From Candidatus Heimdallarchaeota archaeon (lineage in GTDB: Archaea; Asgardarchaeota; Heimdallarchaeia; Heimdallarchaeales; Heimdallarchaeaceae), in contig JAUVXV010000003.1 in NCBI GenBank assembly GCA_030603365.1, positions 32,001 to 96,000 of the forward strand: a stretch of 64,000 nucleotides of DNA, in the 5' to 3' direction. Position numbers and translations under genes: made by a program. The notes below the pieces were generated by a model. The model saw nothing but the letters and a program-made list of their open reading frames with translations, was not told where the DNA came from and made no database searches. Within the stretch, counting starts at the first letter, position 1. Each line of letters starts with the position of its first letter. This document shows positions 1-64,000 of the stretch, in pieces.

Positions 1-61
1 ATAATTATAATTTTAATAAGATTGTGATGGTTCTAGTCACTTTTGTTAAAAAGAAATTATT

Positions 62-1177
62 CTAATTTACTCTTTCACCTGTTCTATCAAACACATAGAT
101 ACTTTCCGCATAAATTATAATTTGAATAGATGTTTTTCTTTCAAATTCTTTCATAGTTTTAGTAACAAAAACAAGTTTCTCATCATGGTAATTAAGTGTT
201 AAAATCTGCTGCTCAAGTACTTTCTCAACATCCTCAATTAGACATTTTAGTATCACCATATTTTTTTCGACAGGTCTATCAGGATCAAATTCTCGTATGA
301 ACTCAGCTCTAAATCCTATGTCTCCTTCCTTCAAATCATTAGTAACAATAATTTTCTCTATCTGTTTAGGTAACTTGATTTTTGGATCTGCATTTAATGC
401 AATCGTATTATCTATATTTTGAAAAGATAGAAAATTCATAGGGTAATTTCCAATGAATTCAGCTACGAATCTCTCTTTCGGATTATAATATAACTCTTCT
501 GGAGTAGCTTTCTGAACTATTTTCCCTTGATTCAGCAAAACAATTGTGTCACCTAAAGCCATGGCCTCTGATTGATCATGAGTAACATAAATCATGGTTC
601 TATTTAATAGCTCATGAAGTTTTCTTATCCATGTTCGCATTTCGTATCTTAATCTTGCATCAATATTACTCAAAGGTTCATCAAATAAGAATATAACAGG
701 ATCTCTAATGAGTTCTCGTCCTATTGCAACTCTTTGTTGTTCACCACCTGAAAGCTGTGATGGATACTTATCTCTGTGCTCTTCAATTTGAAGCGTTTTT
801 AGAGTTTTATCGACTTTGATTTGTATCTCTTCATCACTATAAATTCTCCTTTTGAATATTTGACCTTCTTTCTGACTCTCTAATGGAAATTTGAGATTTT
901 CATAAACTGTCATGTGTGGAAAGAGAGGATAGTTTTGAAACACCATTGCTACATTTCTTTTATTTGCTGGTTTTTGAGTTATATTATTTTCTCCAAAAAA
1001 TAATTCTCCCTCAGTAGGATAAAGTAATCCTGCCAATATGCGTAACAATGTGGTTTTTCCACTACCAGAAGGCCCCAAGATTACAATGAAGTTACCCTCT
1101 GGAATTTCTAAATTTACATCTTTCAGAGCTACTTTTTCTCCGTATTTTTTAGTCAAATTTTTTATTGATACTTTCAT
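62..1177 (-). CDS. Sugar ABC transporter ATP-binding subunit (MalK family)
   Basis: Walker A GPSGSGKT, VFQNYPLFPH, signature LSGGEQQR, Walker B FLFDEPLSN, YVTHDQ, C-terminal TOBE-like region. Confidence 0.95.
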   Translation of the reverse strand: MKVSIKNLTKKYGEKVALKDVNLEIPEGNFIVILGPSGSGKTTLLRILAGLLYPTEGELFFGENNITQKPANKRNVAMVFQNYPLFPHMTVYENLKFPLESQKEGQIFKRRIYSDEEIQIKVDKTLKTLQIEEHRDKYPSQLSGGEQQRVAIGRELIRDPVIFLFDEPLSNIDARLRYEMRTWIRKLHELLNRTMIYVTHDQSEAMALGDTIVLLNQGKIVQKATPEELYYNPKERFVAEFIGNYPMNFLSFQNIDNTIALNADPKIKLPKQIEKIIVTNDLKEGDIGFRAEFIREFDPDRPVEKNMVILKCLIEDVEKVLEQQILTLNYHDEKLVFVTKTMKEFERKTSIQIIIYAESIYVFDRTGERVN

Positions 1178-4100
1178 TTAAATCTCCCTATAACTAGTTG
1201 AATTATTAAAACCACTTAAAACATAATTTCCAATAAAAGCAAAAAGGTTAAGCAAAATAATTGTTACAAGGATTGATGCAGCTGCGAACAATCCCCACTC
1301 TGGAGAACTGGATTCTATCGATCCCACAAATGTATATAATCTAATTGGTAGAGTATATTTGCTTGGAGACTGTAAGAGGACAAAAGCTAACAAAAAACCA
1401 TTCCAGGTTTTCATGAAATTTAATAGAAATGTTATTGCAATTGCAGGACCTGCTAAAGGCAAAATAATTTTTCTTAATACTCTAAATGTTGAATTTCCCA
1501 TTAAAGATGCAGATTCATCTAATTCTTTAGGAATCGAATCCATGTATCCTTTAATTATCCACAGAGCTAGAGGAATTGTGTGCGTACTATAAGCTAGAAT
1601 TACTCCAAAATAAGAATCTATTAACCCTAAATTATACATTATCAAGTAGAAGGGTATAAGTGTTAAAATTCCGGTAAACATCTTGAGAGTAAAAACTCCA
1701 ACCATCAACTCTTTTTTTCCAGTGAAAGAGTATCTAGAAAATGCATATGCGGCAAGAACCGTTAATACTACACATACGGTAGCTGATCCTAACGAGATGA
1801 ATAGTGAGTTAATAAAATTTAGATGAATATGCTCTTGAGTGAATAACAAAATAAAGTTCTCAAAAGTTGGATTCTCAGGAAAGAAAGATGTAGGCACTAC
1901 ACTATCTCCTTTAGAAAAAGCAATCCAAAATATATTCCATAGAGGTAAAAGAGCTACAAGTAAAATAGCTAATAGAAATGTTGTGTAGAAACGAGGTTTC
2001 GAAATGAATTCTACTGTTTTTTGTATTCTCATAGACTTGGATGTCGTGCCATTCAAATAGAGTTTTGATGATCCCAAGAGATAAATTAGTGAGAGCAAAC
2101 TATGGATTACTATCCATCCAATCGAGAACTCGGAAAAAATCAATCCAACCCAGAGTAAAGGTTGCACTAATATTGCTAATTTAAATACTATTTTTGAGAA
2201 CAAACTACCTATCAAAATACATGTGTACATGCCGAAAATTAACCACGTTAGCCATATATTGACATTTATTGTAAATGCTGAAAGAAAGATGAAGACTGTT
2301 TGAATAGTTATAATTCCATGGAGTGGTGATAACTGTATAATGTTACTATCAATTTGAAATGCAATTTCCTTAATCTTCTTAGGTATTTTTGAGAAGAAAC
2401 TTTTGAATTGTTCTAGGATGTTTGGTTGTAATGCTGATTGCCTTGACACTTTGATTTCAGTTAACATATAGAATTGTGCAACAATAACAAAAATATTCCA
2501 ATTAAATGCATACCACATTTGGTAAAAGAAAAATTGTGATAGAGATAATAATAAATCAAGTAATAATGTGTATTTGACTACCTTTAACATTTGATAAGGG
2601 AATTTGAAACTCAGAATACCAATTATTAGATATATTCCCGCTAAAATGAAACTGAGATACGGATTCCAGTGAATTCCAAAATATCTAAATCCTGTAGTTC
2701 CAGCAATAAGATAACCAGTAGCTTGAAGGAAGAGTAGGATGATGATTGTAATACGACTTTTTGGTACTTTCTTTTTCTTTTCAGGTCTAAATGAACTTTG
2801 AGTACCCTTAGATATTTTCAACCATATTAATACAAAGAAGAGTGTTAAAAGACTCATTATTGTAGAATAGGCTGCTGCTATCCCAATATCCCTTCTTTGG
2901 TAAAACATGTAGAAAGTGAAAGTACTGAAAAGATCCGTAGCTCCAATAACACCAATCTCACTCGTACCATAAGATAATAACGGATATCCTTTTGTTAATA
3001 GAAAAGCAACATTGAAACTGCCAAATGTCTTGATAATCTCAAGGATTATTGCAGGTAGTATAATCGGTTTTATCAAAGGCACAATTACTTTTCTTATTTT
3101 TGTTCTCTCTCCAATCTGGTCAATATCCGCCATATCATTCATTTCTTTTGGAATGCTACTTAAACCCCCTAAGAAAAGGGTTGTAATCAAGGGTATTGAA
3201 TCCCATACTTCTACAAAGCAAGCAATGAATAACGTTGCATAGGGCTGTGTTAACATGTTAACATTCGTTCCAAAAATCAAGTTGAAAATAGAAACTCCTC
3301 CACTCCCATGAATAAATGATCGCCACGATAGAATTTTGATATAAGAAGGAATGGTCCATGGAACATATAAAAAGAAATACCATAATTTCTTTCTTTTAAC
3401 CTTATATTGAATTATGTATGCTAAAATGAACCCCAACACAATTTTCGCGACAATTATTAGCGTACTCCAAACTAAGGTTGTTGTAAAAGTTATTGGGAGT
3501 TGAGGGTTTTCTGCAATGTGGGCATAATTCTCAAAACCACTCAATACAGGACTTTCTCCCCTTTGAAGATTATAATCTGTAAACGATAAAAATACTCCAT
3601 AAATAATTGGATAAATCTCTAAAAGCACTAAAGCAAGTAATGCAGGAAAAATGAAAACATAAGCAATTCTGTTGAAAGGAACATCTTTCTTAGCGATGAA
3701 ACTGAAAACTACTATGAATAGTATAACTATTACTAATATTGACAAGGACGTTGCTAATTTGGAATATTCTAATCTATCCTCATAGCTTTGTAAGGTCTCT
3801 ATTTGTTCAGATTCCCAAAAAAATTCTTCAGATTCAGTTGTAATTAGATAATCTCCATTATCTATTCCAAATGATGCATTTACCATATAGAGAGATATTG
3901 AATAAGTATTAACAGGTTTAAGTCCTGTAATTTTGGCTTGGATAGTTTCAGCATCAGTATCCACCAGATATACTGTGAAGTTAGTTGTGTAAATTTTCTG
4001 TGATAAAAAAACATCGTTGTTGCTGGAATAATTAACTTGAGAGAAATACTCAAGCGAAGTGCTTTGAGTTTCATTGAGAACAACCATTGACCATGTAAAG

Positions 4101-4345
4101 CTCTGATTTAAACTATGATTATAATACTCGATTCTAAACCCGTTGTAGATGTAGGAATCTGGGAGTGTCCAATTGACTATTACATATCTCTCACCTATCT
4201 CTGTTAAAACTGCTTCATCTGTTTGAGCACTCACATATTTACCTGCAAAAAATAACAATGAGATTAGCAAAATACCACATATAGCTAGGACCGCAAGAAG
4301 ATTTTTTCTTGGGTTTTTATTCTCATTGCTATTTATCTTAATCAT
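1178..4345 (-). CDS. Fused sugar ABC permease (MalF-like + MalG-like) with an N-terminal extracellular beta-rich domain
   Basis: Two permease domains with EAA-type loops (SIPKEMNDMADIDQ; SIPKELDESASLMG) joined by extra TM helices. Likely start is ATG 4345, overlapping the end of the binding-protein gene. Confidence 0.88.
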   Translation of the reverse strand: MIKINSNENKNPRKNLLAVLAICGILLISLLFFAGKYVSAQTDEAVLTEIGERYVIVNWTLPDSYIYNGFRIEYYNHSLNQSFTWSMVVLNETQSTSLEYFSQVNYSSNNDVFLSQKIYTTNFTVYLVDTDAETIQAKITGLKPVNTYSISLYMVNASFGIDNGDYLITTESEEFFWESEQIETLQSYEDRLEYSKLATSLSILVIVILFIVVFSFIAKKDVPFNRIAYVFIFPALLALVLLEIYPIIYGVFLSFTDYNLQRGESPVLSGFENYAHIAENPQLPITFTTTLVWSTLIIVAKIVLGFILAYIIQYKVKRKKLWYFFLYVPWTIPSYIKILSWRSFIHGSGGVSIFNLIFGTNVNMLTQPYATLFIACFVEVWDSIPLITTLFLGGLSSIPKEMNDMADIDQIGERTKIRKVIVPLIKPIILPAIILEIIKTFGSFNVAFLLTKGYPLLSYGTSEIGVIGATDLFSTFTFYMFYQRRDIGIAAAYSTIMSLLTLFFVLIWLKISKGTQSSFRPEKKKKVPKSRITIIILLFLQATGYLIAGTTGFRYFGIHWNPYLSFILAGIYLIIGILSFKFPYQMLKVVKYTLLLDLLLSLSQFFFYQMWYAFNWNIFVIVAQFYMLTEIKVSRQSALQPNILEQFKSFFSKIPKKIKEIAFQIDSNIIQLSPLHGIITIQTVFIFLSAFTINVNIWLTWLIFGMYTCILIGSLFSKIVFKLAILVQPLLWVGLIFSEFSIGWIVIHSLLSLIYLLGSSKLYLNGTTSKSMRIQKTVEFISKPRFYTTFLLAILLVALLPLWNIFWIAFSKGDSVVPTSFFPENPTFENFILLFTQEHIHLNFINSLFISLGSATVCVVLTVLAAYAFSRYSFTGKKELMVGVFTLKMFTGILTLIPFYLIMYNLGLIDSYFGVILAYSTHTIPLALWIIKGYMDSIPKELDESASLMGNSTFRVLRKIILPLAGPAIAITFLLNFMKTWNGFLLAFVLLQSPSKYTLPIRLYTFVGSIESSSPEWGLFAAASILVTIILLNLFAFIGNYVLSGFNNSTSYREI

Positions 4346-5585
4346 CCTGATTTGCCTCAATATTATGCTGCGTATCATCTAAAATAGTCTGTGAATCTTG
4401 ATGATCCAAGAGAATGAAATTCAGAGCTGCTCTCATAAACTCTGAATATATATTGTATATTGGATCTAAAGGGTGATATTGACTGAATTCAATTTGTTTG
4501 ATTTGCTTGAGGATTAAAGGCTCATTCTGAACTAATGGTGAATTTTTTAGTTCGATTAGTGTTGGTACTTTATACTCCTCAGTCAACAAGTTTTTCTGAA
4601 CAGTTTCAGATGTTAAAAAACTGATAATATCATAACATGTGTCTGAGTATTGTGTGTCTTTTGACATTCCCCAACCTTTAATTTCAACCATCGGTGTAAT
4701 CCTTTGATTTGTGGAGGAAATTATAGGTAAAATTTCTATTCCATAATTCATATCAAATTCATTTAAGGCAGGTATATACCAACCACCATAGATGATCATA
4801 GCAGCCTTATCTGTAATAAAAGCTTGTGTAGCCGAACTACTACTATCATCATAGCTAACGCATCTTTGCGTATATTTAAGGTCATAAATAAAGTCCACTG
4901 CATTAACAGATGAAGAATCATTTACTATAATGGAACCATCTTGATACAATGAGCCATGACCGAAACCATATTGAAAAGCTGGCCACATGTAGGGAGAAAT
5001 TGTAGCCCATGCGAGACCATATATCTGATTTACTGATCTATCTGTAAGATTAACAGCTGCTTCTAGAAATTCCACATCTGTCCAATTTTCTTGCGGATAA
5101 GATTGACCATTGCTATCAAATAAGTCTTTATTATAGAACATAAATATTGAATCAAACCAAAGAGGTAAACCCCACAGTTCATTCTTGTAGCTCAAGCCAT
5201 TAATTGCTGCAGGGAGGAATTTTGCTTCCTCAATTGGAGAGAGATAATTGGTTAATGACTGAGTGTAATTTAGCTCTGCAAGTTCTCCAAACCAAGAACC
5301 TTTAGCAAGAAAAATATCAGGAGCATTACCAGTTTGTGCAACACTTAAGAATTTGTCTAACCATCCGGATGATGGTTGTTCAATGAAATTTATACTAACA
5401 GAAGGATTCAGTGCTTCATATTCAGCTATAGCTTCCTCAATTACAGCTCCACCTTCATAAGTGTACCACAAGTCAATCTCTATTTCATTTTCTTTTCGGT
5501 AATTAAAACTGAAGAACGCAATCGGAATTAATAGTCCAAGTATTAGAACAGAAGTAAGGATTATTTTCAAATATTTAGAAACCAT
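4338..5585 (-). CDS. Extracellular sugar-binding protein (MalE/SBP_bac_1-like)
   Basis: N-terminal TM anchor, APDIF, LWGLPLWFDSIFMFYNKDLF, AAMIIYGGW; first gene of the sugar ABC operon. Confidence 0.93.
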   Translation of the reverse strand: MVSKYLKIILTSVLILGLLIPIAFFSFNYRKENEIEIDLWYTYEGGAVIEEAIAEYEALNPSVSINFIEQPSSGWLDKFLSVAQTGNAPDIFLAKGSWFGELAELNYTQSLTNYLSPIEEAKFLPAAINGLSYKNELWGLPLWFDSIFMFYNKDLFDSNGQSYPQENWTDVEFLEAAVNLTDRSVNQIYGLAWATISPYMWPAFQYGFGHGSLYQDGSIIVNDSSSVNAVDFIYDLKYTQRCVSYDDSSSSATQAFITDKAAMIIYGGWYIPALNEFDMNYGIEILPIISSTNQRITPMVEIKGWGMSKDTQYSDTCYDIISFLTSETVQKNLLTEEYKVPTLIELKNSPLVQNEPLILKQIKQIEFSQYHPLDPIYNIYSEFMRAALNFILLDHQDSQTILDDTQHNIEANQDD

Positions 5586-5720
5586 TTCTTATATCACATC
5601 TGTTATAGAAATTCTTCTGTTTAACGATAAAAGAAGAAGCTTTTATTCAATGTTTTGCATAATACATGATTTGATACAGTAATATTGTTACTTAATAAGG
5701 TTTAAAACTCATTTACTGGA

Positions 5721-6734
5721 ATGTCATTCATGAACTTAAAGACCAAAATAGCGGTTGGTGTCTTCTCAGCTTTTGTTCTTTCTGGAATTGGTTTAGGTGT
5801 GTATTTTGGAGCCTTTTATATACAAAATATCGATACTGAACCAGAAGAAGTTGTTCTTACATTATATGGAAATACCTCCACTAAGAATTATACTTTAACG
5901 GAATTGAAGAGCTTCCCAAACGTTACTGGTTACGCTGGATACAGGAAATCCACTGGAACTCTTGTTGGTCCTAACTTGTTCAAAGGTATATTATTACAGG
6001 AACTAATTGATGAGGTCGGAGGAATTTCAGCTGGTGAGGAACTAGAAATAATTGCAGGAGATGAATACAAAGTAACTTTCACTGAAGAAATGATTGATGG
6101 ACAATTTCCAGCATATGATAATGTAACAGGTGATTACCTTGGTATCAGAAGCTTCAGAGTCCTTTTAGCATATGAGATGGATGGACAGAAACTTGTTTCA
6201 TCAGATGGAGTCTTAAGGGTAGTCTGTTTAGCAGAAGATGGAGCGGGGTATCTATCTGATGGGTCTCCTTGGGTGAAAGATGTACAGCGTCTCAAAATTA
6301 TTCCGTCTGCTTCATGGATTGTTTACTTATATGGTACCATTAATGATAGCATCGATAAAGCAACATTCGAAGCCTATATGCACATGAATGATGAGGCAAA
6401 TCTACTAGTATATCAACTACTGGAAATAGATAGAACAAATACTTACGAAGGTCTAGCTTTGTGGAGAATTATAGGAATATTCGATGATGACGATCCTAAT
6501 TCGTTTAACGAAACTAAGGCTTTAACAGGATATACAATAATTCTGAAAAATGAACTCAATGAAAGCATAACATTTGATTCAACAGAAATTTCTATGAATA
6601 ATAGTTTCATTCTTGCTTCGAAGAAAAATGCCGTATTTCTAAGCGGAGATCAAGCACCTCTAATTTTAGTTGGTCCTGGTGTATCTGAACTACAAATGAT
6701 TAGCAGAATATACGAAATTGAGTTAGATTTCTAA
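5721..6734 (+). CDS. Membrane-anchored protein with two molybdopterin-oxidoreductase-like (Oxidored_molyb) domains
   Basis: N-terminal TM; repeated motifs FKGILLQELI/YEGLALWRII, LLAYEMDGQKL/ILASKKNAVFL, GVLRVV/APLILV, WVKDV. Confidence 0.6.
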   Translation: MSFMNLKTKIAVGVFSAFVLSGIGLGVYFGAFYIQNIDTEPEEVVLTLYGNTSTKNYTLTELKSFPNVTGYAGYRKSTGTLVGPNLFKGILLQELIDEVGGISAGEELEIIAGDEYKVTFTEEMIDGQFPAYDNVTGDYLGIRSFRVLLAYEMDGQKLVSSDGVLRVVCLAEDGAGYLSDGSPWVKDVQRLKIIPSASWIVYLYGTINDSIDKATFEAYMHMNDEANLLVYQLLEIDRTNTYEGLALWRIIGIFDDDDPNSFNETKALTGYTIILKNELNESITFDSTEISMNNSFILASKKNAVFLSGDQAPLILVGPGVSELQMISRIYEIELDF

Positions 6735-6955
6735 ATTTTCCTTCTTTACAATATTATTTATTTTGTTTACTTTGATATGAAATGGGATAAAACCTAATTG
6801 ATGAGTATCATGAATTTGTGACAGTGGGAAATTACTCTAATTCTTAGGTATAATAAACTTAATAATTTGATAAGAAAAAAATTGCAACAAGCCTATTTAG
6901 TAAGATATCTACAATTAAATATGGCTCTTTAAATAACAAAAACTAATAACTACTA

Positions 6956-8893
6956 TTGAGTGGGAAAAGAATGACTGAGAACTTCTCTAATGGCATAACT
7001 GGAGAATTTTATGACCAAGTTATGGATAAATATAGTAAGAAAAGCCATTTAAAATGGGTTTTTAGTCATGTACTTGCTCACAAAGGTATGATAGCTATAT
7101 TTTTCCTATTTGCAACAACAAGTGCAGGAATTGGTGCTATTTCTCCCTTAATACTAGGTAATCTGATTACTGAAATCCTACAACCTTCTGGAACTTGGGA
7201 AAGAATTACCTATCTAGCATTCATTCTGCTTATCTTGACAATTGTGAGTGGTTTTGCTAGCTTTGCTTCGGGTTTGATAATTGAAGTAACTTCTCAACGT
7301 GTTGAGAGAGATATAAGAAACGAATATTACGCTTCAATGCTTTCAAAGTCTATGACTTTTCATGATGAAGTTAAAGCAGGAGATGTAATGGCTCGAGCAA
7401 CATTTGATACAAGAATGGTAAATTTCTTTGTAAATCCTGTTATACATCTGGCTTATTCCGCGACTTTTGGGGTAATGTTTGCAATTGGGGCAATGTTCTT
7501 TATCACTCCTTACTGGAATAGTCTTCCTGTTCTAATCATTATACCTGTTATTATCGCAGTTCCAATATTCTTCTTCGCAAGAAGATATTACAAATCTGTA
7601 GGACCAATATCAATGCAAATTCAACAATCCTATTCGAATCTTTCTGCGTATCTTCAAGAGAAATTATTGGGTATTAGTGTAATCAAAATTTTTGCCAGAG
7701 AACCATTTGAAAGAGTATCTTTTAGAGAAAAGAATGATCAACTATCAGATGAGATAATTACTAGAGGAAAACTACGATCAAAGTATTATCCTGTTTTACT
7801 TGTAGGATTAGGCGTAGGTCTATCTATTCTATGGGGAAGTTTGTTAATTAGCTGGGGTATCGGTAATCCTGTTACTCAGGTTCTATGGAGTTTTGGTACT
7901 CTTAATGTAGGTGGCGTAGCTGTAGCTGGTTTTGGAATAGGAGAACTAATCACTTATTCATTGTTAGCTGGTAATCTTTTCTTTCCAGTATGGGTTATGT
8001 CTTGGATGCTTGTCCTAATACAAATGGGATTTGCAGGAGCAGATAGAATTGTTGAAATTCTTACCAAAGAGACTATCATTCCTTTACCCGAAGAACCTAT
8101 TATTTTAGATAATGTGAAAGGAGACATTGGTTTCCATGATGTTACGTTTTCATATGAAAATGATGTGAAAGTTGTAAAGAACATTTCATTCAGAGTACCA
8201 GCAGGAAATAGAGTAGCTGTAGTTGGACCTGCAGGTTGTGGAAAAACGACCATAATGAAACTTCTGACAAGGCTTTATGATGTTGATTCAGGAAGCATTC
8301 AAATTGATGGAGTGGATATAAAGAAATTATCCTTAGATACGATTAGAGGAAATATAGGTGTAATTGAACAAGATATTGTTTTGTTCTCTGCTACAATTAA
8401 GGAAAACATCTCTTATGGTAAACCTGATGCTACTGATGAGGAAATCTTTGAAGCAGCTCGAATGGCTCAAGCTGAAGAATTTATACAGAAATTCGATAAA
8501 GGTTATGACACAATTGTTGGTGAAAGAGGTACTACATTAAGTGGGGGACAGAAGCAAAGAGTAGCAATAGCAAGAATGTTACTGGCCAATCCTAAAATAC
8601 TAGTGTTTGACGACGCAAGTTCAGCTGTGGATTCAGAAACAGAAGACAAAATTAACACTGCTATCAACAGAGTACTGAAAGACCGAACTAGTTTTATTAT
8701 TACTCATCGACTTTCAACTATTAGACATTCAGATATTATAATTGTACTTAAGCAGGGGGAGATACAAGCAATAGGTACTCATGATGAACTCCTCAAAGAA
8801 TCAGTTGATTATTGGCGAGTATTTGCACGATTTTCTGAAATTAGGAAAATGATGCCTGAACAAATGTTGACAGAGTTGTATCCTGGAGAGTGA
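6956..8893 (+). CDS. ABC exporter, TMD-NBD fusion, subunit 1 of a heterodimer
   Basis: Multiple TMs, GPAGCGKT, LSGGQKQR, degenerate Walker B VFDDA. Confidence 0.93.
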   Translation: MSGKRMTENFSNGITGEFYDQVMDKYSKKSHLKWVFSHVLAHKGMIAIFFLFATTSAGIGAISPLILGNLITEILQPSGTWERITYLAFILLILTIVSGFASFASGLIIEVTSQRVERDIRNEYYASMLSKSMTFHDEVKAGDVMARATFDTRMVNFFVNPVIHLAYSATFGVMFAIGAMFFITPYWNSLPVLIIIPVIIAVPIFFFARRYYKSVGPISMQIQQSYSNLSAYLQEKLLGISVIKIFAREPFERVSFREKNDQLSDEIITRGKLRSKYYPVLLVGLGVGLSILWGSLLISWGIGNPVTQVLWSFGTLNVGGVAVAGFGIGELITYSLLAGNLFFPVWVMSWMLVLIQMGFAGADRIVEILTKETIIPLPEEPIILDNVKGDIGFHDVTFSYENDVKVVKNISFRVPAGNRVAVVGPAGCGKTTIMKLLTRLYDVDSGSIQIDGVDIKKLSLDTIRGNIGVIEQDIVLFSATIKENISYGKPDATDEEIFEAARMAQAEEFIQKFDKGYDTIVGERGTTLSGGQKQRVAIARMLLANPKILVFDDASSAVDSETEDKINTAINRVLKDRTSFIITHRLSTIRHSDIIIVLKQGEIQAIGTHDELLKESVDYWRVFARFSEIRKMMPEQMLTELYPGE

Positions 8894-8897
8894 TGAT

Positions 8898-10715
8898 ATG
8901 GGTTTTATACAAGAACTACCAGACGAGAAATATGACAGAAAGTATGGTGATATCTATCTCTTCAAACGTTTATTTGGATATATTGCTAAACATGACATGA
9001 AGACCTTCTTTACAGTACTCATGTGGATGATACTCCAAACTTCAGCAACCATCGGTATTCCATTTTTCATAAGGTTCGTTATTGAAGGGGTTCAGAATGG
9101 TAATTTTAATGCAGTATTCTATGTTAAAACAGCTGCCATTATTGTTCTATATGGTTTTTTCTGGTTTGCACAATATAGAGCCTTATACAAAACTTCCATT
9201 TTAACTGGTGAAATGCTTAGAAGAGTCAGAAAAGATAGTTTTGAAACTCTCCTAAGAAATGATATGAAATTCTATGATGAAAACAAGAGTGGTAAATTAG
9301 TAAGTAGAGTGACCAGTGATTCTGATACAATCTCACAGATGGTTCAAATTACTACATCATTTTTGATCAATATTCTTGTTATGATTATAGTCTTGATAAT
9401 TTTATTCATAACTGATGTTCGACTAGCTTTGATCACATTAGCGGTTGTACCAGTACTCTTTGGATTAGGTATTGGTATGAGATTATTCTCCCGAAGAACT
9501 TCGAAGAACTGGAGAAAAACCATTGCCATACTAAATGCTAATGTCTCTGAATCAATATCAGGGATTGAAGTAACTAAAAGCTTCAACCAAGAAAAAGAAG
9601 CTTTTGAAAGATTCAAAGGAATAAACATGAGAAATTACCGAGCTGCATATATTAGAGCTTGGGGAATGAGTATTTTCTTCCCAATTATCGAAACCTTGTT
9701 TGGCGTAGGGACATTTTTAGTACTATATTATGGTGGAAATATAACTTTCACAATAGGAGATATCAGTGTTGCAACTTTGTATTTCTTCATTCTTATGTTG
9801 AATAGGTTCTTCATGCCTTTGTTAGAAGTAACAAGATTCTTTAACCAATTCGAAGCTGGACTAGCAGCTGTAGAAAGGATTTTCAGTTTAATGGACAGTA
9901 AACCATCGGTAGTAGAAGATCCAAATCCTGTAGCAGTAGAAGAGCTCCAAGGTAAGATTGATTTTGATGACATGACATTTTTCTACAATCCTTCAGAACC
10001 ATTGTACAAAGATTTCACAATGTCAATTCCTGCAGGGCAAACAGTAGCAATTGTAGGAAGAACTGGAGCTGGTAAGAGTACTTTGGTTTCACTTCTTACT
10101 CGCTTCTACGATGTTGAGAAAGGATCCATTATTGTTGATGGAACAGATATTCGTAGATATGTTCTTCAAGACTACAGAGATCAAATAGGTGTTGTTCTAC
10201 AAGATAACATACTGTTCAGTGGAAGTATAGAAGAAAATATTCGATATGGTAAGCTTGATGCCACAAAAGAAGAAATCGAAAAAGTTGCAAAAAATGTCTA
10301 TGCTTGGGAGTTTATCCAAAGTCTACCCAAAGGATTAGATACAGAAGTGGGAGAGAAAGGAACCAAACTTTCAGCAGGTCAGAAACAACTTGTAGCCTTT
10401 GCGAGAGCATTGCTTTCTAATCCCAAGATTCTGATTCTAGATGAAGCCACAGCTGCAATTGATGCTTACACAGAATCATTGATACAAGAAGCTCTCAAAG
10501 TATTATTGGAAGGAAGAACTGCAATTATTATTGCCCATCGCTTAACAACAGTTGAGAATGCAGACAGAATAGTAGTTATCGATGATGCTAATATAGTAGA
10601 AGAAGGTAATCACCAGCAACTTATGGATAAAAAAGGAAAGTATTGGCAACTCTATGATATGTATTTTAGACATCAATCTCTAGAATATATAGAACAAGCT
10701 GCAAAATTAGTCTAG
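8898..10715 (+). CDS. ABC exporter, TMD-NBD fusion, subunit 2 of a heterodimer
   Basis: GRTGAGKS, degenerate signature LSAGQ, ILDEAT, IAHRL; typical TmrAB/TM287-288-type asymmetric pair. Confidence 0.93.
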   Translation: MGFIQELPDEKYDRKYGDIYLFKRLFGYIAKHDMKTFFTVLMWMILQTSATIGIPFFIRFVIEGVQNGNFNAVFYVKTAAIIVLYGFFWFAQYRALYKTSILTGEMLRRVRKDSFETLLRNDMKFYDENKSGKLVSRVTSDSDTISQMVQITTSFLINILVMIIVLIILFITDVRLALITLAVVPVLFGLGIGMRLFSRRTSKNWRKTIAILNANVSESISGIEVTKSFNQEKEAFERFKGINMRNYRAAYIRAWGMSIFFPIIETLFGVGTFLVLYYGGNITFTIGDISVATLYFFILMLNRFFMPLLEVTRFFNQFEAGLAAVERIFSLMDSKPSVVEDPNPVAVEELQGKIDFDDMTFFYNPSEPLYKDFTMSIPAGQTVAIVGRTGAGKSTLVSLLTRFYDVEKGSIIVDGTDIRRYVLQDYRDQIGVVLQDNILFSGSIEENIRYGKLDATKEEIEKVAKNVYAWEFIQSLPKGLDTEVGEKGTKLSAGQKQLVAFARALLSNPKILILDEATAAIDAYTESLIQEALKVLLEGRTAIIIAHRLTTVENADRIVVIDDANIVEEGNHQQLMDKKGKYWQLYDMYFRHQSLEYIEQAAKLV

Positions 10716-11168
10716 ATTATTCAAAATAAGCTCACAAGTTAATTTTTCGCTTAATGTAATTTGTATATTTCTTTGTTCTTTGAGTTTAAAAAATTCTGGA
10801 ATAATCTTCTTGAGAGTTGGAAGATTAAAGGATTCACTCTTTCCACATTTTGAGACAAATTCAATTAATAGATCCCTGTATGGTATGGGGTTTGTATAGA
10901 TGTCTAATAAGAAGCCTATTGATACCATTGTGTCTCGAGGATCTGCTTTTTTATCAATTGGAGGTGTAGAAGTTAAGTATCCTGCTACTTGAAAATTGTT
11001 GAATACTATAGAGGAAAAATCATTTTCCTTACTTCCCATGGGCATGCATTTCAGTGAAAGTTCTATCATTTCATCACTGGATAAAATGCTTTCAGGGTGA
11101 AGAATAATTACTTCTGGTCCTTTTTTTGGAAGGATCGCTGCTAGAAAAACTGCACGCATAAGACACAT
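10707..11168 (-). CDS. Hypothetical protein, probable uDENN/longin-like domain
   Basis: N-terminal pattern VFLAAILPKKGPEVIILHP...IELSLKCMPMG resembles uDENN (beta strand-GP-beta strand-P, helix, P.G). Confidence 0.5.
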   Translation of the reverse strand: MCLMRAVFLAAILPKKGPEVIILHPESILSSDEMIELSLKCMPMGSKENDFSSIVFNNFQVAGYLTSTPPIDKKADPRDTMVSIGFLLDIYTNPIPYRDLLIEFVSKCGKSESFNLPTLKKIIPEFFKLKEQRNIQITLSEKLTCELILNNLD

Positions 11169-11261
11169 AATATTATATCGTTTAAAAACTTTTTAAGCTC
11201 CTATTTTTTCAGATTTTTTCAAAGTTGGTTTAATCTTCTCTGTTAGGATTTTGAAATAAGT

Positions 11262-13016
11262 TTAATGGAAGAGATACAGAAATCTCTCCATAAAGTACAA
11301 GAAAAGCTGATTATAATTGCCAGAGAAGTAGAGATCACTTGCATGTCCAGCAAAAAGTAGGTAAATAATACTACAATTTGTATTTCCCTTATCCAAATAA
11401 GCTTGTAATAGTGCTTCAGAAACTTCTGGTTTAACAAGACCATCTTGTGTTCCTTGGAAGATAAGACAAGCTGGACTGTTGATGTCTACTAATAACGCAG
11501 GATTATCATATACATCTGTTTCTTCATAAATTCTGTTTGCAGGATAGAAAGGAATTAGACCTTTAATAGTGAGTGAGGATCCGAAGATGCTTGTATTTAG
11601 ACCAGATGATATGCCTAACGCTGTTATGGAAGCTAGTTGACCTCCAGCAGAACCTCCAGAAACAAAAACAGAACTCAAATTAGCACCATATTCTGCAGCA
11701 TGGTTTCCTAGATACTGAGTGAAATTTCCTATGTGTCTAACCATATCGTCTCTCGTGAAATTTCCTTGAACATTTTCAGGAGTAATAATTTTGAATCTAT
11801 CACTTTCGCGTAGACCATATTGAATATCAAAAACAATATATCCTTGAGCAGCAAAGTATTTGTTCATCTGTAACATATTACTTCTCCCCTTATCTCCAAT
11901 TGACCATCCTCCTCCATGAATGCGAATGATTGTAGAATTTTCTCCAGGCAGACCTACTCCTCCATTAAGAGGAAGATATGCGTCAAAATACAAAAGAATA
12001 TCATAATCAACTGAAAAAGAGCTTTCAGAACCATTGAAATACAGTATATCTTGTAACACTACACAGTCCTTTGGTTCTACTCCAAGAAAATATTGTGTTA
12101 GATAATAAGGTGATTGGAGGAAATAAGCTTCAATTTCTGGACTAATTTGTTCTTCCCAGTTTCCTCCAAATGCTGGATTGAAGGCATTGTCAAAATTCTT
12201 TCCTGCTTGATAAGATGAGAAGGGCATTGATAGCATCGGTAAAAGGGTGATAATAACTAGAACGAGACCAAGAGCTGAGATAGAATAGAAATGGATCAGA
12301 TTCTTTTTAGTTTTTCCAATGAGAATTATGATTGTACAACTTGCAATAACTAAACCCCATGAAAGCGCAAATTGAGATGCAGCTACTCCCCAATAACCAA
12401 AAGTGTGACCAATCTGTACACCAAACAAAATAGTTACTGATGTTATTATACAGATAGCTAGACCAAAATAACTTAATGAAATAATTGTATATTTGGCTAT
12501 TTTGCTTCCCATGCTTTTCTTTACGATTAGTACTGAATCATCTGCTTCCTTGCTCCAGAGCTCTTTATTCACTCTCTCCATCGCAGCAATAAAAGATAAA
12601 TACCAACCTAGACCAAACATGCCAAAATAGCCCAGATATACCAAAAGATTTGCAAAGAGATTATTTGTTAAACCATTCTCATAAGACATAGAAATAAGTA
12701 AATTCCCAAAATTCATGAACAGTAAAGCAAGAGCAGAATAAGCTAAGTAAGCGTAGATGAGAATGTTAAGTCTTTTACCAATGGGGGTTTTCTTATTAAT
12801 CTTCAATTTCAACCAATAAATCAATACAAAATTAATGGCTAAATTCAATATTAATAATATATCAAAAATTTCCCAGAAAATCGAATAAACTTTGACTGTA
12901 AGATAAATTAGACCTAAAATAAGTGATAGTGAATTTAGAACAATAGAACTTAAAATTAGTATATTAGCAAAAGATGTCTTTTTGGAAAACATGTCAATAT
13001 TTGCATCCGATTCCAT
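11262..13016 (-). CDS. Multi-pass membrane protein fused to an HSL-type alpha/beta hydrolase (esterase/lipase)
   Basis: About 7 TMs then HGGGW oxyanion motif, GGSAGG nucleophile, GTQD and GH catalytic residues. Confidence 0.9.
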   Translation of the reverse strand: MESDANIDMFSKKTSFANILILSSIVLNSLSLILGLIYLTVKVYSIFWEIFDILLILNLAINFVLIYWLKLKINKKTPIGKRLNILIYAYLAYSALALLFMNFGNLLISMSYENGLTNNLFANLLVYLGYFGMFGLGWYLSFIAAMERVNKELWSKEADDSVLIVKKSMGSKIAKYTIISLSYFGLAICIITSVTILFGVQIGHTFGYWGVAASQFALSWGLVIASCTIIILIGKTKKNLIHFYSISALGLVLVIITLLPMLSMPFSSYQAGKNFDNAFNPAFGGNWEEQISPEIEAYFLQSPYYLTQYFLGVEPKDCVVLQDILYFNGSESSFSVDYDILLYFDAYLPLNGGVGLPGENSTIIRIHGGGWSIGDKGRSNMLQMNKYFAAQGYIVFDIQYGLRESDRFKIITPENVQGNFTRDDMVRHIGNFTQYLGNHAAEYGANLSSVFVSGGSAGGQLASITALGISSGLNTSIFGSSLTIKGLIPFYPANRIYEETDVYDNPALLVDINSPACLIFQGTQDGLVKPEVSEALLQAYLDKGNTNCSIIYLLFAGHASDLYFSGNYNQLFLYFMERFLYLFH

Positions 13017-13056
13017 TCTAGATTTACAAACGTAAATACTTGTATAACAAGTTTAT

Positions 13057-14055
13057 CTAAACTTTGAACAATTTCTTAGCATTTTCCCAGTAGAGTTTCT
13101 TCAAAATATCTAGAGGTAAATCTAAACCATTTATTTTTGTCTTGTTATCATTCTCAGGATCAGGGATTGGAAGAGGTAAATTCTCTACATTTGTTTCGAA
13201 TAATGCTTGGAAACTGAGAAAACGGTTGATGTAATATCCAGGAATCGGCTCTCTATCTCCTCTTCCTGCAACAAAATCTGTACCAAACATTATACGATTT
13301 TGATGTTTTTTGAAGAACTCAATAACTTCATTTTTTTTGTATCCAAATTCTCTGACCATCCATTTGGCAGAACCTGTATCTACATAGAAATTTGGATACA
13401 TATCTAACCATTGATCTAGTTGCTTTAGATTTTCAGGTTGACTAGCCATATGCGCGCCAATAACTTTCAGTTTAGGATACCATTCAAGAATATTTTTCAG
13501 AGCATTGATGTGGTCTTCCTTAATACCAAACTTACTTGAAGGTTGGTAGTTCTGTTCGTAAAGAAGGTCTGGGTCACTCACATGAAGAAGTAAAGTAAAA
13601 TCTAGTTCCTCTAACCTTTGAAAAATGGGTTCTAGTTTTGGATCATTTAGGTGAACATCCTGAGTACGGAATTTCACATTCATATCGTCTCTACTAAAAT
13701 AATTAATCCAACGAGGTGAAAACCAAAGTTTTCCAAGATTGAAGCCATCAGCATATGCTTTTTCTAGGAAATCCATTGATCCTTTGATATCATCTTGCAA
13801 AGCTTCTCTAATTGATAGGAAGATTGAATACACAAACAAGTCTGGAAATTCCTTTTCAATTTCATCTCTGCTTTCTTTATCTCGAACTATTCCAAAGATT
13901 TTCTTGACATTGAATTCTTTTTCATATTTGACCATTGTTTTTACGTCTTCAACCTTACCCAAATGAGTATGAGCATCAAATACAGGACCAGTATATTTTC
14001 TTTGCATAGTTTTGAAGTAAGGTTCCATGTTGTTTTCTACGTATTCAGCAGCCAT
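13057..14055 (-). CDS. Amidohydrolase family protein (Amidohydro_2)
   Basis: FDAHTH, LLHVSD, GAHMA, MFGTD, WENAKKL. Confidence 0.88.
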   Translation of the reverse strand: MAAEYVENNMEPYFKTMQRKYTGPVFDAHTHLGKVEDVKTMVKYEKEFNVKKIFGIVRDKESRDEIEKEFPDLFVYSIFLSIREALQDDIKGSMDFLEKAYADGFNLGKLWFSPRWINYFSRDDMNVKFRTQDVHLNDPKLEPIFQRLEELDFTLLLHVSDPDLLYEQNYQPSSKFGIKEDHINALKNILEWYPKLKVIGAHMASQPENLKQLDQWLDMYPNFYVDTGSAKWMVREFGYKKNEVIEFFKKHQNRIMFGTDFVAGRGDREPIPGYYINRFLSFQALFETNVENLPLPIPDPENDNKTKINGLDLPLDILKKLYWENAKKLFKV

Positions 14056-14240
14056 TAGATGGTCTCCATCTGTAAAAAAGCAAGCCTCCTTATCTAAATT
14101 GCGATTATACTATAATTTAGAAAAATGAAATAAAAGAAGAGAAATTATTTCTTTTTTCTTCTAATAATCTGGGAACTGACAAATTTTACTGGGAGCATTT
14201 TATCCCTAGTTTTTCTTTGTAATAAATATCTTTGTAGCAT

Positions 14241-16190
14241 TCAGATGACAATATTAAATAATTTATGTTGTGCTTCTGGTTCTCTACATCTCAATTCACT
14301 AATATTCACTTTTCTGATTCCTTTTACTGATTCTTCAATTCTTATTATTTCCATTCTCTGGGAAATGGAGCTTGTATTTTTTTCTAGTCTCAATAATTCT
14401 ATAGATTGAGATGTTAATTTCTGCTGTTCTTTCAAAATCTTGAGAGCTAATCTCTTTAAACCCCGATTCTCAGCAATCTTAAGTGCTTCTGCCAATTTAT
14501 TACGTGCATTATCTAGGTCCATTACGAGTAAATTCACTTGTGATTCTAAGATTAATGTTTCAATAGTGTAAATAGGAGAACCAAATTCTATTGTAAGTTC
14601 ATACATTTTAATAACACATTTATGTAGCTTATCTAGTTTTTTACCGTTATCACCGGTACTTAGACCTAAGAGGAGGACTTCGCAAAGTGTAATTAAGGCA
14701 TTTATCTGCGATTCGAGATGTGCTTCTTCTTCTAAATGCACATCTAGGAGAAATTCAGCTTTTATTCTATCACTTTTTTCAGTGCTTATCTTTAGAATTT
14801 TAGCTTCTGTCAGTCGATATAATTGTTTGAGACGCTTACTCCCCACATCTTCCTTAATCTCTTGCATTTCTTGTTGATATTCATTTGCTGACTCAATATC
14901 ATTGATTTCAGTTGTATAATGTATCAATGCTTCCAAAGTAAATGCGGTTGCAATTTTATGTCCTCTTTCTCTCCATATCTTCAAACTTTGTTTCTGCAAT
15001 TCAATTGCGCGTTCTATATGACCTAGACGCCAAAAGATGGAAGATTTCCGATGAAAACCCATGGCCAGTATTGTTTTACTTTCGAATTCTTTACTCAGTT
15101 CCATAAGTTCATCCTGTAATTTCAAACTTTCATCCAATTCTCCCTTAAATTCATAGATCTCTCCCATATTACATAAAACTGTTGTCAGAATCATATGTTT
15201 GACATCTGTGAAATAGTTCTTCGCTTTGGTGAAATATGCTAGAGCTTGGTCCAGCTCTCCAACAAGTTTTGAGTTCTCTCCTGCATAGAAGAGTGCCCAA
15301 GCTTCCATTTCATCATTTTTCAATGTTTTATAAATTTCTAGATTCTTTTCAAAATACTCCAATGCTTTTGCTCTATCTCCAATTCGTCTATAATATACCC
15401 CAAAATATCTAAAAATCAATGCTTTACCATTAGCTGAATTTAATTCTTCATAAACTCCCAGTGCTCTTTCTAGATATTCATGGAAAACTTGATACTCTCC
15501 CATTTTTTGATATGTATAACCGATAAATGAGAGCGTTCTGGCTAGAAAATACTTATCATCTAATGATTCTAAAACTTTTAAACACAACTTATAGTGTTCA
15601 ATTGATTTTAAGAAATCAGTATGTCTCCAATAAATCCTGGCCATCTCCCAATGGCATTTTGCTTCTTCTCTCTTGTTTTCAAATTTTTTAGTAAGTTCTA
15701 CACACTTATTATAGATTTCTAATATTTCTTTGAATTCAGCTTTTTTTCTGTCAGATGAGACTATTTTAAACCTTAGTAAAACAGCTTCTCTTTGTTTCAA
15801 CTCCTTAATATCATCTAATGCAATTTTTTCGAATATTTGCTCTGATTTTTCTAAAACTTTTTGAAAATCATCAGATTTCCCCTTGTATATGTAATAATCA
15901 GCTAAAGCAAGACTCGAATCGAACATAAGTAAATTATCCTTAACTTTTCCACTTTGTTCAAAGGCTTCTTTTGCAAGTTCATGTGCAACATCTACTCCTC
16001 CTCTATTTTCAGAGAATCTTGCAAACTGGACAACTGTTTCACTTTTTTGTATTTTAGCTCTAATTGTTTGTTCTTGTGGTAGGTTTTTCTTATTCAGTAT
16101 TTCATTTAAAACTTCTAATGCGTCAGGATATTTTCCATTATAGATTAGGATATTTACTCTCTCTAAATCTTGCGAAACAGATGAAGTCAT
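14241..16190 (-). CDS. Tetratricopeptide-repeat protein
   Basis: Serial TPR-like helical repeats (e.g. GDRAKALEYFEKNLEIY, GELDQALAYFTKA). Confidence 0.88.
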   Translation of the reverse strand: MTSSVSQDLERVNILIYNGKYPDALEVLNEILNKKNLPQEQTIRAKIQKSETVVQFARFSENRGGVDVAHELAKEAFEQSGKVKDNLLMFDSSLALADYYIYKGKSDDFQKVLEKSEQIFEKIALDDIKELKQREAVLLRFKIVSSDRKKAEFKEILEIYNKCVELTKKFENKREEAKCHWEMARIYWRHTDFLKSIEHYKLCLKVLESLDDKYFLARTLSFIGYTYQKMGEYQVFHEYLERALGVYEELNSANGKALIFRYFGVYYRRIGDRAKALEYFEKNLEIYKTLKNDEMEAWALFYAGENSKLVGELDQALAYFTKAKNYFTDVKHMILTTVLCNMGEIYEFKGELDESLKLQDELMELSKEFESKTILAMGFHRKSSIFWRLGHIERAIELQKQSLKIWRERGHKIATAFTLEALIHYTTEINDIESANEYQQEMQEIKEDVGSKRLKQLYRLTEAKILKISTEKSDRIKAEFLLDVHLEEEAHLESQINALITLCEVLLLGLSTGDNGKKLDKLHKCVIKMYELTIEFGSPIYTIETLILESQVNLLVMDLDNARNKLAEALKIAENRGLKRLALKILKEQQKLTSQSIELLRLEKNTSSISQRMEIIRIEESVKGIRKVNISELRCREPEAQHKLFNIVI

Positions 16191-16282
16191 AGGTTCACCA
16201 AATATAAAACATATAAAAATAAGGTTTTAGAAATTAAAACTTTTCCTAAAACCTCAAAGTGAATCAGATATTTTTTTGTTTT

Positions 16283-17731
16283 CTATAATTCTAAGAAAGA
16301 TTCGAAATCTATCTTTTTGTATCTCATTATTTCTATTAAGTATTCAGACGTATCTTTATCTAATGAAGATCCTGGGTATCTGTTGAGGAGCTTATCTACT
16401 TCTTCATTTGCTCTTTGTCCTATGGTTTTTCTTCCCTTGCCTTCCCATTCTTCTCTTGAAGATCTATCTACAACTTCACTTGGTAAGTAAAGTTCTTCTC
16501 TAAACCATTTCAGTGTGTGATCATGTGATAAAAGGTGTGTTTTATCTAAAAAGACTTTTAGTAAATCTTTTGCAATAGGTTCATCTCTTTGCGTAATCCC
16601 ATCAATGAATTTGTATGTCATTCCTGCGATTTCATTATCAATTACAACCTTCTGAATGCTTTGTGTTGATTCAAAGTTCATCATGCCTGCACCAGATATC
16701 ATGTTTACTCCTTTAATTCCAGCTAGAAGTGAACCCATTCCTGTTTCAAATCCAGATTGCATATCAAGAATTTTACCATCAGACATGCCTAAATAAGCAT
16801 GAGTTGGTAGATTGAGATATTTTCCAATCTCTGTATAACCTAGATCAATAAGGATAGTATCAACAGAAGCTAAATACATAGTTCCCTTTCTCATATCAAA
16901 CGCTGCAGGAGAACCACCCCAAATAACAGGGGCTCCTGGAGAAACGAGTTGAGTAATAACTAATCCCGCTAAGGTCTCAGCTGCATGCTGAACAATCGCC
17001 CCCAGTATGGTTACTGGAGCATTAGCACCTGTCATTGGCATAGAAACAAATTCTGAAGGTATTCCATATTTTGCACAATCAATAATACTTTGGCAAGTCA
17101 GATCACTCCACTTTAATGGTGGTGAAGGGCATGCATCAAATATTGCTAAAGGCTTTTTTCTGAGCTCCTCTTCACTTCCCCTAACTGCTACAAGCATGTC
17201 TTTCATTACTTCAAATGATTCCTTGACGAATGTTCCGGTTACAATTGGTTTAGATGAGTAAAGCAATGTAATTAACATCCTATATCTGTCTCCAATCTCT
17301 TCTGGTACATCAGAGCATACTATTGCTGTACTCTGAGCATGTATGTGTTCAAGTTGGTCAACAACTTTAGTGAAATCAACAAAATCCTTTGTAATAGCTG
17401 TCCTTATCTCATTAGTTTCAGAATCTAGAACATTTAGTGCTGCTGAACCAGGATCAAAACAAATGTTATCTCCCTCTAGTTTTGTTACTAAACCACCTTC
17501 TCTATCATAAAGAGGAATAGAGGAAGGAGCGCTTTTCAATGCTTTTTTTATTAAATCTGGAGGGAGTTTTGCACGCCTTCCCTCTAAATCTATATCTATT
17601 CCTTCATTTTGGAGAATTAGTATTGCTTCATCATTTTCTACAAAGAAACCCATTTCCTCTAAAATCTCCATTGCTTCAACTACAACTTTTTCCTTTATTT
17701 CCTCTTCAAGAATATTGATAACAGGTCTCAT
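16283..17731 (-). CDS. MttB-superfamily corrinoid methyltransferase, non-pyrrolysine type
   Basis: PSPPLKW, PMTGANAPVTILGAIVQHAAETLAGLV, QLVSPGAPVIWG; no in-frame UAG. Start taken at ATG 17731 behind a GAGGT SD. Confidence 0.9.
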   Translation of the reverse strand: MRPVINILEEEIKEKVVVEAMEILEEMGFFVENDEAILILQNEGIDIDLEGRRAKLPPDLIKKALKSAPSSIPLYDREGGLVTKLEGDNICFDPGSAALNVLDSETNEIRTAITKDFVDFTKVVDQLEHIHAQSTAIVCSDVPEEIGDRYRMLITLLYSSKPIVTGTFVKESFEVMKDMLVAVRGSEEELRKKPLAIFDACPSPPLKWSDLTCQSIIDCAKYGIPSEFVSMPMTGANAPVTILGAIVQHAAETLAGLVITQLVSPGAPVIWGGSPAAFDMRKGTMYLASVDTILIDLGYTEIGKYLNLPTHAYLGMSDGKILDMQSGFETGMGSLLAGIKGVNMISGAGMMNFESTQSIQKVVIDNEIAGMTYKFIDGITQRDEPIAKDLLKVFLDKTHLLSHDHTLKWFREELYLPSEVVDRSSREEWEGKGRKTIGQRANEEVDKLLNRYPGSSLDKDTSEYLIEIMRYKKIDFESFLEL

Positions 17732-18173
17732 TACTATTACCTCAAACAATTAATCATTTATGAATGTAGTAAATAAATATTTATAAGATTTTTGAAGATT
17801 AATTAAAAAAAAGTTTCTTAACTTAAGCATTGCTTTATAGTAATTACTATTATAAATAAAAGATTATTTATATTTTGATTTAATTAATTATAGATTTAAT
17901 ATATTGTTTATTAATAACAATTAAAAGTATTTGTTTAAATATATACTAATAAAAGAATAACTATTTAAAGATATGGTTTATTATATGTTAGACTAACTAT
18001 AATGCTCGATTATAAGCTAAAATACTAGAATCTCTCTCGAAAATTGACTTCGGTTGGGATATTAAATATTGAAAACTACTTTATTTACTTAGAAATGTTT
18101 AAAACCGTGAAAATTCGAAGATGATTCTTAATAAGTCAATATTACATTACTAGAAAACAATTCGGTGAAAAAA

Positions 18174-18308
18174 ATGTATAAAGAAACAAAATACTTAGAA
18201 AGCAACTTTAATTTAGAATTAGTTTGTCAACACCACTTTATTACGAGAAAAATAGCATTTAAAACGGAATCACCTCACTTACTTAACCCTAAGTGGGTGA
18301 TTAAGTGA
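18174..18308 (+). CDS. Putative 44-aa leader peptide/small ORF (MYKETKYLESNFNLELVCQHHFITRKIAFKTESPHLLNPKWVIK)
   Basis: GGTGA SD at 18164-18168, ATG 18174; stop TGA overlaps the GTG start of the next gene (GTGA). Confidence 0.5.
   Translation: MYKETKYLESNFNLELVCQHHFITRKIAFKTESPHLLNPKWVIK
18268..18302 (+). promoter_or_regulatory. RNA hairpin sequestering the SD of the opine dehydrogenase gene
   Basis: AATCACC-T-CACTTA-(CTTAACCC)-TAAGTG-GGTGATT: 13-bp stem with one bulge; the 3' arm contains GGTGA just upstream of GTG 18305. Confidence 0.6.
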
Positions 18309-19411
18309 ATATCGCAATAATTGGTGCTGGGTGTGGAGGTCATGCAATTGCAGGATTTCTGGCAAGTAAAGGAAATAAAGTAAATCTATACAATAGATCT
18401 TTGGACAGAGTCCGTTTACTTTTGAACAAAAAGGAAATTGAATTAATAGGCGAAGTACAGTCAAAAGGAAAGCTAAATCTAGTAACTACTGATATTTCAG
18501 AAGCTGTTAATGAAACAGAATTAATAATGGTAGTAACTACAGCTACTGGACATTATGATATAGCAACTGAATTAGCTCCCCATCTTAGAACGGGTCAAAT
18601 AGTTGTATTAAATCCTGGAAGAACTTTTGGTATTTTAGAATTTATGAATGCTCTTTTGGAAGGTGGTTTGGATGCAGATGTAACTGTAGCTGAAGCTAAT
18701 ACTTTGATATATGCTACAAGAACCATAAGACCTGGATTAAGTGATATAAAGGGTATCAAGAGTTCTGTTTCTGTATCAGTTATACCTAATCATCGTACAT
18801 CTCATGTAATTTCAAAATTAAATGAAAGTTATCCTCAATTTTATGCAGTTGAGAACTTTTTAAAAACAAGTTTAGGAAATATTGGGGCAGTTTTCCATCC
18901 TACAATAGCTTTATTGAACAAAGAGAGAATAGATAAGAAAGAAGCATTTGATTTTTACAGAGACGGAGCTACAACGGAAGTAGTCGACTATATGGAACAA
19001 GTTGATAATGAAAGACGAGCTCTAGCACGAAAGTTTGGAGTTGAAGTTCAATCAATTAAAGAATGGTTGCGTGAAAGATATAGTCTTCCAGACTCGAATC
19101 TTTTTGATGCTTTACACAATAATCCTTCTTATGCAGGATTGGCAGCTCCTACAACTTTTAATATGAGATACTTAACAGAGGACATTCCTACAGGTCTTGT
19201 TCCCTTTTCTGAACTTGGTAAATCTGTTGGGGTTGATACAAATTATATTGATGAATTGATAAATAAAGCTTCAAATGAACTGAATGTTGATTTTAGAAGT
19301 CAAGGAAGAAATTTGTATAAGTTAGGACTTAACGCTGCTACTATATTTGAGGATCTAAAAGAAGTGTCTCGAATAGAAAGAATCACAGAATATAAAAAAG
19401 CTGCAAGATGA
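18305..19411 (+). CDS. NAD/NADP-dependent opine (octopine/nopaline) dehydrogenase family
   Basis: Rossmann GAGCGG, VLNPGRTFG, LGNIGAVFHP, FDFYRDG, RYLTEDIPTGLVP. Confidence 0.92.
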   Translation: MNIAIIGAGCGGHAIAGFLASKGNKVNLYNRSLDRVRLLLNKKEIELIGEVQSKGKLNLVTTDISEAVNETELIMVVTTATGHYDIATELAPHLRTGQIVVLNPGRTFGILEFMNALLEGGLDADVTVAEANTLIYATRTIRPGLSDIKGIKSSVSVSVIPNHRTSHVISKLNESYPQFYAVENFLKTSLGNIGAVFHPTIALLNKERIDKKEAFDFYRDGATTEVVDYMEQVDNERRALARKFGVEVQSIKEWLRERYSLPDSNLFDALHNNPSYAGLAAPTTFNMRYLTEDIPTGLVPFSELGKSVGVDTNYIDELINKASNELNVDFRSQGRNLYKLGLNAATIFEDLKEVSRIERITEYKKAAR

Positions 19412-19417
19412 GATAAA

Positions 19418-20932
19418 ATGAAAAAAATACTTGGAGCTTGCATTGGAGATTGTGTTCATATTGCTGGAGTTCATAGATTCTTGAAAATAGCAGAAAACCA
19501 AGATTATGAAACAATATTCTTGGGTCCTGCTGTAGATACTGAACAACTCATTGATGCAATTAGAGAACATGATCCTGATGTAGTAGGTTTGAGTTACCGA
19601 TTAACTCCTAAAGCAGGAATTGAAATTCTTAGAGAAATAAAAAGAAGAATTACAGAAGAAGGATTAAGGGGAAGAGAATTTGTTCTAGGGGGTTTACCGG
19701 AACTTGTTCAGAGTGAAAAACAAGAAGGTTTCTTTAGTGCTTATTTTCAAGGTGATGATGCAGAACAAGCGATTGCTTATCTTAGAGGAGTAGTTATTGA
19801 AGTTAAATATCTGACACCTCCTCAAAATATTATAAAAAGGATAGACTCTAAATATCCTTTTCCAGTTTTAAGGCATCATTTTGGACTGCCTACTTTAGAA
19901 GAAACAGCGAAGGGAATTAAGAAAATTGCTGAGAGTGGATGTCTTGATATCATTTCTTTAGGAACTGACCAAAATGCACAAGCACACTTTTTCCATCCTG
20001 AAAGAATGAGTTCTGGAAAAGGTGCAGGTGGTGTTCCTGTTCGAACAAAAGAGGATTTTGTAAAACTTTTTGAAGCTTCAAGGGTTGGGAATTTCCCTTT
20101 AATGCGAACTTATGCTGGAACAGATGATTTAATTGAATTAGCTCAGATTTATGTTGATACAATAAATAATGCATGGACTGCAATACCTATATTTTGGTTC
20201 AATAAAATGGATGGAAGAGGTCCAATGGAGTTAGAATCTTCACTACGAGCTCATCTTAATGCAATAAAATGGCATGCTAAAAAAGAACTTCCTGTTGAGA
20301 TTCTTGAATCACATCATTGGTCATTGAGAGATGCAAAGGATGAAGTAGCAATAGCATCAGGATTTTTGGGTGCTGATATATGTAAAAAGTTGGGAGTAAG
20401 AAATTTTTTCTCACAATATATGTTTAATACTCCTCCTCAAACAAATCAAAGAGATGATTTGGCTAAGATGCTAGCTCAAAAAGAGATGATTGAATCTCTG
20501 CAAGATGAAAATTTTACTGTTTATACTCAAACAAGAACTGGCTTGTTTAGCTATCCAATAGATTTAGATATGGCGAAGGGGCAACTAGCTCAATCAACAA
20601 TGTTGCAGATGCAACTTAATCCACATATTGTTCATGTTGTAAGTTATAGTGAAGCAAACCATGCGGCTACTCCTGAGAATGTGATTGAAAGTTGTAAAAT
20701 AGCCAAACAAGTAATTGCAAAATGTCTTGAGGGTCAACCTGCTATGATCTGGGATCCTTATGTTCTTGAAAGAAAACAAGAGCTAATTGAAAAAGCAGTT
20801 TCAATAATCAATACAATAAAATCTATTGGATCAGTGTTAGATCCCATTGTTCTTCATGAAAGCATAAATCAGGGATTATTGCATGCACCTCAGCTTGATT
20901 CTTATAAATCTAAAGAAGTTATAATTGGGTGA
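19418..20932 (+). CDS. Cobalamin-binding domain fused to an uncharacterised TIM-barrel-like domain
   Basis: N-terminal GACIGDCVHIAG...FLGPAV...VVGLSY...FVLGG (glutamate mutase S-like B12 domain) followed by a ~370-aa alpha/beta domain. Confidence 0.75.
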   Translation: MKKILGACIGDCVHIAGVHRFLKIAENQDYETIFLGPAVDTEQLIDAIREHDPDVVGLSYRLTPKAGIEILREIKRRITEEGLRGREFVLGGLPELVQSEKQEGFFSAYFQGDDAEQAIAYLRGVVIEVKYLTPPQNIIKRIDSKYPFPVLRHHFGLPTLEETAKGIKKIAESGCLDIISLGTDQNAQAHFFHPERMSSGKGAGGVPVRTKEDFVKLFEASRVGNFPLMRTYAGTDDLIELAQIYVDTINNAWTAIPIFWFNKMDGRGPMELESSLRAHLNAIKWHAKKELPVEILESHHWSLRDAKDEVAIASGFLGADICKKLGVRNFFSQYMFNTPPQTNQRDDLAKMLAQKEMIESLQDENFTVYTQTRTGLFSYPIDLDMAKGQLAQSTMLQMQLNPHIVHVVSYSEANHAATPENVIESCKIAKQVIAKCLEGQPAMIWDPYVLERKQELIEKAVSIINTIKSIGSVLDPIVLHESINQGLLHAPQLDSYKSKEVIIG

Positions 20933-20963
20933 AGTCTCTAAAATTAGGAGTTCTGTTGTTAAA

Positions 20964-21437
20964 ATGTCAAAAACACTAATTGCTTATGGAACACGCTATG
21001 GCGCAACAGCTGAAGTTGCTGAAGAGATGTCAAAAATATTGAGGGAGAAATTCCAATTGGAAGTTGAAGTGATAAATCTTGAAGAAATTTTTCCAAAAGG
21101 AAAAGAATTAGCGATATATACCAATATTATTATTGGGAGTGGAATAAAAGTTGGGTAATGGGTTAATCGTGCTAAAAGATTCTTGAAAAGTGACTTTGAA
21201 AGTAAGAAAGTAGCTGTTTATGTATGCTCTAGAAGATCAGGAGAACCTGAATTATATGATTATGCTTACGAGAACTATATTAAGAAAATATTGTTAAAAA
21301 ATCTTAAGACTAAGCCAGTTGCACAAGAAGCTTTTGGGGGACGAAAACCACTAAAAGATGATAATTTCTATGAAAATAGAAACTGGAATAAAATTAAGGA
21401 ATGGACAATGGAAGTAGGAGAAATGTTCTCTCTCTAG
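20964..21437 (+). pseudogene. Flavodoxin (HemG-like) interrupted by an in-frame TAA at 21156-21158
   Basis: IAYGTRYGATAEVAE...IIIGSGIKVG*WVNRAKRFLK...KVAVYVC...AFGG...RNWNKIKEW read in one frame. Confidence 0.85.
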
Positions 21438-21442
21438 ATTTC

Positions 21443-22093
21443 TTAAATCCTCCTATAAGCACAATTGAACATGTCACAGTTCTCGCAATCTCTCAATCCC
21501 AGTTCTTTATCAACCTCTTTTCCAATGTTAATGGCAAATGACACAGATTTTACTGGGTTCATCATCATAGAAGATGTGAGAGAAACACCTATCTTTGAAC
21601 TGTCAAGAAGCTCAAAAATAGTTTTTTGCCCTTTACCTAATTCCCACTGACAATAACCGGGACTAAATCTACATGTTGTATCTTTTCCTTGAATCTCCAT
21701 TGATAATTCGTTTAGAATAGTTTGGTTAACATGTTCAGCTGTTTGCTCAGCTGCGTGGGATGCTATTGCATTTAATATGACACCTTTAGCTAATTCTCCT
21801 TTCTGTAGATGCTCTCTAGTATGTGTCTCTAACTTTTTTCCTATAGTGCAGATTGCAAAAACTGTTATTTCTGATTTATTGAATAAGAATTTTGGTTCTA
21901 GTTCTTTGCTCTCAAAACTATCATAGATTGCTCTTGATTGAATTAACAGTAGAGCCTCGTCTGTCATTCTCTTTATGTCATCTACCAGGGCTTGAGGTGC
22001 TTTTCTAATGTTATCTTCAGAATTCTTGCTTTGGAGTAAGCGTAGAATTTCATTAGTGTCTAATTTGATAACCAAGTTTTTCAGAATTTTCAC
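21443..22093 (-). CDS. Methionine synthase B12 reactivation (AdoMet-binding) domain, stand-alone
   Basis: FAICTIG, RFSPGYC, IGVSLTSSMMMNPVKSVS, C-terminal CxxC...CxYR. Probable GTG start at 22093 behind GAGGA. Confidence 0.88.
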   Translation of the reverse strand: MKILKNLVIKLDTNEILRLLQSKNSEDNIRKAPQALVDDIKRMTDEALLLIQSRAIYDSFESKELEPKFLFNKSEITVFAICTIGKKLETHTREHLQKGELAKGVILNAIASHAAEQTAEHVNQTILNELSMEIQGKDTTCRFSPGYCQWELGKGQKTIFELLDSSKIGVSLTSSMMMNPVKSVSFAINIGKEVDKELGLRDCENCDMFNCAYRRI

Positions 22094-22103
22094 TTTTTTC
22101 TCC

Positions 22104-22982
22104 TCAAAGTTTCTCTTTAATTCGAACAATGAATTCTGGGCTAGTTCCACAGCACCCACCAATGACTCTAGCACCACCTTTCACCATCTGGTGTAAGTCA
22201 ACAGAAAATTCCTCTGCTGATGTAGGATAGACAGTTTTCCCTTCATGCAATTGTGGTTTTCCAGCATTAGGTTTTGCAGAAATTGGAAGGTTTGTTTCAT
22301 TTGAAATTAGAGAGATTAGATCTATCATTTCATCACTGCCGATTGTACAATTTGCACCAATAACATCTGCACCTGCTTTCTCAAGAGTTTTGACACAATC
22401 TATAACAGAATTCCCCATTATGGTGAAGAATCCACGTTTGGTTTTTTGATAAGTAATAGATGCAAAAATAGGAATATTTGAGACATTTTTTGCTGCTTTT
22501 ACAGCTGCTTCAGCTTCTTTAAGATCAACCATTGTCTCAATAAAGAAAAAATCTACTCCTGCAGCAGCTAGAAAACCTGCTTGTTCTAGAAAATTCTCGT
22601 AGAAGTCATCAATAGTTACATTTCCCACAGGTGGAAGAAAAGCTCCAGAAGGGCCAATGTCTCCTGCTATGTAACGGTCATCAGGACAGATTTCTTTAAC
22701 TAATTCTACAGCTTTTTGATTATACTTCTCAACGCTATTTCCATGTTTGTGAGCAGACAATTTCATTCCAGATCCACCAAAAGTATTAGTAAGAACTGCA
22801 TCGGATCCAGCATTGAAGTAATCTAAATGGATTTTTTGTATATTTTCAGGATGTGAAACATTCCAATATTCTGGTGGGATTCCAGGTTCTAAACCTTGGT
22901 TGATGAGCAAAGACCCCATAGCTCCATCTAGTGTGATTACTCTCTCTTGTATTAGCTTTAATATGGGTTTCTTACTACTCAG
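22104..22982 (-). CDS. Homocysteine S-methyltransferase domain (MetH N-terminal), stand-alone
   Basis: LDGAMG, AGDIGPSG, FIETM, GANC, PNAG, IGGCCGT. The LDGA motif lies upstream of ATG 22919, so the start is probably CTG 22982. Confidence 0.9.
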   Translation of the reverse strand: MSSKKPILKLIQERVITLDGAMGSLLINQGLEPGIPPEYWNVSHPENIQKIHLDYFNAGSDAVLTNTFGGSGMKLSAHKHGNSVEKYNQKAVELVKEICPDDRYIAGDIGPSGAFLPPVGNVTIDDFYENFLEQAGFLAAAGVDFFFIETMVDLKEAEAAVKAAKNVSNIPIFASITYQKTKRGFFTIMGNSVIDCVKTLEKAGADVIGANCTIGSDEMIDLISLISNETNLPISAKPNAGKPQLHEGKTVYPTSAEEFSVDLHQMVKGGARVIGGCCGTSPEFIVRIKEKL

Positions 22983-22993
22983 AGAAAAACCTC

Positions 22994-23629
22994 CTAATCT
23001 TCTAGTACTTTTTTCGCTAACTTAACTGCACTTACTGCATTTTCAGCAGAACCATCTGCTCCTATTTCCTCTACCCACTTCTTAGAGATTGGAGCACCTC
23101 CAATAAGAACTTTGAATTTATCTCTAATATTCTTCTCTTTGAGCTGATCAATTAGTTTTTTTTGACCCACCATAGTGGTAGTTAGTAGTGCAGAAATACA
23201 GATGATATTTGCGTCAATCTCAATTGCTTTTTCAATGAAAGTTTTTACAGGAACATCTGCTCCTAAATCGTGAACATCAAATCCTTCAGCTGTTAACATA
23301 GAAGCTACAAGTGTCTTTCCAATGTCATGAATGTCTCCTTCGATGGTTCCAATTACAACTTTTCCTCGAAACCTATCTTCTTTTCCTTCCTCAAGAACAG
23401 GCTGAAAGATAACCATCGCAGCTTTCATAGCTTCAGCACTACGCATTAATTCTGGTAGGAAAAACTCTCCTTCTTCAAATAAATCACCAGCTTCACGTAT
23501 AGCTAATGAGAAAGCATCGATTGCTTCATTGACATCTAGCTTCTCATGGATGACTTTGTGAGCTAGCTCTTCTGCTAAACTAATGTCCCCACTTAAAATT
23601 GCACTTTTACATTCTTCACTGAAAGACAA
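22994..23629 (-). CDS. Corrinoid (B12-binding) methyl-carrier protein, MttC/MtbC/MetH cap+B12 type
   Basis: FFLPELMRSAEAMK, GTIEGDIHDIGK, DLGADVP, SALLTTTM, LIGGAP. Confidence 0.95.
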   Translation of the reverse strand: MSFSEECKSAILSGDISLAEELAHKVIHEKLDVNEAIDAFSLAIREAGDLFEEGEFFLPELMRSAEAMKAAMVIFQPVLEEGKEDRFRGKVVIGTIEGDIHDIGKTLVASMLTAEGFDVHDLGADVPVKTFIEKAIEIDANIICISALLTTTMVGQKKLIDQLKEKNIRDKFKVLIGGAPISKKWVEEIGADGSAENAVSAVKLAKKVLED

Positions 23630-23706
23630 ACTTTTTCACCATTGGCTTAACGTTATTACAAATAGTGAGTAAAATTATCTGTTAATTAGACTTTCTCTTT
23701 CTTTTC

Positions 23707-24090
23707 TTATTCGTGACAAGCTTTAATTGTCCAATCAACTACTGGTTGAAGAGCTTTAGATAATTCCTTTCCTTTATCTGAAAGTGAATATTCTACCTTT
23801 GGAGGAATTTCTGCATGAATCTCTCTAATAAGTAATCCTTCCTCTGACAATTCATTCAAGCGTACAGATAGTGTAGCATCACTGATTTTATTTTGCTTCC
23901 ACCCTTTACGCAATAACTCCCTCAATTCATTATATCTTACTTTTCTACCATCACTTAAAATATTGATTAGTTGAATGCTCCATTTTTTACCAATAAGATT
24001 CAATACTCTTTGAGCAGGTATAAAACAAGGAAAGCCGTTTTTTTCATGTGAGCATTTCACGACAGAGGGGGATTCATTAATTTTACTCAT
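23707..24090 (-). CDS. HxlR-family winged-helix transcription regulator
   Basis: LIGKKWSIQLI, RYNEL, TLSVRLNEL, EIPPKVEYSLSDKG; N-terminal Cys residues. Confidence 0.92.
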   Translation of the reverse strand: MSKINESPSVVKCSHEKNGFPCFIPAQRVLNLIGKKWSIQLINILSDGRKVRYNELRELLRKGWKQNKISDATLSVRLNELSEEGLLIREIHAEIPPKVEYSLSDKGKELSKALQPVVDWTIKACHE

Positions 24091-24147
24091 AATACTTCAC
24101 AATTACAGAGTTACTTAAAAAACTATTAGAGAGACCTTATATATAAA

Positions 24148-24189
24148 TACTTTCATATCTAAAGTAATAACACTTTAAGAACTAAAGCA
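24148..24189. promoter_or_regulatory. Tandem inverted-repeat boxes, probable HxlR operator
   Basis: TACTTT-N7-AAAGTA (24148-24166) and CACTTT-N7-AAAGCA (24171-24189), right after a TATA-like TTATATATAAA, between divergent genes. Confidence 0.55.
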
Positions 24190-24201
24190 AGGTTATGGAA
24201 A

Positions 24202-24357
24202 ATGAACGAAGATTGTAAAGGCAAACATCACAATTGTGGAGAATTTGCAGGAAATGAAGACAAAGAAACAAAATTGAAACACTTGAAAGAATGTAAGGAA
24301 AGCTTACTGAAGAAAGTCGAGAAAATCGAAAAAACTATTAATGAATTAGAGGGATAG
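24202..24357 (+). CDS. Small 51-aa Cys/His + coiled-coil protein (not in ORF track)
   Basis: MNEDCKGKHHNCGEFAGNEDKETKLKHLKECKESLLKKVEKIEKTINELEG; divergent from the HxlR gene. Confidence 0.7.
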   Translation: MNEDCKGKHHNCGEFAGNEDKETKLKHLKECKESLLKKVEKIEKTINELEG

Positions 24358-24367
24358 TTTTCCTTCT

Positions 24368-24820
24368 CTATTCTTTTTTTGGAAAATGACCGCTTAATTC
24401 CCAAAATGGTGGAACAAGTTCAAGATCTACAAGTATATCAACTAAACAGAAAGCCCCCCATTGATTTATTACTTTTCCATCTTGATTAACTTCGAGAATT
24501 GACAATCCATCTATCCCTGTTTCTTTGTTGGTTGGTTCAAAACCCCAAGCATTACCTCCATGTTTCATAGTCGCTTTATATCAGACCCAGACTTTATTCT
24601 CTTCAGCAATAATATCCTCTATTGTATAGTTAAGCTCATGAAATGCTGACCTAAAATATTTCATTTCATGTATGACTAATTCTGATCCTTGCTTAGGGAT
24701 TCCAATATATTCAGGTTTAAAATCAGGATGAATAATCTTATGGGCTAGATTAAAATCTGGCTTACTCCACATCTCCTCAAACCATAATCTACCTATTTCT
24801 TTATTCCTTTCTACTGACAT
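24368..24820 (-). pseudogene. SnoaL/ester-cyclase (NTF2-like) gene with an in-frame TGA at 24581-24583
   Basis: ...IEDIIAEENKVWV*YKATMKHGGNAWGFEPTNKE... continuous in one frame. Confidence 0.82.
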
Positions 24821-24865
24821 ACTAGAAAAAACGAATGGGACGTTAATAATTATTTCTAGACGATA

Positions 24866-25831
24866 CTAGAATATTAGCAGACTAAGAACTCTCTGTTTTG
24901 CTTCTAGATACTTATCTTCTTGATTTGATTCGCTAAAGAAACCAGCTGCAGTCATACCAATATATAACTTGTAGCAGAGTAGTCTTTCTTCATAATTTTC
25001 GAAATCTAATAGGTTGGAATCCTTATACTTTTTACAATATAAATTTGAATAGGTATTTTCATCTCGGAAACCCCAGAAGTCTAACCAAGCAATGTCGTAG
25101 ACAAAATCCCCGAAAATAGCGTGCTCCCAATCATAAACTGCCGTTACATTACCATCGTTGTCTGCCAGCACATTGTCATATCCATAATCTGCATGAACTA
25201 AATGACGTTTGGACGAACAAAATTTAACCAATTCCTTAATCTTTGCTGAACCTTGTAAATACAGATCTTCTTCAAATATTCCTGAAGAATATCTTTCGTT
25301 TGTGTGGATTTTCTGTCTCTCTAAAACATCTAATACGTGCTCTTGCATTGACTTAAATTTCGCTTTATTCCATTTCTCCCAGTTTCCATATCCTTTTGTT
25401 TTTGAAACATCTATTGAGTGAATCTGAACTAATACATCTACTAAGGATTCATCAACTAGATGAGTTTTTTCTTTTGGAAAAAGATGAACGAATGATCCTG
25501 GTGCCTTTGTAACAATGCTATAAATGAACTTGTCTTTTTTTGTTTCCTTAAACAGTCCATACTTGATGATTTTAGGGATGGGGATTTGAGTATTATTTTT
25601 AATTGCGATTTTCGATATTATGATTTCTTTTCCAAAAGGATCAGCTTTCCTGAATCTCTTTCTTACTTTTCGAACCTTAATAACAAAATTATTAGAATTG
25701 CTCATGAAAGAAAATGCTTGAGAAATTTCACCACCCTTGAGAATTTCTATGTTTTGTATATCTACACTAAAGCTCTTCTTCAGAAACTCCTCAATTTCAG
25801 AGATACTTACTCTAGTTTTTAGTATAGACAT
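24866..25831 (-). CDS. Aminoglycoside phosphotransferase-like kinase (APH family)
   Basis: GGEISQAF, IPIPKI, LVHADYGYDNVL, YDWE, GDFVYDIA. Confidence 0.88.
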   Translation of the reverse strand: MSILKTRVSISEIEEFLKKSFSVDIQNIEILKGGEISQAFSFMSNSNNFVIKVRKVRKRFRKADPFGKEIIISKIAIKNNTQIPIPKIIKYGLFKETKKDKFIYSIVTKAPGSFVHLFPKEKTHLVDESLVDVLVQIHSIDVSKTKGYGNWEKWNKAKFKSMQEHVLDVLERQKIHTNERYSSGIFEEDLYLQGSAKIKELVKFCSSKRHLVHADYGYDNVLADNDGNVTAVYDWEHAIFGDFVYDIAWLDFWGFRDENTYSNLYCKKYKDSNLLDFENYEERLLCYKLYIGMTAAGFFSESNQEDKYLEAKQRVLSLLIF

Positions 25832-25946
25832 AGTTTTTGAGTAAACAGTTCCGGTTTTAATCTTTTTGTTCGATTAACTTGATAATCAGTCGATTAGGAA
25901 AGGATCATTACTACCTTTAGTTCTAAAATCAATGGTGCAGTTGTAA

Positions 25947-26828
25947 CTAGCATTCAAAAGTTAGAATATCTCCTACTTTGAATGGCTTAACGATGTTTTC
26001 TCCGAAGTATTCTGTCATGAATTTGATCGCTTTTTTACCTGTACAATGACTGAGGTATAGGAGCGGTTTATTGTATTTTTGTTCAAGTTGCTTAGCAACA
26101 TATTCAAGATCTTTTTCTTCAGTTAGAGCAACTAAATGAGTTCCACCAATTATCATCTTAATTTCTCTACCAGGATGAATCTCTTTAGCTCTTGCGCATA
26201 TGTTGAGAACTCCTGCATGACCACAACCTAAGATTAACACCATTCCATCTTTAGTCTTTAGTACAAGTGAAAGATCATCTAGAAGTTCATCCTTGACATA
26301 CTTTCTATCAAGTTTGATTGTCAGTTTGTCTATTTTACTGTGTTTTTCTTTCCATTCATTGATTTCTCCAATAGTGGTGAAAATGGGTGTAATCTCATAA
26401 GGTTCTATTATTTCAGTAAATTCTAGTTTTGACATTATTTCCTCAGAGAGTTTGGGAAAACCTAAATTGCTCCATCGATATTTTAGATATGCTAATATCC
26501 TGAGAATGGGTTGCTTTATTCTTCGTTTTTTAAAAGCATGAGGATGAGCTATTAAGTTCAAAACAGGTGCATCTCCTCTAGCGTACATGAGGGCTTCAAT
26601 ACCGAAAGTATGATCCCAATGACCATGACTAAAAACGACCATGTCAATGGTTTTAGGGTCAATATTGAGTATGTTCATGTTGTTAAGAAGTATAATGCCT
26701 TGATCTCCAGTATCAAACAAGATTGTCTTATTCTCAATTTTAATTAGATAGCATAAACCATCAGATGGAATCAAATCTCTATCGGGTTGAACTTCTTTAT
26801 CTACAATATTTGTTAGCTTGACTTGCAT
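25947..26828 (-). CDS. Metallo-beta-lactamase fold hydrolase
   Basis: ILFDTG, SHGHWDH, GCGHAG, GGTHL, SHCTG. Confidence 0.9.
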   Translation of the reverse strand: MQVKLTNIVDKEVQPDRDLIPSDGLCYLIKIENKTILFDTGDQGIILLNNMNILNIDPKTIDMVVFSHGHWDHTFGIEALMYARGDAPVLNLIAHPHAFKKRRIKQPILRILAYLKYRWSNLGFPKLSEEIMSKLEFTEIIEPYEITPIFTTIGEINEWKEKHSKIDKLTIKLDRKYVKDELLDDLSLVLKTKDGMVLILGCGHAGVLNICARAKEIHPGREIKMIIGGTHLVALTEEKDLEYVAKQLEQKYNKPLLYLSHCTGKKAIKFMTEYFGENIVKPFKVGDILTFEC

Positions 26829-26977
26829 TGCTGGTCAAATTATACTTTTTTACATCTTCTTAATTTTAACTATAAAACACTATTATTTTTCATCCAAGTT
26901 TTATTGTAAAAGAGTGTAGGAAAACTATATAAGACGAACTAGAGATAGTGTACAATCGCTTTAGGAAGCTGAAAAAA

Positions 26978-27823
26978 ATGAAAAAAATAACTCTGAACTC
27001 TATTTTAGTAATAACGAGTTTAATACTCCTAGGATTAATTAGTGGAAACCTAGTCCAAGGTTTGACAACCATTCCCAATACTGCAGGACCAAATAAACTT
27101 CCAAGAAATCAAGCCGAAACATTAGATTTATGGTTGATACAAGACACGAAAGCTATAGTTAATGAAGACACAGAAATGACCTTTGGTGTTCGAAGTCATG
27201 TTGCCGGTGCAATAGATGTTACACTAAGATTATATGATAATGATCCTCCCTCGGTTGAAATCTACCAAGAAACCATTGGTATGATGGAACTTGCAGAATA
27301 TGAATTCACTTATTATTACAACTTTACCTCTACAGGACAACATCCAATAGTCTTTACTGCAGAGGTGGATGGAGGTGGTGAAAATTGGTTGGAGTACTAT
27401 TATTGGGATGTCTATGAAGATGGATTTTTTGTTCTAACGATTGCTCAAGATACAACTACTTATATTGGAGTTGAGAATAGAATGTACTTCAATGTAACCA
27501 ACTATTATAAAATCGGTAAGAACCTAACTCTTCAAGTTGAAATCTATAATGGAACCTATTCAATAATAATCTATGACAATTGGATACCTTTGGATATCTC
27601 CCAAATTTATAGCTTTGATGCATCATACACATTCGATGATACGGGAAATTACGTTGTGTTGTTCAACGTCACTGAAACGGATGCAGATAACCCGTCATGG
27701 TTAGAATACTGTATGTGGGATGTAATTCCTGTAGTATCTGAATTCTATGGATTTTACATACTTCCCTTATTAATATTCATGATTATACCTACCATGTACA
27801 TACGCAAACGTAAGAAACAATAA
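26978..27823 (+). CDS. Secreted two-domain Ig-like surface protein with a C-terminal sorting/anchor tail
   Basis: Signal peptide MKKITL...; two internal repeats ending WLEYYYWDV / WLEYCMWDV; VSEF + TM + RKRKK. Confidence 0.7.
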   Translation: MKKITLNSILVITSLILLGLISGNLVQGLTTIPNTAGPNKLPRNQAETLDLWLIQDTKAIVNEDTEMTFGVRSHVAGAIDVTLRLYDNDPPSVEIYQETIGMMELAEYEFTYYYNFTSTGQHPIVFTAEVDGGGENWLEYYYWDVYEDGFFVLTIAQDTTTYIGVENRMYFNVTNYYKIGKNLTLQVEIYNGTYSIIIYDNWIPLDISQIYSFDASYTFDDTGNYVVLFNVTETDADNPSWLEYCMWDVIPVVSEFYGFYILPLLIFMIIPTMYIRKRKKQ

Positions 27824-27884
27824 TCAATCTAAACCCACTAATTCCTTTTTTTATTATTTATCATACTTCTTTCCACTCTTTGTC

Positions 27885-27954
27885 TATTTTTGTCCCGAGA
27901 CAAAAATATTTTTAAATGATTAGGTGAATCATTTATTGTCTCGAGACGAAAATA
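27885..27954. repeat. Nested palindromes: two 24-bp dyads flanking a TATA-like element and a third inverted repeat
   Basis: TATTTTTGTC-CCGA-GACAAAAATA (27885-27908); ATTTATTGTC-TCGA-GACGAAAATA (27931-27954); TAAATGATT-AGGTG-AATCATTTA (27913-27935). Confidence 0.9.
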
Positions 27955-27965
27955 AGGTGATTGAA

Positions 27966-28835
27966 ATGAATGATAAAGAAAAAAAAGGACCAGGACGACC
28001 CAAAAAATATGCTACAGACGCTGAACGAAAAAAGGCCTATCGTGAGCGCAAGAAGGAAGAACGACAACAATGGGAAAAATCACGAGTTAAACGAATAGTC
28101 GAATTACAAGAAAGAGTTGATAGAATGGAAAAAACTATTGAGACATCAACATACGAAAAAGAAAAAAATAAAGATACTCATGAGCATTTTGTATACCTTG
28201 AGATAAAAGAACAAATCAAAGTTCGTTCAGCTAAATATACTCCATGCGAATTAGCTGAAATGCCACTTGAAGATCTCTTAAGGATTCAAAATACTCTGAA
28301 TTCTAGATATTATGGAAGCTATTATAATCCAATACAAGCAGCATTGGAAACAGCTGTCATGCCCTCAGTTGACCGAGAATTTGATTCACGTAAATCTGAA
28401 CTTGGATTAAAAACTCCTGAAGCGAAGCTAGCAAAGAAGTTAGCTAAAACTAAGGATAGAGCAACTCCCAAGACAGATCAAAAAATCGAGGAATATATAC
28501 AAAAACTCAAAGAAGAAGGTGTTGAATTAACATCTGAAGATGAGCTAGCAATTCGTTCAACAATGGAAAAAAGATCTGATGAAACTAGTAGACCATGGCG
28601 TGCTATAAAATCCCCTTATAGGACAGATCAGTTTATTGATGTTTTTCAAGAATTGATGTTACTCTCCAATGTTCAAGCTGAAATATCTAGTAGAGAACGA
28701 GAATCAAAGCTTGATTCAAGTATTGAAAAACTTGAAAAAAGATTAGAGGATTTGGAAAAAACCATGTCAGATGAGAAAGAGAAATCTGTCAGAGAAAGTT
28801 ATGCTAGACGGAAGGAGAAGAAAGATGGCAGCTGA
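27966..28835 (+). CDS. AT-hook + basic helix + coiled-coil protein, probable DNA-binding protein
   Basis: KKGPGRPKK AT-hook, ATDAERKKAYRERKK basic helix, heptads IVELQERVDRMEK and IEKLEKRLEDLEK. ATG 27966 behind GGTGA SD. Confidence 0.75.
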   Translation: MNDKEKKGPGRPKKYATDAERKKAYRERKKEERQQWEKSRVKRIVELQERVDRMEKTIETSTYEKEKNKDTHEHFVYLEIKEQIKVRSAKYTPCELAEMPLEDLLRIQNTLNSRYYGSYYNPIQAALETAVMPSVDREFDSRKSELGLKTPEAKLAKKLAKTKDRATPKTDQKIEEYIQKLKEEGVELTSEDELAIRSTMEKRSDETSRPWRAIKSPYRTDQFIDVFQELMLLSNVQAEISSRERESKLDSSIEKLEKRLEDLEKTMSDEKEKSVRESYARRKEKKDGS

Positions 28836-29964
28836 ATCACTCCAGACTAAACCTCTTGTTGTAGATAATGGAACTGGATTTACAAAAAACGGATTTGCAG
28901 GAGAAGATCAACCAAGAAGTGTTTTTCCAACAATTATAGGTTATCCTAAGCAACCGGTTGTAATGCCTGATGTTGAAGGATGGATAAGAGAACACTACAT
29001 TGGTGAAGAAGCAATGAATATGAGAGGTGTTCTCAAGCTAGTTTACCCCATGGAACACGGGCAAGTTAAGGACTGGCAAGCAATGGAAAACATTTGGCAT
29101 TACACGTTCTACAATGATCTAAGAGTTAATCCAAATGAACATCCTATAATGTTAACTGAACCCCCTTTGAATGATAATCGAAACAAGGAAAAGATGGCTG
29201 AGTTAATGTTTGAAATTTTCAATGTTCCAGCTATATATATCTCAATGCAAGCTATACTTTCACTCTATGCATCTGGAAGAACAACTGGACTTGTTGTAGA
29301 TGCAGGAGATGGAGTTATTCATATAGTTCCGGTCTATGAAGGTTTTGCGATATCCCATGCTATACACAGATGCGACATTGGAGGACGAGACATTACTCAT
29401 TATCTGCGAACTTTACTTAAACAACGAGGCTATTCACTGACAACTAGTGCAGAACGAGAGATTGTACGAGATATCAAAGAAAGATTATGTTACATTGCAT
29501 TAGATCCTGAAAAAGAATTAAGATTATCTGAAAGAGTCTCTGGAATGGAAAAGGATTATGTTATGCCTGATGGTGAAAATATAACAATAGGATCAGAACG
29601 ATTTATAGCACCAGAGTTGCTATTCAACCCTGGTGTAATTGGATCAGAAGAAGAACCTTTGGATGAGATAATTTACCGAATGGTACAGAATTGTGATGTT
29701 GATCTACGCAGAGATCTTTTTTCAAATATAGTGCTCTCTGGTGGAACAACAATGTTTCCAGGATTAAAGGAACGGCTACATAAAGAACTAGTTGAACTCG
29801 TTCCAGAAACAACTGAGGTAAAAATAATCTCACCTCCAGAGAGAAGATATTCCGTTTGGATTGGTGGAAGTATTTTAAGCTCTTTGAAAACATTCAATAA
29901 ATTATGGGTTACAAAAAAGGAATATAAAGAAACAGGACCTACAGCAGTTTATCGCTGTATTTAG
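28825..29964 (+). CDS. Eukaryote-like actin (Lokiactin-type Asgard actin)
   Basis: VVDNGTGFTKNGFAGEDQPRSVFP, YPMEHG, EHPIMLTEPPLN, LYASGRTTGLVVDAGDG, EREIVRDIKE, LSGGTTMFPG, PPERRYSVWIGGSIL. ATG 28825 behind GAAGGAG. Confidence 0.97.
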   Translation: MAAESLQTKPLVVDNGTGFTKNGFAGEDQPRSVFPTIIGYPKQPVVMPDVEGWIREHYIGEEAMNMRGVLKLVYPMEHGQVKDWQAMENIWHYTFYNDLRVNPNEHPIMLTEPPLNDNRNKEKMAELMFEIFNVPAIYISMQAILSLYASGRTTGLVVDAGDGVIHIVPVYEGFAISHAIHRCDIGGRDITHYLRTLLKQRGYSLTTSAEREIVRDIKERLCYIALDPEKELRLSERVSGMEKDYVMPDGENITIGSERFIAPELLFNPGVIGSEEEPLDEIIYRMVQNCDVDLRRDLFSNIVLSGGTTMFPGLKERLHKELVELVPETTEVKIISPPERRYSVWIGGSILSSLKTFNKLWVTKKEYKETGPTAVYRCI

Positions 29965-29988
29965 ACAGTTTATTCCTTTAAACGCCCA

Positions 29989-30003
29989 CTTTTTTATTTT
30001 TTT
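29989..30003 (+). terminator. Oligo-T tract after actin, probable archaeal terminator
   Basis: T-rich run about 25 nt past the stop codon. Confidence 0.45.
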
Positions 30004-30117
30004 AGAAGATTCCTCTTCTTTCTGAAATTATTTGTTCTTCATGGGATTCAAGAGAATTTTTGTTTCCGAAGAGCAAAAGTTATATTTCAATACTTTTACT
30101 ACTAATTTAGTGATAAT

Positions 30118-30294
30118 ATGGTAGTTTATAGACCCGATGCTTTTATCTGTAATAATTGTGGAGAGCGCTTCAACAACGAACAGAAAAAGACCTTAAAAGA
30201 ACAAGTAGATGGAATATTCATCACAAAAACTGTTTGTCCTGAATGTTTATCACCAGATATTAGAACAACAATTACTGGTCATCGGGATGAATAA
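30118..30294 (+). CDS. Small 58-aa zinc-ribbon protein (not in ORF track)
   Basis: MVVYRPDAFICNNCGERF...VCPECLSPDI: CxxC...CPxC. Confidence 0.8.
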   Translation: MVVYRPDAFICNNCGERFNNEQKKTLKEQVDGIFITKTVCPECLSPDIRTTITGHRDE

Positions 30295-30369
30295 GAACAC
30301 ATTTTTGTATTACGGGGGTAGTCTCTTTATCATACTTACTCTATAAAAAAGTAAAGCTATTTTTATTAT

Positions 30370-30543
30370 ATGCAACCCGAGAATCTTGTAAATGAGATGA
30401 ATCGAATCCTTGTGAAAATGGACAAAGAATTGCATAGTTTGAACAAGGAACTAGATAAGATTTTGAAGAAATATCCCGGATACATGGAAGATGAAGAAAT
30501 TAAGTTAAAATACGCTATGCGTAGATACAACCATGGAAAATAG
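30370..30543 (+). CDS. Small 57-aa helical/coiled-coil protein (not in ORF track)
   Basis: MQPENLVNEMNRILVKMDKELHSLNKELDKILKKYPGYMEDEEIKLKYAMRRYNHGK; normal codon usage. Confidence 0.6.
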   Translation: MQPENLVNEMNRILVKMDKELHSLNKELDKILKKYPGYMEDEEIKLKYAMRRYNHGK

Positions 30544-30669
30544 ATTGTACTCAAATCCTCTATGGCTTAATTTGGGGGGTTCTGGGGATGATTTACTCTA
30601 TTTGGCATTAGAATTATTGAGGAATCATTTTATATTATACATCCTAAGTATTATCAAAAAAGCAATATA

Positions 30670-31707
30670 GTGTTGAAGATGAAAGAACTCAAAATCTCTG
30701 TTCAGGCAGAACGGTTGGATATTGTAAAAGAATTATTCGAAAGGTTGGGTTATACTTATACGATAACAATCTTTGAAGAAATAGCTACTCTAACAATAAT
30801 TGTGAAAAATCAGCATACGTCTACAATATTAGAAGAATTAAAAGGAATAGGAGTTGGAACAGTTTTTGGAACAATTGTTGTTTCTCCCGTTGATTTAGAA
30901 ATTTCATCTACAAAGAAAGAATCATTGTTGAGAGATAGAGGAATCAGCATTGATGAAATGATATCAAATACAAAAGGATTAGCTCTCATTAATACAACAT
31001 TTGTTGGTTTAATAATTCTAGCTGGGCTTTTATCTTCGTTTGGTTTAATCTACGATAATGTAGTTATTATCATTGCAAGTATGATCATTGCTCCTTTACT
31101 GGGACCAATAGCTCTTACAGTTATTGGTACAATGACTCCTAAGAATATTTATTCAAAAAGATCTATAGCAGCTGAAATAATCGGTTTATTCGTAATTATC
31201 TTCATTGGTTTTATAGTGGGAATAATATACAGATACGCTGAACCAACTGCGATTGTTGCTAGTGATACTATACAAAGTGATCAAATACTCCTAAGAATTA
31301 AACCAACTATAGGTGACATTATTTTTGCAATAGCTAGCGGATTAGCTGCAGGTCTTTTTATCATTAGAGGTGAAAGTACTGCTATTGTAGGCGTTGCAGT
31401 TGCTGCATCTTTATGTCCACCCGCAGCTAATGCAGGTTTATTATTAGCAACACCTGGTTTGATTAGTGAAGCATTTGGATCTTTGGTATTACTAGGATTG
31501 AACGTTCTAGCAATTTATGCATCCTGCGCACTAATATTCTGGACATCACAATCATTTGTAAGAGGAGGAACAGTTTCCACTAGGCAATTCAAAAAAATCA
31601 GCAGAAAATACATTACACAAATTGTAATGACTTTCCTTGTCTTAGCTGCACTAATCACACTAATAGTGCTAGATAATATTTACAACTTTATTGTAATAAA
31701 TCCGTAA
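30670..31707 (+). CDS. DUF389/TIGR00341-family membrane protein with an N-terminal PII-like domain
   Basis: IIASMIIAPLLGPI, GVAVAASLCPPAANAG. Confidence 0.88.
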   Translation: MLKMKELKISVQAERLDIVKELFERLGYTYTITIFEEIATLTIIVKNQHTSTILEELKGIGVGTVFGTIVVSPVDLEISSTKKESLLRDRGISIDEMISNTKGLALINTTFVGLIILAGLLSSFGLIYDNVVIIIASMIIAPLLGPIALTVIGTMTPKNIYSKRSIAAEIIGLFVIIFIGFIVGIIYRYAEPTAIVASDTIQSDQILLRIKPTIGDIIFAIASGLAAGLFIIRGESTAIVGVAVAASLCPPAANAGLLLATPGLISEAFGSLVLLGLNVLAIYASCALIFWTSQSFVRGGTVSTRQFKKISRKYITQIVMTFLVLAALITLIVLDNIYNFIVINP

Positions 31708-31740
31708 CGAATCAATGAAAAGGTTGGCAAATAAATTTTT

Positions 31741-31917
31741 TTATCTAAAATGCTCAATCATTGATTTCATAACCATTTTTACAGCATATTGTGCTTCTTC
31801 GGTTAAATCTGAAAAATCTTTCCCACAACTTGGGCAACCTTCATACCCTTCTGGGTCACTTTTTCCAAATTTAAATCCACAATGGAAGCAATATACATTA
31901 TTTGGCAATTTGCTCAT
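31741..31917 (-). CDS. Small zinc-ribbon protein
   Basis: YCFHCG...GCPSCGKDF. Confidence 0.75.
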   Translation of the reverse strand: MSKLPNNVYCFHCGFKFGKSDPEGYEGCPSCGKDFSDLTEEAQYAVKMVMKSMIEHFR

Positions 31918-32033
31918 GTTTATCACAATTAATTAAGGATTCTTTCCAAATAAACTTTTGTGAAATTTTCGTATTTTTTCGAGATAGTATTTATGTGAAA
32001 TAGAATGAATTATCTATCTTCTCTTTTTTTCCT

Positions 32034-33080
32034 TTATTCCCAATATACTGGATCTCCGATTCCTATATACCAATAACAATAGCCACCTACAGGATATTTA
32101 TCAATTGCACCCTCTTTTGCTTGAGTAGCTATATAATCTTGAAATACAGCAGTCCATGTAATCTCACTTTCATCTGTATAAGTGAAATAGAGTTCTTTTG
32201 AATCTGAATATCTATTCGGTTCTACATTATAGGTGTCTATCAAACTCATGAAATAGGAATATCCTGCAGAGAGAGCTGGGTCCTCATTATCTGGCCAATT
32301 ATATCCATATAGAGGGATTCCACAATAGATTTTCTCATAAGGAATGGTTTTTACGGCATAATTCAGTACATTTTTTATCCAGCTGATAGGAGATATTTGA
32401 CCAGGATTACTTCCTCCCCAAGAATAATCATAAGTCATGATCATAATAAAATCACAAATCTCTCCTATGATTTCATAATTGAAAGCTCCTCCCCAACCAG
32501 TTTTCCAATCAGCTGATTTAGCAGGAACATCTATTGATAGAATATACTTAGAATCAAGATTATCTCTGAGATCCTGAAGGAACTCATTAAATACATCTCT
32601 GTCTTCAGCTGGTACACCCTCAAAATCTATATTGATGCCTGTACAATTATAAAGCTCAAGCAGATAATTTGCGGAAACGATGAAATTATTTACACAAGTC
32701 TCATTGTTAATTATCTCTGATATCAATTCAGAACTGAAGAATTCATCGTAGTTTGATACTAAGGGATGAATCTCAATATTATTGCTTCTACAGAACTCAA
32801 AAACTTCATTCGGAGTGACATCCAGATACCAGTGTTCATCAGTCATCGTGCCATTTGGATAAACTCTCCACCAAGCAGGTGAAATCATATCTATTTCTTC
32901 TGATGATTCTAAGAGTCTCTCATAAGAAGCATTATTCCAAGGGCTAAACCAATAGAAATTTCTCTTAATTGGATATTCAACATTGAAGTAGGGATTAAAG
33001 TAAAAGTACAATCCAATCCCAGTCCCCAAAATTCCTAGGAGAGTGATACCAGCAATTAACTTGGTATACAGAGGTTTCAC
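32034..33080 (-). CDS. Membrane-anchored glycoside hydrolase family 18 (YaaH/SleL-like)
   Basis: GINIDFE catalytic motif, IMTYDYSW, GIPLYGYNW. Confidence 0.9.
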   Translation of the reverse strand: MKPLYTKLIAGITLLGILGTGIGLYFYFNPYFNVEYPIKRNFYWFSPWNNASYERLLESSEEIDMISPAWWRVYPNGTMTDEHWYLDVTPNEVFEFCRSNNIEIHPLVSNYDEFFSSELISEIINNETCVNNFIVSANYLLELYNCTGINIDFEGVPAEDRDVFNEFLQDLRDNLDSKYILSIDVPAKSADWKTGWGGAFNYEIIGEICDFIMIMTYDYSWGGSNPGQISPISWIKNVLNYAVKTIPYEKIYCGIPLYGYNWPDNEDPALSAGYSYFMSLIDTYNVEPNRYSDSKELYFTYTDESEITWTAVFQDYIATQAKEGAIDKYPVGGYCYWYIGIGDPVYWE

Positions 33081-33164
33081 GAATAAACTAAACCTATACT
33101 ATATTTTAATCTAATCCTCTTTAGACTAAAGATTTATTATTCTCTGTGCGACAAATTTCTTACT

Positions 33165-35090
33165 ATGAATTCAGTAGAAAAAATGTGCGAAAAATATGCT
33201 ATTGAAAATGCTTTAGGGCACGGAGAAGCACAAGTTGGTCCTGTTATGGGATTAATTCTGAAAGCTAATCCTGAAATGAAAAAAGATGCAAAAAGTATCA
33301 AAGAGATATTGGAAAAGAAAATTGCTTATGTTAATTCATTGAAACCCGAAGAGATACAACAGCTCGCACAACAAAAGTATCCTGAAATTTTACATGAGAA
33401 GGAGAGTGAAACTCAAGAAGGTACTGATTTCATCAGAGCAATCATAGAAGAACATATGAAAAGTGGAAGATTTGGGGGACGTGTTCATACTCGATTCCCA
33501 CCAGAACCGAATGGATGGTTACATATTGGACATGCCTATTCTATAAACTGGAATTACAGTATTGCACAGGAATATGGTGGTAAATTCAACCTTCGGTTTG
33601 ATGATACAAATCCTGTCACAGAAGAAGAAGAATTTGTACAATCAATTATCGCTGATGTGAAATGGTTAGGTGCAGACTTCGAGGATCGATTACTCTTTGC
33701 TTCTGATTATTTTGAACAATTATACGAATATGCAGTTCAGCTAGTTAAGAAAGGCTTAGCTTTTGTTGATGATTCAAGTGTCGAAGAAATAAGAGAAATG
33801 AGAGGAACTCTAACAGAAACAGGAAGAAATAGTTCATATAGAGATAGATCAATCGAAGAGAATCTAGATTTATTTGAAAGGATGAAAGCAGGAGAATTCC
33901 CAAATGGAAGCAAGGTCTTGCGCGCTAAAATTGATATGACCCATCCTAATCTTCTAATGAGAGACCCAATCATCTACCGAATCTTACATGCTACTCATCA
34001 TAATACTGGTGATAAGTGGTGTATCTACCCTATGTACGACTGGGCTCATGGTCTAGAAGATTCACTAGAAGGAATTACTCACTCTCTCTGTTCAATAGAG
34101 TTCGAAATTCATCGACCACTCTATGATTGGTATATAGATCAGCTGGAAGATGAGAACGGAAATCCGATATTTCATTCACAGCAAATTGAATGGGCAAAAC
34201 TGAATGTAACATATATGGTTCTTAGCAAAAGAAGAATGATAAGAGTAGTTAATGAGAAATTCGTTGACGGCTGGGATGACCCAAGAATGCTAACAGTAGC
34301 AGGTATGAGGAGAAGAGGAATCACATCTGAAGCAGTTCGAAACTTTGCACTAAGTGTAGGTGTTTCAAAAAGAGAAAAATTGATTGACATGTCTACTTTT
34401 GAATATTTCATTAGAGACGATTTGGATAAAAGATGTTCAAGAGTGATGAGTGTTCTCAACCCTCTAAAGGTAGTTATTACCAATTATCCAGAAGATATAG
34501 AAGAGCAAATTACTATTCAAAATCATCCAACTAACGAAGAAAAGGGTAACAGACAAGTTAACTTTGCTAGAACACTATATATTGAACAAGAGGACTTCAT
34601 GGAAAACCCTCCTGAGGACTATTATCGTTTAGCTCCAGGGAAAGAAGTTAGGTTGAAATATGCTTATTTCATAACATGTGAAAAAATTATCAAAGATAAT
34701 GAAACCGGTGAAATAAAAGAAATACATTGTACTTATGATCCTGAGACCAAAGGAGGAGTAGCTCCAGATGGTAGAAAAGTAAGTGGAACTATTCATTGGA
34801 TATCAGCTAACCACATCATTGAAGCAGAAGTAAGATTATACGATAGACTATATACAAAGGAAAACCCAATGGATACTGAAGAAGGAGAAGATTTTACAGA
34901 TTGCATTAATCCAGATTCTTTAACAGTGATAAAGTCCTATGTAGAACCATTCTTAAAGGATGTTGAACCTGGTTCAAGATTCCAATTTGAGAGAAATGGA
35001 TATTTTGTAGTGGATATAGTTGATTCTACTAAAGAAAATCTTGTGTTCAATAGAATAATTACCTTAAGAGATTCATGGGCAAAGAAATAA
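33165..35090 (+). CDS. glnS: Glutaminyl-tRNA synthetase with an archaeal GluRS-like N-terminal extension
   Basis: DFIRAIIEE...VHTRFPPEPNGWLHIGHA, LRFDDTNP, WCIYPMYDWAH..DSLEGITHSLCSIEF, VLSKR, GWDDPR, RLAPGKEVRLKYAY, FQFERNGYF. Confidence 0.93.
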   Translation: MNSVEKMCEKYAIENALGHGEAQVGPVMGLILKANPEMKKDAKSIKEILEKKIAYVNSLKPEEIQQLAQQKYPEILHEKESETQEGTDFIRAIIEEHMKSGRFGGRVHTRFPPEPNGWLHIGHAYSINWNYSIAQEYGGKFNLRFDDTNPVTEEEEFVQSIIADVKWLGADFEDRLLFASDYFEQLYEYAVQLVKKGLAFVDDSSVEEIREMRGTLTETGRNSSYRDRSIEENLDLFERMKAGEFPNGSKVLRAKIDMTHPNLLMRDPIIYRILHATHHNTGDKWCIYPMYDWAHGLEDSLEGITHSLCSIEFEIHRPLYDWYIDQLEDENGNPIFHSQQIEWAKLNVTYMVLSKRRMIRVVNEKFVDGWDDPRMLTVAGMRRRGITSEAVRNFALSVGVSKREKLIDMSTFEYFIRDDLDKRCSRVMSVLNPLKVVITNYPEDIEEQITIQNHPTNEEKGNRQVNFARTLYIEQEDFMENPPEDYYRLAPGKEVRLKYAYFITCEKIIKDNETGEIKEIHCTYDPETKGGVAPDGRKVSGTIHWISANHIIEAEVRLYDRLYTKENPMDTEEGEDFTDCINPDSLTVIKSYVEPFLKDVEPGSRFQFERNGYFVVDIVDSTKENLVFNRIITLRDSWAKK

Positions 35091-35159
35091 GCCACCCATT
35101 AGAAAAATTTAAAATCAAAACAAAAAATGAATGGTTGTCAAAGAAATTTGATAACCAAT

Positions 35160-35235
35160 AGTCCCATGGTGTAGCCTGGAAACACTCCAGACTTTGAATC
35201 TGGCGCCGGGAGTTCAAATCTCCCTGGGACTACCA
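35160..35235 (+). tRNA. trnQ: tRNA-Gln (anticodon TTG)
   Basis: Acceptor AGTCCCA/TGGGACT, anticodon arm CCAGA-CTTTGAA-TCTGG, T arm GGGAG-TTCAAAT-CTCCC, encoded ACCA. Confidence 0.95.
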
Positions 35236-35270
35236 AATCTTCTTATATATCTATCTAGTTCTTCTTCCTA

Positions 35271-35987
35271 TTACCAAGGCATTTCGTTTCCTTGCCAATC
35301 AAAGAATTTTCCTGTATTTTCAATAACCAGATTATATATTACATCTCGCATTCCACTAACTGATTCCTCAGGTAAAAGCGGTGCATTTGTTGTATATTCC
35401 ATTGTTGTTTTTACCCATCCTGGGTGTATTGAAATTACAGTTATACCTTCTTCCACTAAATCAACAGACAACGTTTTAGTAATCATATTTAGAGCTGCTT
35501 TACTCGCACTATAACTGTAACCTCCACCCTTTTTACTTCTTCTAGTTATGCACCCGCTGCTGGAAGATATATTTACAATAACTGAGTTTTTTCCATTCTT
35601 CAATAGAGGTAAGAATTTCTCTACCATCATAAGAGGGGCTACAGTATTAACTTGAAAAATTCTACTAAAATCTTCTTCTTCTAACTTCCCAAGTTCATCA
35701 CAATATTTTTTTCCTCCAAAACGAATTCCTGCATTATTGATTAGAATATCAAGATAGTCTGTTTCATTAGAAATAAAATCAAAAGCTTTATTCCTTGATC
35801 CCTTATCTGATACATCTAAGTCAACCAAAGCTAATCTGTCAGGATATGTTTTTTTGAGTTCCACTAATTCTGGGTATTTCTCAGGATTTCTGCTACATGC
35901 AAAAACAAGATTCCCTTTTCCCAAATATTGCTTTGTGAATTCGAAACCTAAACCTCTACTTGCACCAGTAATGAAAATTCTTTTCAT
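35271..35987 (-). CDS. Short-chain dehydrogenase/reductase (CsgA-like)
   Basis: TGASRGLG, LINNAG, YSASK, HPGWVKT. Confidence 0.93.
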   Translation of the reverse strand: MKRIFITGASRGLGFEFTKQYLGKGNLVFACSRNPEKYPELVELKKTYPDRLALVDLDVSDKGSRNKAFDFISNETDYLDILINNAGIRFGGKKYCDELGKLEEEDFSRIFQVNTVAPLMMVEKFLPLLKNGKNSVIVNISSSSGCITRRSKKGGGYSYSASKAALNMITKTLSVDLVEEGITVISIHPGWVKTTMEYTTNAPLLPEESVSGMRDVIYNLVIENTGKFFDWQGNEMPW

Positions 35988-36092
35988 GTAATTAAATTAG
36001 ATATTGTATTTATATTGGTTTCTTGACTGTTTTAAGGATAAGACCAAAACTTTTAATTTCCAATTATCCAAACTCTTTCAATGGTAAATTAT

Positions 36093-36167
36093 AGACCCGT
36101 AGTCTAGCGGCAAGGATACGGGACTCTGGATCCTGAGACAGGCGTTCAAATCGCCTCGGGTCTACCA
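36093..36167 (+). tRNA. trnQ: tRNA-Gln (anticodon CTG)
   Basis: Acceptor AGACCCG/CGGGTCT, anticodon arm CGGGA-CTCTGGA-TCCTG, T arm AGGCG-TTCAAAT-CGCCT, encoded ACCA. Confidence 0.95.
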
Positions 36168-36650
36168 TTATTTTTTACATTTTATGCAACCATTATTTCT
36201 GTATAAGGTTTTATCTTGGCATTTTTCACAAAATTTTATCTCAAGATTATCTAAACTAAGTCTAGACATTTTTTCGCCCAAATCATCTTTATCAAAATAT
36301 TCAATCAGATAAACGTGAGGACTACCTTCAACCATCCTAGATAAAGGTTTATTCACTTCAGTAAGTAAACAGATCACTGGAATGTCATGTTCATAGGCAT
36401 ACATAATCTCCATCCCAACTCCATGGGAAGGTTCATTCACATCAGCTATAATCTTACTTGATTGTTTTAACCAGTTTAAATCTCTTTCAAAAATGACTTT
36501 AGATGGGGCGTCATCCATTTTTCCAGGAACAAACGGATGATAGTTCTGAGATTCAACATATTCAATTAGAAAATCCAAAAGAGAGAAATCTAATTGTTGT
36601 GCCTTAATCATAGAACAAGCTATGTAAACATTCTTGTTTTCACTATTCAT
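36168..36650 (-). CDS. Nucleoside 2-deoxyribosyltransferase/DNPH1(Rcl)-like N-glycosidase with a C-terminal zinc ribbon
   Basis: VYIAC, IFERDLNWL, PSHGVGME, LSRMVEG; CxxC...CxxC tail. Confidence 0.85.
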   Translation of the reverse strand: MNSENKNVYIACSMIKAQQLDFSLLDFLIEYVESQNYHPFVPGKMDDAPSKVIFERDLNWLKQSSKIIADVNEPSHGVGMEIMYAYEHDIPVICLLTEVNKPLSRMVEGSPHVYLIEYFDKDDLGEKMSRLSLDNLEIKFCEKCQDKTLYRNNGCIKCKK

Positions 36651-36688
36651 TAAAGAAAAAGGAATTGTAAATTTAAAAATAATTCTGC

Positions 36689-38107
36689 TTACTCAACAAC
36701 TTCCTGTTCTGACATTTTTTTCAAAGCAATTAATGCTTTTAAGACAATTGTAGTTTCTTCAATATTGGATCCCCATAATCCTTCCTTATCTTGGACAGCT
36801 GCTAGATATAGAGCAGCTTTCTTAAGTGGTAAAGAGTCAGCAGATTCACTTGGAATAAGAGACAAGATTACATATCCTGTTGTACCAATATTCCCAGCCC
36901 AAGAACCTTCTAAGAACTGGGTTCCTATAACCGCTTGAATGAATTGTTGTCTTCTTGTAGGAGCTCTGCGTATATCATGTAAAGCTAACATTAATCTCGC
37001 AAACATTTCTACTGGTGTTTTTCCAGTCTGAGATGTAGAAAATCTGGCATACCCTCTTTTAATAACTATATCAATTGAAGCAACGAAGAGATTTGCCATT
37101 CGATCTAACATTCTAATATTGCCTGTCACATCTCCAATATAACTCATCATAACATGCAATGGAGTTGTCCTAGAACGTAAATTATATGTGAATCTATTGA
37201 GTTTGTTGATGAAATCCCATTCTGTTTCTTCAAGGGTTGAATCAAAGAATTCATCAATTTCAGGTACTCGACTATCAAAAATAGTAGGATCAAAAAGACT
37301 CAATGCATAGAGAACAAAGTAGTGTTCATAGGTTGTATCAATAGTTTCTGTTGTATCAACTATAGCTCTCAGACTCTCTATTGATTTTCCTAATTTGACA
37401 GTTTTCTTTCCTTCTTCTAAGGGAACAAGCCATTCAGTATCTTCATTATAACCAAGCTTGTTAAATAACTCAAGAACACAAGCACTTTCATAAACTGGAC
37501 TAAAATCTCCCCAGATTCCGTCTTCATTGACTCTCTTCTTTATTGCATTCAATCCCTTAGTAATTACTTTATCAAGATTCAAATCAGATAGTTTTTTATT
37601 TTCAAGATTCTTTTCTAATAACGAAAATTGATATTCTAAACCAAATGAGTCAGATCTGTCTGCCCTTGGTATTGAGAACAAGAAATATGCAGTTTCAATT
37701 ACATTAAGCATAAAAAACAAAACAAGCAATGCAATTGTTTGAGGATGAACTTTACCATTTTCAGTAGTGTATAATCCGGGTATGCTAGAATATAGGATTA
37801 TTATAACTAGTGAAACTACAGTAATAACAGTTAGAATTTTATTCGATGTTTCTCCAAATATATCCCAGTGATAATGATTCTCAATGTAACTTAGAATAAG
37901 CACTATTTCAAAGAAAAGACCAATAGGGAAGAAAATGTACTTTCCTGTAGGACCAATAGGAGCCATGGTAATTGCAAAAAGATAAACTAATGTAATTGCA
38001 AAAATAGTTATAGCAAAAACAATGGTTTCTATAATTCTTCGCAAACCAATTTGTTGTCCGAACTTAAGTACTCTCGAATAAATTTTGTACGTTTCTTGAG
38101 TCATCAA
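36689..38107 (-). CDS. Membrane protein with a C-terminal prenyltransferase/terpene-cyclase-like helical barrel
   Basis: 4 N-terminal TMs; QW-like motifs VNEDGIW, QFLEGSW, QDKEGLW. Confidence 0.6.
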   Translation of the reverse strand: MMTQETYKIYSRVLKFGQQIGLRRIIETIVFAITIFAITLVYLFAITMAPIGPTGKYIFFPIGLFFEIVLILSYIENHYHWDIFGETSNKILTVITVVSLVIIILYSSIPGLYTTENGKVHPQTIALLVLFFMLNVIETAYFLFSIPRADRSDSFGLEYQFSLLEKNLENKKLSDLNLDKVITKGLNAIKKRVNEDGIWGDFSPVYESACVLELFNKLGYNEDTEWLVPLEEGKKTVKLGKSIESLRAIVDTTETIDTTYEHYFVLYALSLFDPTIFDSRVPEIDEFFDSTLEETEWDFINKLNRFTYNLRSRTTPLHVMMSYIGDVTGNIRMLDRMANLFVASIDIVIKRGYARFSTSQTGKTPVEMFARLMLALHDIRRAPTRRQQFIQAVIGTQFLEGSWAGNIGTTGYVILSLIPSESADSLPLKKAALYLAAVQDKEGLWGSNIEETTIVLKALIALKKMSEQEVVE

Positions 38108-38183
38108 GATAAAATAAACGCTACAAGATATAATAACTTTTTCCGTACTTACGAAAAGAGGAATAAAGATTGTTAAAGTGATT

Positions 38184-38525
38184 TTAAGCTAGTACGACAG
38201 CAATAATGATTATAATTACTGAAATTGCAGTGATTGTACCCATTATCCATATCCATTCCTTGAATATATTTTCAGCTTCTTCAGGTTTGTCTCTCTTTTT
38301 CATACGGAGAGATGATGCTATTCCTGCCACTGCAAGAGGATATAGAATAAATACGATATTTACTGCATTGAAAGCTGAACTAACAAAGACGGAAATAAAT
38401 GAGATTATGAAAAGCACAGCACCTACTATTGAGATTAAATCCAATATTTTATCTCCAAAATCAATTTTTCTGTATTCTTCTCTTGCTGATTTGACTGTTT
38501 CACCAATACTTTGTCTGATACTCAT
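38184..38525 (-). CDS. Small three-TM membrane protein
   Basis: Hydrophobic segments; co-oriented with its neighbours. Confidence 0.7.
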   Translation of the reverse strand: MSIRQSIGETVKSAREEYRKIDFGDKILDLISIVGAVLFIISFISVFVSSAFNAVNIVFILYPLAVAGIASSLRMKKRDKPEEAENIFKEWIWIMGTITAISVIIIIIAVVLA

Positions 38526-38612
38526 GGTTATTCACGCTTTTGGGCTCTCGACTTAAAGACGAATAATCTATTTATAAATATTGTTTTCAAATCGGAAAAT
38601 GATAAATGATGC

Positions 38613-38984
38613 TTACTCAATATTTTCAATTCTAACTCCAGTAGATGTCTGTAGTTTTTCGATGATTTTGAGATTCTTTGTAATAGCTCCGATGACAGCC
38701 ATCTTTGAATCAAACCTTTGATCACTTAGTAAAACGATAATTGCTTTAGCTTTAGAATCATAAGCAATTTCACCTTTTTTACCAGTTTCTTTTGGTTTTT
38801 CAATAGCGTATAATACTTGTGTGGGGATGACAAACATACCCTCACGTTTTAATCCCCTAGAGGTTATTGGTAAATTTCGGTTTATCAACTCTGTTAGATG
38901 AGGTCCCTTAATTCTTATTAACTCTCCTTCAGCATCTCCTTTTCCTGGAAGAATAAATTTTATTCTATAAATATCTCCAATCAT
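38613..38984 (-). CDS. Cyclophilin-like fold protein (DUF369-like)
   Basis: GELIRIKGPHLTELINRNLPI, EKPKETGKKGEIAY, VIGAITKNL. Confidence 0.6.
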   Translation of the reverse strand: MIGDIYRIKFILPGKGDAEGELIRIKGPHLTELINRNLPITSRGLKREGMFVIPTQVLYAIEKPKETGKKGEIAYDSKAKAIIVLLSDQRFDSKMAVIGAITKNLKIIEKLQTSTGVRIENIE

Positions 38985-39108
38985 TCTATTTCTCGAGATT
39001 CATACCACCTATTTATATTGTTTGTTTCTTGGTGATTCCGAAAGATAAAATATATTAGTGCAGAAGTTAACTTGTATACTAAGCCTTTGTAAAACTCAAA
39101 GGAGTTAG

Positions 39109-39312
39109 ATGAAAATGGGACGTTATATTACACCTAAAGTTGATGTAAAAGACCTTCTACTTGTATCTGAAGAAGAATCGGAAATAAAATGTGGAAAATG
39201 TAACAAACCCATGACATTCACTATTTTTTACAAAGATAAAGAAACATATGATTTTCTTATATGTAAAGATTGTGAGATTTTTATGCAAAGAGTTATTGAT
39301 GAAGATTTATGA
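39109..39312 (+). CDS. Small zinc-finger protein
   Basis: KCGKCNKPM...LICKDC; GGAG SD upstream. Confidence 0.75.
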   Translation: MKMGRYITPKVDVKDLLLVSEEESEIKCGKCNKPMTFTIFYKDKETYDFLICKDCEIFMQRVIDEDL

Positions 39313-39398
39313 AGCAATTAAAATGATCTTATTTTATCTTTTTTTTCATCTATCAAAGGTAAAGTTAAAAAAGTCTTGATAAATTTTATCAAAATTAG

Positions 39399-39475
39399 AG
39401 CTCCATAGTCTAGTGGCCAATGATACAGGGATATTTATCACTGTGGCGGATGTTCGAATCATCTTGGAGCTACCA
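39399..39475 (+). tRNA. tRNA-Gln-like gene with an aberrant anticodon arm (pseudo-tRNA or non-canonical tRNA)
   Basis: Acceptor AGCTCCA/TGGAGCT + ACCA; D arm TAGTCTAGTGG like tRNA-Gln(CTG); T arm GGATG-TTCGAAT-CATCT; anticodon arm CAGGG-ATATTTAT-CACTG (8-nt loop, G.A mismatch). Confidence 0.8.
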
Positions 39476-39536
39476 ATTTCTTATTCTTTGGAAGAATACT
39501 ATATTAAAATGGAAAAAAAGAGGAAACGTGGTTAAA

Positions 39537-41135
39537 ATGATTACTTGGATGAAAAATTTGATTTCAAATAATTATCTAAAACTAATAACTGCGTTTATAA
39601 TTCTTAACCTATTGACAATACAAACAATAGGAATAAACGGACATACTTCAATTTTAAATAATATTCAAATTTATAATTCTACAACTGTAAATTCTTCTAA
39701 TCGTTTTGAAGGATATAACTTATTCGTACTTGAACAACATAATTACTCAACATCTGCATTTATAAGTCGTAAAATATTGATTTCTGACTTAGAAGGAGAT
39801 GTTATTTTTGAAAGAGATGTTAACCCCAATATTGTACTTGCTGACCAACCCATTGAGTTCATTAATTCTACAACTATACTTTATGGTGATTATGATGGTA
39901 CTAAATTGTGGAATATAGAAACAAACGTTACTGTGAATATGTTCTTTAAAGGTCATCATGAGATAGAGATGGATTATCTCCGAAATACATATTTTACTTT
40001 CGGCACACATAATATTGAAGTTGATAATAACACGTATATTTTTGATCTTATCAATGAATATAATGCCAGCGGTCATCTTATTCGTTCTATAGACACTAGC
40101 AATTATGTTGAACTATGGCATACTTGCCCATTTGAAGACAAAGTAAATGGTACAGTAGATCTTACTCACGCTAATTCTCTTGTTTTTGATGAAGATGAAG
40201 ATATGATGTATTTAAATTGTAGAAACACAAATACATTTTACAAAATAGACTATCAGACCGGAGATCTAATCTGGAGTTTAGGAGAATATGGTAATTTTAC
40301 TATGTATGATATTTATGGGAATCAGAGAGATTATCTGTTCTTTCATAGCCACAGTCTAGAAAAAATCGATAGTAATAGATTTCTACTTTTTGATAATGAT
40401 TTCCATAATCAAACTGATGCAACTAATCGAGAATCAAGATTGGTGGAAATAACTGTTGATGAGGATAAAATGCAAGCAAATGTGACATGGGAATGGACAG
40501 GACCAGAAAACTATTGGAGCGTTTTTTGGGGTGATTGTGATATTCTACCTAATGATAACAAATTAGGTGTATTTGGTTTTACTTCTTCAATAGAAGGAAT
40601 TGAAGGTGCAAAAGTTGTTGAAGTAAATAATAACGGTACAATAGTTTGGGAACTCTCATCACCTTTAGAAGAAGATTTACTATATGCAATTTATGGAATG
40701 GAAAGGTTCAGATTTTCCCCAATAACATCTGCGCCTATATTAAATGATTTAGGGAATAATCAATATTTTGAGTGGGATTTATGGTACAATTTTAGATCAA
40801 AAACAAATTTTACGGGAGAATATTTCATCTATTTAGATAATCAAATGGTAGACAATAAGAACATCACTTTTCCTAAATTTTGGAAGTCTATTAATGTAAA
40901 ATACTATACGGGAGAAATAACTCCAGGAGAACATCAAATATCAATAGTTGTAGCAGATGAGGGAGGACATCTGTCGAATGATTCTGCTTTTTATAATAAT
41001 ATAGGTACTATTCACTATGAAGTGAATAGAAATATTAAACTCATTCTCGGATTATCTTTGGGAATAGGAGTCCCAGTTTCTGTAGCTTTAGTTTTTACAT
41101 GGTTAAAGTATTTCAGAAAAAGAGTTCAACAATGA
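39537..41135 (+). CDS. Arylsulfotransferase (ASST)-like beta-propeller surface protein, copy 1
   Basis: GHHE, DLTHANS, HSHS, LLFDN, WGDCDILPN; signal peptide and C-terminal TM. Start placed by alignment with copy 2. Confidence 0.82.
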   Translation: MITWMKNLISNNYLKLITAFIILNLLTIQTIGINGHTSILNNIQIYNSTTVNSSNRFEGYNLFVLEQHNYSTSAFISRKILISDLEGDVIFERDVNPNIVLADQPIEFINSTTILYGDYDGTKLWNIETNVTVNMFFKGHHEIEMDYLRNTYFTFGTHNIEVDNNTYIFDLINEYNASGHLIRSIDTSNYVELWHTCPFEDKVNGTVDLTHANSLVFDEDEDMMYLNCRNTNTFYKIDYQTGDLIWSLGEYGNFTMYDIYGNQRDYLFFHSHSLEKIDSNRFLLFDNDFHNQTDATNRESRLVEITVDEDKMQANVTWEWTGPENYWSVFWGDCDILPNDNKLGVFGFTSSIEGIEGAKVVEVNNNGTIVWELSSPLEEDLLYAIYGMERFRFSPITSAPILNDLGNNQYFEWDLWYNFRSKTNFTGEYFIYLDNQMVDNKNITFPKFWKSINVKYYTGEITPGEHQISIVVADEGGHLSNDSAFYNNIGTIHYEVNRNIKLILGLSLGIGVPVSVALVFTWLKYFRKRVQQ

Positions 41136-42943
41136 TAATAGTATAAGTACAATAAATTTATTAATTCTTAGGCTTGAATCTGTAATACACTGAATGGCGG
41201 TGTCATAGAAACAAAAAATGCAGTTTTGATGAACCTCATTAAAGTGAAAAAAAGAGGAAAGAGGTCAAAAATGATTCCTTGGAAGAAAAATATTGTTTCA
41301 AACAATTATATAAAATTAGTATCTGTTTTAATAATTCTTAACCTATTAACAATACAAACAATGGGAACAAACGGACATATTTCAATTTCAACCAAAATCC
41401 AAATTACTAATTCTAAAGATGTAAGTTCTTCCAACCGTTTTGAAGGATATAACTTGTTCATACTTGAACAACATAACTCCTCAACTCTTGCGTTTATAAA
41501 TCGTAAAATATTGATTTCTGATTTAGAAGGAAATGTTATTTTTGAAAGAGATGCAAGTACCAGTATTCTACTTGGTGACCAACCCATTGAGTTTATTAAT
41601 TCCACGACTATACTTTATGGAGATTATGGTGGCACCAAATTATGGAATCTAGAAACAGATGTTACTGTGAATCTGTTTTTTGGAGGTCATCACGAGATAG
41701 AAATGGACTATCTCCGGAACACATATTTTACTTTCAGCGCACATCAGATTGAAGTTAATAATACCACGTATCTTTTTGATCTTATCAATGAATATAATTC
41801 CAGTGGTCATCTTATTCGTTCTATAGATACTAGCAATTATGTTGAATTAGAGCATACCTGCCCATTTGAAGACAAATTAAATGGTTCAGTAGATATTTCT
41901 CATGCTAATTCTCTTGTTTTTGATGAAGATGAAGATATGATGTACTTAAACTGTAGAAACCCAAATACATTTTACAAAATAGACCATCAGACCGGGGATT
42001 TAATCTGGAGTTTAGGAGAATATGGTGATTTTACTATGTATGATATTTATGGTAATCAGCAAGATCATCTATTCTTTCATAGCCACAGTCTAGAAAAAAT
42101 CGATAGTAATAGATTTCTACTTTTTGATAATGATTTCCATAATCAAACTGATGCAACTAATGGAAAATCTAGATTGATGGAAATAACTATTGATGAGGAT
42201 AAAATGTATGCAAATGTGACATGGCAATGGATAGGACCAGAAGATTACTGGAGCATTTTCTGGGGTGATTGTGATATTCTTCCTAATAATAACAAATTGG
42301 GAGTATTTGCCTTTACTTCTTCTCTAGAAGGAGCTGAAGGTGCTAAAGCTGTTGAAGTAAATAATGAGGGTAATGTAGTTTGGGAACTCTCATCAACTTT
42401 AGAAGAAGGAGTACTATGTGCAATTTATAGAATGGAAAGGTTTAGATTTTCTCCGATAACATCTGCGCCAGTATATATTGAATTTGAGAATAATCAATGT
42501 TTTGAGTGGGATATATGGTATAATTTTAGATCAAAAACAAATTTTACAGGAGAATATTCCATCTATTTAGATAATGAAATGGTAGAGAATAAGAACATCA
42601 CTTTTCCAAAATTTTGGAAGTCTACCCAAGCTCAATACTATCTAGGAGATATATCTCCAGGAGAACATCAAATATCAATAGTCGTAGCAGATGAAGGAGG
42701 ACACTTGTCTAATGATTCAGTTTTTTATAATAATATAGGTTCTATTAACTTCAAAGTGGATAGAAATATTAAACTCATTCTCGGATTATCTTTAGGACTG
42801 GGGGTCCCAGTTTCTGTAGCTTTAGTTTTTACATGGTTAAAGTATTTCAGAAAAAGAGTTCCACAACGATAATAGTATAAGTACGATAAATTTATTAATT
42901 CTTAGGCTTGAATCTGTAATACACTGAATGGAGGTGTCATAGA
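41026..42943 (+). repeat. Near-identical direct repeat covering the 3' end and downstream region of both ASST genes
   Basis: 41026-41209 matches 42760-42943 (offset 1734), including about 70 nt of non-coding sequence with 2 mismatches. Confidence 0.9.
41271..42872 (+). CDS. Arylsulfotransferase (ASST)-like surface protein, copy 2 (tandem paralog)
   Basis: Same motifs, collinear with copy 1 over the whole length. Confidence 0.82.
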   Translation: MIPWKKNIVSNNYIKLVSVLIILNLLTIQTMGTNGHISISTKIQITNSKDVSSSNRFEGYNLFILEQHNSSTLAFINRKILISDLEGNVIFERDASTSILLGDQPIEFINSTTILYGDYGGTKLWNLETDVTVNLFFGGHHEIEMDYLRNTYFTFSAHQIEVNNTTYLFDLINEYNSSGHLIRSIDTSNYVELEHTCPFEDKLNGSVDISHANSLVFDEDEDMMYLNCRNPNTFYKIDHQTGDLIWSLGEYGDFTMYDIYGNQQDHLFFHSHSLEKIDSNRFLLFDNDFHNQTDATNGKSRLMEITIDEDKMYANVTWQWIGPEDYWSIFWGDCDILPNNNKLGVFAFTSSLEGAEGAKAVEVNNEGNVVWELSSTLEEGVLCAIYRMERFRFSPITSAPVYIEFENNQCFEWDIWYNFRSKTNFTGEYSIYLDNEMVENKNITFPKFWKSTQAQYYLGDISPGEHQISIVVADEGGHLSNDSVFYNNIGSINFKVDRNIKLILGLSLGLGVPVSVALVFTWLKYFRKRVPQR

Positions 42944-43098
42944 CAAAATGAATGTAAAAACTAAAATTAATACAGAGCCATTTATTTGTTTCAAATCTGC
43001 TACTATGACAGCTCTAGTGAGACTATAAAGTCGATCTAATTTTACTTCGCTTAATCAATATTCATACTATAAATGGAATTTTTGTCTTAAGCCTCTCT

Positions 43099-43902
43099 GT
43101 GTATGTGATTAAAGTGTTAAACAAAGAATACCTAGAAAGAAGAGATGGAGAAGGAATAGAAGAAATATCTCCTGATGAAGCATTAGCTGAGGCTATAGAA
43201 AATGGTCTCATCGTCGATGCTCGTCAAATAATTGGTGAAGGAAAAGAAGCCTTTGTCTGCTGGGGTATAGATAATTTAGAAAGACTAGTAGCTGTGAAAA
43301 CCTATAAACTTTACAAAACTACACATAGAGGGGTCATTCATAGTACACATAGAACGAATCCTTATGTAATGATTTCACAGTTTGCGAAATTGGAATACTA
43401 CAAAAATCTAGATTTATTTCAATCAAAATTACCTGTTCCTCAACCCTACAAATATGCAGGATTTAGTTATTCCATGCAATTAATTGGTGATGAAGATGGT
43501 CCTGCTCCCTTACTAAGAGATTTAAATAAAACTTTTTTCAGAAACCCTGCTGATATTCTGGAACAATGTATTGATATTCTATATGAGATGTTTCAAGCAC
43601 ATTATGTTCATGGAGATTTTAGCGAACACAACCTAATTTGGCATGAAGACCAAGTCTTTCTTATTGATTTCCTTCAAGCAAAGAATTTTGCTCTTAAAGA
43701 TGCGGTTACCTATGGATCACCGCTGATACCTATCTCAAGAGCATATAGAATATTAAGAAAGGATTTGAACTCGATTTTACCGTTTTTCAAAAGACAATAC
43801 CGAATTGAGGTTGATTACAACGAAGTATTAGATTATATCTTAGGAGAAATTAAAGAAAAAGTTCATAGAGAGCTCGAACTTAATTTAGAAACAAGTTCGT
43901 AA
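43099..43902 (+). CDS. RIO-family serine protein kinase (Rio1-like)
   Basis: IGEGKEAFV, VAVK, PVPQP, GPAPLL, VHGDFSEHN, IDFLQ. Confidence 0.9.
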   Translation: MYVIKVLNKEYLERRDGEGIEEISPDEALAEAIENGLIVDARQIIGEGKEAFVCWGIDNLERLVAVKTYKLYKTTHRGVIHSTHRTNPYVMISQFAKLEYYKNLDLFQSKLPVPQPYKYAGFSYSMQLIGDEDGPAPLLRDLNKTFFRNPADILEQCIDILYEMFQAHYVHGDFSEHNLIWHEDQVFLIDFLQAKNFALKDAVTYGSPLIPISRAYRILRKDLNSILPFFKRQYRIEVDYNEVLDYILGEIKEKVHRELELNLETSS

Positions 43903-43912
43903 TCTCTTTTTT

Positions 43913-44602
43913 TTACATTTCTTTTATCTGTTTAAGTGTTCCTAGTCCGTATTCATCTTCTAGTTTAGTAAGAACTGACTCTATTCGAGCAATTTCTGTA
44001 GAAGCTTCTTCTTTAGAAATTTCCTCTGATTTCAATTGAAATTTAATTTTCATCATGTCCGCCCAAACTGCTAAACTTTCGTTTTGAGGTTCTTCAAGTG
44101 CTAATTTTGATGTTTCTTCTAATGTTTTGATTGATGCTAATACTTCATCTTTGATGAACTCGCTTACTCCAACTAACCATTTAGCCCAGAGCATAGGTAC
44201 CTTATCTCCTATCTCTTTTCGAAGTTCATAATCTCTTACTGCAGCATTGAAACCTGGTTCAATTAGTGTTTCATCAACACCATCATCTGAGTTCGGAAAA
44301 CAAAATGATGCAACATTATGATTTAACATCCCTGCTACAAGTTTTGCATCTTTACCAAGGGCATACTCAATAGCTAGTTTTGAATAAACTAAAATCTCTT
44401 TCATGGTAGTTATTTGCTTTCCAATGGGGGGCCATCCTCCACCCAATTCTTTGATCTGAATCTGTATGTCTATTAGGTTTTTCAGAATTGCTTTATCATC
44501 ATCAAATAAGTTAGAAATGAAAGGTATTATCTCCTTTTCTTTGTTATTTTTATACAATTCAAGGAACTTCTCTGCAATTTCTTTTGATTCCATTTTGTTC
44601 AA
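43913..44602 (-). CDS. Hypothetical all-helical protein
   Basis: 229-aa ORF with a helical-repeat pattern; no recognised motif. Confidence 0.65.
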   Translation of the reverse strand: MNKMESKEIAEKFLELYKNNKEKEIIPFISNLFDDDKAILKNLIDIQIQIKELGGGWPPIGKQITTMKEILVYSKLAIEYALGKDAKLVAGMLNHNVASFCFPNSDDGVDETLIEPGFNAAVRDYELRKEIGDKVPMLWAKWLVGVSEFIKDEVLASIKTLEETSKLALEEPQNESLAVWADMMKIKFQLKSEEISKEEASTEIARIESVLTKLEDEYGLGTLKQIKEM

Positions 44603-44653
44603 ATAAAAATTAGCGTAAAATTATATATATATATTCAATTTTAACAGCAAATT

Positions 44654-45472
44654 CTATCCTAGAGTGAAGAAATATATTAAGAAAAGCAAATTTCCTACAA
44701 GAATATTGATAATATAACCGATTAGAAGGAAAACAATTCCAGGTGGTAAAACCTTGACCCATATCTGTTTTCTTTCAGTTTCTTTAATCTTTTCTTCAAC
44801 TTCTCGCTTGAACTCTTCCTCCTCTTCTACTTCCACAACTTGCATAAAGTGCTTAATATTCCATTTCTCACTTTTTTCATCATATTCTTCTGAATAAACA
44901 ATATCATGTCTATTTTTTGCTTTATCCACTGGTATAAGATAACCTGACATCAACATCAAAATTTTACTAGCGAAATTTGCATTGGTATTCTCAAAGAGAT
45001 TCTTTCCCTTGACTTTTATAAACAGATTATAGAATATTAAGGGAAGTGGATAAAAAATAACCATTACCAACAACCAATTGAAAAAAGTGTTGAAAACTGG
45101 AGGAATAATACCATATACAGGTTGTAGTAGAAAGTTGAAACTAAATATGTAAACTGGTGTGTTAAATGAAAGTGCCATTATTGCTTTTGCATCAGCTCCC
45201 CCCATTACACCAGTATAATAGAGTAGTAGACCTAATATGATCCCTACTGCTACGTTGATTCCAAACATTGTTCCTACCTTTCTTGAATCTTCTGCATAAA
45301 TTATTAGAAAAATTGTTGTTAGAATACCAACTACTGTCATAACAATCCAAGGAATATCTGACACTTCTCGTTTTTTTAGATCCATAATCGAACTTATGAC
45401 AAAACACGCAATTACTGTTACTACTTGGATAATAAACATAGTAAGATAAACTGGATATGAGGCTACAACCAT
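44654..45472 (-). CDS. Prepilin/prearchaellin peptidase (A24, PibD/FlaK-like)
   Basis: MDLKKREVSD, MGGADAK, C-terminal IWV..PGIVFL. Confidence 0.9.
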   Translation of the reverse strand: MVVASYPVYLTMFIIQVVTVIACFVISSIMDLKKREVSDIPWIVMTVVGILTTIFLIIYAEDSRKVGTMFGINVAVGIILGLLLYYTGVMGGADAKAIMALSFNTPVYIFSFNFLLQPVYGIIPPVFNTFFNWLLVMVIFYPLPLIFYNLFIKVKGKNLFENTNANFASKILMLMSGYLIPVDKAKNRHDIVYSEEYDEKSEKWNIKHFMQVVEVEEEEEFKREVEEKIKETERKQIWVKVLPPGIVFLLIGYIINILVGNLLFLIYFFTLG

Positions 45473-45597
45473 TTGAATACAATTGTTTTGTTATTATAAC
45501 CTTATATTACTTTTTTTGTGATGGTAGTTGATTGGAAAACTTGAAATAAAGTAGATTTACTATAAAATTAACAGCTGTTAAACCCTGATGAATAGAC

Positions 45598-46380
45598 ATG
45601 ATTGATACAAATTTCGAAGTAATTCCAATTGAATCTTTTTCTTCAATTTCAACTAGATTGAATTCCGTTGTAGGAGAGAAAATGATTTTTCTAGCAGGTA
45701 AATGCTCAGCTGTTTTTGATGGTAGAATAAAGTCCACTTTGGATGAAGGAGACAGAATTGTAATCATTAAGAAAGATCTCTCGATATTGATGCATGGACC
45801 AATAGGAGTCAAACCATTAAATTGGCAGAAACCCCAGGCAGGACCAATTCGATTCAATGCAACAGAAGATTATCTACAAATGTTTACTCAAAGAACAAAA
45901 ACTCAGGAAGTTCTAACAATTAATTTCACAAAACTCTCATTTGTTTCTCTTTGGCATGCTTACGATGTGTCAGAGATAATCATTTATGGTGATGAAAGCG
46001 ATCTGGTGAAATATCTGGTTTCTTTCCCTGAAATAATAGAAACGGGTTTCCAAGTAATCAAAACCGAGTATAACACAGAAGTAGGACCTGTGGATATCAG
46101 AGGAATAGGAAAAAATGGAGAAACAATTATTGAAGTAAAGAAACGTAAAGCTACTCCTGCTGATGCTCATCAACTTAAGAGATACATTGAATATTTCCAA
46201 GATAAAGAGCAGAAAGATGTAATTGGTATTCTAATTGCTCCAGATTTTCCAGATAAAGTACAAAAATACCTTGATGAAAATGGATTGATTGCAAAGAAGA
46301 TTTCTTGGGAAGAAATATTCCCGACAATTAATCGTCCAAGAAGTGCTCTACTTGAGGATTTTTTTGAAGAAAAAAAATAA
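45598..46380 (+). CDS. nucS: Endonuclease NucS/EndoMS
   Basis: GRIKSTLDEGDRIVIIKKD, KPLNWQ, GDESDL, EY..GPVDI, IEVK, QLKRY. Confidence 0.93.
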   Translation: MIDTNFEVIPIESFSSISTRLNSVVGEKMIFLAGKCSAVFDGRIKSTLDEGDRIVIIKKDLSILMHGPIGVKPLNWQKPQAGPIRFNATEDYLQMFTQRTKTQEVLTINFTKLSFVSLWHAYDVSEIIIYGDESDLVKYLVSFPEIIETGFQVIKTEYNTEVGPVDIRGIGKNGETIIEVKKRKATPADAHQLKRYIEYFQDKEQKDVIGILIAPDFPDKVQKYLDENGLIAKKISWEEIFPTINRPRSALLEDFFEEKK

Positions 46381-46399
46381 AAAAATTGTTTTAATAACT

Positions 46400-46720
46400 T
46401 TAAGCTAACGGACCACAAGGTTCTTCTGGCATAACAATCCACATAATTATATACGCCCAGAAGGTAGCAGATCCTGTGAACAAGAAACTAAGTAGGGTTA
46501 TAACTCTAACAAGACTGATGTCTAAGTCGAAATACTTAGCTGCTCCAGAACAAACTCCTCCAATTTGTTTGTTATCAGAGCAACGAACAAATTTCTTTGT
46601 TCCAGTTTGAACCACTGGTTGTTGAACCTCGGCTTGGTCAATATTTCTTCCACATTTACCACAGAATACTGCATCATTAGGATTTTCAGTTCCACATTGG
46701 GGGCAAATCATATTACTCAA
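46400..46720 (-). CDS. Zinc-ribbon + PspC domain protein
   Basis: CPQCG...FCGKCG; RCSDNKQIGGVCSGAAKYF...AYIIMWIVMP. Confidence 0.88.
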   Translation of the reverse strand: MSNMICPQCGTENPNDAVFCGKCGRNIDQAEVQQPVVQTGTKKFVRCSDNKQIGGVCSGAAKYFDLDISLVRVITLLSFLFTGSATFWAYIIMWIVMPEEPCGPLA

Positions 46721-46831
46721 CCCTCTTATGTTATTAATATATTTAAAACGTATCTATTCAAAGTGCTTTAATCCCCCCTTGTACTTAATCCAGATTAATT
46801 TTATATACAACTAAACATTTTCAAGAATATT

Positions 46832-47839
46832 ATGAGTAAAGATCCTTTCATAGTTATTAATCCTAATGCTAACACAGGTAAGTTAGGCAAAAAATTGGAT
46901 AAAGCATTAAAGTTAACAAAGGAATACATTGGTGATTTTGATTATGCTTTAACAGAAGGACCTCGTCATGAAGAAGAGTTAGCTCAGAAAGCAATTGATG
47001 AAGGTTATAAAATGTTAGTAGCTCTTGGTGGTGATGGAACAGCAACCAATATGGGTGATGTAATTGTAAATTACCCTGATGTAACACTTGGTCTTTTATC
47101 AGCTGGTTCAATGTGTGATTGGCACAAAACTCATTCTATTCCATATGATTTAGAAGATAGCCTTGCAATATTTGTTGAAGGGCATAGTGAGAAATTTCCT
47201 GCAATGAAATGTAGTGGTGATAGAACTTATTATGCGTTTGATATGACAGATGGTGGATTTACAGGTAAAGCAGCAGCAGCTGCTCATCATGAAATGAAAT
47301 GGATGAAAATTGGTGCAATAAAGTACAATTATCTTGCACTAAAATATGTTTTAAAAACTCCAAATACACCATGTACGGTGACTATTGATGATAAAAACCC
47401 TATAAATGTACCTGGGTTAACAAACTTCTTTGCAGGATTTGGGGATGATATCTCAGGATTTCGTGTTCTTCCAGGAAATCCAGTTTTTAGTAAGAAAAAC
47501 AAAGATTTGGGAATTGGTATATTACATGGAGTGAAAGGCATTAAACGAGTAAGTATGCTTGTAAAATCTATTCCAGGTAACCATTTGGGAATAAAGGGAT
47601 TTTGGTGTACTAGAGGACGAAAATTAATGGTAGAATCCCAAGATATTCCTCTCTGCTGTGAGAGTGAAGGGGAAATATATAATGAAGAAAGTATGAAAGT
47701 GGAAATTGAGCGAATTGATGACGCAATTAACCTCATTGTGCCAAAGGAGAGAGAATATGAAGTGAAATATGACGAATCATATTTCGATGAAGAATTTGAG
47801 GAATCATATACAAAAAGAAAATATGAACAGATAGGTTAG
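46832..47839 (+). CDS. Diacylglycerol kinase-family lipid kinase
   Basis: INPNA, TEGPRH, ALGGDGT, AGSMCD, SEGE. Confidence 0.88.
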   Translation: MSKDPFIVINPNANTGKLGKKLDKALKLTKEYIGDFDYALTEGPRHEEELAQKAIDEGYKMLVALGGDGTATNMGDVIVNYPDVTLGLLSAGSMCDWHKTHSIPYDLEDSLAIFVEGHSEKFPAMKCSGDRTYYAFDMTDGGFTGKAAAAAHHEMKWMKIGAIKYNYLALKYVLKTPNTPCTVTIDDKNPINVPGLTNFFAGFGDDISGFRVLPGNPVFSKKNKDLGIGILHGVKGIKRVSMLVKSIPGNHLGIKGFWCTRGRKLMVESQDIPLCCESEGEIYNEESMKVEIERIDDAINLIVPKEREYEVKYDESYFDEEFEESYTKRKYEQIG

Positions 47840-47984
47840 ATTTCAATTTCAACTAATCTCCTTTTTTTTTAAAACAATTAAGTATTTTCTAAATTAATAA
47901 ATTCTTATCTATGTTGAAAAAAGATTTAAAAGAGTATTCTCCTAATATACCCTAACCTATATTGAAACATCAAGGAAGATCAAC

Positions 47985-48275
47985 ATGTCTGAAGACAAAA
48001 AAAAGAACGCAGTCTACATTGGCAAGAAAGGTACTATGAATTACTGTTTAGTTGTTGTTACAATCTTCAATAAAGGTGAAGAAGAATGCACTATTAGAGC
48101 CAGGGGAAGATCTATTTCTAAAGCAGTAGATGTCGCAGAAATTACAGTTAGAAAATTCTTACCTGAAATGATTGAAATAGCAGATGTTAATATAGGATCT
48201 GAAGATCTCGAAAGTGAAGGACAAATAAAAACAGTATCTACAATTGATATAACACTAAAACATAAAACATCTTAA
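47985..48275 (+). CDS. albA: DNA/RNA-binding chromatin protein Alba
   Basis: VYIGKKGTMNY, IRARGRSISKAVDVAE, VSTIDI. Confidence 0.96.
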   Translation: MSEDKKKNAVYIGKKGTMNYCLVVVTIFNKGEEECTIRARGRSISKAVDVAEITVRKFLPEMIEIADVNIGSEDLESEGQIKTVSTIDITLKHKTS

Positions 48276-48343
48276 GAAAATACCTCCACATAATTAGAGT
48301 AGAGATTTTTCCTCTTATTTTACTTTAATCATTCATTGTTTCT

Positions 48344-49084
48344 TTAATGAAATACTCGATCAATCGCTGAATCTAGTTCAGGATCTTTTGTACTACCATC
48401 AAAGGCTATTACTTTGTTAATGCAAATCATTCTACTACAATAAGCTCTTAGAAGTTCAAGATTATGTCCAACATTTACAATAGTAATTCCATGGGTATGA
48501 TTTAGAAAGTCAAGTAGTTCCATGATCTCCTCAGTCATACGAAAATCAAGGGCACTAGTAAATTCATCCAATAAAAGAACCTCAGCTTCAGCTGCTAAAG
48601 CTTGTGCAATCAGTACTCTCTGTTGTTGACCTCCACTGAGATGACCTATAGGACGCTCAGCCATATAATCCATATCAACTAGTTTTAGAGCATCCATTGC
48701 TTTCTGTTTATCTTCAGCTGTTAAAGATTTAACAAGACCTGCTTTGGCATACCTCCCCATTTCTACAACATCTCGGACAAGAGCTGGAAAATTACGGTCT
48801 ATTTCTGTAATCTGAGGTACATAGCCTATTTTGAATCTAATTTCCTTTGGTATTTTATCCCTTATTTCTTGACCAAAAAGAGCAACTTGTCCGGTAAGTG
48901 GTTCAATTAGTCCAATTATAGTTTTTAATAAAGTTGTTTTACCTGATCCATTTGGGCCACAAATTCCTACGAAGTCACCTTTCAAAATATCAATATTTAT
49001 ATCATATAATGCTGCCAAATTACCATAAACAACATTTACGTCTTTAAGACAGGCTATAATCTCTGGCTTTTCCTCTTTGCTCAT
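48344..49084 (-). CDS. Zn/Mn ABC transporter ATP-binding protein
   Basis: GPNGSGKT, IGYVPQ, LSGGQQQR, LLLDE. Confidence 0.93.
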   Translation of the reverse strand: MSKEEKPEIIACLKDVNVVYGNLAALYDINIDILKGDFVGICGPNGSGKTTLLKTIIGLIEPLTGQVALFGQEIRDKIPKEIRFKIGYVPQITEIDRNFPALVRDVVEMGRYAKAGLVKSLTAEDKQKAMDALKLVDMDYMAERPIGHLSGGQQQRVLIAQALAAEAEVLLLDEFTSALDFRMTEEIMELLDFLNHTHGITIVNVGHNLELLRAYCSRMICINKVIAFDGSTKDPELDSAIDRVFH

Positions 49085-50110
49085 TTAATCACCCTCCTGC
49101 TCATGATCATGATCATGTTTTGTGGGACTTGTCTTTGAAGGCACATCAGTTCGGTAGATAATTAATCCCTTTTCATCATGTTTATGAGGAATTTCTTTTG
49201 CAACACAGTTTTCCTCAATACAATATTTTCTACCATCAATTGTTTTAGAACAAAAATCACAATCAGCAACAACATGACCAGCTCCAGATTTTCTTCTTTT
49301 TGGTGAAGCAATGAAAGAAATAACAAAGATTATTGTTGCTACACCTACGATTGTTGAACCGGATGGGAAGTTCCAAAGATAGGAGAAGAATACTCCTAAG
49401 AATCCAGATAATACTCCAAAAAGACTTGCTAGAAAGAGCATTTTGTTCAGCTTGAAAGTCCATTGATAAGCCGCTGCTGCAGGTGTAATGATCATAGCAA
49501 AGACAAGGATTGCCCCCACTGCTTGTAGTGAAACATCTATTGTGATTGCCATTAGACCTAGGAATAGATAGTTTAGGAATTTTACTGGTATACCAACAAT
49601 CGATGCCATTTCTCTATTAAATGTAATAAAGTAGAACTCTTTTTTCAAACCAAATATAACCAATAAAACAGTTGCAGCAACAAATCCCAACAGAATTAGA
49701 TTCTCTGTTGAAACAGAGAAAATATTTCCAAAAAGAATTGAAGTAACACTTGTAGAATAAAAAGGCATCAATCCTATGAAAAGAATAGCTAGAGCCATAA
49801 AACTAGTGAAAACAATACCTATAATGACTTCATCTTTCATGACTTTTTTCTCATTTACATAGCCTACTCCTAAAGATGCAAGTAGTCCAAAAGCGATAAT
49901 TGTAATAATTGGCTCAATCCCTAATAAAATCCCCAATGCAGCTCCTGCAAATGCTGAATGAGAAATAGCTTCTCCAAGAAAAACCATTCCTTTGAGTAAA
50001 ACAAATACTCCAATTATTCCTCCCAGTACTCCAATAATCAATGCTGTAGCAAGGGCTTTTACCATAAAACCTTCACCAAGAGCTGAGAAAAAGTCTAGTA
50101 TCGAAACCAT
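49085..50110 (-). CDS. Zn/Mn ABC transporter permease (ABC-3) with a Cys/His-rich tail
   Basis: GEAISHSAFAG, ILFG, AVGAILVFAMIITPAAA, PSGSTI. Confidence 0.93.
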   Translation of the reverse strand: MVSILDFFSALGEGFMVKALATALIIGVLGGIIGVFVLLKGMVFLGEAISHSAFAGAALGILLGIEPIITIIAFGLLASLGVGYVNEKKVMKDEVIIGIVFTSFMALAILFIGLMPFYSTSVTSILFGNIFSVSTENLILLGFVAATVLLVIFGLKKEFYFITFNREMASIVGIPVKFLNYLFLGLMAITIDVSLQAVGAILVFAMIITPAAAAYQWTFKLNKMLFLASLFGVLSGFLGVFFSYLWNFPSGSTIVGVATIIFVISFIASPKRRKSGAGHVVADCDFCSKTIDGRKYCIEENCVAKEIPHKHDEKGLIIYRTDVPSKTSPTKHDHDHEQEGD

Positions 50111-50202
50111 TTGTGAATATAATTTATGAGTAGTACTTTATCTTTTTTGTGCATACACAAAAATTAAAATGAAGTTAAACATGTTTATAGTGTTGATGGA
50201 AT

Positions 50203-51207
50203 TTGTCTAAGAAGTATCATAAATCAGTTTTATTCATCTTGATTCTCATATCATCTTTATTCCTTTCAAGAACAGTATCAGCTTTTGAAGAAAACATTGG
50301 AATTAATGCAGAACCTACTGGAGAAATCAAAGTGGTAACTTCTCTCTCTGTGATTGCCGACTGGGCAGCTAACATAGGTGGAGATTTATTCAGTCCTGTA
50401 TCTATCGTTACAGGTGCAGAAGACCCACATACTTTTCAGCTATTAGCGCAAGACCAGCAATTAATTGGTAACTCTGATTTGTTTATTGTTTTTGGTATTG
50501 AAGGTCTGGAACCATGGGTGGATATGGTTCTCCAAGCTGATCCCACAATCAATGTTTTTTACTTGGCTACTGAGGATATAATTGAAATAGACCCCATAAC
50601 GAGCGACCCCAATCCACACATTTGGATGAGCCCTGTTTTAGTTAAAGATTTTGTAATCAATGTTACTGATGAAATTATACTATTAGATTTTGAACATCAA
50701 AGTGAATATGAAATAAACAGGGATAACTATCTACTAGAACTAGATTCTTTAATTTTAAAAATACAAGCAGAGAATCAATTTATCGGATTGAAAGTTGTAG
50801 TTCATCATCCTTCCTATATGTATTTCCTTGATATGTTGGGAGTTATACGAGTTGCAGTAATTGAAGAGCATGAAGGATCAGAACCTTCTGCTCAACATAT
50901 AGGAGAGGTCATAGATACCATGAAAGAAGAAAATGTATCTATAATTATAACGCAACCTCAAATTGAGGAAAAATCTATAATTCAAATTGCTCGAGAAACT
51001 GATGCAAAAGTGGCAAAGCTTACACCTTTACTTGGAATAGATAATGATACTAACACTTACATTAAGATGATGGAATTTAATCTGCTAGCACTAGCGAATC
51101 CTGAGGATGTTTCTGAAGAAGGGTGGATTGTAACAGCAGTCATAGTAGGTTCAGTATTTTTTGGAGTTATTGCTATCGTACTAGCGCTTTTCAGATTCAA
51201 GAAATGA
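50203..51207 (+). CDS. Zn/Mn ABC transporter substrate-binding protein (ZnuA-like) with a C-terminal TM anchor
   Basis: EDPHTF, GLEPW, NPHIWMSP, HHPSY, GSEPS. Confidence 0.93.
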   Translation: MSKKYHKSVLFILILISSLFLSRTVSAFEENIGINAEPTGEIKVVTSLSVIADWAANIGGDLFSPVSIVTGAEDPHTFQLLAQDQQLIGNSDLFIVFGIEGLEPWVDMVLQADPTINVFYLATEDIIEIDPITSDPNPHIWMSPVLVKDFVINVTDEIILLDFEHQSEYEINRDNYLLELDSLILKIQAENQFIGLKVVVHHPSYMYFLDMLGVIRVAVIEEHEGSEPSAQHIGEVIDTMKEENVSIIITQPQIEEKSIIQIARETDAKVAKLTPLLGIDNDTNTYIKMMEFNLLALANPEDVSEEGWIVTAVIVGSVFFGVIAIVLALFRFKK

Positions 51208-52031
51208 ATAAAAAGAGAGTATATAATTTGACAAGAACTAAAGCTATTATTACAGGAGCTTCAAGCGGAATTGGTGAATCTTTCGCTAAAGAACTAGCTT
51301 CAGAGGGCTATGATTTAATCATTACTGCTAGAAGAGAAGAGATACTAGAAGAATTAGCTAAAAACCTAAAGAAAACCTATCAAATAGATGTCGAAGTTGT
51401 AGTAGCAGACTTGTCGAACATTGATGAAATCGAATCTCTATCAGAGAAAATTGAAAAGCTTGATGATATAGATATTCTTGTTAATAATGCAGGTTTTGGT
51501 CTTCCAGGTAGTTTCATAGAATCAGATAAATCTTTGCAACTGGATATGCTCTATGTTCATAATATTGCCAGTTTTGCTCTAAGTAGAGCTGTTCTGCCAA
51601 GTATGATTGAAAGAGATAAGGGTGCAATCATCAATGTTTCTTCTGTGAGTGGATTGATGAGTAGATTCGGTAATGTTACATACACTGTGACAAAAGCTTT
51701 TCTGGTTGTTCTTTCAGAAGCTCTTCAAGAGGAACTAAATGGTACTAATATCAGAATACAAGCTCTCTGCCCAGGAATGACAAAATCAGGTTTTCATGAC
51801 ACTAAAGAATTAGCTTCTTTTGATAAAACCTCTGTCCCAAAGAATTTTTGGATGACATCTGATGAAGTAGTAAAAAAATCTCTTAAAGCTTTACAGAGGA
51901 AAAAAGCAATTTATGTACCGGGATTTAGAAATAGGTTGATTGTAAAAACCAGTAACAATTTTCTAACAGGTAGAATTATTAGATACTACGCTTCGAAAAG
52001 GCTAAAAAGAGAAAAACAAACTGAAAAGTGA
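51204..52031 (+). CDS. Short-chain dehydrogenase/reductase (DltE-like)
   Basis: TGASSGIG, LVNNAGFG, YTVTK, LCPG. ATGA overlap with the previous stop. Confidence 0.92.
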   Translation: MNKKRVYNLTRTKAIITGASSGIGESFAKELASEGYDLIITARREEILEELAKNLKKTYQIDVEVVVADLSNIDEIESLSEKIEKLDDIDILVNNAGFGLPGSFIESDKSLQLDMLYVHNIASFALSRAVLPSMIERDKGAIINVSSVSGLMSRFGNVTYTVTKAFLVVLSEALQEELNGTNIRIQALCPGMTKSGFHDTKELASFDKTSVPKNFWMTSDEVVKKSLKALQRKKAIYVPGFRNRLIVKTSNNFLTGRIIRYYASKRLKREKQTEK

Positions 52032-52039
52032 TTCTTAGT

Positions 52040-52696
52040 TTAGAGAACTTGCACCCATCTAGGTTCAAATTCCTCTTTTGCAAACTTGATTCTTACTAGT
52101 TGTTGGAGACCTTCAGGGTCATCTTTTCTCTGTGTTTCTATGACCATATCCACAATTGCATGGAGAGTATTCTCAATTTGTTGATCAATAACTCCTGAAT
52201 CTAATATGAGCAAAGCTGATTGTTTCCTCTGTCGAATACGAGCTGCAAGGGTTTGTAAGAAATTCAAAACCTGCATTGGTTTGTTATACAACATTAAAAC
52301 AGCAAGCTGATCGAAAACAATTCTTAATTTTTTTGCATTTTGCGATAATTCATTAATATTTACTGATAATGTAAGTAAATCACTTGCATGCTCTAAAAAG
52401 AAAGTGTTTTTTGTTTTTTCTTCAGGAACTGATCTATAAGAAAGAGAATCTATGAAGTGAATTTTACTAGTATCAATGTGTGTTTGCAGACCAGTAATCT
52501 CTGATTTTAACTGCTCGATATAATCAACTGCAGATAGAGCAAAAAGAACTACTAATACTGTTTCTCCATTTTGTATTCCATCTTCAATGTATCTAGCTGA
52601 AAGTACTTCTTTGGATGTTCCAGACTCTCCTGCCATTAATATTAGCGAACTTTCAACACTTTTCACCAACATATCAATTCTTGTATTTACAGACAT
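52040..52696 (-). CDS. KaiC/RAD55-like RecA-superfamily protein with a degenerate P-loop
   Basis: LILMAGESGTSKE, IHFIDS, RIVFDQL, IVDMVIE. Confidence 0.8.
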   Translation of the reverse strand: MSVNTRIDMLVKSVESSLILMAGESGTSKEVLSARYIEDGIQNGETVLVVLFALSAVDYIEQLKSEITGLQTHIDTSKIHFIDSLSYRSVPEEKTKNTFFLEHASDLLTLSVNINELSQNAKKLRIVFDQLAVLMLYNKPMQVLNFLQTLAARIRQRKQSALLILDSGVIDQQIENTLHAIVDMVIETQRKDDPEGLQQLVRIKFAKEEFEPRWVQVL

Positions 52697-52711
52697 TAGA
52701 AAACCTCATAA

Positions 52712-53524
52712 CTAGGATAGTTGTTTAACTACATCTTTGCAGAATTTCAAGCCATCTTCTATAAAATTCTCAGTACTAATAGATTTAGCAGCCAATCTTA
52801 AACGGTGACTTGTTTGAATAGGAGTAATGCTAATTTTGTCTCTGTATTTATCTTCAAATAGGATTATAGCCGAACTTCTGTAGAATTCCTTTTCACCGTT
52901 ATAGTATAGATAGGCACATCCACATCCTAAAACAGCATCTACTGTGAGATAGGTTTTATCATAATCATCAACATCTTCAAGAGTGGGGATTTCTATCATT
53001 TGCTCTAGAAACAATTTTGCCATATCTATTGCTGAAGTTTTGATGTCCTCTTCTTTAATTTTAATTTTCTCGAAGGGATTCTTACCAATTAGTGTTTTTC
53101 CATGTTGAGCTACTAAAACTCTTGTCCAAGGATAATCTGTCGCTTCTCCACCTTTAGGTATTTCTTCTTCAGTTAGAACTTCAACATCTAACAAAGAACT
53201 GTACAATGGATCTTCAATGTATCTCAGAACAACTCTACTAATCTTCTCCATGGATTTTTTAAAATTATCCCCTGCTGCTTTTTCCTTTAAAACAATAAGA
53301 AAGTCACAATCAGATTCCCCTGCAATATGTTCTTTTGTAACTACGCTTCCAACCAATAGAAGACTGCTTACTATATCTTTTAAATCCGCTTTAACATCCT
53401 TTACAAACTCATCTATTAAATTCTGATACTCGTCTCTCATAAACATTGGACCTCTAGGCGGACCAGGAGGACGAGCTGGGGGACCAGTGGGAGGACCTGA
53501 AGGTTGTTCACTCATCGTTCTCAC
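52712..53524 (-). CDS. Nucleotidyltransferase-domain protein with a proline-rich N-terminus
   Basis: LLVGSV...SDCDFLIV (GS...DxD), helical C-terminus; PSGPPTGPPARPPGPPRGP. Confidence 0.75.
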   Translation of the reverse strand: MRTMSEQPSGPPTGPPARPPGPPRGPMFMRDEYQNLIDEFVKDVKADLKDIVSSLLLVGSVVTKEHIAGESDCDFLIVLKEKAAGDNFKKSMEKISRVVLRYIEDPLYSSLLDVEVLTEEEIPKGGEATDYPWTRVLVAQHGKTLIGKNPFEKIKIKEEDIKTSAIDMAKLFLEQMIEIPTLEDVDDYDKTYLTVDAVLGCGCAYLYYNGEKEFYRSSAIILFEDKYRDKISITPIQTSHRLRLAAKSISTENFIEDGLKFCKDVVKQLS

Positions 53525-53690
53525 ATTTTATTTTTTTTGAGTAAAAATTATACTCTAGTATCCAATTTGGAATTATTTTATTAAACTTTACCCAAAATAT
53601 AAAGGCTATTGTCAGCTCATATTTTCACAATTAAGATTTTATATGCGATTAGTTAAAGTAGGTAGAAGTTGGATTTTAGGTTGAAATATA

Positions 53691-56660
53691 ATGGGGAAAA
53701 AAACTAAAAAGAACGACTTTGCTGAACAAAAAGAGCTATGCCCTCATAATATGTCATATGAGAAAATTGCAGAGGAGTTAAACACAGACCTAAAATTCGG
53801 ATTAAAGCACGAAGTTGTAGAAGAGAGATTAGAGAAGTTTGGAAAGAATGTTCTCCCAAAAGTCAAAGGGTCTGTCTGGGAGGTTTATATCGCACCACTA
53901 CTTAATTGGTTGATTAATATTTATCTAATTGTCGCAGTTGTAATGGTGATTTTAGGATTAGTTAAAGATTTTGCATTCAGAGGTCAATCAGAGTCTAGTG
54001 TGTGGGGACAAATAGGATTCTGGATGCTAATAATAGGTGTAAATATCATTTTTACAATATTCCAACAAATTAGAGCTCAATTCAAACTTGATGCTCTTCA
54101 TAAGCTATCAGCACCATCTTCAACTGTAATAAGAGATGGTGTTCCAGAGGATATCAGTGCTGAGTTGCTAGTCCCTGGTGATTTGATAGAACTAGACCAA
54201 GGAGACAGGGTTCCAGCTGATTCCCGAATCATTTATTCTAGCAATTGTCTGGTAAACGAAAGTGCTCTCACTGGTGAATCAGTTGCTGTAGAAAAAACAA
54301 ATTCTCCTCAGGTATGCTTAGAGGAAGATACTCCAATTTCACAGCGAATAAACATGCTCTATACTGGAACATTTCTGGAAGCTGGAAGAGCAATCGCAGT
54401 TGTTGCAAGTACAGGGATTTATACTGAATTAGGAAGATTATCAACAGAATTGCAGGAAATTGGTTCAAATGAAATTCCTATACGATCAAAGGTCAATAGA
54501 CTGGCAAAGTGGTTGGGGATAGCAGTAGTTGTATTTATTGTTGTGTCAGTAACTTACAAGATAATTTTCCATTCAGTTGGTGGTACTATAGGACAAATAG
54601 ATTTTGTTGATGATTTAGTTTTAACAGTAACAACATCCATGGCAATTATGCCAATCAGTATACCACTACTAACTACACTAATCTTGCTCACAGGAGTACT
54701 GGCTATGGCAAAAGATAGGGTGATAATAAGAAACTTATCTGCTGTAGAAACATTAGGTAGAAGCTCAATTTTGTGCAGTGATAAAACAGGGACTATTACT
54801 TCTAATCAGATGACAATTCAACGTATCTGGGATGTGGAAAGTTTCTATGGTGTCTCAGGTATAGGCTATAGTAACAAGGGGTCAATCTATCCCCTAGGTG
54901 AAGAATTCCCCGATTCATTTGATGAATATACTCTACCAGATTCCATCAAACCATTTGCAGAAGGATCATCTTTAGAATACTTACTAATTGGAGGAATGTT
55001 AAATAATAATGCTCATTTGATTGTGGAAGAAGTTTTTGAACCTCATCATCAAATTTCATGGAAGACAACAGGAGATCCTACAGATGGAGCATTTCTAGCA
55101 TTGTTTAACAAATCAGGTTTATCAGAAAAGACAGTACAATCTCAATTTGGATATCTATCAGAATTTAATTTTGATTCAGTAGTAAAAAGAATGAGCAAAA
55201 CCTATCAAGATGAAGAAGGATATATTTTGTTTTGTAAAGGAGCAACAGAAACAGTGTTGCCATTGTGCAATAGGTTAGGATATCCAGAATCAAATAGACC
55301 AATTACTGAAGAAGACAAAAAACAAATCATGGAGTATGTAAGTAAGTTTGCAGCTACAGGATATAGAGTAATATCCTTAGGTATAAGACCAATGGATAAA
55401 GATAAGACATTAACACACATCAGAGAGGAAGAAGAAAACAATCTAATATACAATGGGTTTGTGTGTATGCTGGATCCAGCAAGATATGGTGTAAAAGATG
55501 CAGTAGAAGAATGCCGTCAAGCTGGAATAACTCCAATTATGATTACAGGAGATAGTTCCATAACCGCAAAAGCAATAGCGAAAGAAGTAGGAATTGTAAA
55601 AGGGGAAGAACTAGCTGTAGAGGGAAACCAAATAAAAAATCTAACTGAAGAAGAGTTCTTTAAGACCAGAATATTTGCAAGAGTATCACCACAACATAAA
55701 CAAGTAATTGTAGATAGATACCAAAAGAAGGGAAAAATTGTATCGATGACAGGCGACGGGGTTAATGATGCTCTAGCTTTAACAAACGCTGATGTAGGTA
55801 TCTGTATGGGTATTGCTGGTACCGAAGTTGCTAAGCAAGCTTCTGATGTTGTCATTGCTGATGACAGTTTTACTAGTACTGTTCTTGGTATTCGTGAAGG
55901 TCGTGGTCTTTTTGATCGTATCCGTGTTATGATTTTCTTCTACATCACTCTCAATATTGCTGAAGCTATTCTTTATTTTGCTACTTCATTCATACCTAAT
56001 TTTTATATTGTTAATGATTTTCAACGTGTTTACATTTTTTCTACTGCTCACTTGATTCCTCCTTTTGCATTCATTTTCGATAGTATTGCTGATGAAATAA
56101 TGGATTTCCCTCCCCGAGATGATGAGGAAATTTTCAATAAGCGCTACGTTCTAGCTCTTGTTATTCTAGCTCTTTCTCTTGCTTTCTCAGCTGGTCTAGT
56201 CTATTTATTGGGATTTTTTGGTCCTGTAATTCTTTCTGAGTTCACTCATTCCGGTAATGTATCTGGATTGCTAAGTCTAGATAGTAACATCGCTTCTGCT
56301 CCTTTAGGATATGGACAAGCTAAAGCTAGAACAATGTTTGTCACCGTTCTTGTAATCGCAGAAAGTCTTATAGTTCTAAGTCTTAGGAGATTGAATAAGT
56401 CAGTTTTCAAATCTCTCAAAGAGGACTGGAATTGGGTGGTATTTGTACTTGTTATGATTGTACCTATACTTCATATCATTCTCATGTACATCCCTGCCTT
56501 GCAAAATCTTGTTGAATCGATAATGGGTACGGGTTATAGTCCTGGATTACTCCAACTGAATATTCTAGACTGGTTGATTGTTCTTGTAGCGGTAGCTATT
56601 CCACTAGTAACGATGGAAGTTTACAAATACTTCATTAGAAGGAGAAAATCTTATTATTGA
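53691..56660 (+). CDS. P-type ATPase, P2A-like scaffold with atypical TM4/TM6
   Basis: LTGES, CSDKTGT, GDPTD, KGATE, LDPAR, MITGD, FARVSP, MTGDGVNDA; TM4 reads MPISIP. Confidence 0.95.
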   Translation: MGKKTKKNDFAEQKELCPHNMSYEKIAEELNTDLKFGLKHEVVEERLEKFGKNVLPKVKGSVWEVYIAPLLNWLINIYLIVAVVMVILGLVKDFAFRGQSESSVWGQIGFWMLIIGVNIIFTIFQQIRAQFKLDALHKLSAPSSTVIRDGVPEDISAELLVPGDLIELDQGDRVPADSRIIYSSNCLVNESALTGESVAVEKTNSPQVCLEEDTPISQRINMLYTGTFLEAGRAIAVVASTGIYTELGRLSTELQEIGSNEIPIRSKVNRLAKWLGIAVVVFIVVSVTYKIIFHSVGGTIGQIDFVDDLVLTVTTSMAIMPISIPLLTTLILLTGVLAMAKDRVIIRNLSAVETLGRSSILCSDKTGTITSNQMTIQRIWDVESFYGVSGIGYSNKGSIYPLGEEFPDSFDEYTLPDSIKPFAEGSSLEYLLIGGMLNNNAHLIVEEVFEPHHQISWKTTGDPTDGAFLALFNKSGLSEKTVQSQFGYLSEFNFDSVVKRMSKTYQDEEGYILFCKGATETVLPLCNRLGYPESNRPITEEDKKQIMEYVSKFAATGYRVISLGIRPMDKDKTLTHIREEEENNLIYNGFVCMLDPARYGVKDAVEECRQAGITPIMITGDSSITAKAIAKEVGIVKGEELAVEGNQIKNLTEEEFFKTRIFARVSPQHKQVIVDRYQKKGKIVSMTGDGVNDALALTNADVGICMGIAGTEVAKQASDVVIADDSFTSTVLGIREGRGLFDRIRVMIFFYITLNIAEAILYFATSFIPNFYIVNDFQRVYIFSTAHLIPPFAFIFDSIADEIMDFPPRDDEEIFNKRYVLALVILALSLAFSAGLVYLLGFFGPVILSEFTHSGNVSGLLSLDSNIASAPLGYGQAKARTMFVTVLVIAESLIVLSLRRLNKSVFKSLKEDWNWVVFVLVMIVPILHIILMYIPALQNLVESIMGTGYSPGLLQLNILDWLIVLVAVAIPLVTMEVYKYFIRRRKSYY

Positions 56661-56730
56661 AGAAATCTAAAGTCCAGTCTGAATACTTATAACAGTTATT
56701 GAAAAGTCAGCCTTAGTTTGAGCTGGTGGA

Positions 56731-58839
56731 ATGATGGGATCCGAAGAGCAAAACAGAATCAACAAGCATCCAATTCTGAGTGAAGAAGACTTTGAAATAG
56801 TTCCATTTTCTTTTAATGGTAAACAAGTTTCTGGTAAGAAAGGGGAGATGTTATCTTCAGCTTTAATTGCTAATGGAATCCAAATTTTTGGTCATCACCC
56901 AAAGGATCATGCACCTCAAGGGATTTTCTGTGCTAATGGTCAATGTGCTCAATGCACAGTTATTGTTGATGGTATTGCTGTCAAATCTTGTATGACTCCT
57001 CTTCAAGCAAATGTGAAGGTTGAGAGTGTTGAAGGGTATCCTGCTCTACCTGAAGATGATGAAGAAGTAGTATTTCAAGAAATAGAAACTGTGGAAACAG
57101 ATGTTTTAATCATTGGAGCTGGACCAGCTGGTTTACAAGCAGCTCTTACTTTAGGAAAACTGGGTGCAAAAATTATTCTTGTTGATGATAAAGATAGATT
57201 AGGAGGAAAACTTCTACTCCAAACACACAAGTTCTTTGGATCAGTGACTGATTCCTATGCTGGAACAAGAGGAATAGAAATTGCTAAAATTCTAGAAAAG
57301 GAAGTTCAATTGTACCCCAACATTGACATCTGGTTGAACAGTCCTTGTATAGGTGTGTTTTCAGATCAACTTGTTGGGATTTTGAAAGAAGAGATTTATC
57401 TTCATGTAAAACCTAAGAAACTTCTTGTAGCAACTGGTGCAAGAGAGAAGATGCTCGCTTTTCCGGGGAATACACTACCTGGAGTTTATGGAGCTGGTGC
57501 CTTCCAAACACTAGTCAATAGGGATTTAGTTAAGTCAAGTGAACAGATTTTTATCATTGGAGGAGGGAATGTTGGTATCATTGCAGGATACCATGCTATT
57601 CAAGCAGGAATTGAAGTTGTAGGTCTAGTTGAAGCTCTACCGAAATGTGGTGGATATAAAGTTCATGAGGATAAGCTAAGAAGACTAGGTGTACCTATCT
57701 ATACTAGACATACAGTTGTTGCTGTTCATGGAAAAGATCATGTTGAATCTACTACCATCTCTGAGATTGATGAAAAATTCCAACCAATAAAAGGAACTGA
57801 AAGAACCTTTGAAGTAGATACAGTTCTAATTGCTATAGGTTTAGATCCAGTAAACGAATTCTACCACAAAGCGAAAGAATTCTGTATGGATGTGTGGGCA
57901 GCTGGTGACGCTTATGAAATAGCAGAAGCTTCTTCTGCAATGTTCAGTGGTAAAATAGCTGGGATGAAAATAGCACGATCTTTGGGGTTAACAGAAGCGG
58001 AAGTACCGAAAGAGTGGGAGCTAAAAGTAGAAGTTTTGAAGAGTCATCCTGGTCCTGTAGTCCAAAGAGAAAAACCAATCAAAGAAGAAGGAATCTATCC
58101 AGTCTTTCATTGCAACCAAGAAATACCTTGCGATCCCTGCGCTTCAGTGTGTCCAAAAGAGTTGATAGCAATACCAGATGGAGGGATTTTAGGTTTACCA
58201 GAATTTCAAAACCAAGAGGAAATTGATTGTATAGGTTGCGCTCAGTGTGTTGCAGTATGTCCGGGTTTAGCAGTAACTTTAGTCGATTACAGAGATGACT
58301 CAAATAATCCATTGGTCACAATTCCAACAGAAATATTTATTGGAAAAATAGAGAAAGGAGAAGAATTACTAGTGGTTGGAGAAGATAGTGAGGATTTGGG
58401 TAAACACACTGTTGAGAAAGTTCGCATCCTCAAGAAATACCCAAACACACAGTTGATTACAGTTAGACTTCCTAAAGAGGAAGCATTAGAAGCAACTTCC
58501 TTCAGACTACCTAAAGGTAAGGATATTAAAGAGATTCAGAAATATCAAGATATTATTCCTGACACAGCAATAATCTGCAGATGCGAGAGAATTACAGCTG
58601 GTGAAATTCGAACACTCATCAAACAAGGAATAACTGATGCTAACGAATTAAAAGCAATTACGAAAATAGGGATGGGTGCATGCGGAGCTAAAACTTGTAC
58701 GAAGCTTATTGAAAAATTATTTAGAGAAGAACAAATTCCCTATGAAGAAATGACACCTTTTGTTCAGAGACCTCTATTTGTTGAAATCCCATTAAGGCAT
58801 TTTGCTGGTCTTTCCAAGGAGGAGAAACAAGATGACTAA
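56731..58839 (+). CDS. Sarcosine oxidase/proline dehydrogenase alpha-like multidomain flavoprotein
   Basis: 2Fe-2S FCANGQCAQC...SC, FAD GAGPAG, ATGARE, 4Fe-4S CDPCASVCP / CIGCAQCVAVCP, BFD-like CRCE...GMGACGAKTC. Confidence 0.88.
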   Translation: MMGSEEQNRINKHPILSEEDFEIVPFSFNGKQVSGKKGEMLSSALIANGIQIFGHHPKDHAPQGIFCANGQCAQCTVIVDGIAVKSCMTPLQANVKVESVEGYPALPEDDEEVVFQEIETVETDVLIIGAGPAGLQAALTLGKLGAKIILVDDKDRLGGKLLLQTHKFFGSVTDSYAGTRGIEIAKILEKEVQLYPNIDIWLNSPCIGVFSDQLVGILKEEIYLHVKPKKLLVATGAREKMLAFPGNTLPGVYGAGAFQTLVNRDLVKSSEQIFIIGGGNVGIIAGYHAIQAGIEVVGLVEALPKCGGYKVHEDKLRRLGVPIYTRHTVVAVHGKDHVESTTISEIDEKFQPIKGTERTFEVDTVLIAIGLDPVNEFYHKAKEFCMDVWAAGDAYEIAEASSAMFSGKIAGMKIARSLGLTEAEVPKEWELKVEVLKSHPGPVVQREKPIKEEGIYPVFHCNQEIPCDPCASVCPKELIAIPDGGILGLPEFQNQEEIDCIGCAQCVAVCPGLAVTLVDYRDDSNNPLVTIPTEIFIGKIEKGEELLVVGEDSEDLGKHTVEKVRILKKYPNTQLITVRLPKEEALEATSFRLPKGKDIKEIQKYQDIIPDTAIICRCERITAGEIRTLIKQGITDANELKAITKIGMGACGAKTCTKLIEKLFREEQIPYEEMTPFVQRPLFVEIPLRHFAGLSKEEKQDD

Positions 58840-59986
58840 GAAGTATGATGTGGTTATCATTGGTGCTGGGAGTGTAGGTGTTCCTGCTGCTTATGCCATG
58901 TCCAGAGAGGGACTGAAAGTAGCAGTGATTGATGAACTCCCTTCAACTGGTCAAGGTCAGAATAAAAAAGCAATAGGGGGAATTCGAGCTACTCACACTA
59001 ATCCATCTAAGATTCTTCTATGTCAAGAATCAATTAATATTGTTGCTAGTTGGGAGAAGAAGTATGGAACAGACATTGAGTGGCATCAAGGTGGATATAC
59101 ATTTGTTGCATATAATGAAGCTCACGAACGACTCATGAAAGAAAATCTAGTAATTCAAAAAGAAGCAGGATTAAACATCAATTGGGTGGCTAGAGATAAA
59201 ATCATAGAACTTGTTCCAGGTATTAGTCAAGAAGGATTGCGAGGTGGAACTTACTCCCCTGAAGATGGTAACTCTTCACCTTTGAAGACTCTTCATGCTA
59301 TACAAAAACAGTCTGTTATTCAAGGAACAGATTACTTCTTCAAAGAATCAGTTGTGGATATTCAGACTGAGAATAATCATGTTAAGAAACTAATGACTAA
59401 CAAAGGGGTATATGAAGCTGATTACATTATCAATGCGGCAGGAGCTTATGCTAAAGAAATAGGGGAGATGGTGGGTGTTAATTTACCTGTATTTCCTGAC
59501 TCTCATGAATCAGGTATAAGTGAACCAGTCAAGAAATTCATTGATCCTCTGGTGGTTGATTTACGACCAGGTAAAGGTACCAAAAACTTCTACTTCTATC
59601 AGAACGAGGAAGGCAAATTTATTCTATGCCTCACACCTGAACCTTTGATTCCAGGAACAAATGAAAATGAAACTTCAGTCTTTCTACCCCAAGTAGCACA
59701 GAGATTAATCAATCTGATTCCTCGAACAAAACATCTCAAAATGAGAAGGACATGGAGAGGACTTTATCCTATGACTCCCGATGGGTCTCCTATCGTTGGG
59801 AAAGTACACAATCTTGAAGGGTATATCAATGCAGTTGGAATGTGCGGACAAGGTTACATGTTAGGTCCAGGATTGGGTGAATTACTAGCAAGATTGATTC
59901 TAGAAAAAACTTCTCCACACGATGAAAGAATGTTAGAAGAGCTATCTTTTTACAGAGATTTTGGAAAGGTTGAAAAACTGAAATAG
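58832..59986 (+). CDS. FAD-dependent amine oxidoreductase (SoxB/PdhB/DadA-like beta subunit)
   Basis: IIGAGSVG, INAAGA, RTWRGLYPMTPDGSPIVG, GMCGQGYMLGPG. Start ATG 58832 behind GGAGG. Confidence 0.92.
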   Translation: MTKKYDVVIIGAGSVGVPAAYAMSREGLKVAVIDELPSTGQGQNKKAIGGIRATHTNPSKILLCQESINIVASWEKKYGTDIEWHQGGYTFVAYNEAHERLMKENLVIQKEAGLNINWVARDKIIELVPGISQEGLRGGTYSPEDGNSSPLKTLHAIQKQSVIQGTDYFFKESVVDIQTENNHVKKLMTNKGVYEADYIINAAGAYAKEIGEMVGVNLPVFPDSHESGISEPVKKFIDPLVVDLRPGKGTKNFYFYQNEEGKFILCLTPEPLIPGTNENETSVFLPQVAQRLINLIPRTKHLKMRRTWRGLYPMTPDGSPIVGKVHNLEGYINAVGMCGQGYMLGPGLGELLARLILEKTSPHDERMLEELSFYRDFGKVEKLK

Positions 59987-60079
59987 ACTTGTCAGTTACT
60001 CAATTTTGATTTGCATTTACGAATAATCTTATAACCCGAAAAACGATACTTTAAGACAAGCTTTCGAACCATCACTCAG

Positions 60080-60811
60080 TTGTTGTCTATGAAGTCAGAT
60101 ACATCTATTAAACGTCTTATTCGTTGCTATGAATCTGATATAACATGTACTGGAGGAGTGGTTTTTATCGGTGATGGTCATACTGGGAAGACACACTCGG
60201 CTTTAAGTTTATCAAGTTATAGAGAAGGAGCTTTTATTGATGCACAGTGTAGGTCGCTTTCTAAGTCAATAAATTTAGAGTTTGAATATTTTATTGCTCA
60301 TGCAAATATTGAGCAATTCAAAGTAACTGTTAGTTCGCAACTGTTTATCATGCCTGGACAAAAAGGAAAAGCAGAAAAGGGAACAGGTCTAGCATTTGAA
60401 GATGCTTTAGACCTTTATTTTGATATCAGATCAATTGATGAAGTCATTGTGTTGGTTCTAACTTACAGTTTGGTCGATATAACTACTTTTCAGAATCTTG
60501 AATACTGGTTAAATCAAGCAATTGAACATGAGCTTATACAAGATTATACAAGTATAGTTCTATTGGGAACACATCTGGATGCTGAAGATTCAGTTCTTGT
60601 TTCAGATGAAAATGTTCAGCAAGGAATACAGTTCATAGAGCGATATGTTGAGGATAAAATAGGTATTCATATTAGTCCTGAAAGGATTATACCAGTCAAA
60701 ATTTCAAATGTAACTCAAGAAGGTATTAAAGAATTTCAAGAGGCAATAAGTGAAGGTTTTTATCATTCATTTGGAATCAAAGAGATAATAGATGACCAGT
60801 TAAATTGTTAA
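60080..60811 (+). CDS. Divergent Ras/Roc-like small GTPase
   Basis: G1 GDGHTGKT, G3 variant IMPGQ, TFQNLEYW, G4 variant GTHLD, G5 KISNVTQEGI. Confidence 0.8.
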   Translation: MLSMKSDTSIKRLIRCYESDITCTGGVVFIGDGHTGKTHSALSLSSYREGAFIDAQCRSLSKSINLEFEYFIAHANIEQFKVTVSSQLFIMPGQKGKAEKGTGLAFEDALDLYFDIRSIDEVIVLVLTYSLVDITTFQNLEYWLNQAIEHELIQDYTSIVLLGTHLDAEDSVLVSDENVQQGIQFIERYVEDKIGIHISPERIIPVKISNVTQEGIKEFQEAISEGFYHSFGIKEIIDDQLNC

Positions 60812-60825
60812 TAAAGGTTGAGTAA

Positions 60826-63800
60826 ATGAAAAGAGTAGAATTAGGTAAAATTACTAGTATATTGTTAATAGCTTTATGTTTCAACTCAGTATTATATTAC
60901 AATATTTCAAATTCAAGAAATGAGGATTTCAATCCATTTTATCCTGGAACTGAGATCATCGATAATTCACCTCCTGATGATTATTTTTATGATGATTATG
61001 ATGATTACAACCCTTTTTCAAATAGAATAAAAACAGAAATATTTGAGGGAGATTATAAGACTCAAGCTTTCTTTAGTTTTAACACTTTTACAACAAATTT
61101 AGATGGTAATGGATCAGGTTATCAGTGGACAGAATATGATGCTATTCCAAGTCACAGTGCTGTTGGAATGGATGCTGAAAGATTTGGTACTGGTGATATA
61201 ACCAATGCGGTTGTACCTTCAGTCAATGATACCTACTACTTAATGGGAGCTGATTATTGGGGTTCTGGTAGATATGCGTTGATGTACAGCCCATTATTGA
61301 CATATGATACCACAATCTCCGATAAGGTTCATTATATCTTTAACATGCATAGAGACTTAAATGATGATCCATTCAATTCTCGATTTAATAATATGGATTC
61401 TACTCTCAAAATAACACTTTGGCATTTTGAAACATCAACTCTGACCTCAACAGAGATTACGTCAGTCGAATATCTTATGCCAAAAATTAATACACCTACT
61501 GATACAGAATATTGGGAATGGTTAGAAACAAATAGTTCATTTTCTTCTTATACAATTCCCGCAGGTGATAGGTTTAAGATCACTTATATGATGAAATATA
61601 ACGATGTGGGGGCAACTGCAGGGCATTATACACTTGATATTATGGCAGATGGACTATATTCAGATACCGGGATTTTAGGTACCAATCTTGATTGGACTAT
61701 AACTGATGGTGTTCATTCAAATAATTATGTTATTACAAGCACTGACGGTATGCTTGGAGTACAACTTTATATGATAGAGGAAAATACTCCTGATATTACA
61801 TTTTACAATGCAATCAATGATACCGTATATTATACTGCACAAGAAATGAATATTGATGTGACCCCTGGTTCAACCAGTTCATACAGATGGGATTATGGAA
61901 GTTGGCAAAGTTTCTCTACTTCAACCACCACCACTTTACCAGCTGTTCATGCTTGGCACTACTTAGAAATAAGAGCAAGTGAAACTGAATATAATAATAC
62001 CCGATATGAGTATTATCAATTTATTTATGATGCTTCAGAAACGAATTTTGAATTACATGCACCGTACACGAATGGTTCGACTATAACTGGAGGTATTTTG
62101 CTTAATTTTACAGTTTATTATGTGGATACGGCAACCTATGAGTGGGACAAAAACGGTACCCAATTTCCTCTAACAGATCCTTATGATATCATTACTCCTG
62201 ACTTTGAATTAGATCACAATATTACCATAAGAACCTCTGATTTCTATATGAATGAAACATTAAGGTATTTCTTCACATTTAATTCAGATCTACCTAGTGT
62301 GACACTTGATAATGTTTTGAATGGTGGAACATATGCACCTCTCAAAACAATAGATGTAGAAATCTTTGATTCAGTAGGAATAAAAGACGTCCAATATCAT
62401 TGGGATAGTGATTCTAATCTCACTTGGACACCAGCTACAGGTAATATCTATCGAACAAATCTCCCTCTTACTGATGGTGTTCATGTTCTGCATATTTATG
62501 CTTTAGACAATTACGATCAAGCGTTCTATACAAATTTTAATTTTATAACTGATAGTAACATTTTCTTAGTTGAATTACAGAATCTTTCTAACGATTCCTA
62601 TGTTCTGGGAGGAGAAACTGTCAAGATAACAATTCAGAAAAGCAATGGAACTGCTTATTTTGTGTGGGATAGTGGAGCGGTTAAAGTGGGGACAATAACA
62701 TCGCAAACAATGACATTAGCGGGAGCAAACAGCTTACCAACATCAGTAGGTTCACACAATCTTACAATAATTGCATTTGATACATTTGACGTTGAATATG
62801 TGTTCTATTTCAAGTTCATAGTTGACATAGAAGCTCCAAATATAGTACCTGACGAAATTTACAGTTTTAGACGCTATGTTTCTTCTGGCACTACAATGTA
62901 CTTTACAATTACGGATAATGAAGTTTTTGGGGAAAATCTTACAGTTCTGATATCAATTGATGGTACAGTAAATGAAACCTTGAGTGCTGGAGCTTATTTC
63001 TACAATTTAGATTATCTGGTTGATGGCACTCATAGTTTTTATCTCTATGCAATTGATCTTGCAGGGAATTCCGACATACTCTATGTCGAATTTACAATAG
63101 ATAACACCCCACCAGAACTTGAATATAAGATTCCAGAATTAGTTCCTCTAGGTAGCGATAATTATGTTCCTGGAAATGCTGAAGTGATAGTTACTGTCAG
63201 TGATGCTTATTCTGGTGTTATAACTTATTATACTTGGGGAGGAGAACAGCATACTTTTAACGAAAGCTTTGTACTGCCTGCCGAAAATGCCTCTGGAACA
63301 TTGATAATTTATGCATACGATGGGTTACACACTTCAACTAATATTACAAGTATAATTATAGATATCGAAGCTCCAAGTGTCACTCTTATCGGGATGACAA
63401 ATACAACAGAAGAAGTAAACTTTTATACAGCATTGTATTTTGAGACAAGTGATGATTTAGGAGACAATACGATAGAATTAGTTCGATATTCGTGGGACAT
63501 TCTCCCTGGTGCTTGGTATACTAGCTCTGAGCATGATTTTAATGTGTCAGTTATACCCTTCTATGAACATGAAGATAATGTTGTTTTCTATGTTTACATG
63601 AAAGATATTGTTGGAAATAATCACATTGAATGGTTCATATTTAAAATAGATGATGAACCACCTAATCTTGATTTAGAGTTTTACGATGCTTCCGAAGAGA
63701 AATGGTTGGATATTGGTGATTCATTCTTTGCTCAAAGCAATCAAACAATAAGATACAATTCTTATGTAAATGAACCGGGAGAATTAATAACCTTTAATTA

Positions 63801-64000
63801 TTATTGGGCTCATAAAGGTCCTGAGGAATACAAAGGTTCCTTGAATGTAACAGAAGAATATCCAACGTTTGAAACACCCGAAACAGATGGTAATTATACT
63901 TTGGTAGTTATATTAATTGATAATGTAAACAATGAAATTAGTTTTAATATCACTTTCTTGATTGATAATATAGTTTTAACTTTTAATAGACCTGATGATT
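60826..64000 (+). CDS. Large secreted Ig-like repeat surface protein, truncated by the window end (not in ORF track)
   Basis: Signal peptide MKRVELGKITSILLIALC; repeats such as LPLTDGVHVLHIYALD, LVDGTHSFYLYAIDLAGN, DIEAP, YxWD; no stop seen in the stretches translated. Confidence 0.85.
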   Translation, partial: MKRVELGKITSILLIALCFNSVLYYNISNSRNEDFNPFYPGTEIIDNSPPDDYFYDDYDDYNPFSNRIKTEIFEGDYKTQAFFSFNTFTTNLDGNGSGYQWTEYDAIPSHSAVGMDAERFGTGDITNAVVPSVNDTYYLMGADYWGSGRYALMYSPLLTYDTTISDKVHYIFNMHRDLNDDPFNSRFNNMDSTLKITLWHFETSTLTSTEITSVEYLMPKINTPTDTEYWEWLETNSSFSSYTIPAGDRFKITYMMKYNDVGATAGHYTLDIMADGLYSDTGILGTNLDWTITDGVHSNNYVITSTDGMLGVQLYMIEENTPDITFYNAINDTVYYTAQEMNIDVTPGSTSSYRWDYGSWQSFSTSTTTTLPAVHAWHYLEIRASETEYNNTRYEYYQFIYDASETNFELHAPYTNGSTITGGILLNFTVYYVDTATYEWDKNGTQFPLTDPYDIITPDFELDHNITIRTSDFYMNETLRYFFTFNSDLPSVTLDNVLNGGTYAPLKTIDVEIFDSVGIKDVQYHWDSDSNLTWTPATGNIYRTNLPLTDGVHVLHIYALDNYDQAFYTNFNFITDSNIFLVELQNLSNDSYVLGGETVKITIQKSNGTAYFVWDSGAVKVGTITSQTMTLAGANSLPTSVGSHNLTIIAFDTFDVEYVFYFKFIVDIEAPNIVPDEIYSFRRYVSSGTTMYFTITDNEVFGENLTVLISIDGTVNETLSAGAYFYNLDYLVDGTHSFYLYAIDLAGNSDILYVEFTIDNTPPELEYKIPELVPLGSDNYVPGNAEVIVTVSDAYSGVITYYTWGGEQHTFNESFVLPAENASGTLIIYAYDGLHTSTNITSIIIDIEAPSVTLIGMTNTTEEVNFYTALYFETSDDLGDNTIELVRYSWDILPGAWYTSSEHDFNVSVIPFYEHEDNVVFYVYMKDIVGNNHIEWFIFKIDDEPPNLDLEFYDASEEKWLDIGDSFFAQSNQTIRYNSYVNEPGELITFNYYWAHKGPEEYKGSLNVTEEYPTFETPETDGNYTLVVILIDNVNNEISFNITFLIDNIVLTFNRPDD

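What the first reader, a model, noticed from the sequence alone, without database searches (positions are those of the whole stretch)
27885..27954. Nested palindromic site upstream of the DNA-binding protein-actin operon
Two copies of a 24-bp dyad (consensus TATTTTTGTCTCGAGACAAAAATA) lie 46 bp apart centre to centre. Each has a GC-containing core flanked by A/T tracts. Between them are a TTTAAA TATA-like box and a perfect 9-bp inverted repeat, so the 70 bp can also fold as one long cruciform. I saw nothing comparable elsewhere in the window. A core dyad with AT flanks is what a dimer with basic helices plus AT-hooks would bind. Candidate operator or centromere-like site.
Basis: partly seen in the sequence, partly recalled or inferred. 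Interest (0 to 1): 0.75.

Follow-up and report, generated by a model that had tools for sequence, protein, structure and literature searches.

The report
Conserved self-operator of Heimdall zipper-like regulator
Two copies of a conserved DNA palindrome bracket the promoter of a gene for a previously undescribed zipper-like DNA-binding protein in a Heimdall-group Asgard archaeon. They are most likely the switch by which that protein controls itself and, in this species, a second actin gene.

Summary
Two 22-24 bp dyads with core TTGTC-YCGR-GACAA lie 46 bp apart. They flank a TATA-like box 12-81 bp upstream of gene 27966-28835.

The dyads, the TATA box and the ribosome-binding site are conserved upstream of every ortholog with enough upstream DNA, down to about 50% protein identity, while the surrounding DNA is unalignable. 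In 25 genomes of the genus, all 31 exact 14-mer matches sit at this one promoter.

The dyad also follows the protein's N-terminal module (GRP AT-hook-like motif, invariant basic helix, heptad zipper). It appears at shorter, divergent relatives in other Heimdall genera that have no actin nearby. A paralog has its own dyad with the same geometry.

Best reading: a paired autoregulatory operator. Dyad 2 lies over the predicted transcription start and dyad 1 abuts BRE/TATA.

The centromere (ParMRC-like) reading is not supported. There are only two sites, the locus is chromosomal and syntenic, and the regulator and sites persist in at least five species without the actin. The central 9-bp repeat and the "long cruciform" are not conserved.

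The linked actin is a second paralog, 83% identical to the housekeeping actin, found in 11 of 25 genomes and always directly downstream.

Binding is inferred, not shown. The scan had noted this same stretch in an overlapping window, not on other DNA.

The parts
27842..27859 (+). T-rich tract after the stop codon (27823) of the upstream 291-aa gene; probable archaeal oligo-T terminator that bounds the regulatory region
   Evidence: Sequence read. Inference from the established oligo-T termination signal of archaeal RNA polymerase. Not conserved among orthologs, whose upstream genes differ.
27885..27908 (.). Dyad 1 (distal operator site): TATTTTTGTCCCGAGACAAAAATA, abutting the BRE/TATA region
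   Evidence: 35.6 bits. Conserved with its centre at -66 to -71 from the ATG in most orthologs (L006-L008 carry rearrangements). The right arm GACAAAAA is invariant in 16 of 16.
27909..27917 (+). TATA-like box TTTTTAAAT; the A-tract of dyad 1 just upstream occupies the BRE position
   Evidence: TTTTTAWA is conserved at -53 to -59 from the ATG in most orthologs. Its promoter role is inferred from the archaeal TATA consensus. The transcription start was not mapped.
27913..27935 (.). Central 9-bp inverted repeat (TAAATGATT/AATCATTTA) with a 5-nt loop; specific to this genome and probably without function
   Evidence: Only 3 of 500 shuffles reach it here, but the best repeat is 6 bp or less and at chance level in 14 orthologous spacers.
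27931..27954 (.). Dyad 2 (proximal operator site): ATTTATTGTCTCGAGACGAAAATA, spanning the predicted transcription start (about 27939)
   Evidence: 28.2 bits. Centre at -20 to -24 from the ATG, and the left arm TATTGTC is invariant in 16 of 16. The start position is inferred from the spacing of about 26 nt between TATA and start.
27955..27961 (+). Shine-Dalgarno sequence AGGTGAT, 4 nt before the ATG at 27966
   Evidence: GTGA is conserved in the footprint alignment.
27966..28835 (+). Gene for a 289-aa all-helical protein. Residues 8-15 are an AT-hook-like GPGRPKKY, 16-32 an invariant basic helix (DAERKKAYRERKK), 33-69 a heptad coiled coil, 71-160 a helical domain and 221-288 a long C-terminal helix. 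It is the candidate binder of the dyads.
   Evidence: The family has 56 members, all Heimdall-group and all named 'hypothetical', with no Pfam or NCBIfam family.
28825..29964 (+). Second actin paralog (379 aa). Its start overlaps the regulator's stop by 11 nt, and its AAGGAG ribosome-binding site lies inside the regulator gene.
   Evidence: PF00022, 434 bits. 83% identical to the housekeeping actin on contig C1. The overlap was read. Present in 11 of 25 genomes of the genus; in all 10 relatives, as in G000, it lies directly downstream of the regulator.

Best explanation
The 70 bp are a paired autoregulatory operator built into an archaeal core promoter. The order is dyad 1, BRE/TATA, about 17 variable bp, dyad 2 over the transcription start, ribosome-binding site, ATG. 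The binder is most likely the product of the first gene of the unit (27966-28835). Its N-terminus carries a GRP (AT-hook-like) motif, a 17-residue invariant basic helix and a heptad coiled coil.

Inferred mechanism: a parallel dimer places the two basic helices in the major groove over the 10-bp core GTCYC|GRGAC. The GRP arms lie in the minor groove of the flanking T5/A5 tracts. Occupancy of dyad 2 blocks RNA polymerase recruitment at the start site. Occupancy of dyad 1 competes with, or modulates, TFB/TBP at BRE/TATA. The protein thereby sets its own level and, in this species, that of the translationally coupled second actin.

Shown: the sites, their conservation, their exclusivity to this promoter, and their co-occurrence with the N-terminal module. 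Inferred: who binds, dimerisation, the sign of regulation and the start site.
For: (1) Phylogenetic footprint. In 14 aligned orthologous promoters only dyad 1, TTTTTAWA, dyad 2, GTGA and ATG are conserved. DNA upstream of dyad 1 and between the TATA box and dyad 2 varies. GTC/GAC at positions +-3 to 5 are invariant in 32 of 32 sites.
(2) Fixed geometry. Dyad centres lie at -66..-71 and -20..-24 from the ATG, the TATA box at -53..-59, and centre-to-centre spacing is 44-48 bp in most orthologs.
(3) Exclusivity. All 31 exact GTCYCGRGACRAAA matches in 25 genomes of the genus lie at this promoter, including G005 where the contig ends inside the gene. The reversed-pattern control gives 1 match. No other site in the own genome scores above 15 bits.
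(4) The dyad tracks the N-terminal module, not the neighbourhood. About 200-aa relatives that share mainly the N-terminal module carry ATTGTCCCGAGAC right after their own TATA box (L045, L049), or a one-arm variant GTCCCGAGTC (L046-L048). In genus g10 the same dyad-TATA-dyad precedes an operon of a 172-aa ORF plus the regulator. In genus g17, 4 of 5 intergenic A/T-flanked dyads lie next to such a gene, while matches inside coding DNA do not.
(5) A paralog in this genome (contig C7) with a changed basic helix has its own conserved dyads of the same geometry, TTGTA-ATAT-TACAA.
(6) Protein features. K7, G10, R11, Y15, A19, R21, A24, Y25, R26, R28 and K30 are invariant. The AF2 model has one continuous helix over residues 18-69. 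AT_hook scores 19.0 and 18.0 bits against a cut-off of 17.4 in two relatives. bZIP_1 is hit by 12 of 17 members, in one register in most of the hits shown. The spacing [N/D]-x7-R-x9-L-x6-[ILV]-x6-[ILV] holds in 29 of 40 rows (two overlapping alignments), or 38 of 40 allowing a one-residue indel.
(7) No other regulator gene is conserved next to the site.
Against: No binding, dimerisation or transcript data exist. The window's own protein has PGRP, not RGRP, D in place of the bZIP Asn, and a one-residue insertion in the first heptad. It hits neither AT_hook nor bZIP models. bZIP scores are below the gathering threshold in every member. A regulator whose only strong target is its own promoter makes little sense in species that lack the actin, so other targets or a second function must exist. 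In two orthologs, insertions moved dyad 1 (L007, spacer of 111 bp between cores) or duplicated half of dyad 2 (L008), so strict pairing is dispensable.
Confidence: 0.65

Rival explanations
1. Same protein and same sites, but dyad 1 is an upstream activating sequence. A dimer next to BRE recruits TFB/TBP (positive autoregulation), as the zipper-like GvpE does at its 20-nt UAS. Dyad 2 caps expression at high protein levels, giving dual control rather than simple repression.
For: Dyad 1 ends exactly where BRE/TATA begins, and its TATA-facing arm is the invariant one. The GvpE UAS is two 8-nt portions directly upstream of BRE (PMC2241852 abstract). Dyad 1 is the better palindrome (35.6 against 28.2 bits), so it would fill first.
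Against: In the roughly 200-aa relatives the conserved proximal dyad lies between the TATA box and the start, a purely repressive position. The distal copy there is degenerate and 130-190 bp away. Dyad 1's A-tract overlaps the BRE position itself, which favours competition.
Confidence: 0.15
2. The dyads are an operator for a different, unlinked transcription factor. The adjacent protein is merely the regulated gene.
For: Binding by the adjacent protein was not tested. This protein has no recognised DNA-binding domain above Pfam thresholds.
Against: The site occurs only at promoters of genes carrying this N-terminal module. That holds across paralogs, genera and unrelated neighbourhoods. A paralog with a changed basic helix has a changed dyad. 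A separate factor dedicated to one promoter per genome would be unusual.
Confidence: 0.12
3. Centromere-like site of an actin-based segregation cassette, analogous to ParMRC. The protein is an adaptor that couples this DNA locus to filaments of the co-encoded actin and autoregulates as ParR does at parC.
For: Cis sites flank the promoter of an operon that encodes a DNA-binding protein and an actin-fold ATPase, with the two genes translationally coupled. Where present, the second actin always lies directly downstream. The protein has one strong target in the genome and 220 further conserved helical residues of unknown role.
Against: There are two dyads, not an iteron array. The locus is chromosomal with conserved MBL - regulator - [actin] - DUF389 synteny. 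At least five species keep the regulator and dyads without the actin, and have only the housekeeping actin. Other genera have the same operator with another cargo gene or none. The actin is a eukaryote-type actin 83% identical to the housekeeping one, not a ParM. The nearest orc1/cdc6 gene is 253 kb away.
Confidence: 0.05
4. A structural nucleic-acid element: a DNA cruciform, or an RNA hairpin in the 5' leader or a terminator, rather than a protein-binding site.
For: The 70 nt fold as single-stranded DNA at -17.4 kcal/mol, z -6.7.
Against: Positions +-2 of the dyads pair in only 7 of 32 sites (C/A in 8, T/G in 17). Symmetry is therefore kept at the purine/pyrimidine level, not as base pairs. 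The central repeat is not conserved. The leader hairpin is no better than shuffles (-3.8 kcal/mol, z -0.28). The upstream genes differ while the dyads stay with the downstream gene.
Confidence: 0.03

Closest known systems
Archaeal autoregulated repressors with operators over the core promoter (for example Lrs14, LrpA, MDR1, Phr; recalled from general knowledge)
   Same: Palindromic sites overlap BRE/TATA and the transcription start of the regulator's own transcription unit. Repression would work by blocking TBP/TFB or RNA polymerase recruitment.
   Different: Those regulators use helix-turn-helix or winged-helix domains. This protein has none, only a GRP motif, a basic helix and a coiled coil. 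The two sites bracket the TATA box at a fixed distance of about 46 bp.
GvpE of haloarchaea and its UAS (PMC2241852); AmzR of Methanosarcina (bioRxiv 10.1101/2025.05.05.652248)
   Same: Archaeal regulators described as zipper-like, binding promoter DNA with paired basic helices. The GvpE UAS is bipartite (two 8-nt portions) and lies directly upstream of BRE, as dyad 1 does.
   Different: No sequence relation was found. GvpE is an activator. AmzR carries PAS/GAF sensor domains and binds as a disulfide-linked oligomer. Neither is reported to have an AT-hook or a dyad-TATA-dyad layout.
Eukaryotic bZIP factors (Pfam PF00170, PF07716), especially Yap/Pap1-type basic regions
   Same: A basic region runs directly into a heptad zipper. 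The spacing N-x7-R-x9-L-x6-L-type holds in most family members. The Pfam bZIP models are the commonest sub-threshold hit, in one register in most of the hits shown. The predicted target is a short palindrome.
   Different: Scores reach at most 19.1 bits against cut-offs of 27.6 and 22.3. The Ala-Ala of the bZIP basic region is replaced by Arg-Lys. The window's protein has Asp for the Asn. A profile search of solved structures gives nothing significant (bZIP E 0.74, GCN4 E 4.9). The GRP...AYRERKK motif also occurs without a zipper in many small metagenomic proteins. The site core is 14 bp with A/T flanks, longer than bZIP sites.
parC/ParR/ParM (type II plasmid partition, plasmid R1; recalled from general knowledge)
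   Same: Cis sites lie on both sides of the promoter of an operon encoding a DNA-binding protein and an actin-fold protein, with autoregulation.
   Different: parC is 10 direct 11-bp iterons and ParR is ribbon-helix-helix. The gene order is parM-parR and the system is plasmid-borne. Here there are two dyads, an all-helical protein, a chromosomal syntenic locus, a eukaryote-type actin, and a dispensable link to the actin.
AT-hook (PF02178), as in HMGA-type proteins
   Same: A G-R-P core flanked by basic residues lies next to conserved T5/A5 tracts in the target. Two relatives with RGRP pass the Pfam cut-off.
   Different: It is a single hook fused to a sequence-specific basic helix. The window's copy reads PGRP and does not reach the cut-off.

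Membership tests
Autoregulatory operator in an archaeal core promoter | Dyad-symmetric site(s) more frequent than chance and specific to the promoter | tested here: met
   two sites at 35.6 and 28.2 bits, next best 14.9. All 31 exact 14-mers in 25 genomes lie at this promoter.
Autoregulatory operator in an archaeal core promoter | Sites overlap or abut BRE/TATA and the transcription start | tested here: inconclusive
   Adjacency to a conserved TATA-like box is shown. The transcription start is only predicted from spacing.
Autoregulatory operator in an archaeal core promoter | Conserved upstream of orthologs while the flanks diverge | tested here: met
   with orthologs down to about 50% protein identity.
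Autoregulatory operator in an archaeal core promoter | Site co-occurs with the regulator gene across paralogs and contexts | tested here: met
Autoregulatory operator in an archaeal core promoter | Product of the downstream gene binds the site and changes transcription | not testable with these tools
   Needs EMSA or footprinting and in vitro transcription. No protein-DNA prediction tool was available.
ParMRC-type partition locus | Centromere made of an array of repeated adaptor sites | tested here: not met
   Only two dyads are present. A few orthologs have an extra or partial copy.
ParMRC-type partition locus | Adaptor of the ParR ribbon-helix-helix type | tested here: not met
   There is no Pfam hit. 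In the AF2 model residues 1-17 are coil, followed by a 52-residue helix with no N-terminal strand.
ParMRC-type partition locus | Filament protein of the ParM/Alp family | tested here: not met
   The linked gene is PF00022 actin at 434 bits, 83% identical to the housekeeping actin.
ParMRC-type partition locus | Obligate linkage of adaptor, site and filament genes on a mobile replicon | tested here: not met
   The locus shows chromosomal synteny. At least five species have the adaptor and sites without the actin.
bZIP (PF00170/PF07716) | Score at or above the Pfam gathering threshold | tested here: not met
   The best scores shown are 19.1 bits against 27.6 (bZIP_1) and 16.5 against 22.3 (bZIP_2). 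The window's protein gives no hit.
bZIP (PF00170/PF07716) | Basic region contiguous with a heptad zipper, with spacing N-x7-R-x9-L-x6-L | tested here: inconclusive
   The strict form holds in 12 of 40 rows, the form with Asp for Asn in 29 of 40, and the form with a one-residue indel (the window's protein) in 38 of 40. The rows come from two overlapping alignments. With its basic cluster the pattern occurs once in 3590 ORFs of the own genome.
bZIP (PF00170/PF07716) | Parallel homodimer through the zipper | tested here: inconclusive
   The one co-folding job on residues 1-72 returned no verdict. The monomer model shows a continuous helix over residues 18-69.
AT-hook (PF02178) | R-G-R-P core with basic flanks scoring at or above the cut-off of 17.4 bits | tested here: inconclusive
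   Met in relatives L042 (19.0) and L045 (18.0), and just under in L035 (17.2). The window's PGRP copy does not hit.

The most novel reading that the evidence does not exclude
The protein is not only a regulator but also an adaptor. It marks one unique chromosomal site and, through its conserved residues 70-289, couples that site to filaments of eukaryote-type actin. This would be an Asgard counterpart of ParR/parC/ParM built on true actin. Its strongest hint is that the protein has a single strong target per genome and the second actin is always encoded directly behind it. A second, independent novel reading is that the N-terminus is a true archaeal homolog of the eukaryotic bZIP domain (my estimate about 0.1).
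Probability: 0.05. Interest if true: 0.9.

Novelty: new variant of a known kind. Interest (0 to 1): 0.55.

Why it matters
To my knowledge, no regulator-operator pair has been characterised experimentally in Asgard archaea. This locus offers a sharply defined pair: a 24-bp dyad and a 75-residue module, which can be tested with recombinant protein and oligonucleotides without a culture.

The regulator belongs to an undescribed, Heimdall-restricted family. Its DNA-binding end is built like a eukaryotic basic-zipper with an AT-hook, not like the helix-turn-helix regulators that dominate archaea. That bears on when eukaryote-style DNA-binding architectures arose.

In 11 of 25 species the operator also governs a second, faster-evolving actin. 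This is a handle on how the closest archaeal relatives of eukaryotes regulate cytoskeletal paralogs.

Tried and rejected
1. Co-folding of two copies of residues 1-72 returned no verdict (score 0.02, controls not run). It says nothing either way.
2. Foldseek against PDB and VIA-align wide on the AF2 model gave only generic long-helix matches (E at least 0.45; Z at most 6.5). No fold assignment was possible for residues 72-289.
3. A profile of the N-terminal 75 residues against the sequences of solved structures found nothing significant.
4. The ESM Atlas look-up of residues 1-70 scored at most 0.81, which is uninformative.
5. NCBIfam gave no family.
The contigs of distant homologs P0054-P0056 could not be fetched, and the search for related loci and the genome search were used instead.
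8. The two one-mismatch motif hits elsewhere in the genome (contigs C7 and C15) lie inside coding sequence and were rejected as chance.
9. A dif/Xer-type recombination site was rejected. The element comes in pairs at a fixed distance from a start codon and follows a gene family.
10. An origin-proximal centromere was rejected. The nearest orc1/cdc6 gene is 253 kb away.
11. The housekeeping actin promoter (contig C1) has no such dyad.
12. The listing of cluster members for ten small proteins carrying the GRP...AYRERKK motif gave no taxonomy or names.
13. Two literature searches for Asgard bZIP-like factors and for Heimdall actin paralogs found no description of this protein or site.

Full report
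**What is there**

The intergenic region 27824-27965 lies between a 291-aa membrane or secreted protein gene and a 289-aa gene. It contains, in order:
- a T-rich tract;
- dyad 1 (27885-27908, TATTTTTGTCCCGAGACAAAAATA);
- TTTTTAAAT (27909-27917);
- a perfect 9-bp inverted repeat (27913-21/27927-35);
- dyad 2 (27931-27954, ATTTATTGTCTCGAGACGAAAATA);
- AGGTGAT (27955-61);
- the ATG at 27966.

The two dyads are 86% identical over 22 nt and start 46 bp apart. The core pattern is found nowhere else in the window (4 strand-matches against 0.25 expected). A 24-nt weight matrix built from 32 orthologous sites was scanned over the whole 3.65 Mb assembly. It scores 35.6 and 28.2 bits at these two places and at most 14.9 anywhere else.

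**Organism and genes**

The window is contig C13:32001-96000 of a Heimdall-group Asgard MAG. The assembly is 89% complete with about 33% GC, and the genus includes 'Heimdallarchaeota archaeon AB_125'.

The gene after the site encodes a protein with no Pfam or NCBIfam family. A search of 5.8 billion proteins returned 56 relatives. All named ones are 'hypothetical', nearly all labelled Heimdall-group; one is labelled Thorarchaeota and one Asgard group.

Its stop codon overlaps by 11 nt the start of an actin gene (PF00022, 434 bits), whose AAGGAG ribosome-binding site lies inside the first gene. The genome has three actin-family genes. This one is 83% identical to the other close copy, on contig C1. 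Across the genus every genome has the C1-type actin, with all copies 83-84% identical to ours. Eleven of 25 genomes also have this second type (85-93% identical). In G000 and all 10 relatives it lies directly behind the 289-aa gene.

**Conservation of the site**

Orthologs of the 289-aa gene were found in 17 of 24 other genomes of the genus. An eighteenth, G005, has the gene cut by a contig end. The layout recurs wherever enough upstream DNA exists. Dyad 1 is centred at -66 to -71 from the ATG, TTTTTAWA lies at -53 to -59, and dyad 2 is centred at -20 to -24, followed by GTGA and the ATG.

In a 14-sequence alignment these are the only conserved blocks. DNA upstream of dyad 1, and the roughly 17 bp between the TATA box and dyad 2, vary freely. 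Protein identity falls to about 50% and the upstream neighbour gene changes.

G-T-C and G-A-C at positions +-3 to 5 are invariant in 32 of 32 sites. C-G at +-1 is kept in 27 of 32. Positions +-2 are Y and R, but pair in only 7 of 32 sites. Symmetry is therefore kept at the purine/pyrimidine level, as a protein would read it, and not as a base-paired stem.

The central 9-bp repeat is significant only in this genome (3 of 500 shuffles). It is at chance level in 14 orthologs. The strong single-strand fold of the 70 nt follows automatically from having two copies of one palindrome.

**Exclusivity**

The exact 14-mer GTCYCGRGACRAAA was searched in all 25 genomes of the genus. All 31 matches lie in the roughly 90 bp before this gene, and the reversed control pattern matched once. 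The two one-mismatch hits elsewhere in the own genome lie inside coding sequence. The promoter of the housekeeping actin has no such site.

**Who binds**

The most conserved part of the protein is residues 7-30. K7, G10, R11, Y15, A19, R21, A24, Y25, R26, R28 and K30 are invariant. The AF2 model (mean pLDDT 74.5) has residues 1-17 as coil and 18-69 as one helix.

The decisive evidence is co-occurrence, seen in four settings:
- Proteins of about 200 aa in other Heimdall MAGs share mainly this N-terminal module (RGRPRxY-TNA[EA]RKKAYRERKK plus heptads) and have unrelated neighbours. They carry ATTGTCCCGAGAC, or a one-arm variant, immediately after their own TATA box. A weaker copy lies 130-190 bp upstream.
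- In a sister genus the same dyad-TATA-dyad (46 bp) precedes a two-gene unit, a 172-aa ORF followed by the regulator.
- In a more distant genus, 4 of 5 intergenic, A/T-flanked dyads lie within 150 bp of a gene with this module. Matches inside coding DNA do not.
- A paralog in the window's own genome (contig C7) has a changed basic helix (KYARQKAYYERKK). Its orthologs carry different but equally conserved dyads of the same geometry, TTGTA-ATAT-TACAA and TGTAT-AA-ATACA, again on either side of a TATA box.

The site follows the module and changes when the module changes. This is the signature of a regulator acting on its own promoter. No other regulator gene is conserved nearby.

**Likely mechanism (inferred)**

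Archaeal TATA boxes lie about 26-28 nt before the transcription start. This is established knowledge, and is also stated in the abstract of PMC8553660 seen. It puts the start near 27939, at the left edge of the dyad 2 core. Dyad 2 would then span about -9 to +15, a position from which bound proteins block polymerase recruitment.

Dyad 1 spans about -55 to -32, and its invariant A-tract occupies the BRE position. A protein there would compete with TFB/TBP. Alternatively, like GvpE at its bipartite UAS directly upstream of BRE (PMC2241852), it could help them.

I favour net negative autoregulation. Dual control is the main variant. Because the actin is translationally coupled here, and separated elsewhere by only 25-60 nt with a strong ribosome-binding site, the operator also sets actin-2 expression.

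**Relation to bZIP and AT-hook**

No member reaches Pfam thresholds for bZIP. However, bZIP_1 is the commonest sub-threshold hit (12 of 17 N-terminal fragments, best 19.1 bits) and aligns in one register in most of the hits shown. AT_hook is passed by two relatives that read RGRP.

In that register most members obey [N/D]-x7-R-x9-L-x6-[ILV]-x6-[ILV]. The window's protein has Asp for the Asn and a one-residue insertion.

Three results argue against homology. The profile finds no solved bZIP significantly. The bZIP Ala-Ala is Arg-Lys here. The GRP...AYRERKK motif alone recurs, sometimes in tandem and without a zipper, in 243 representative proteins from metagenomes.

I therefore describe the protein as working like a basic-zipper with an AT-hook. 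I do not file it as a bZIP. AmzR (bioRxiv 10.1101/2025.05.05.652248) and GvpE are archaeal precedents for zipper-like regulators. I found no sequence relation to either.

**Centromere reading**

The layout recalls parC/ParR/ParM, but most defining features that could be tested fail:
- there are two sites, not an array;
- the protein is all-helical with no ribbon-helix-helix;
- the partner is a true actin, not a ParM;
- the locus is chromosomal, with MBL - regulator - [actin] - DUF389 synteny;
- at least five species keep the regulator and dyads with no second actin;
- no orc1/cdc6 gene lies within 250 kb.

One thing remains unexplained. This protein's only strong target is itself, and 220 further residues are conserved with no recognisable fold. 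Either weaker or hybrid sites exist, or the protein has a second job. I give the adaptor reading about 5%.

**Verdict**

This is a real, strongly conserved cis-regulatory element. It is most probably the self-operator of a new Heimdall-specific zipper-like regulator family, and in this species it also gates a second actin. Binding, dimerisation, the start site and the sign of regulation are inferred and need the experiments listed.

Noticed in passing
window 28825-29964; G000 contig C1:309232-310359: The genome has two close actin paralogs (83% identical) plus an Arp-like gene on contig C2. The C1 type is nearly invariant across the genus. The second type diverges faster (85-93% identical), occurs in 11 of 25 genomes and always lies directly behind the regulator gene. 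Several species have a gap of about 700 nt or another gene in its place, which suggests repeated loss.
   Followed up: partly
G000 contig C7:115865-116482 (-), locus L051/L052: A 206-aa paralog of the regulator (MPEEKSKGGRPRKYPKEDKYARQKAYYERKKK...) has its own conserved promoter dyads: TTTTGTAATATTACAAAA at about -110 and TGTATAAATACA after a TATA box. Orthologs occur in 9 of 24 genomes of the genus. This points to a small family of self-regulating factors with diverged specificity.
   Followed up: partly
L065:1501-2865 (G041, sister genus): The same dyad-TATA-dyad module (46 bp) precedes a 172-aa ORF with no Pfam family. A 246-aa version of the regulator follows it. The operator has thus acquired a different cargo gene in this lineage.
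   Followed up: partly
L006, L007 and L008 upstream regions (G010, G024, G008): The operator is rearranged in close relatives. G010 has a tandem duplicate of dyad 1 plus the TATA box 119 bp further upstream. G024 has an insertion of about 75 bp between the TATA box and dyad 2. G008 has a duplicated half of dyad 2 (ATATTGTCTCGTTATATTGTCTCGAGAC).
   Followed up: no
proteins P0076, P0095, P0101, P0113, P0150 and others: The motif GRPRxY-x3-A-x-R-x-[KR]-A-[YW]-R-E-R-[KR] occurs in 243 representative metagenomic proteins at E up to 0.001. Many are 40-150 aa, and some carry two or three tandem copies at the C-terminus of long proteins. It appears to be an undescribed, widespread short DNA-binding module with no Pfam model.
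   Followed up: partly
L104 (G081:C5, around 25516) and L093 (G074:C12, around 1558): Intergenic full or half dyads of the same type have no regulator-family gene within about 1.2 kb. In the distant genus g17 the 12-mer occurs at 1-5 places per genome, so the factor may have extra targets there.
   Followed up: no
window 27894-27899 and 27940-27945: The dyad cores are CYCGRG (CCCGAG and CTCGAG), which is the recognition sequence of AvaI-type enzymes, with XhoI for the second. This is probably coincidence, but it is convenient for cloning or for restriction-protection assays of binding.
   Followed up: no

Follow-up and report, generated by a model that had tools for sequence, protein, structure and literature searches.

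A bacterial-type glutaminyl-tRNA synthetase with the N-terminal domain of an archaeal glutamyl-tRNA synthetase in Heimdallarchaeia

A single open reading frame in the genome of a Candidatus Heimdallarchaeota archaeon joins the N-terminal helical domain of an archaeal glutamyl-tRNA synthetase (GluRS) to the body of a bacterial-type glutaminyl-tRNA synthetase (GlnRS), and its product gives the impression of an import that was adapted to archaeal tRNA. Reviews up to 2022 state that GlnRS occurs in no archaeon, the reason given being that the identity elements A73 and A1:U72 of archaeal tRNA-Gln block the transfer of GlnRS (PMC9499178, PMC8762117). An archaeal GlnRS of the Hodarchaeales type together with G73 tRNA-Gln is mentioned in passing in bioRxiv 10.1101/2024.07.04.601786, and our literature search found no paper describing a GlnRS with a GluRS-type N-domain. 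The host is an archaeon: the nearest homologues of the chimeric enzyme are labelled Heimdallarchaeaceae, and archaeal GluRS, GatD and GatE are encoded in the same genome. The features found in the window, the stretch of 64,000 nucleotides of contig JAUVXV010000003.1 that was analysed, are the following.

33165..35090, + strand: chimeric GlnRS gene, complete (ATG start, 641 amino acids plus stop)
33165..33395, + strand: N-terminal helical domain, residues 1-77, homologue of the archaeal GluRS N-terminal 'YQEY' domain
33396..33428, + strand: acidic flexible linker, residues ~78-88 (HEKESETQEG...), from pLDDT and variability among homologues
33429..35087, + strand: bacterial-type GlnRS body, residues 89-641, from Pfam, NCBIfam and alignments
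34143..34169, + strand: clade-specific insertion, about residues 327-335 (EDENGNPI), before the KMSKS strand, from alignments
35160..35235, + strand: tRNA-Gln(UUG), archaeal type (A1:U72, G2:C71, U3:A70, A73, CCA encoded)
36093..36167, + strand: tRNA-Gln(CUG), archaeal type (A1:U72, G2:C71, A3:U70, A73, CCA encoded)

The reading frame is exactly the one originally predicted, and the limits then given for its two parts (residues 1-80, and from about residue 88) were correct. Pfam assigns the Rossmann catalytic domain (tRNA-synt_1c) to residues 107-421 and two anticodon-binding beta-barrels to residues 424-525 (tRNA-synt_1c_C, PF03950) and 542-617 (tRNA-synt_1c_C2, PF20974), the barrels being supported by beta strands in the full-length AF2 model (mean pLDDT 92.9); residues 1-106, searched both within the full protein and as a fragment, matched no Pfam family. 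The AF2 model of the N-domain (pLDDT 84) contains helices at 3-19, 24-34, 36-58, 61-71 and 73-83. Residues 78-85 of the linker fall below a pLDDT of 50 in the full-length model, and linker length and sequence differ from homologue to homologue.

By family membership, the part from residue ~89 to 641 is a genuine GlnRS. The TIGR00440 model (glnS) matches residues 107-640 over its entire length (model positions 1-524 of 524) with 688.5 bits, the cut-off being 425.8, and the body scores 663 bits with GlnRS from P. aeruginosa, 649 with that from E. coli, ~400 with the human enzyme and 219 with archaeal GluRS, so that the bacterial style ascribed to it from the letters alone is borne out. Identity amounts to 63% with bacterial and ~42% with eukaryotic enzymes, and to only ~31% with the catalytic body of the genome's own GluRS. 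The top-scoring model, NF011291 (GlnRS/YqeY fusion, 827 bits), is matched at positions 8-558 only. The archaeal GluRS models of NCBIfam stay under cut-off when run against the whole protein, TIGR00463 only slightly (388 bits, cut-off 401.75), yet their alignments begin at residue 2-5. The class I signatures are present as HIGH at 120-123 (LHIGHA, 119-124) and VLSKR at 352-356, aligned with VMSKR of E. coli, and the leucine of the unpairing loop (E. coli Leu136) is kept as L216. Cys309 occupies the position of E. coli Cys229, which we take to be the Gln-type pocket residue, with Arg in GluRS of the archaeal/eukaryotic type; in the alignment the host GluRS indeed shows an Arg at this place, and the cysteine is invariant in 14 N-extended (N-domain-bearing), 6 Hodarchaeales-type and 80 bacterial GlnRS sequences (100 of 100). 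From family membership and this conserved pocket residue we infer that the body attaches glutamine directly to tRNA-Gln.

Two further positions were considered as clade markers. The position of E. coli Asp235 holds Ile, Val or Asn in all 14 N-extended sequences, but as a hallmark of their clade this replacement is weakened by the presence of Asp in only 62% of the close bacterial relatives. The insertion at 327-335 is absent from 97% of bacterial relatives; as a common Asgard character it is ambiguous, the Hodarchaeales-type family (f5) having a different insert at this place and P0088 none.

The profile evidence on the N-terminal part likewise agrees with the predicted resemblance to archaeal GluRS. 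Residues 1-106 alone match only archaeal GluRS models in NCBIfam, namely NF003169 over profile positions 3-87 (E 3.3e-16, 59 bits) and TIGR00463 over positions 2-81 (E 7e-10), and hhalign of 81 GlnRS N-domains against 29 Asgard GluRS N-domains gave a probability of 99.6% (E 2e-24, 86 columns). The host GluRS retains its own N-domain, to which that of the chimera is 29% identical (E 2e-10); the latter lies N-terminal to the Rossmann fold and aligns collinearly, starting at residue 1, with this GluRS. The GluRS of this family is unusually divergent. A word-indexed search with residues 1-100, in an index of limited sensitivity, returned no GluRS, its hits being confined to further N-extended GlnRS. 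The N-domain of the chimera has two characters, a one-residue deletion and the motif KYPE, which among GluRS occur only in genera g1, g2 and g4 of its own family, Heimdallarchaeaceae, and in the tree of N-domains those of GlnRS (99) group with the GluRS N-domains of the genome's own order (SH-aLRT 90). Since the bacterial GlnRS relatives are all without the domain and the Hodarchaeales-type open frames have no space for it, these family-only characters argue for a secondary gain from the resident GluRS, which is the source that had been proposed for the appendage. Some genomes with an N-extended GlnRS have a GluRS without the shared deletion (f7, and genus g5 of f1), for which one must assume either that the fused gene spread later or that gene conversion took place.

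With a mean net charge of -1.4 over 18 sequences, the N-domain is close to neutral and in this unlike a generic RNA-binding appendage. In archaeal GluRS, where it was named the YQEY domain, the one crystal structure available shows it disordered, and it has no measured function (PMC2978374). Its placement in the GatB/YqeY tail superfamily rests on Nureki et al. 2010. Pfam gave no family for any of 38 N-domains, PF02637 (GatB_Yqey) being without a match even at E<=1, hhalign with the genome's own GatE gave an E of 0.27, and Foldseek of the N-domain model against the PDB returned nothing at E<=0.001. The structural matches to YqeY 8xjg (Z 5.0, rmsd 1.9 Å, 46 residues, 22% identity) and to the tail of 3TL4 (Z 4.2, rmsd 4.5 Å, 62 residues) both lie within the noise of small helical bundles, above which the wider structure comparisons found no match.

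In three trees (FastTree with 164 rows, a quick IQ-TREE search and a full ML search with 49 rows; LG+G4), the Asgard GlnRS branch among the bacterial-type enzymes, and the eukaryotic GlnRS form a separate clade (100% support) that excludes them. In a tree with 80 named bacteria, the N-extended and the Hodarchaeales-type enzymes form one clade (99), nested in a group found in >20 bacterial phyla. GlnRS is present in 43 of 400 Asgard genomes, confined to three families of one class, and the 636-657 amino acid architecture recurs in about 30 other genomes from two Heimdallarchaeia families, with the reading frame intact at 60-89% identity. The chimera looks like neither an ancestor of nor an intermediate to eukaryotic GlnRS.

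Both tRNA-Gln genes lie close downstream of the GlnRS gene, that for tRNA-Gln(UUG) 70 bp past its stop on the same strand, and no further tRNA-Gln gene was found in the assembly (3.65 Mb). A tRNA-Gln gene adjoins the GlnRS gene in families f1, f7 and f5. In f1 and f7, where GlnRS has the N-domain, A73 is retained; the GlnRS-linked tRNA-Gln of f5, whose GlnRS is without it, carries the bacterial-style G73, and A73 is found in the GlnRS-negative f5 genomes and in families f3, f4, f9 and f31. This pattern supports, without proving, a role of the N-domain with archaeal tRNA-Gln. The genome was also checked for the indirect pathway, and archaeal GluRS, GatD and GatE are all retained, as GluRS and GatDE are beside GlnRS in nearly all such genomes; since they are still encoded, Gln-tRNA-Gln is probably made in two ways in this organism, one direct and one indirect. 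The retention of GatDE and GluRS is unexplained if GlnRS suffices, and is counted against the explanation given below.

The domain composition, the homology of the two parts, their placement in the trees, the linkage of the genes and the features of the tRNAs were observed directly, and on this basis the following course of events is proposed. A bacterial-type GlnRS gene would have entered Heimdallarchaeia, probably once, a direction of transfer that we infer. In a lineage including Heimdallarchaeaceae, the resident GluRS would then have supplied a copy of its N-terminal helical domain ('YQEY' type, ~80 residues), fused to the 5' end of the imported gene and connected to the GlnRS body by a short flexible acidic linker. 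Tethered as in GluRS, the N-domain may make an extra or altered contact with archaeal-type tRNA-Gln (A73, A1:U72), and this contact would make up for the absent bacterial identity base G73; there is a precedent in yeast GlnRS, whose affinity for tRNA-Gln is increased by GatB-like appended domains (PMC3333875). The sister enzyme of the Hodarchaeales type would have gained no domain, the linked tRNA-Gln carrying G73 instead. Read in this way, Heimdallarchaeia may have found two alternative fixes to the supposed mismatch between GlnRS and archaeal tRNA-Gln, one on the side of the enzyme (GluRS N-domain, A73) and one on the side of the tRNA (G73), the latter by means of dedicated GlnRS-linked G73 copies, with A73 copies presumably kept for GluRS/GatDE. 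As a whole, import, fusion with the GluRS N-domain and fit to archaeal tRNA-Gln is the account we hold to be probably right.

The direction of transfer bears on an altogether different history, which we regard as improbable, in which an archaeal-type GluRS gave rise to GlnRS within the Heimdallarchaeia/proto-eukaryote lineage, the N-domain being kept by descent, while bacteria and the Hodarchaeales form obtained or derived the enzyme and lost the domain. Constraining all bacterial GlnRS to monophyly with Asgard outside costs only 37.5 lnL, and the AU test does not reject this topology (p-AU 0.15; full free and constrained searches, 49 rows), and the quick free tree search was poorly optimised; acquisition by transfer, as originally claimed, is therefore the reading of the ML topology, beside which an Asgard-basal alternative survives. 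The position of the N-domain as in GluRS, with archaeal GluRS aligning in full length from residue 2-5, would suit descent, as would several alignments with eukaryotic GlnRS that reach back to residues 24-47. Against it, the Asgard sequences sit deep among bacteria in the ML tree, the body is far closer to bacterial than to eukaryotic enzymes, and three families of one class stand against hundreds of bacterial species from >20 phyla. So old a domain should moreover be equidistant from all GluRS N-domains, whereas its closest kin is a shallow same-family GluRS clade with a common indel, and hhalign with the eukaryotic R2 region reaches only 12%.

The function of the appendage could differ even if the chimeric origin proposed above is correct, the N-domain then being a protein-protein or regulatory module rather than an aid to tRNA binding, for instance one that joins GlnRS to a GluRS partner (GatDE, a transamidosome-like or multi-synthetase assembly, or an elongation factor). 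This we consider unlikely, if less so than an ancestral Asgard GlnRS. The rough neutrality of the domain, its disorder and unmeasured function in GluRS (PMC2978374) and the keeping of GatDE and GluRS alongside GlnRS in nearly all genomes are compatible with such a module, but the related appendages of Deinococcus and yeast GlnRS act on tRNA (PMC3333875), and presence of the domain tracks the discriminator base, A73 with it and G73 without; tRNA binding by the N-domain is accordingly suggested by this co-occurrence. It is very improbable that the enzyme is not a dedicated GlnRS at all, being a GluRS-like or relaxed paralogue or a decaying gene redundant with GluRS/GatDE. GluRS and GatDE are indeed still encoded, and TIGR00463 comes close to its cut-off, but the equivalog GlnRS model is far above its own, the Gln-type cysteine is invariant in the 14, 6 and 80 sequences, and an intact frame conserved over ~30 genomes, with an AF2 pLDDT of 93, does not resemble decay. 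A chimeric contig or bacterial contamination of the bin can practically be dismissed: the source assembly is a MAG-like draft (89% complete, 3.4% contamination), but the junction lies within one open reading frame that is seen again in ~30 independent genomes and on many contigs from metagenomes, the adjoining genes and tRNAs are archaeal, and GC content is level throughout the gene, on a contig of 365 kb.

If the proposed account holds, a transferred GlnRS has long been retained in the archaeal class closest to eukaryotes, and its architecture suggests how the transfer barrier was crossed, namely by a helper domain taken from the resident GluRS. It would be the third independent GlnRS with a YqeY/GatB-like appendage, after the N-terminal one of eukaryotes and the C-terminal one of Deinococcus, the YqeY/GatB kinship being that of Nureki et al. 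2010. The organism would also offer a natural instance of direct and indirect Gln-tRNA routes side by side, and such enzyme/tRNA pairs may serve as orthogonal pairs. In the improbable case that the Asgard enzyme is basal to bacterial GlnRS, the latter would have arisen in the Asgard/proto-eukaryote lineage, with bacteria as recipients.

Among known systems, bacterial GlnRS (E. coli GlnS, PDB 1GTR/1QTQ/1O0B; P. aeruginosa, 5BNZ) aligns with the body end to end (649-663 bits) and shares with it HIGH, VLSKR, the unpairing-loop leucine, the Gln-pocket cysteine and both beta-barrel domains; the chimera differs by 88 residues of N-domain plus linker, by the 5-6 residue insertion at 327-335, and by an archaeal host whose presumed tRNA substrates have A73 with U3:A70 or A3:U70 in place of G73 and G3:C70 in E. 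coli. With the archaeal non-discriminating GluRS (M. thermautotrophicus, PDB 3AII; NF003169/TIGR00463) it has the overall domain order in common, but its body belongs to the GlnRS family and the GluRS models stay under cut-off. GlnRS-YqeY of Deinococcus radiodurans (PDB 2HZ7; NF011291) is likewise a bacterial-type GlnRS with an appended helper domain, there YqeY/GatB-related and C-terminal (model ~559-769); in the NF011291 search this domain is absent from the chimera, which ends at residue 641. As its own appendage is N-terminal and GluRS-derived, the name 'GlnRS/YqeY domain fusion protein' given to it in databases fits only by chance. Eukaryotic GlnRS (yeast Gln4 NTD, 3TL4; human QARS1, 4R3Z) also carries an N-terminal helical appendage, which aids tRNA-Gln binding (PMC3333875), and the weak structural match of the N-domain falls on its GatB-tail-like subdomain (residues 119-184 of 3TL4). 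However, the chimera's domain comprises ~80 amino acids as against ~190-250, the bodies lie in separate clades, Pfam finds no match to the eukaryotic R1/R2 domains (PF04558/PF04557), and hhalign with the eukaryotic pre-catalytic region gives 12% for the N-domain and <1% for GluRS N-domains; the parallel drawn in the original prediction thus stands as an analogy only (hhalign 12%, structural Z 4.2). The Hodarchaeales-type GlnRS is a sister clade of the same import, linked to tRNA-Gln in genomes that retain GatE. Unlike the chimera, it has no N-domain, and its linked tRNA-Gln is convergent with the GlnRS gene and carries G73, at least one such genome having an A73 tRNA-Gln elsewhere.

The open reading frame at 33165-35090 (plus strand, ATG start) encodes a protein of 641 amino acids, which is a genuine chimeric glutaminyl-tRNA synthetase (GlnRS); the core of the original prediction holds. 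By Pfam, the catalytic domain is of the class I Glu/Gln type and spans residues 107-421, two β-barrel anticodon-binding domains follow at 424-525 and 542-617, and residues 1-106 have no match. The bacterial-style character proposed for the body is borne out by the GlnRS equivalog model of NCBIfam, TIGR00440 (688.5 bits, cut-off 425.8), and by solved structures, with the highest scores for the GlnRS of P. aeruginosa (663 bits) and E. coli (649), followed by those of Deinococcus (486), human (≈ 400) and yeast (385). The M. thermautotrophicus GluRS structure reached 219 bits, with an alignment starting at residue 3; two archaeal GluRS models remained below their own cut-offs, yet aligned from residue 2-5. 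In the alignment, E. coli Cys229 corresponds to Cys309, a position taken by Cys in all of 100 close relatives and by Arg in the genome's own GluRS, and the Leu of the loop that unpairs the acceptor end is kept.

Residues 1-106 on their own match archaeal GluRS models only, over the first ≈ 85 model positions (NF003169, E 3.3e-16; TIGR00463, E 7e-10), and the N-domain shares 29% identity with the N-terminal part of the GluRS encoded in this genome (E 2e-10). Profile-profile comparison of 81 GlnRS with 29 Asgard GluRS N-domains gave a probability of 99.6% (E 2e-24, 86 columns), which confirms the resemblance originally noted. AlphaFold2 predicts with confidence a bundle of helices for the isolated N-domain (pLDDT 84); a model of the whole protein (pLDDT 93) shows it tethered to the body by residues 78-85, an acidic linker that is disordered. 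Nureki et al. (2010, PMC2978374) name the GluRS N-terminus a YQEY domain, but the link with YqeY/GatB received no independent support. The Pfam GatB_Yqey model had no match in 38 N-domains, hhalign against the genome's own GatE gave E 0.27, and similarity to the eukaryotic R2 region (hhalign, 12%) was not significant. In structural comparison, matches to the C-terminal tail of YqeY (Z 5.0, rmsd 1.9 Å over 46 residues) and to the tail of the yeast Gln4 N-terminal domain (residues 119-184; Z 4.2, best Foldseek TM 0.47) lay on the expected subdomains but within noise. The N-domain is nearly neutral in charge (mean -1.4, 18 sequences), which speaks against its simply binding RNA.

GlnRS was found in 43 of 400 Asgard genomes, restricted to three families of one class:

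Family f1 (Heimdallarchaeaceae, the window's own): 20 of 30 genomes, full length with N-domain
Family f7: 10 of 12 genomes, with N-domain
Family f5 (Hodarchaeales type): 12 of 22 genomes, match from residue ≈ 62-88

Upstream of the match, the f5 reading frames have room for ≈ 38 codons at most, so that these enzymes lack the N-domain. As for Asgard GluRS (loci L043-L102), two sequence types and a third variant were seen: one resembling eukaryotic GluRS/GlnRS, with PEPxGxxHxGH and DTNP (f1-f4, f7, f9, f12, f29, f32), a second with PYPSGPLHIGN and DDTIG (f5 and several other families), and a variant with PAPSGALH and EDTDP (f22, f24, f25, f28).

The nearest homologues of the GlnRS carry the labels Heimdallarchaeaceae or Heimdallarchaeota. 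Its body was placed by three trees: FastTree (164 sequences), a quick IQ-TREE run, and a full maximum-likelihood search (49 sequences, LG+G4, lnL -37493). In all three, the N-extended and the f5 GlnRS each form a fully supported clade, both lying among bacterial GlnRS on short branches, to which the window protein is 63% identical, and eukaryotic GlnRS, recognised by their R1/R2 domains, form a fully supported clade of their own; the window GlnRS is not the ancestor of the eukaryotic enzyme. The related bacterial group spans 599+ species of Calditrichota, Chloroflexota, Bacteroidota, Planctomycetota, Acidobacteriota, Bacillota, Desulfobacterota and other phyla. With 80 named bacterial sequences added, the N-extended and f5 enzymes became one clade (SH-like 99) nested within the bacterial group (99). 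The alternative, with all bacteria together and the Asgard sequences outside and basal, was 37.5 lnL units worse in a constrained search, but was not rejected (p-AU 0.15). As to the transfer originally proposed, import from bacteria is therefore the best-supported reading, favoured by the tree, the very unequal distribution and the identity levels, though short of statistical closure. Four cluster representatives (P0123, P0124, P0143, P0185) carry other unusual appendages: in two, a GST_C-like extension of ≈ 186 residues precedes a bacterial-like body at the N-terminus, a third ends in a tRNA_bind (Trbp111/EMAP-type) domain, and one 651-residue form has the eukaryotic R2 domain only.

The N-domain was added after the import and was copied from a resident GluRS of the Heimdallarchaeaceae lineage, as its absence from both the bacterial relatives and the f5 sister clade and the following comparisons indicate. 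In an alignment of 18 GlnRS N-domains with those of 55 Asgard GluRS, drawn from 25 families, a one-residue deletion (H-G versus HxG) and a K-Y-P-E motif occur in all GlnRS N-domains, and among GluRS only in f1 genera g1, g2 and g4; the remaining GluRS, including those of f7, f5 and f1 genus g5, retain the additional residue, and in most of them the motif is of the I-A-P-E type. The maximum-likelihood tree of the domain groups the GlnRS N-domains (SH-aLRT 99) with GluRS N-domains from the order to which the genome belongs (f1, f3, f4; 90), all other Asgard GluRS lying outside. These data sustain the proposal that a host GluRS appendage was acquired. The fused gene also occurs in f7 and in g5, whose GluRS lack the deletion, and f7 GlnRS nest inside those of f1; it therefore seems that the gene, perhaps accompanied by its tRNA, was transferred within the class. 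Genomes of f7 have a second, lower-scoring gatE on the contig of GlnRS, 20-50 kb away (G081:C20:30306-32276; G084:C54:67246-68298), a hint that the fused gene may have travelled as part of a larger block.

The host assembly (3.65 Mb, 89% complete), in which the window lies on a 365 kb contig, still encodes the indirect route, the point on which the original prediction had asked for a check: an archaeal GluRS keeping its N-domain (TIGR00463, 415.6 bits, above cut-off), and adjoining gatE and gatD, each above its cut-off. GatE occurs in 78 of 83 Heimdallarchaeia genomes, with or without GlnRS. Both GluRS (G000:C16:2926-4617) and GatE (gatE-gatD, G000:C5:48810-52055) are unusually divergent in the window's family: its GluRS are only 37-43% identical to those of sister families and of g5, and its GatE score ≈ 375-410 bits, where the other families of the Heimdallarchaeia reach 540-650. 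One possible reading is that constraint relaxed or changed after GlnRS became available. According to ARAGORN, run with introns on and off, the assembly has no more than two tRNA-Gln genes, which both lie shortly downstream of GlnRS. The surroundings of GlnRS comprise:

32034-33080, minus strand: GH18 glycosyl hydrolase
35160-35235: tRNA-Gln (UUG), archaeal type, A1:U72, A73, CCA encoded
35271-35987, minus strand: short-chain dehydrogenase, between the two tRNA-Gln genes
36093-36167: tRNA-Gln (CUG), archaeal type, A1:U72, A73, CCA encoded
36168-36650, minus strand: nucleoside 2-deoxyribosyltransferase-like protein
39399-39475, plus strand: tRNA-like gene

The three protein genes are functionally unrelated to GlnRS, and no mobile-element genes were seen adjoining the GlnRS/tRNA-Gln locus. 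The tRNA-like gene, which may be an unusual tRNA or a degenerate copy of tRNA-Gln, combines an A1:U72/A73/CCA acceptor end and a tRNA-Gln-like D arm with an anticodon loop of 8 nt, in which ARAGORN reads the anticodon as 'attt'; it had no match to the Rfam tRNA model even at E ≤ 1. 'tRNA-???' calls of a similar kind (positions 1138-1245) adjoin GlnRS at loci L007-L009. Elsewhere in the window, an MttB-family trimethylamine methyltransferase gene (16187-17749, minus strand; Pfam MTTB, E 6e-85) is open only with readthrough of one in-frame TAG and contains a PYLIS_3 element (Rfam, 16687-16786), which suggests that this archaeon uses pyrrolysine.

tRNA-Gln genes adjoin GlnRS in all three families: ≈ 70-330 bp downstream on the same strand in f1, some with introns, adjacent in f7 (seen in genome G081), and convergent in f5. 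In some relatives (loci L195, L203 and L204), the downstream tRNA-Gln(UUG) has a 29-31 nt intron after position 38-39, and ARAGORN overlooks it unless introns are allowed. Lineages with the N-domain retain the archaeal discriminator A73, except for two CUG isoacceptors with G73, and in f1 and f7 U3:A70 or A3:U70 often replaces C3:G70. In f5, the GlnRS-linked tRNA-Gln genes carry G73, an identity base for E. coli GlnRS; A73 is found in f5 genomes without GlnRS (G070, G075) and in f3, f4, f9 and f31. In the complete, single-contig f5 genome G066 (L035/L248), a pair of tRNA-Gln genes with G73 is oriented convergently to the GlnRS, which lacks the N-domain; a separate A73 tRNA-Gln(UUG) and gatE are also present, an arrangement suggestive of two routes to Gln-tRNA that run in parallel and may be orthogonal. 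The domain-less GlnRS is thus paired with bacterial-style tRNA and the N-domain GlnRS with the unchanged archaeal discriminator, a pattern predicted by the idea that the appendage serves recognition of archaeal tRNA, and a correlation among related genomes only.

Two reviews from 2022 (PMC9499178, PMC8762117) describe all archaea as lacking GlnRS and link this to tRNA-Gln identity. A 2024 preprint (bioRxiv 10.1101/2024.07.04.601786) mentions in passing a GlnRS adjoining cox genes in Hodarchaeales and Kariarchaeaceae; neither the N-domain fusion nor the tRNA linkage was the subject of any paper found in the literature search. GlnRS to which a helper domain of the YqeY type is attached are already known; what is new here is that the appendage is N-terminal and comes from the host's GluRS.
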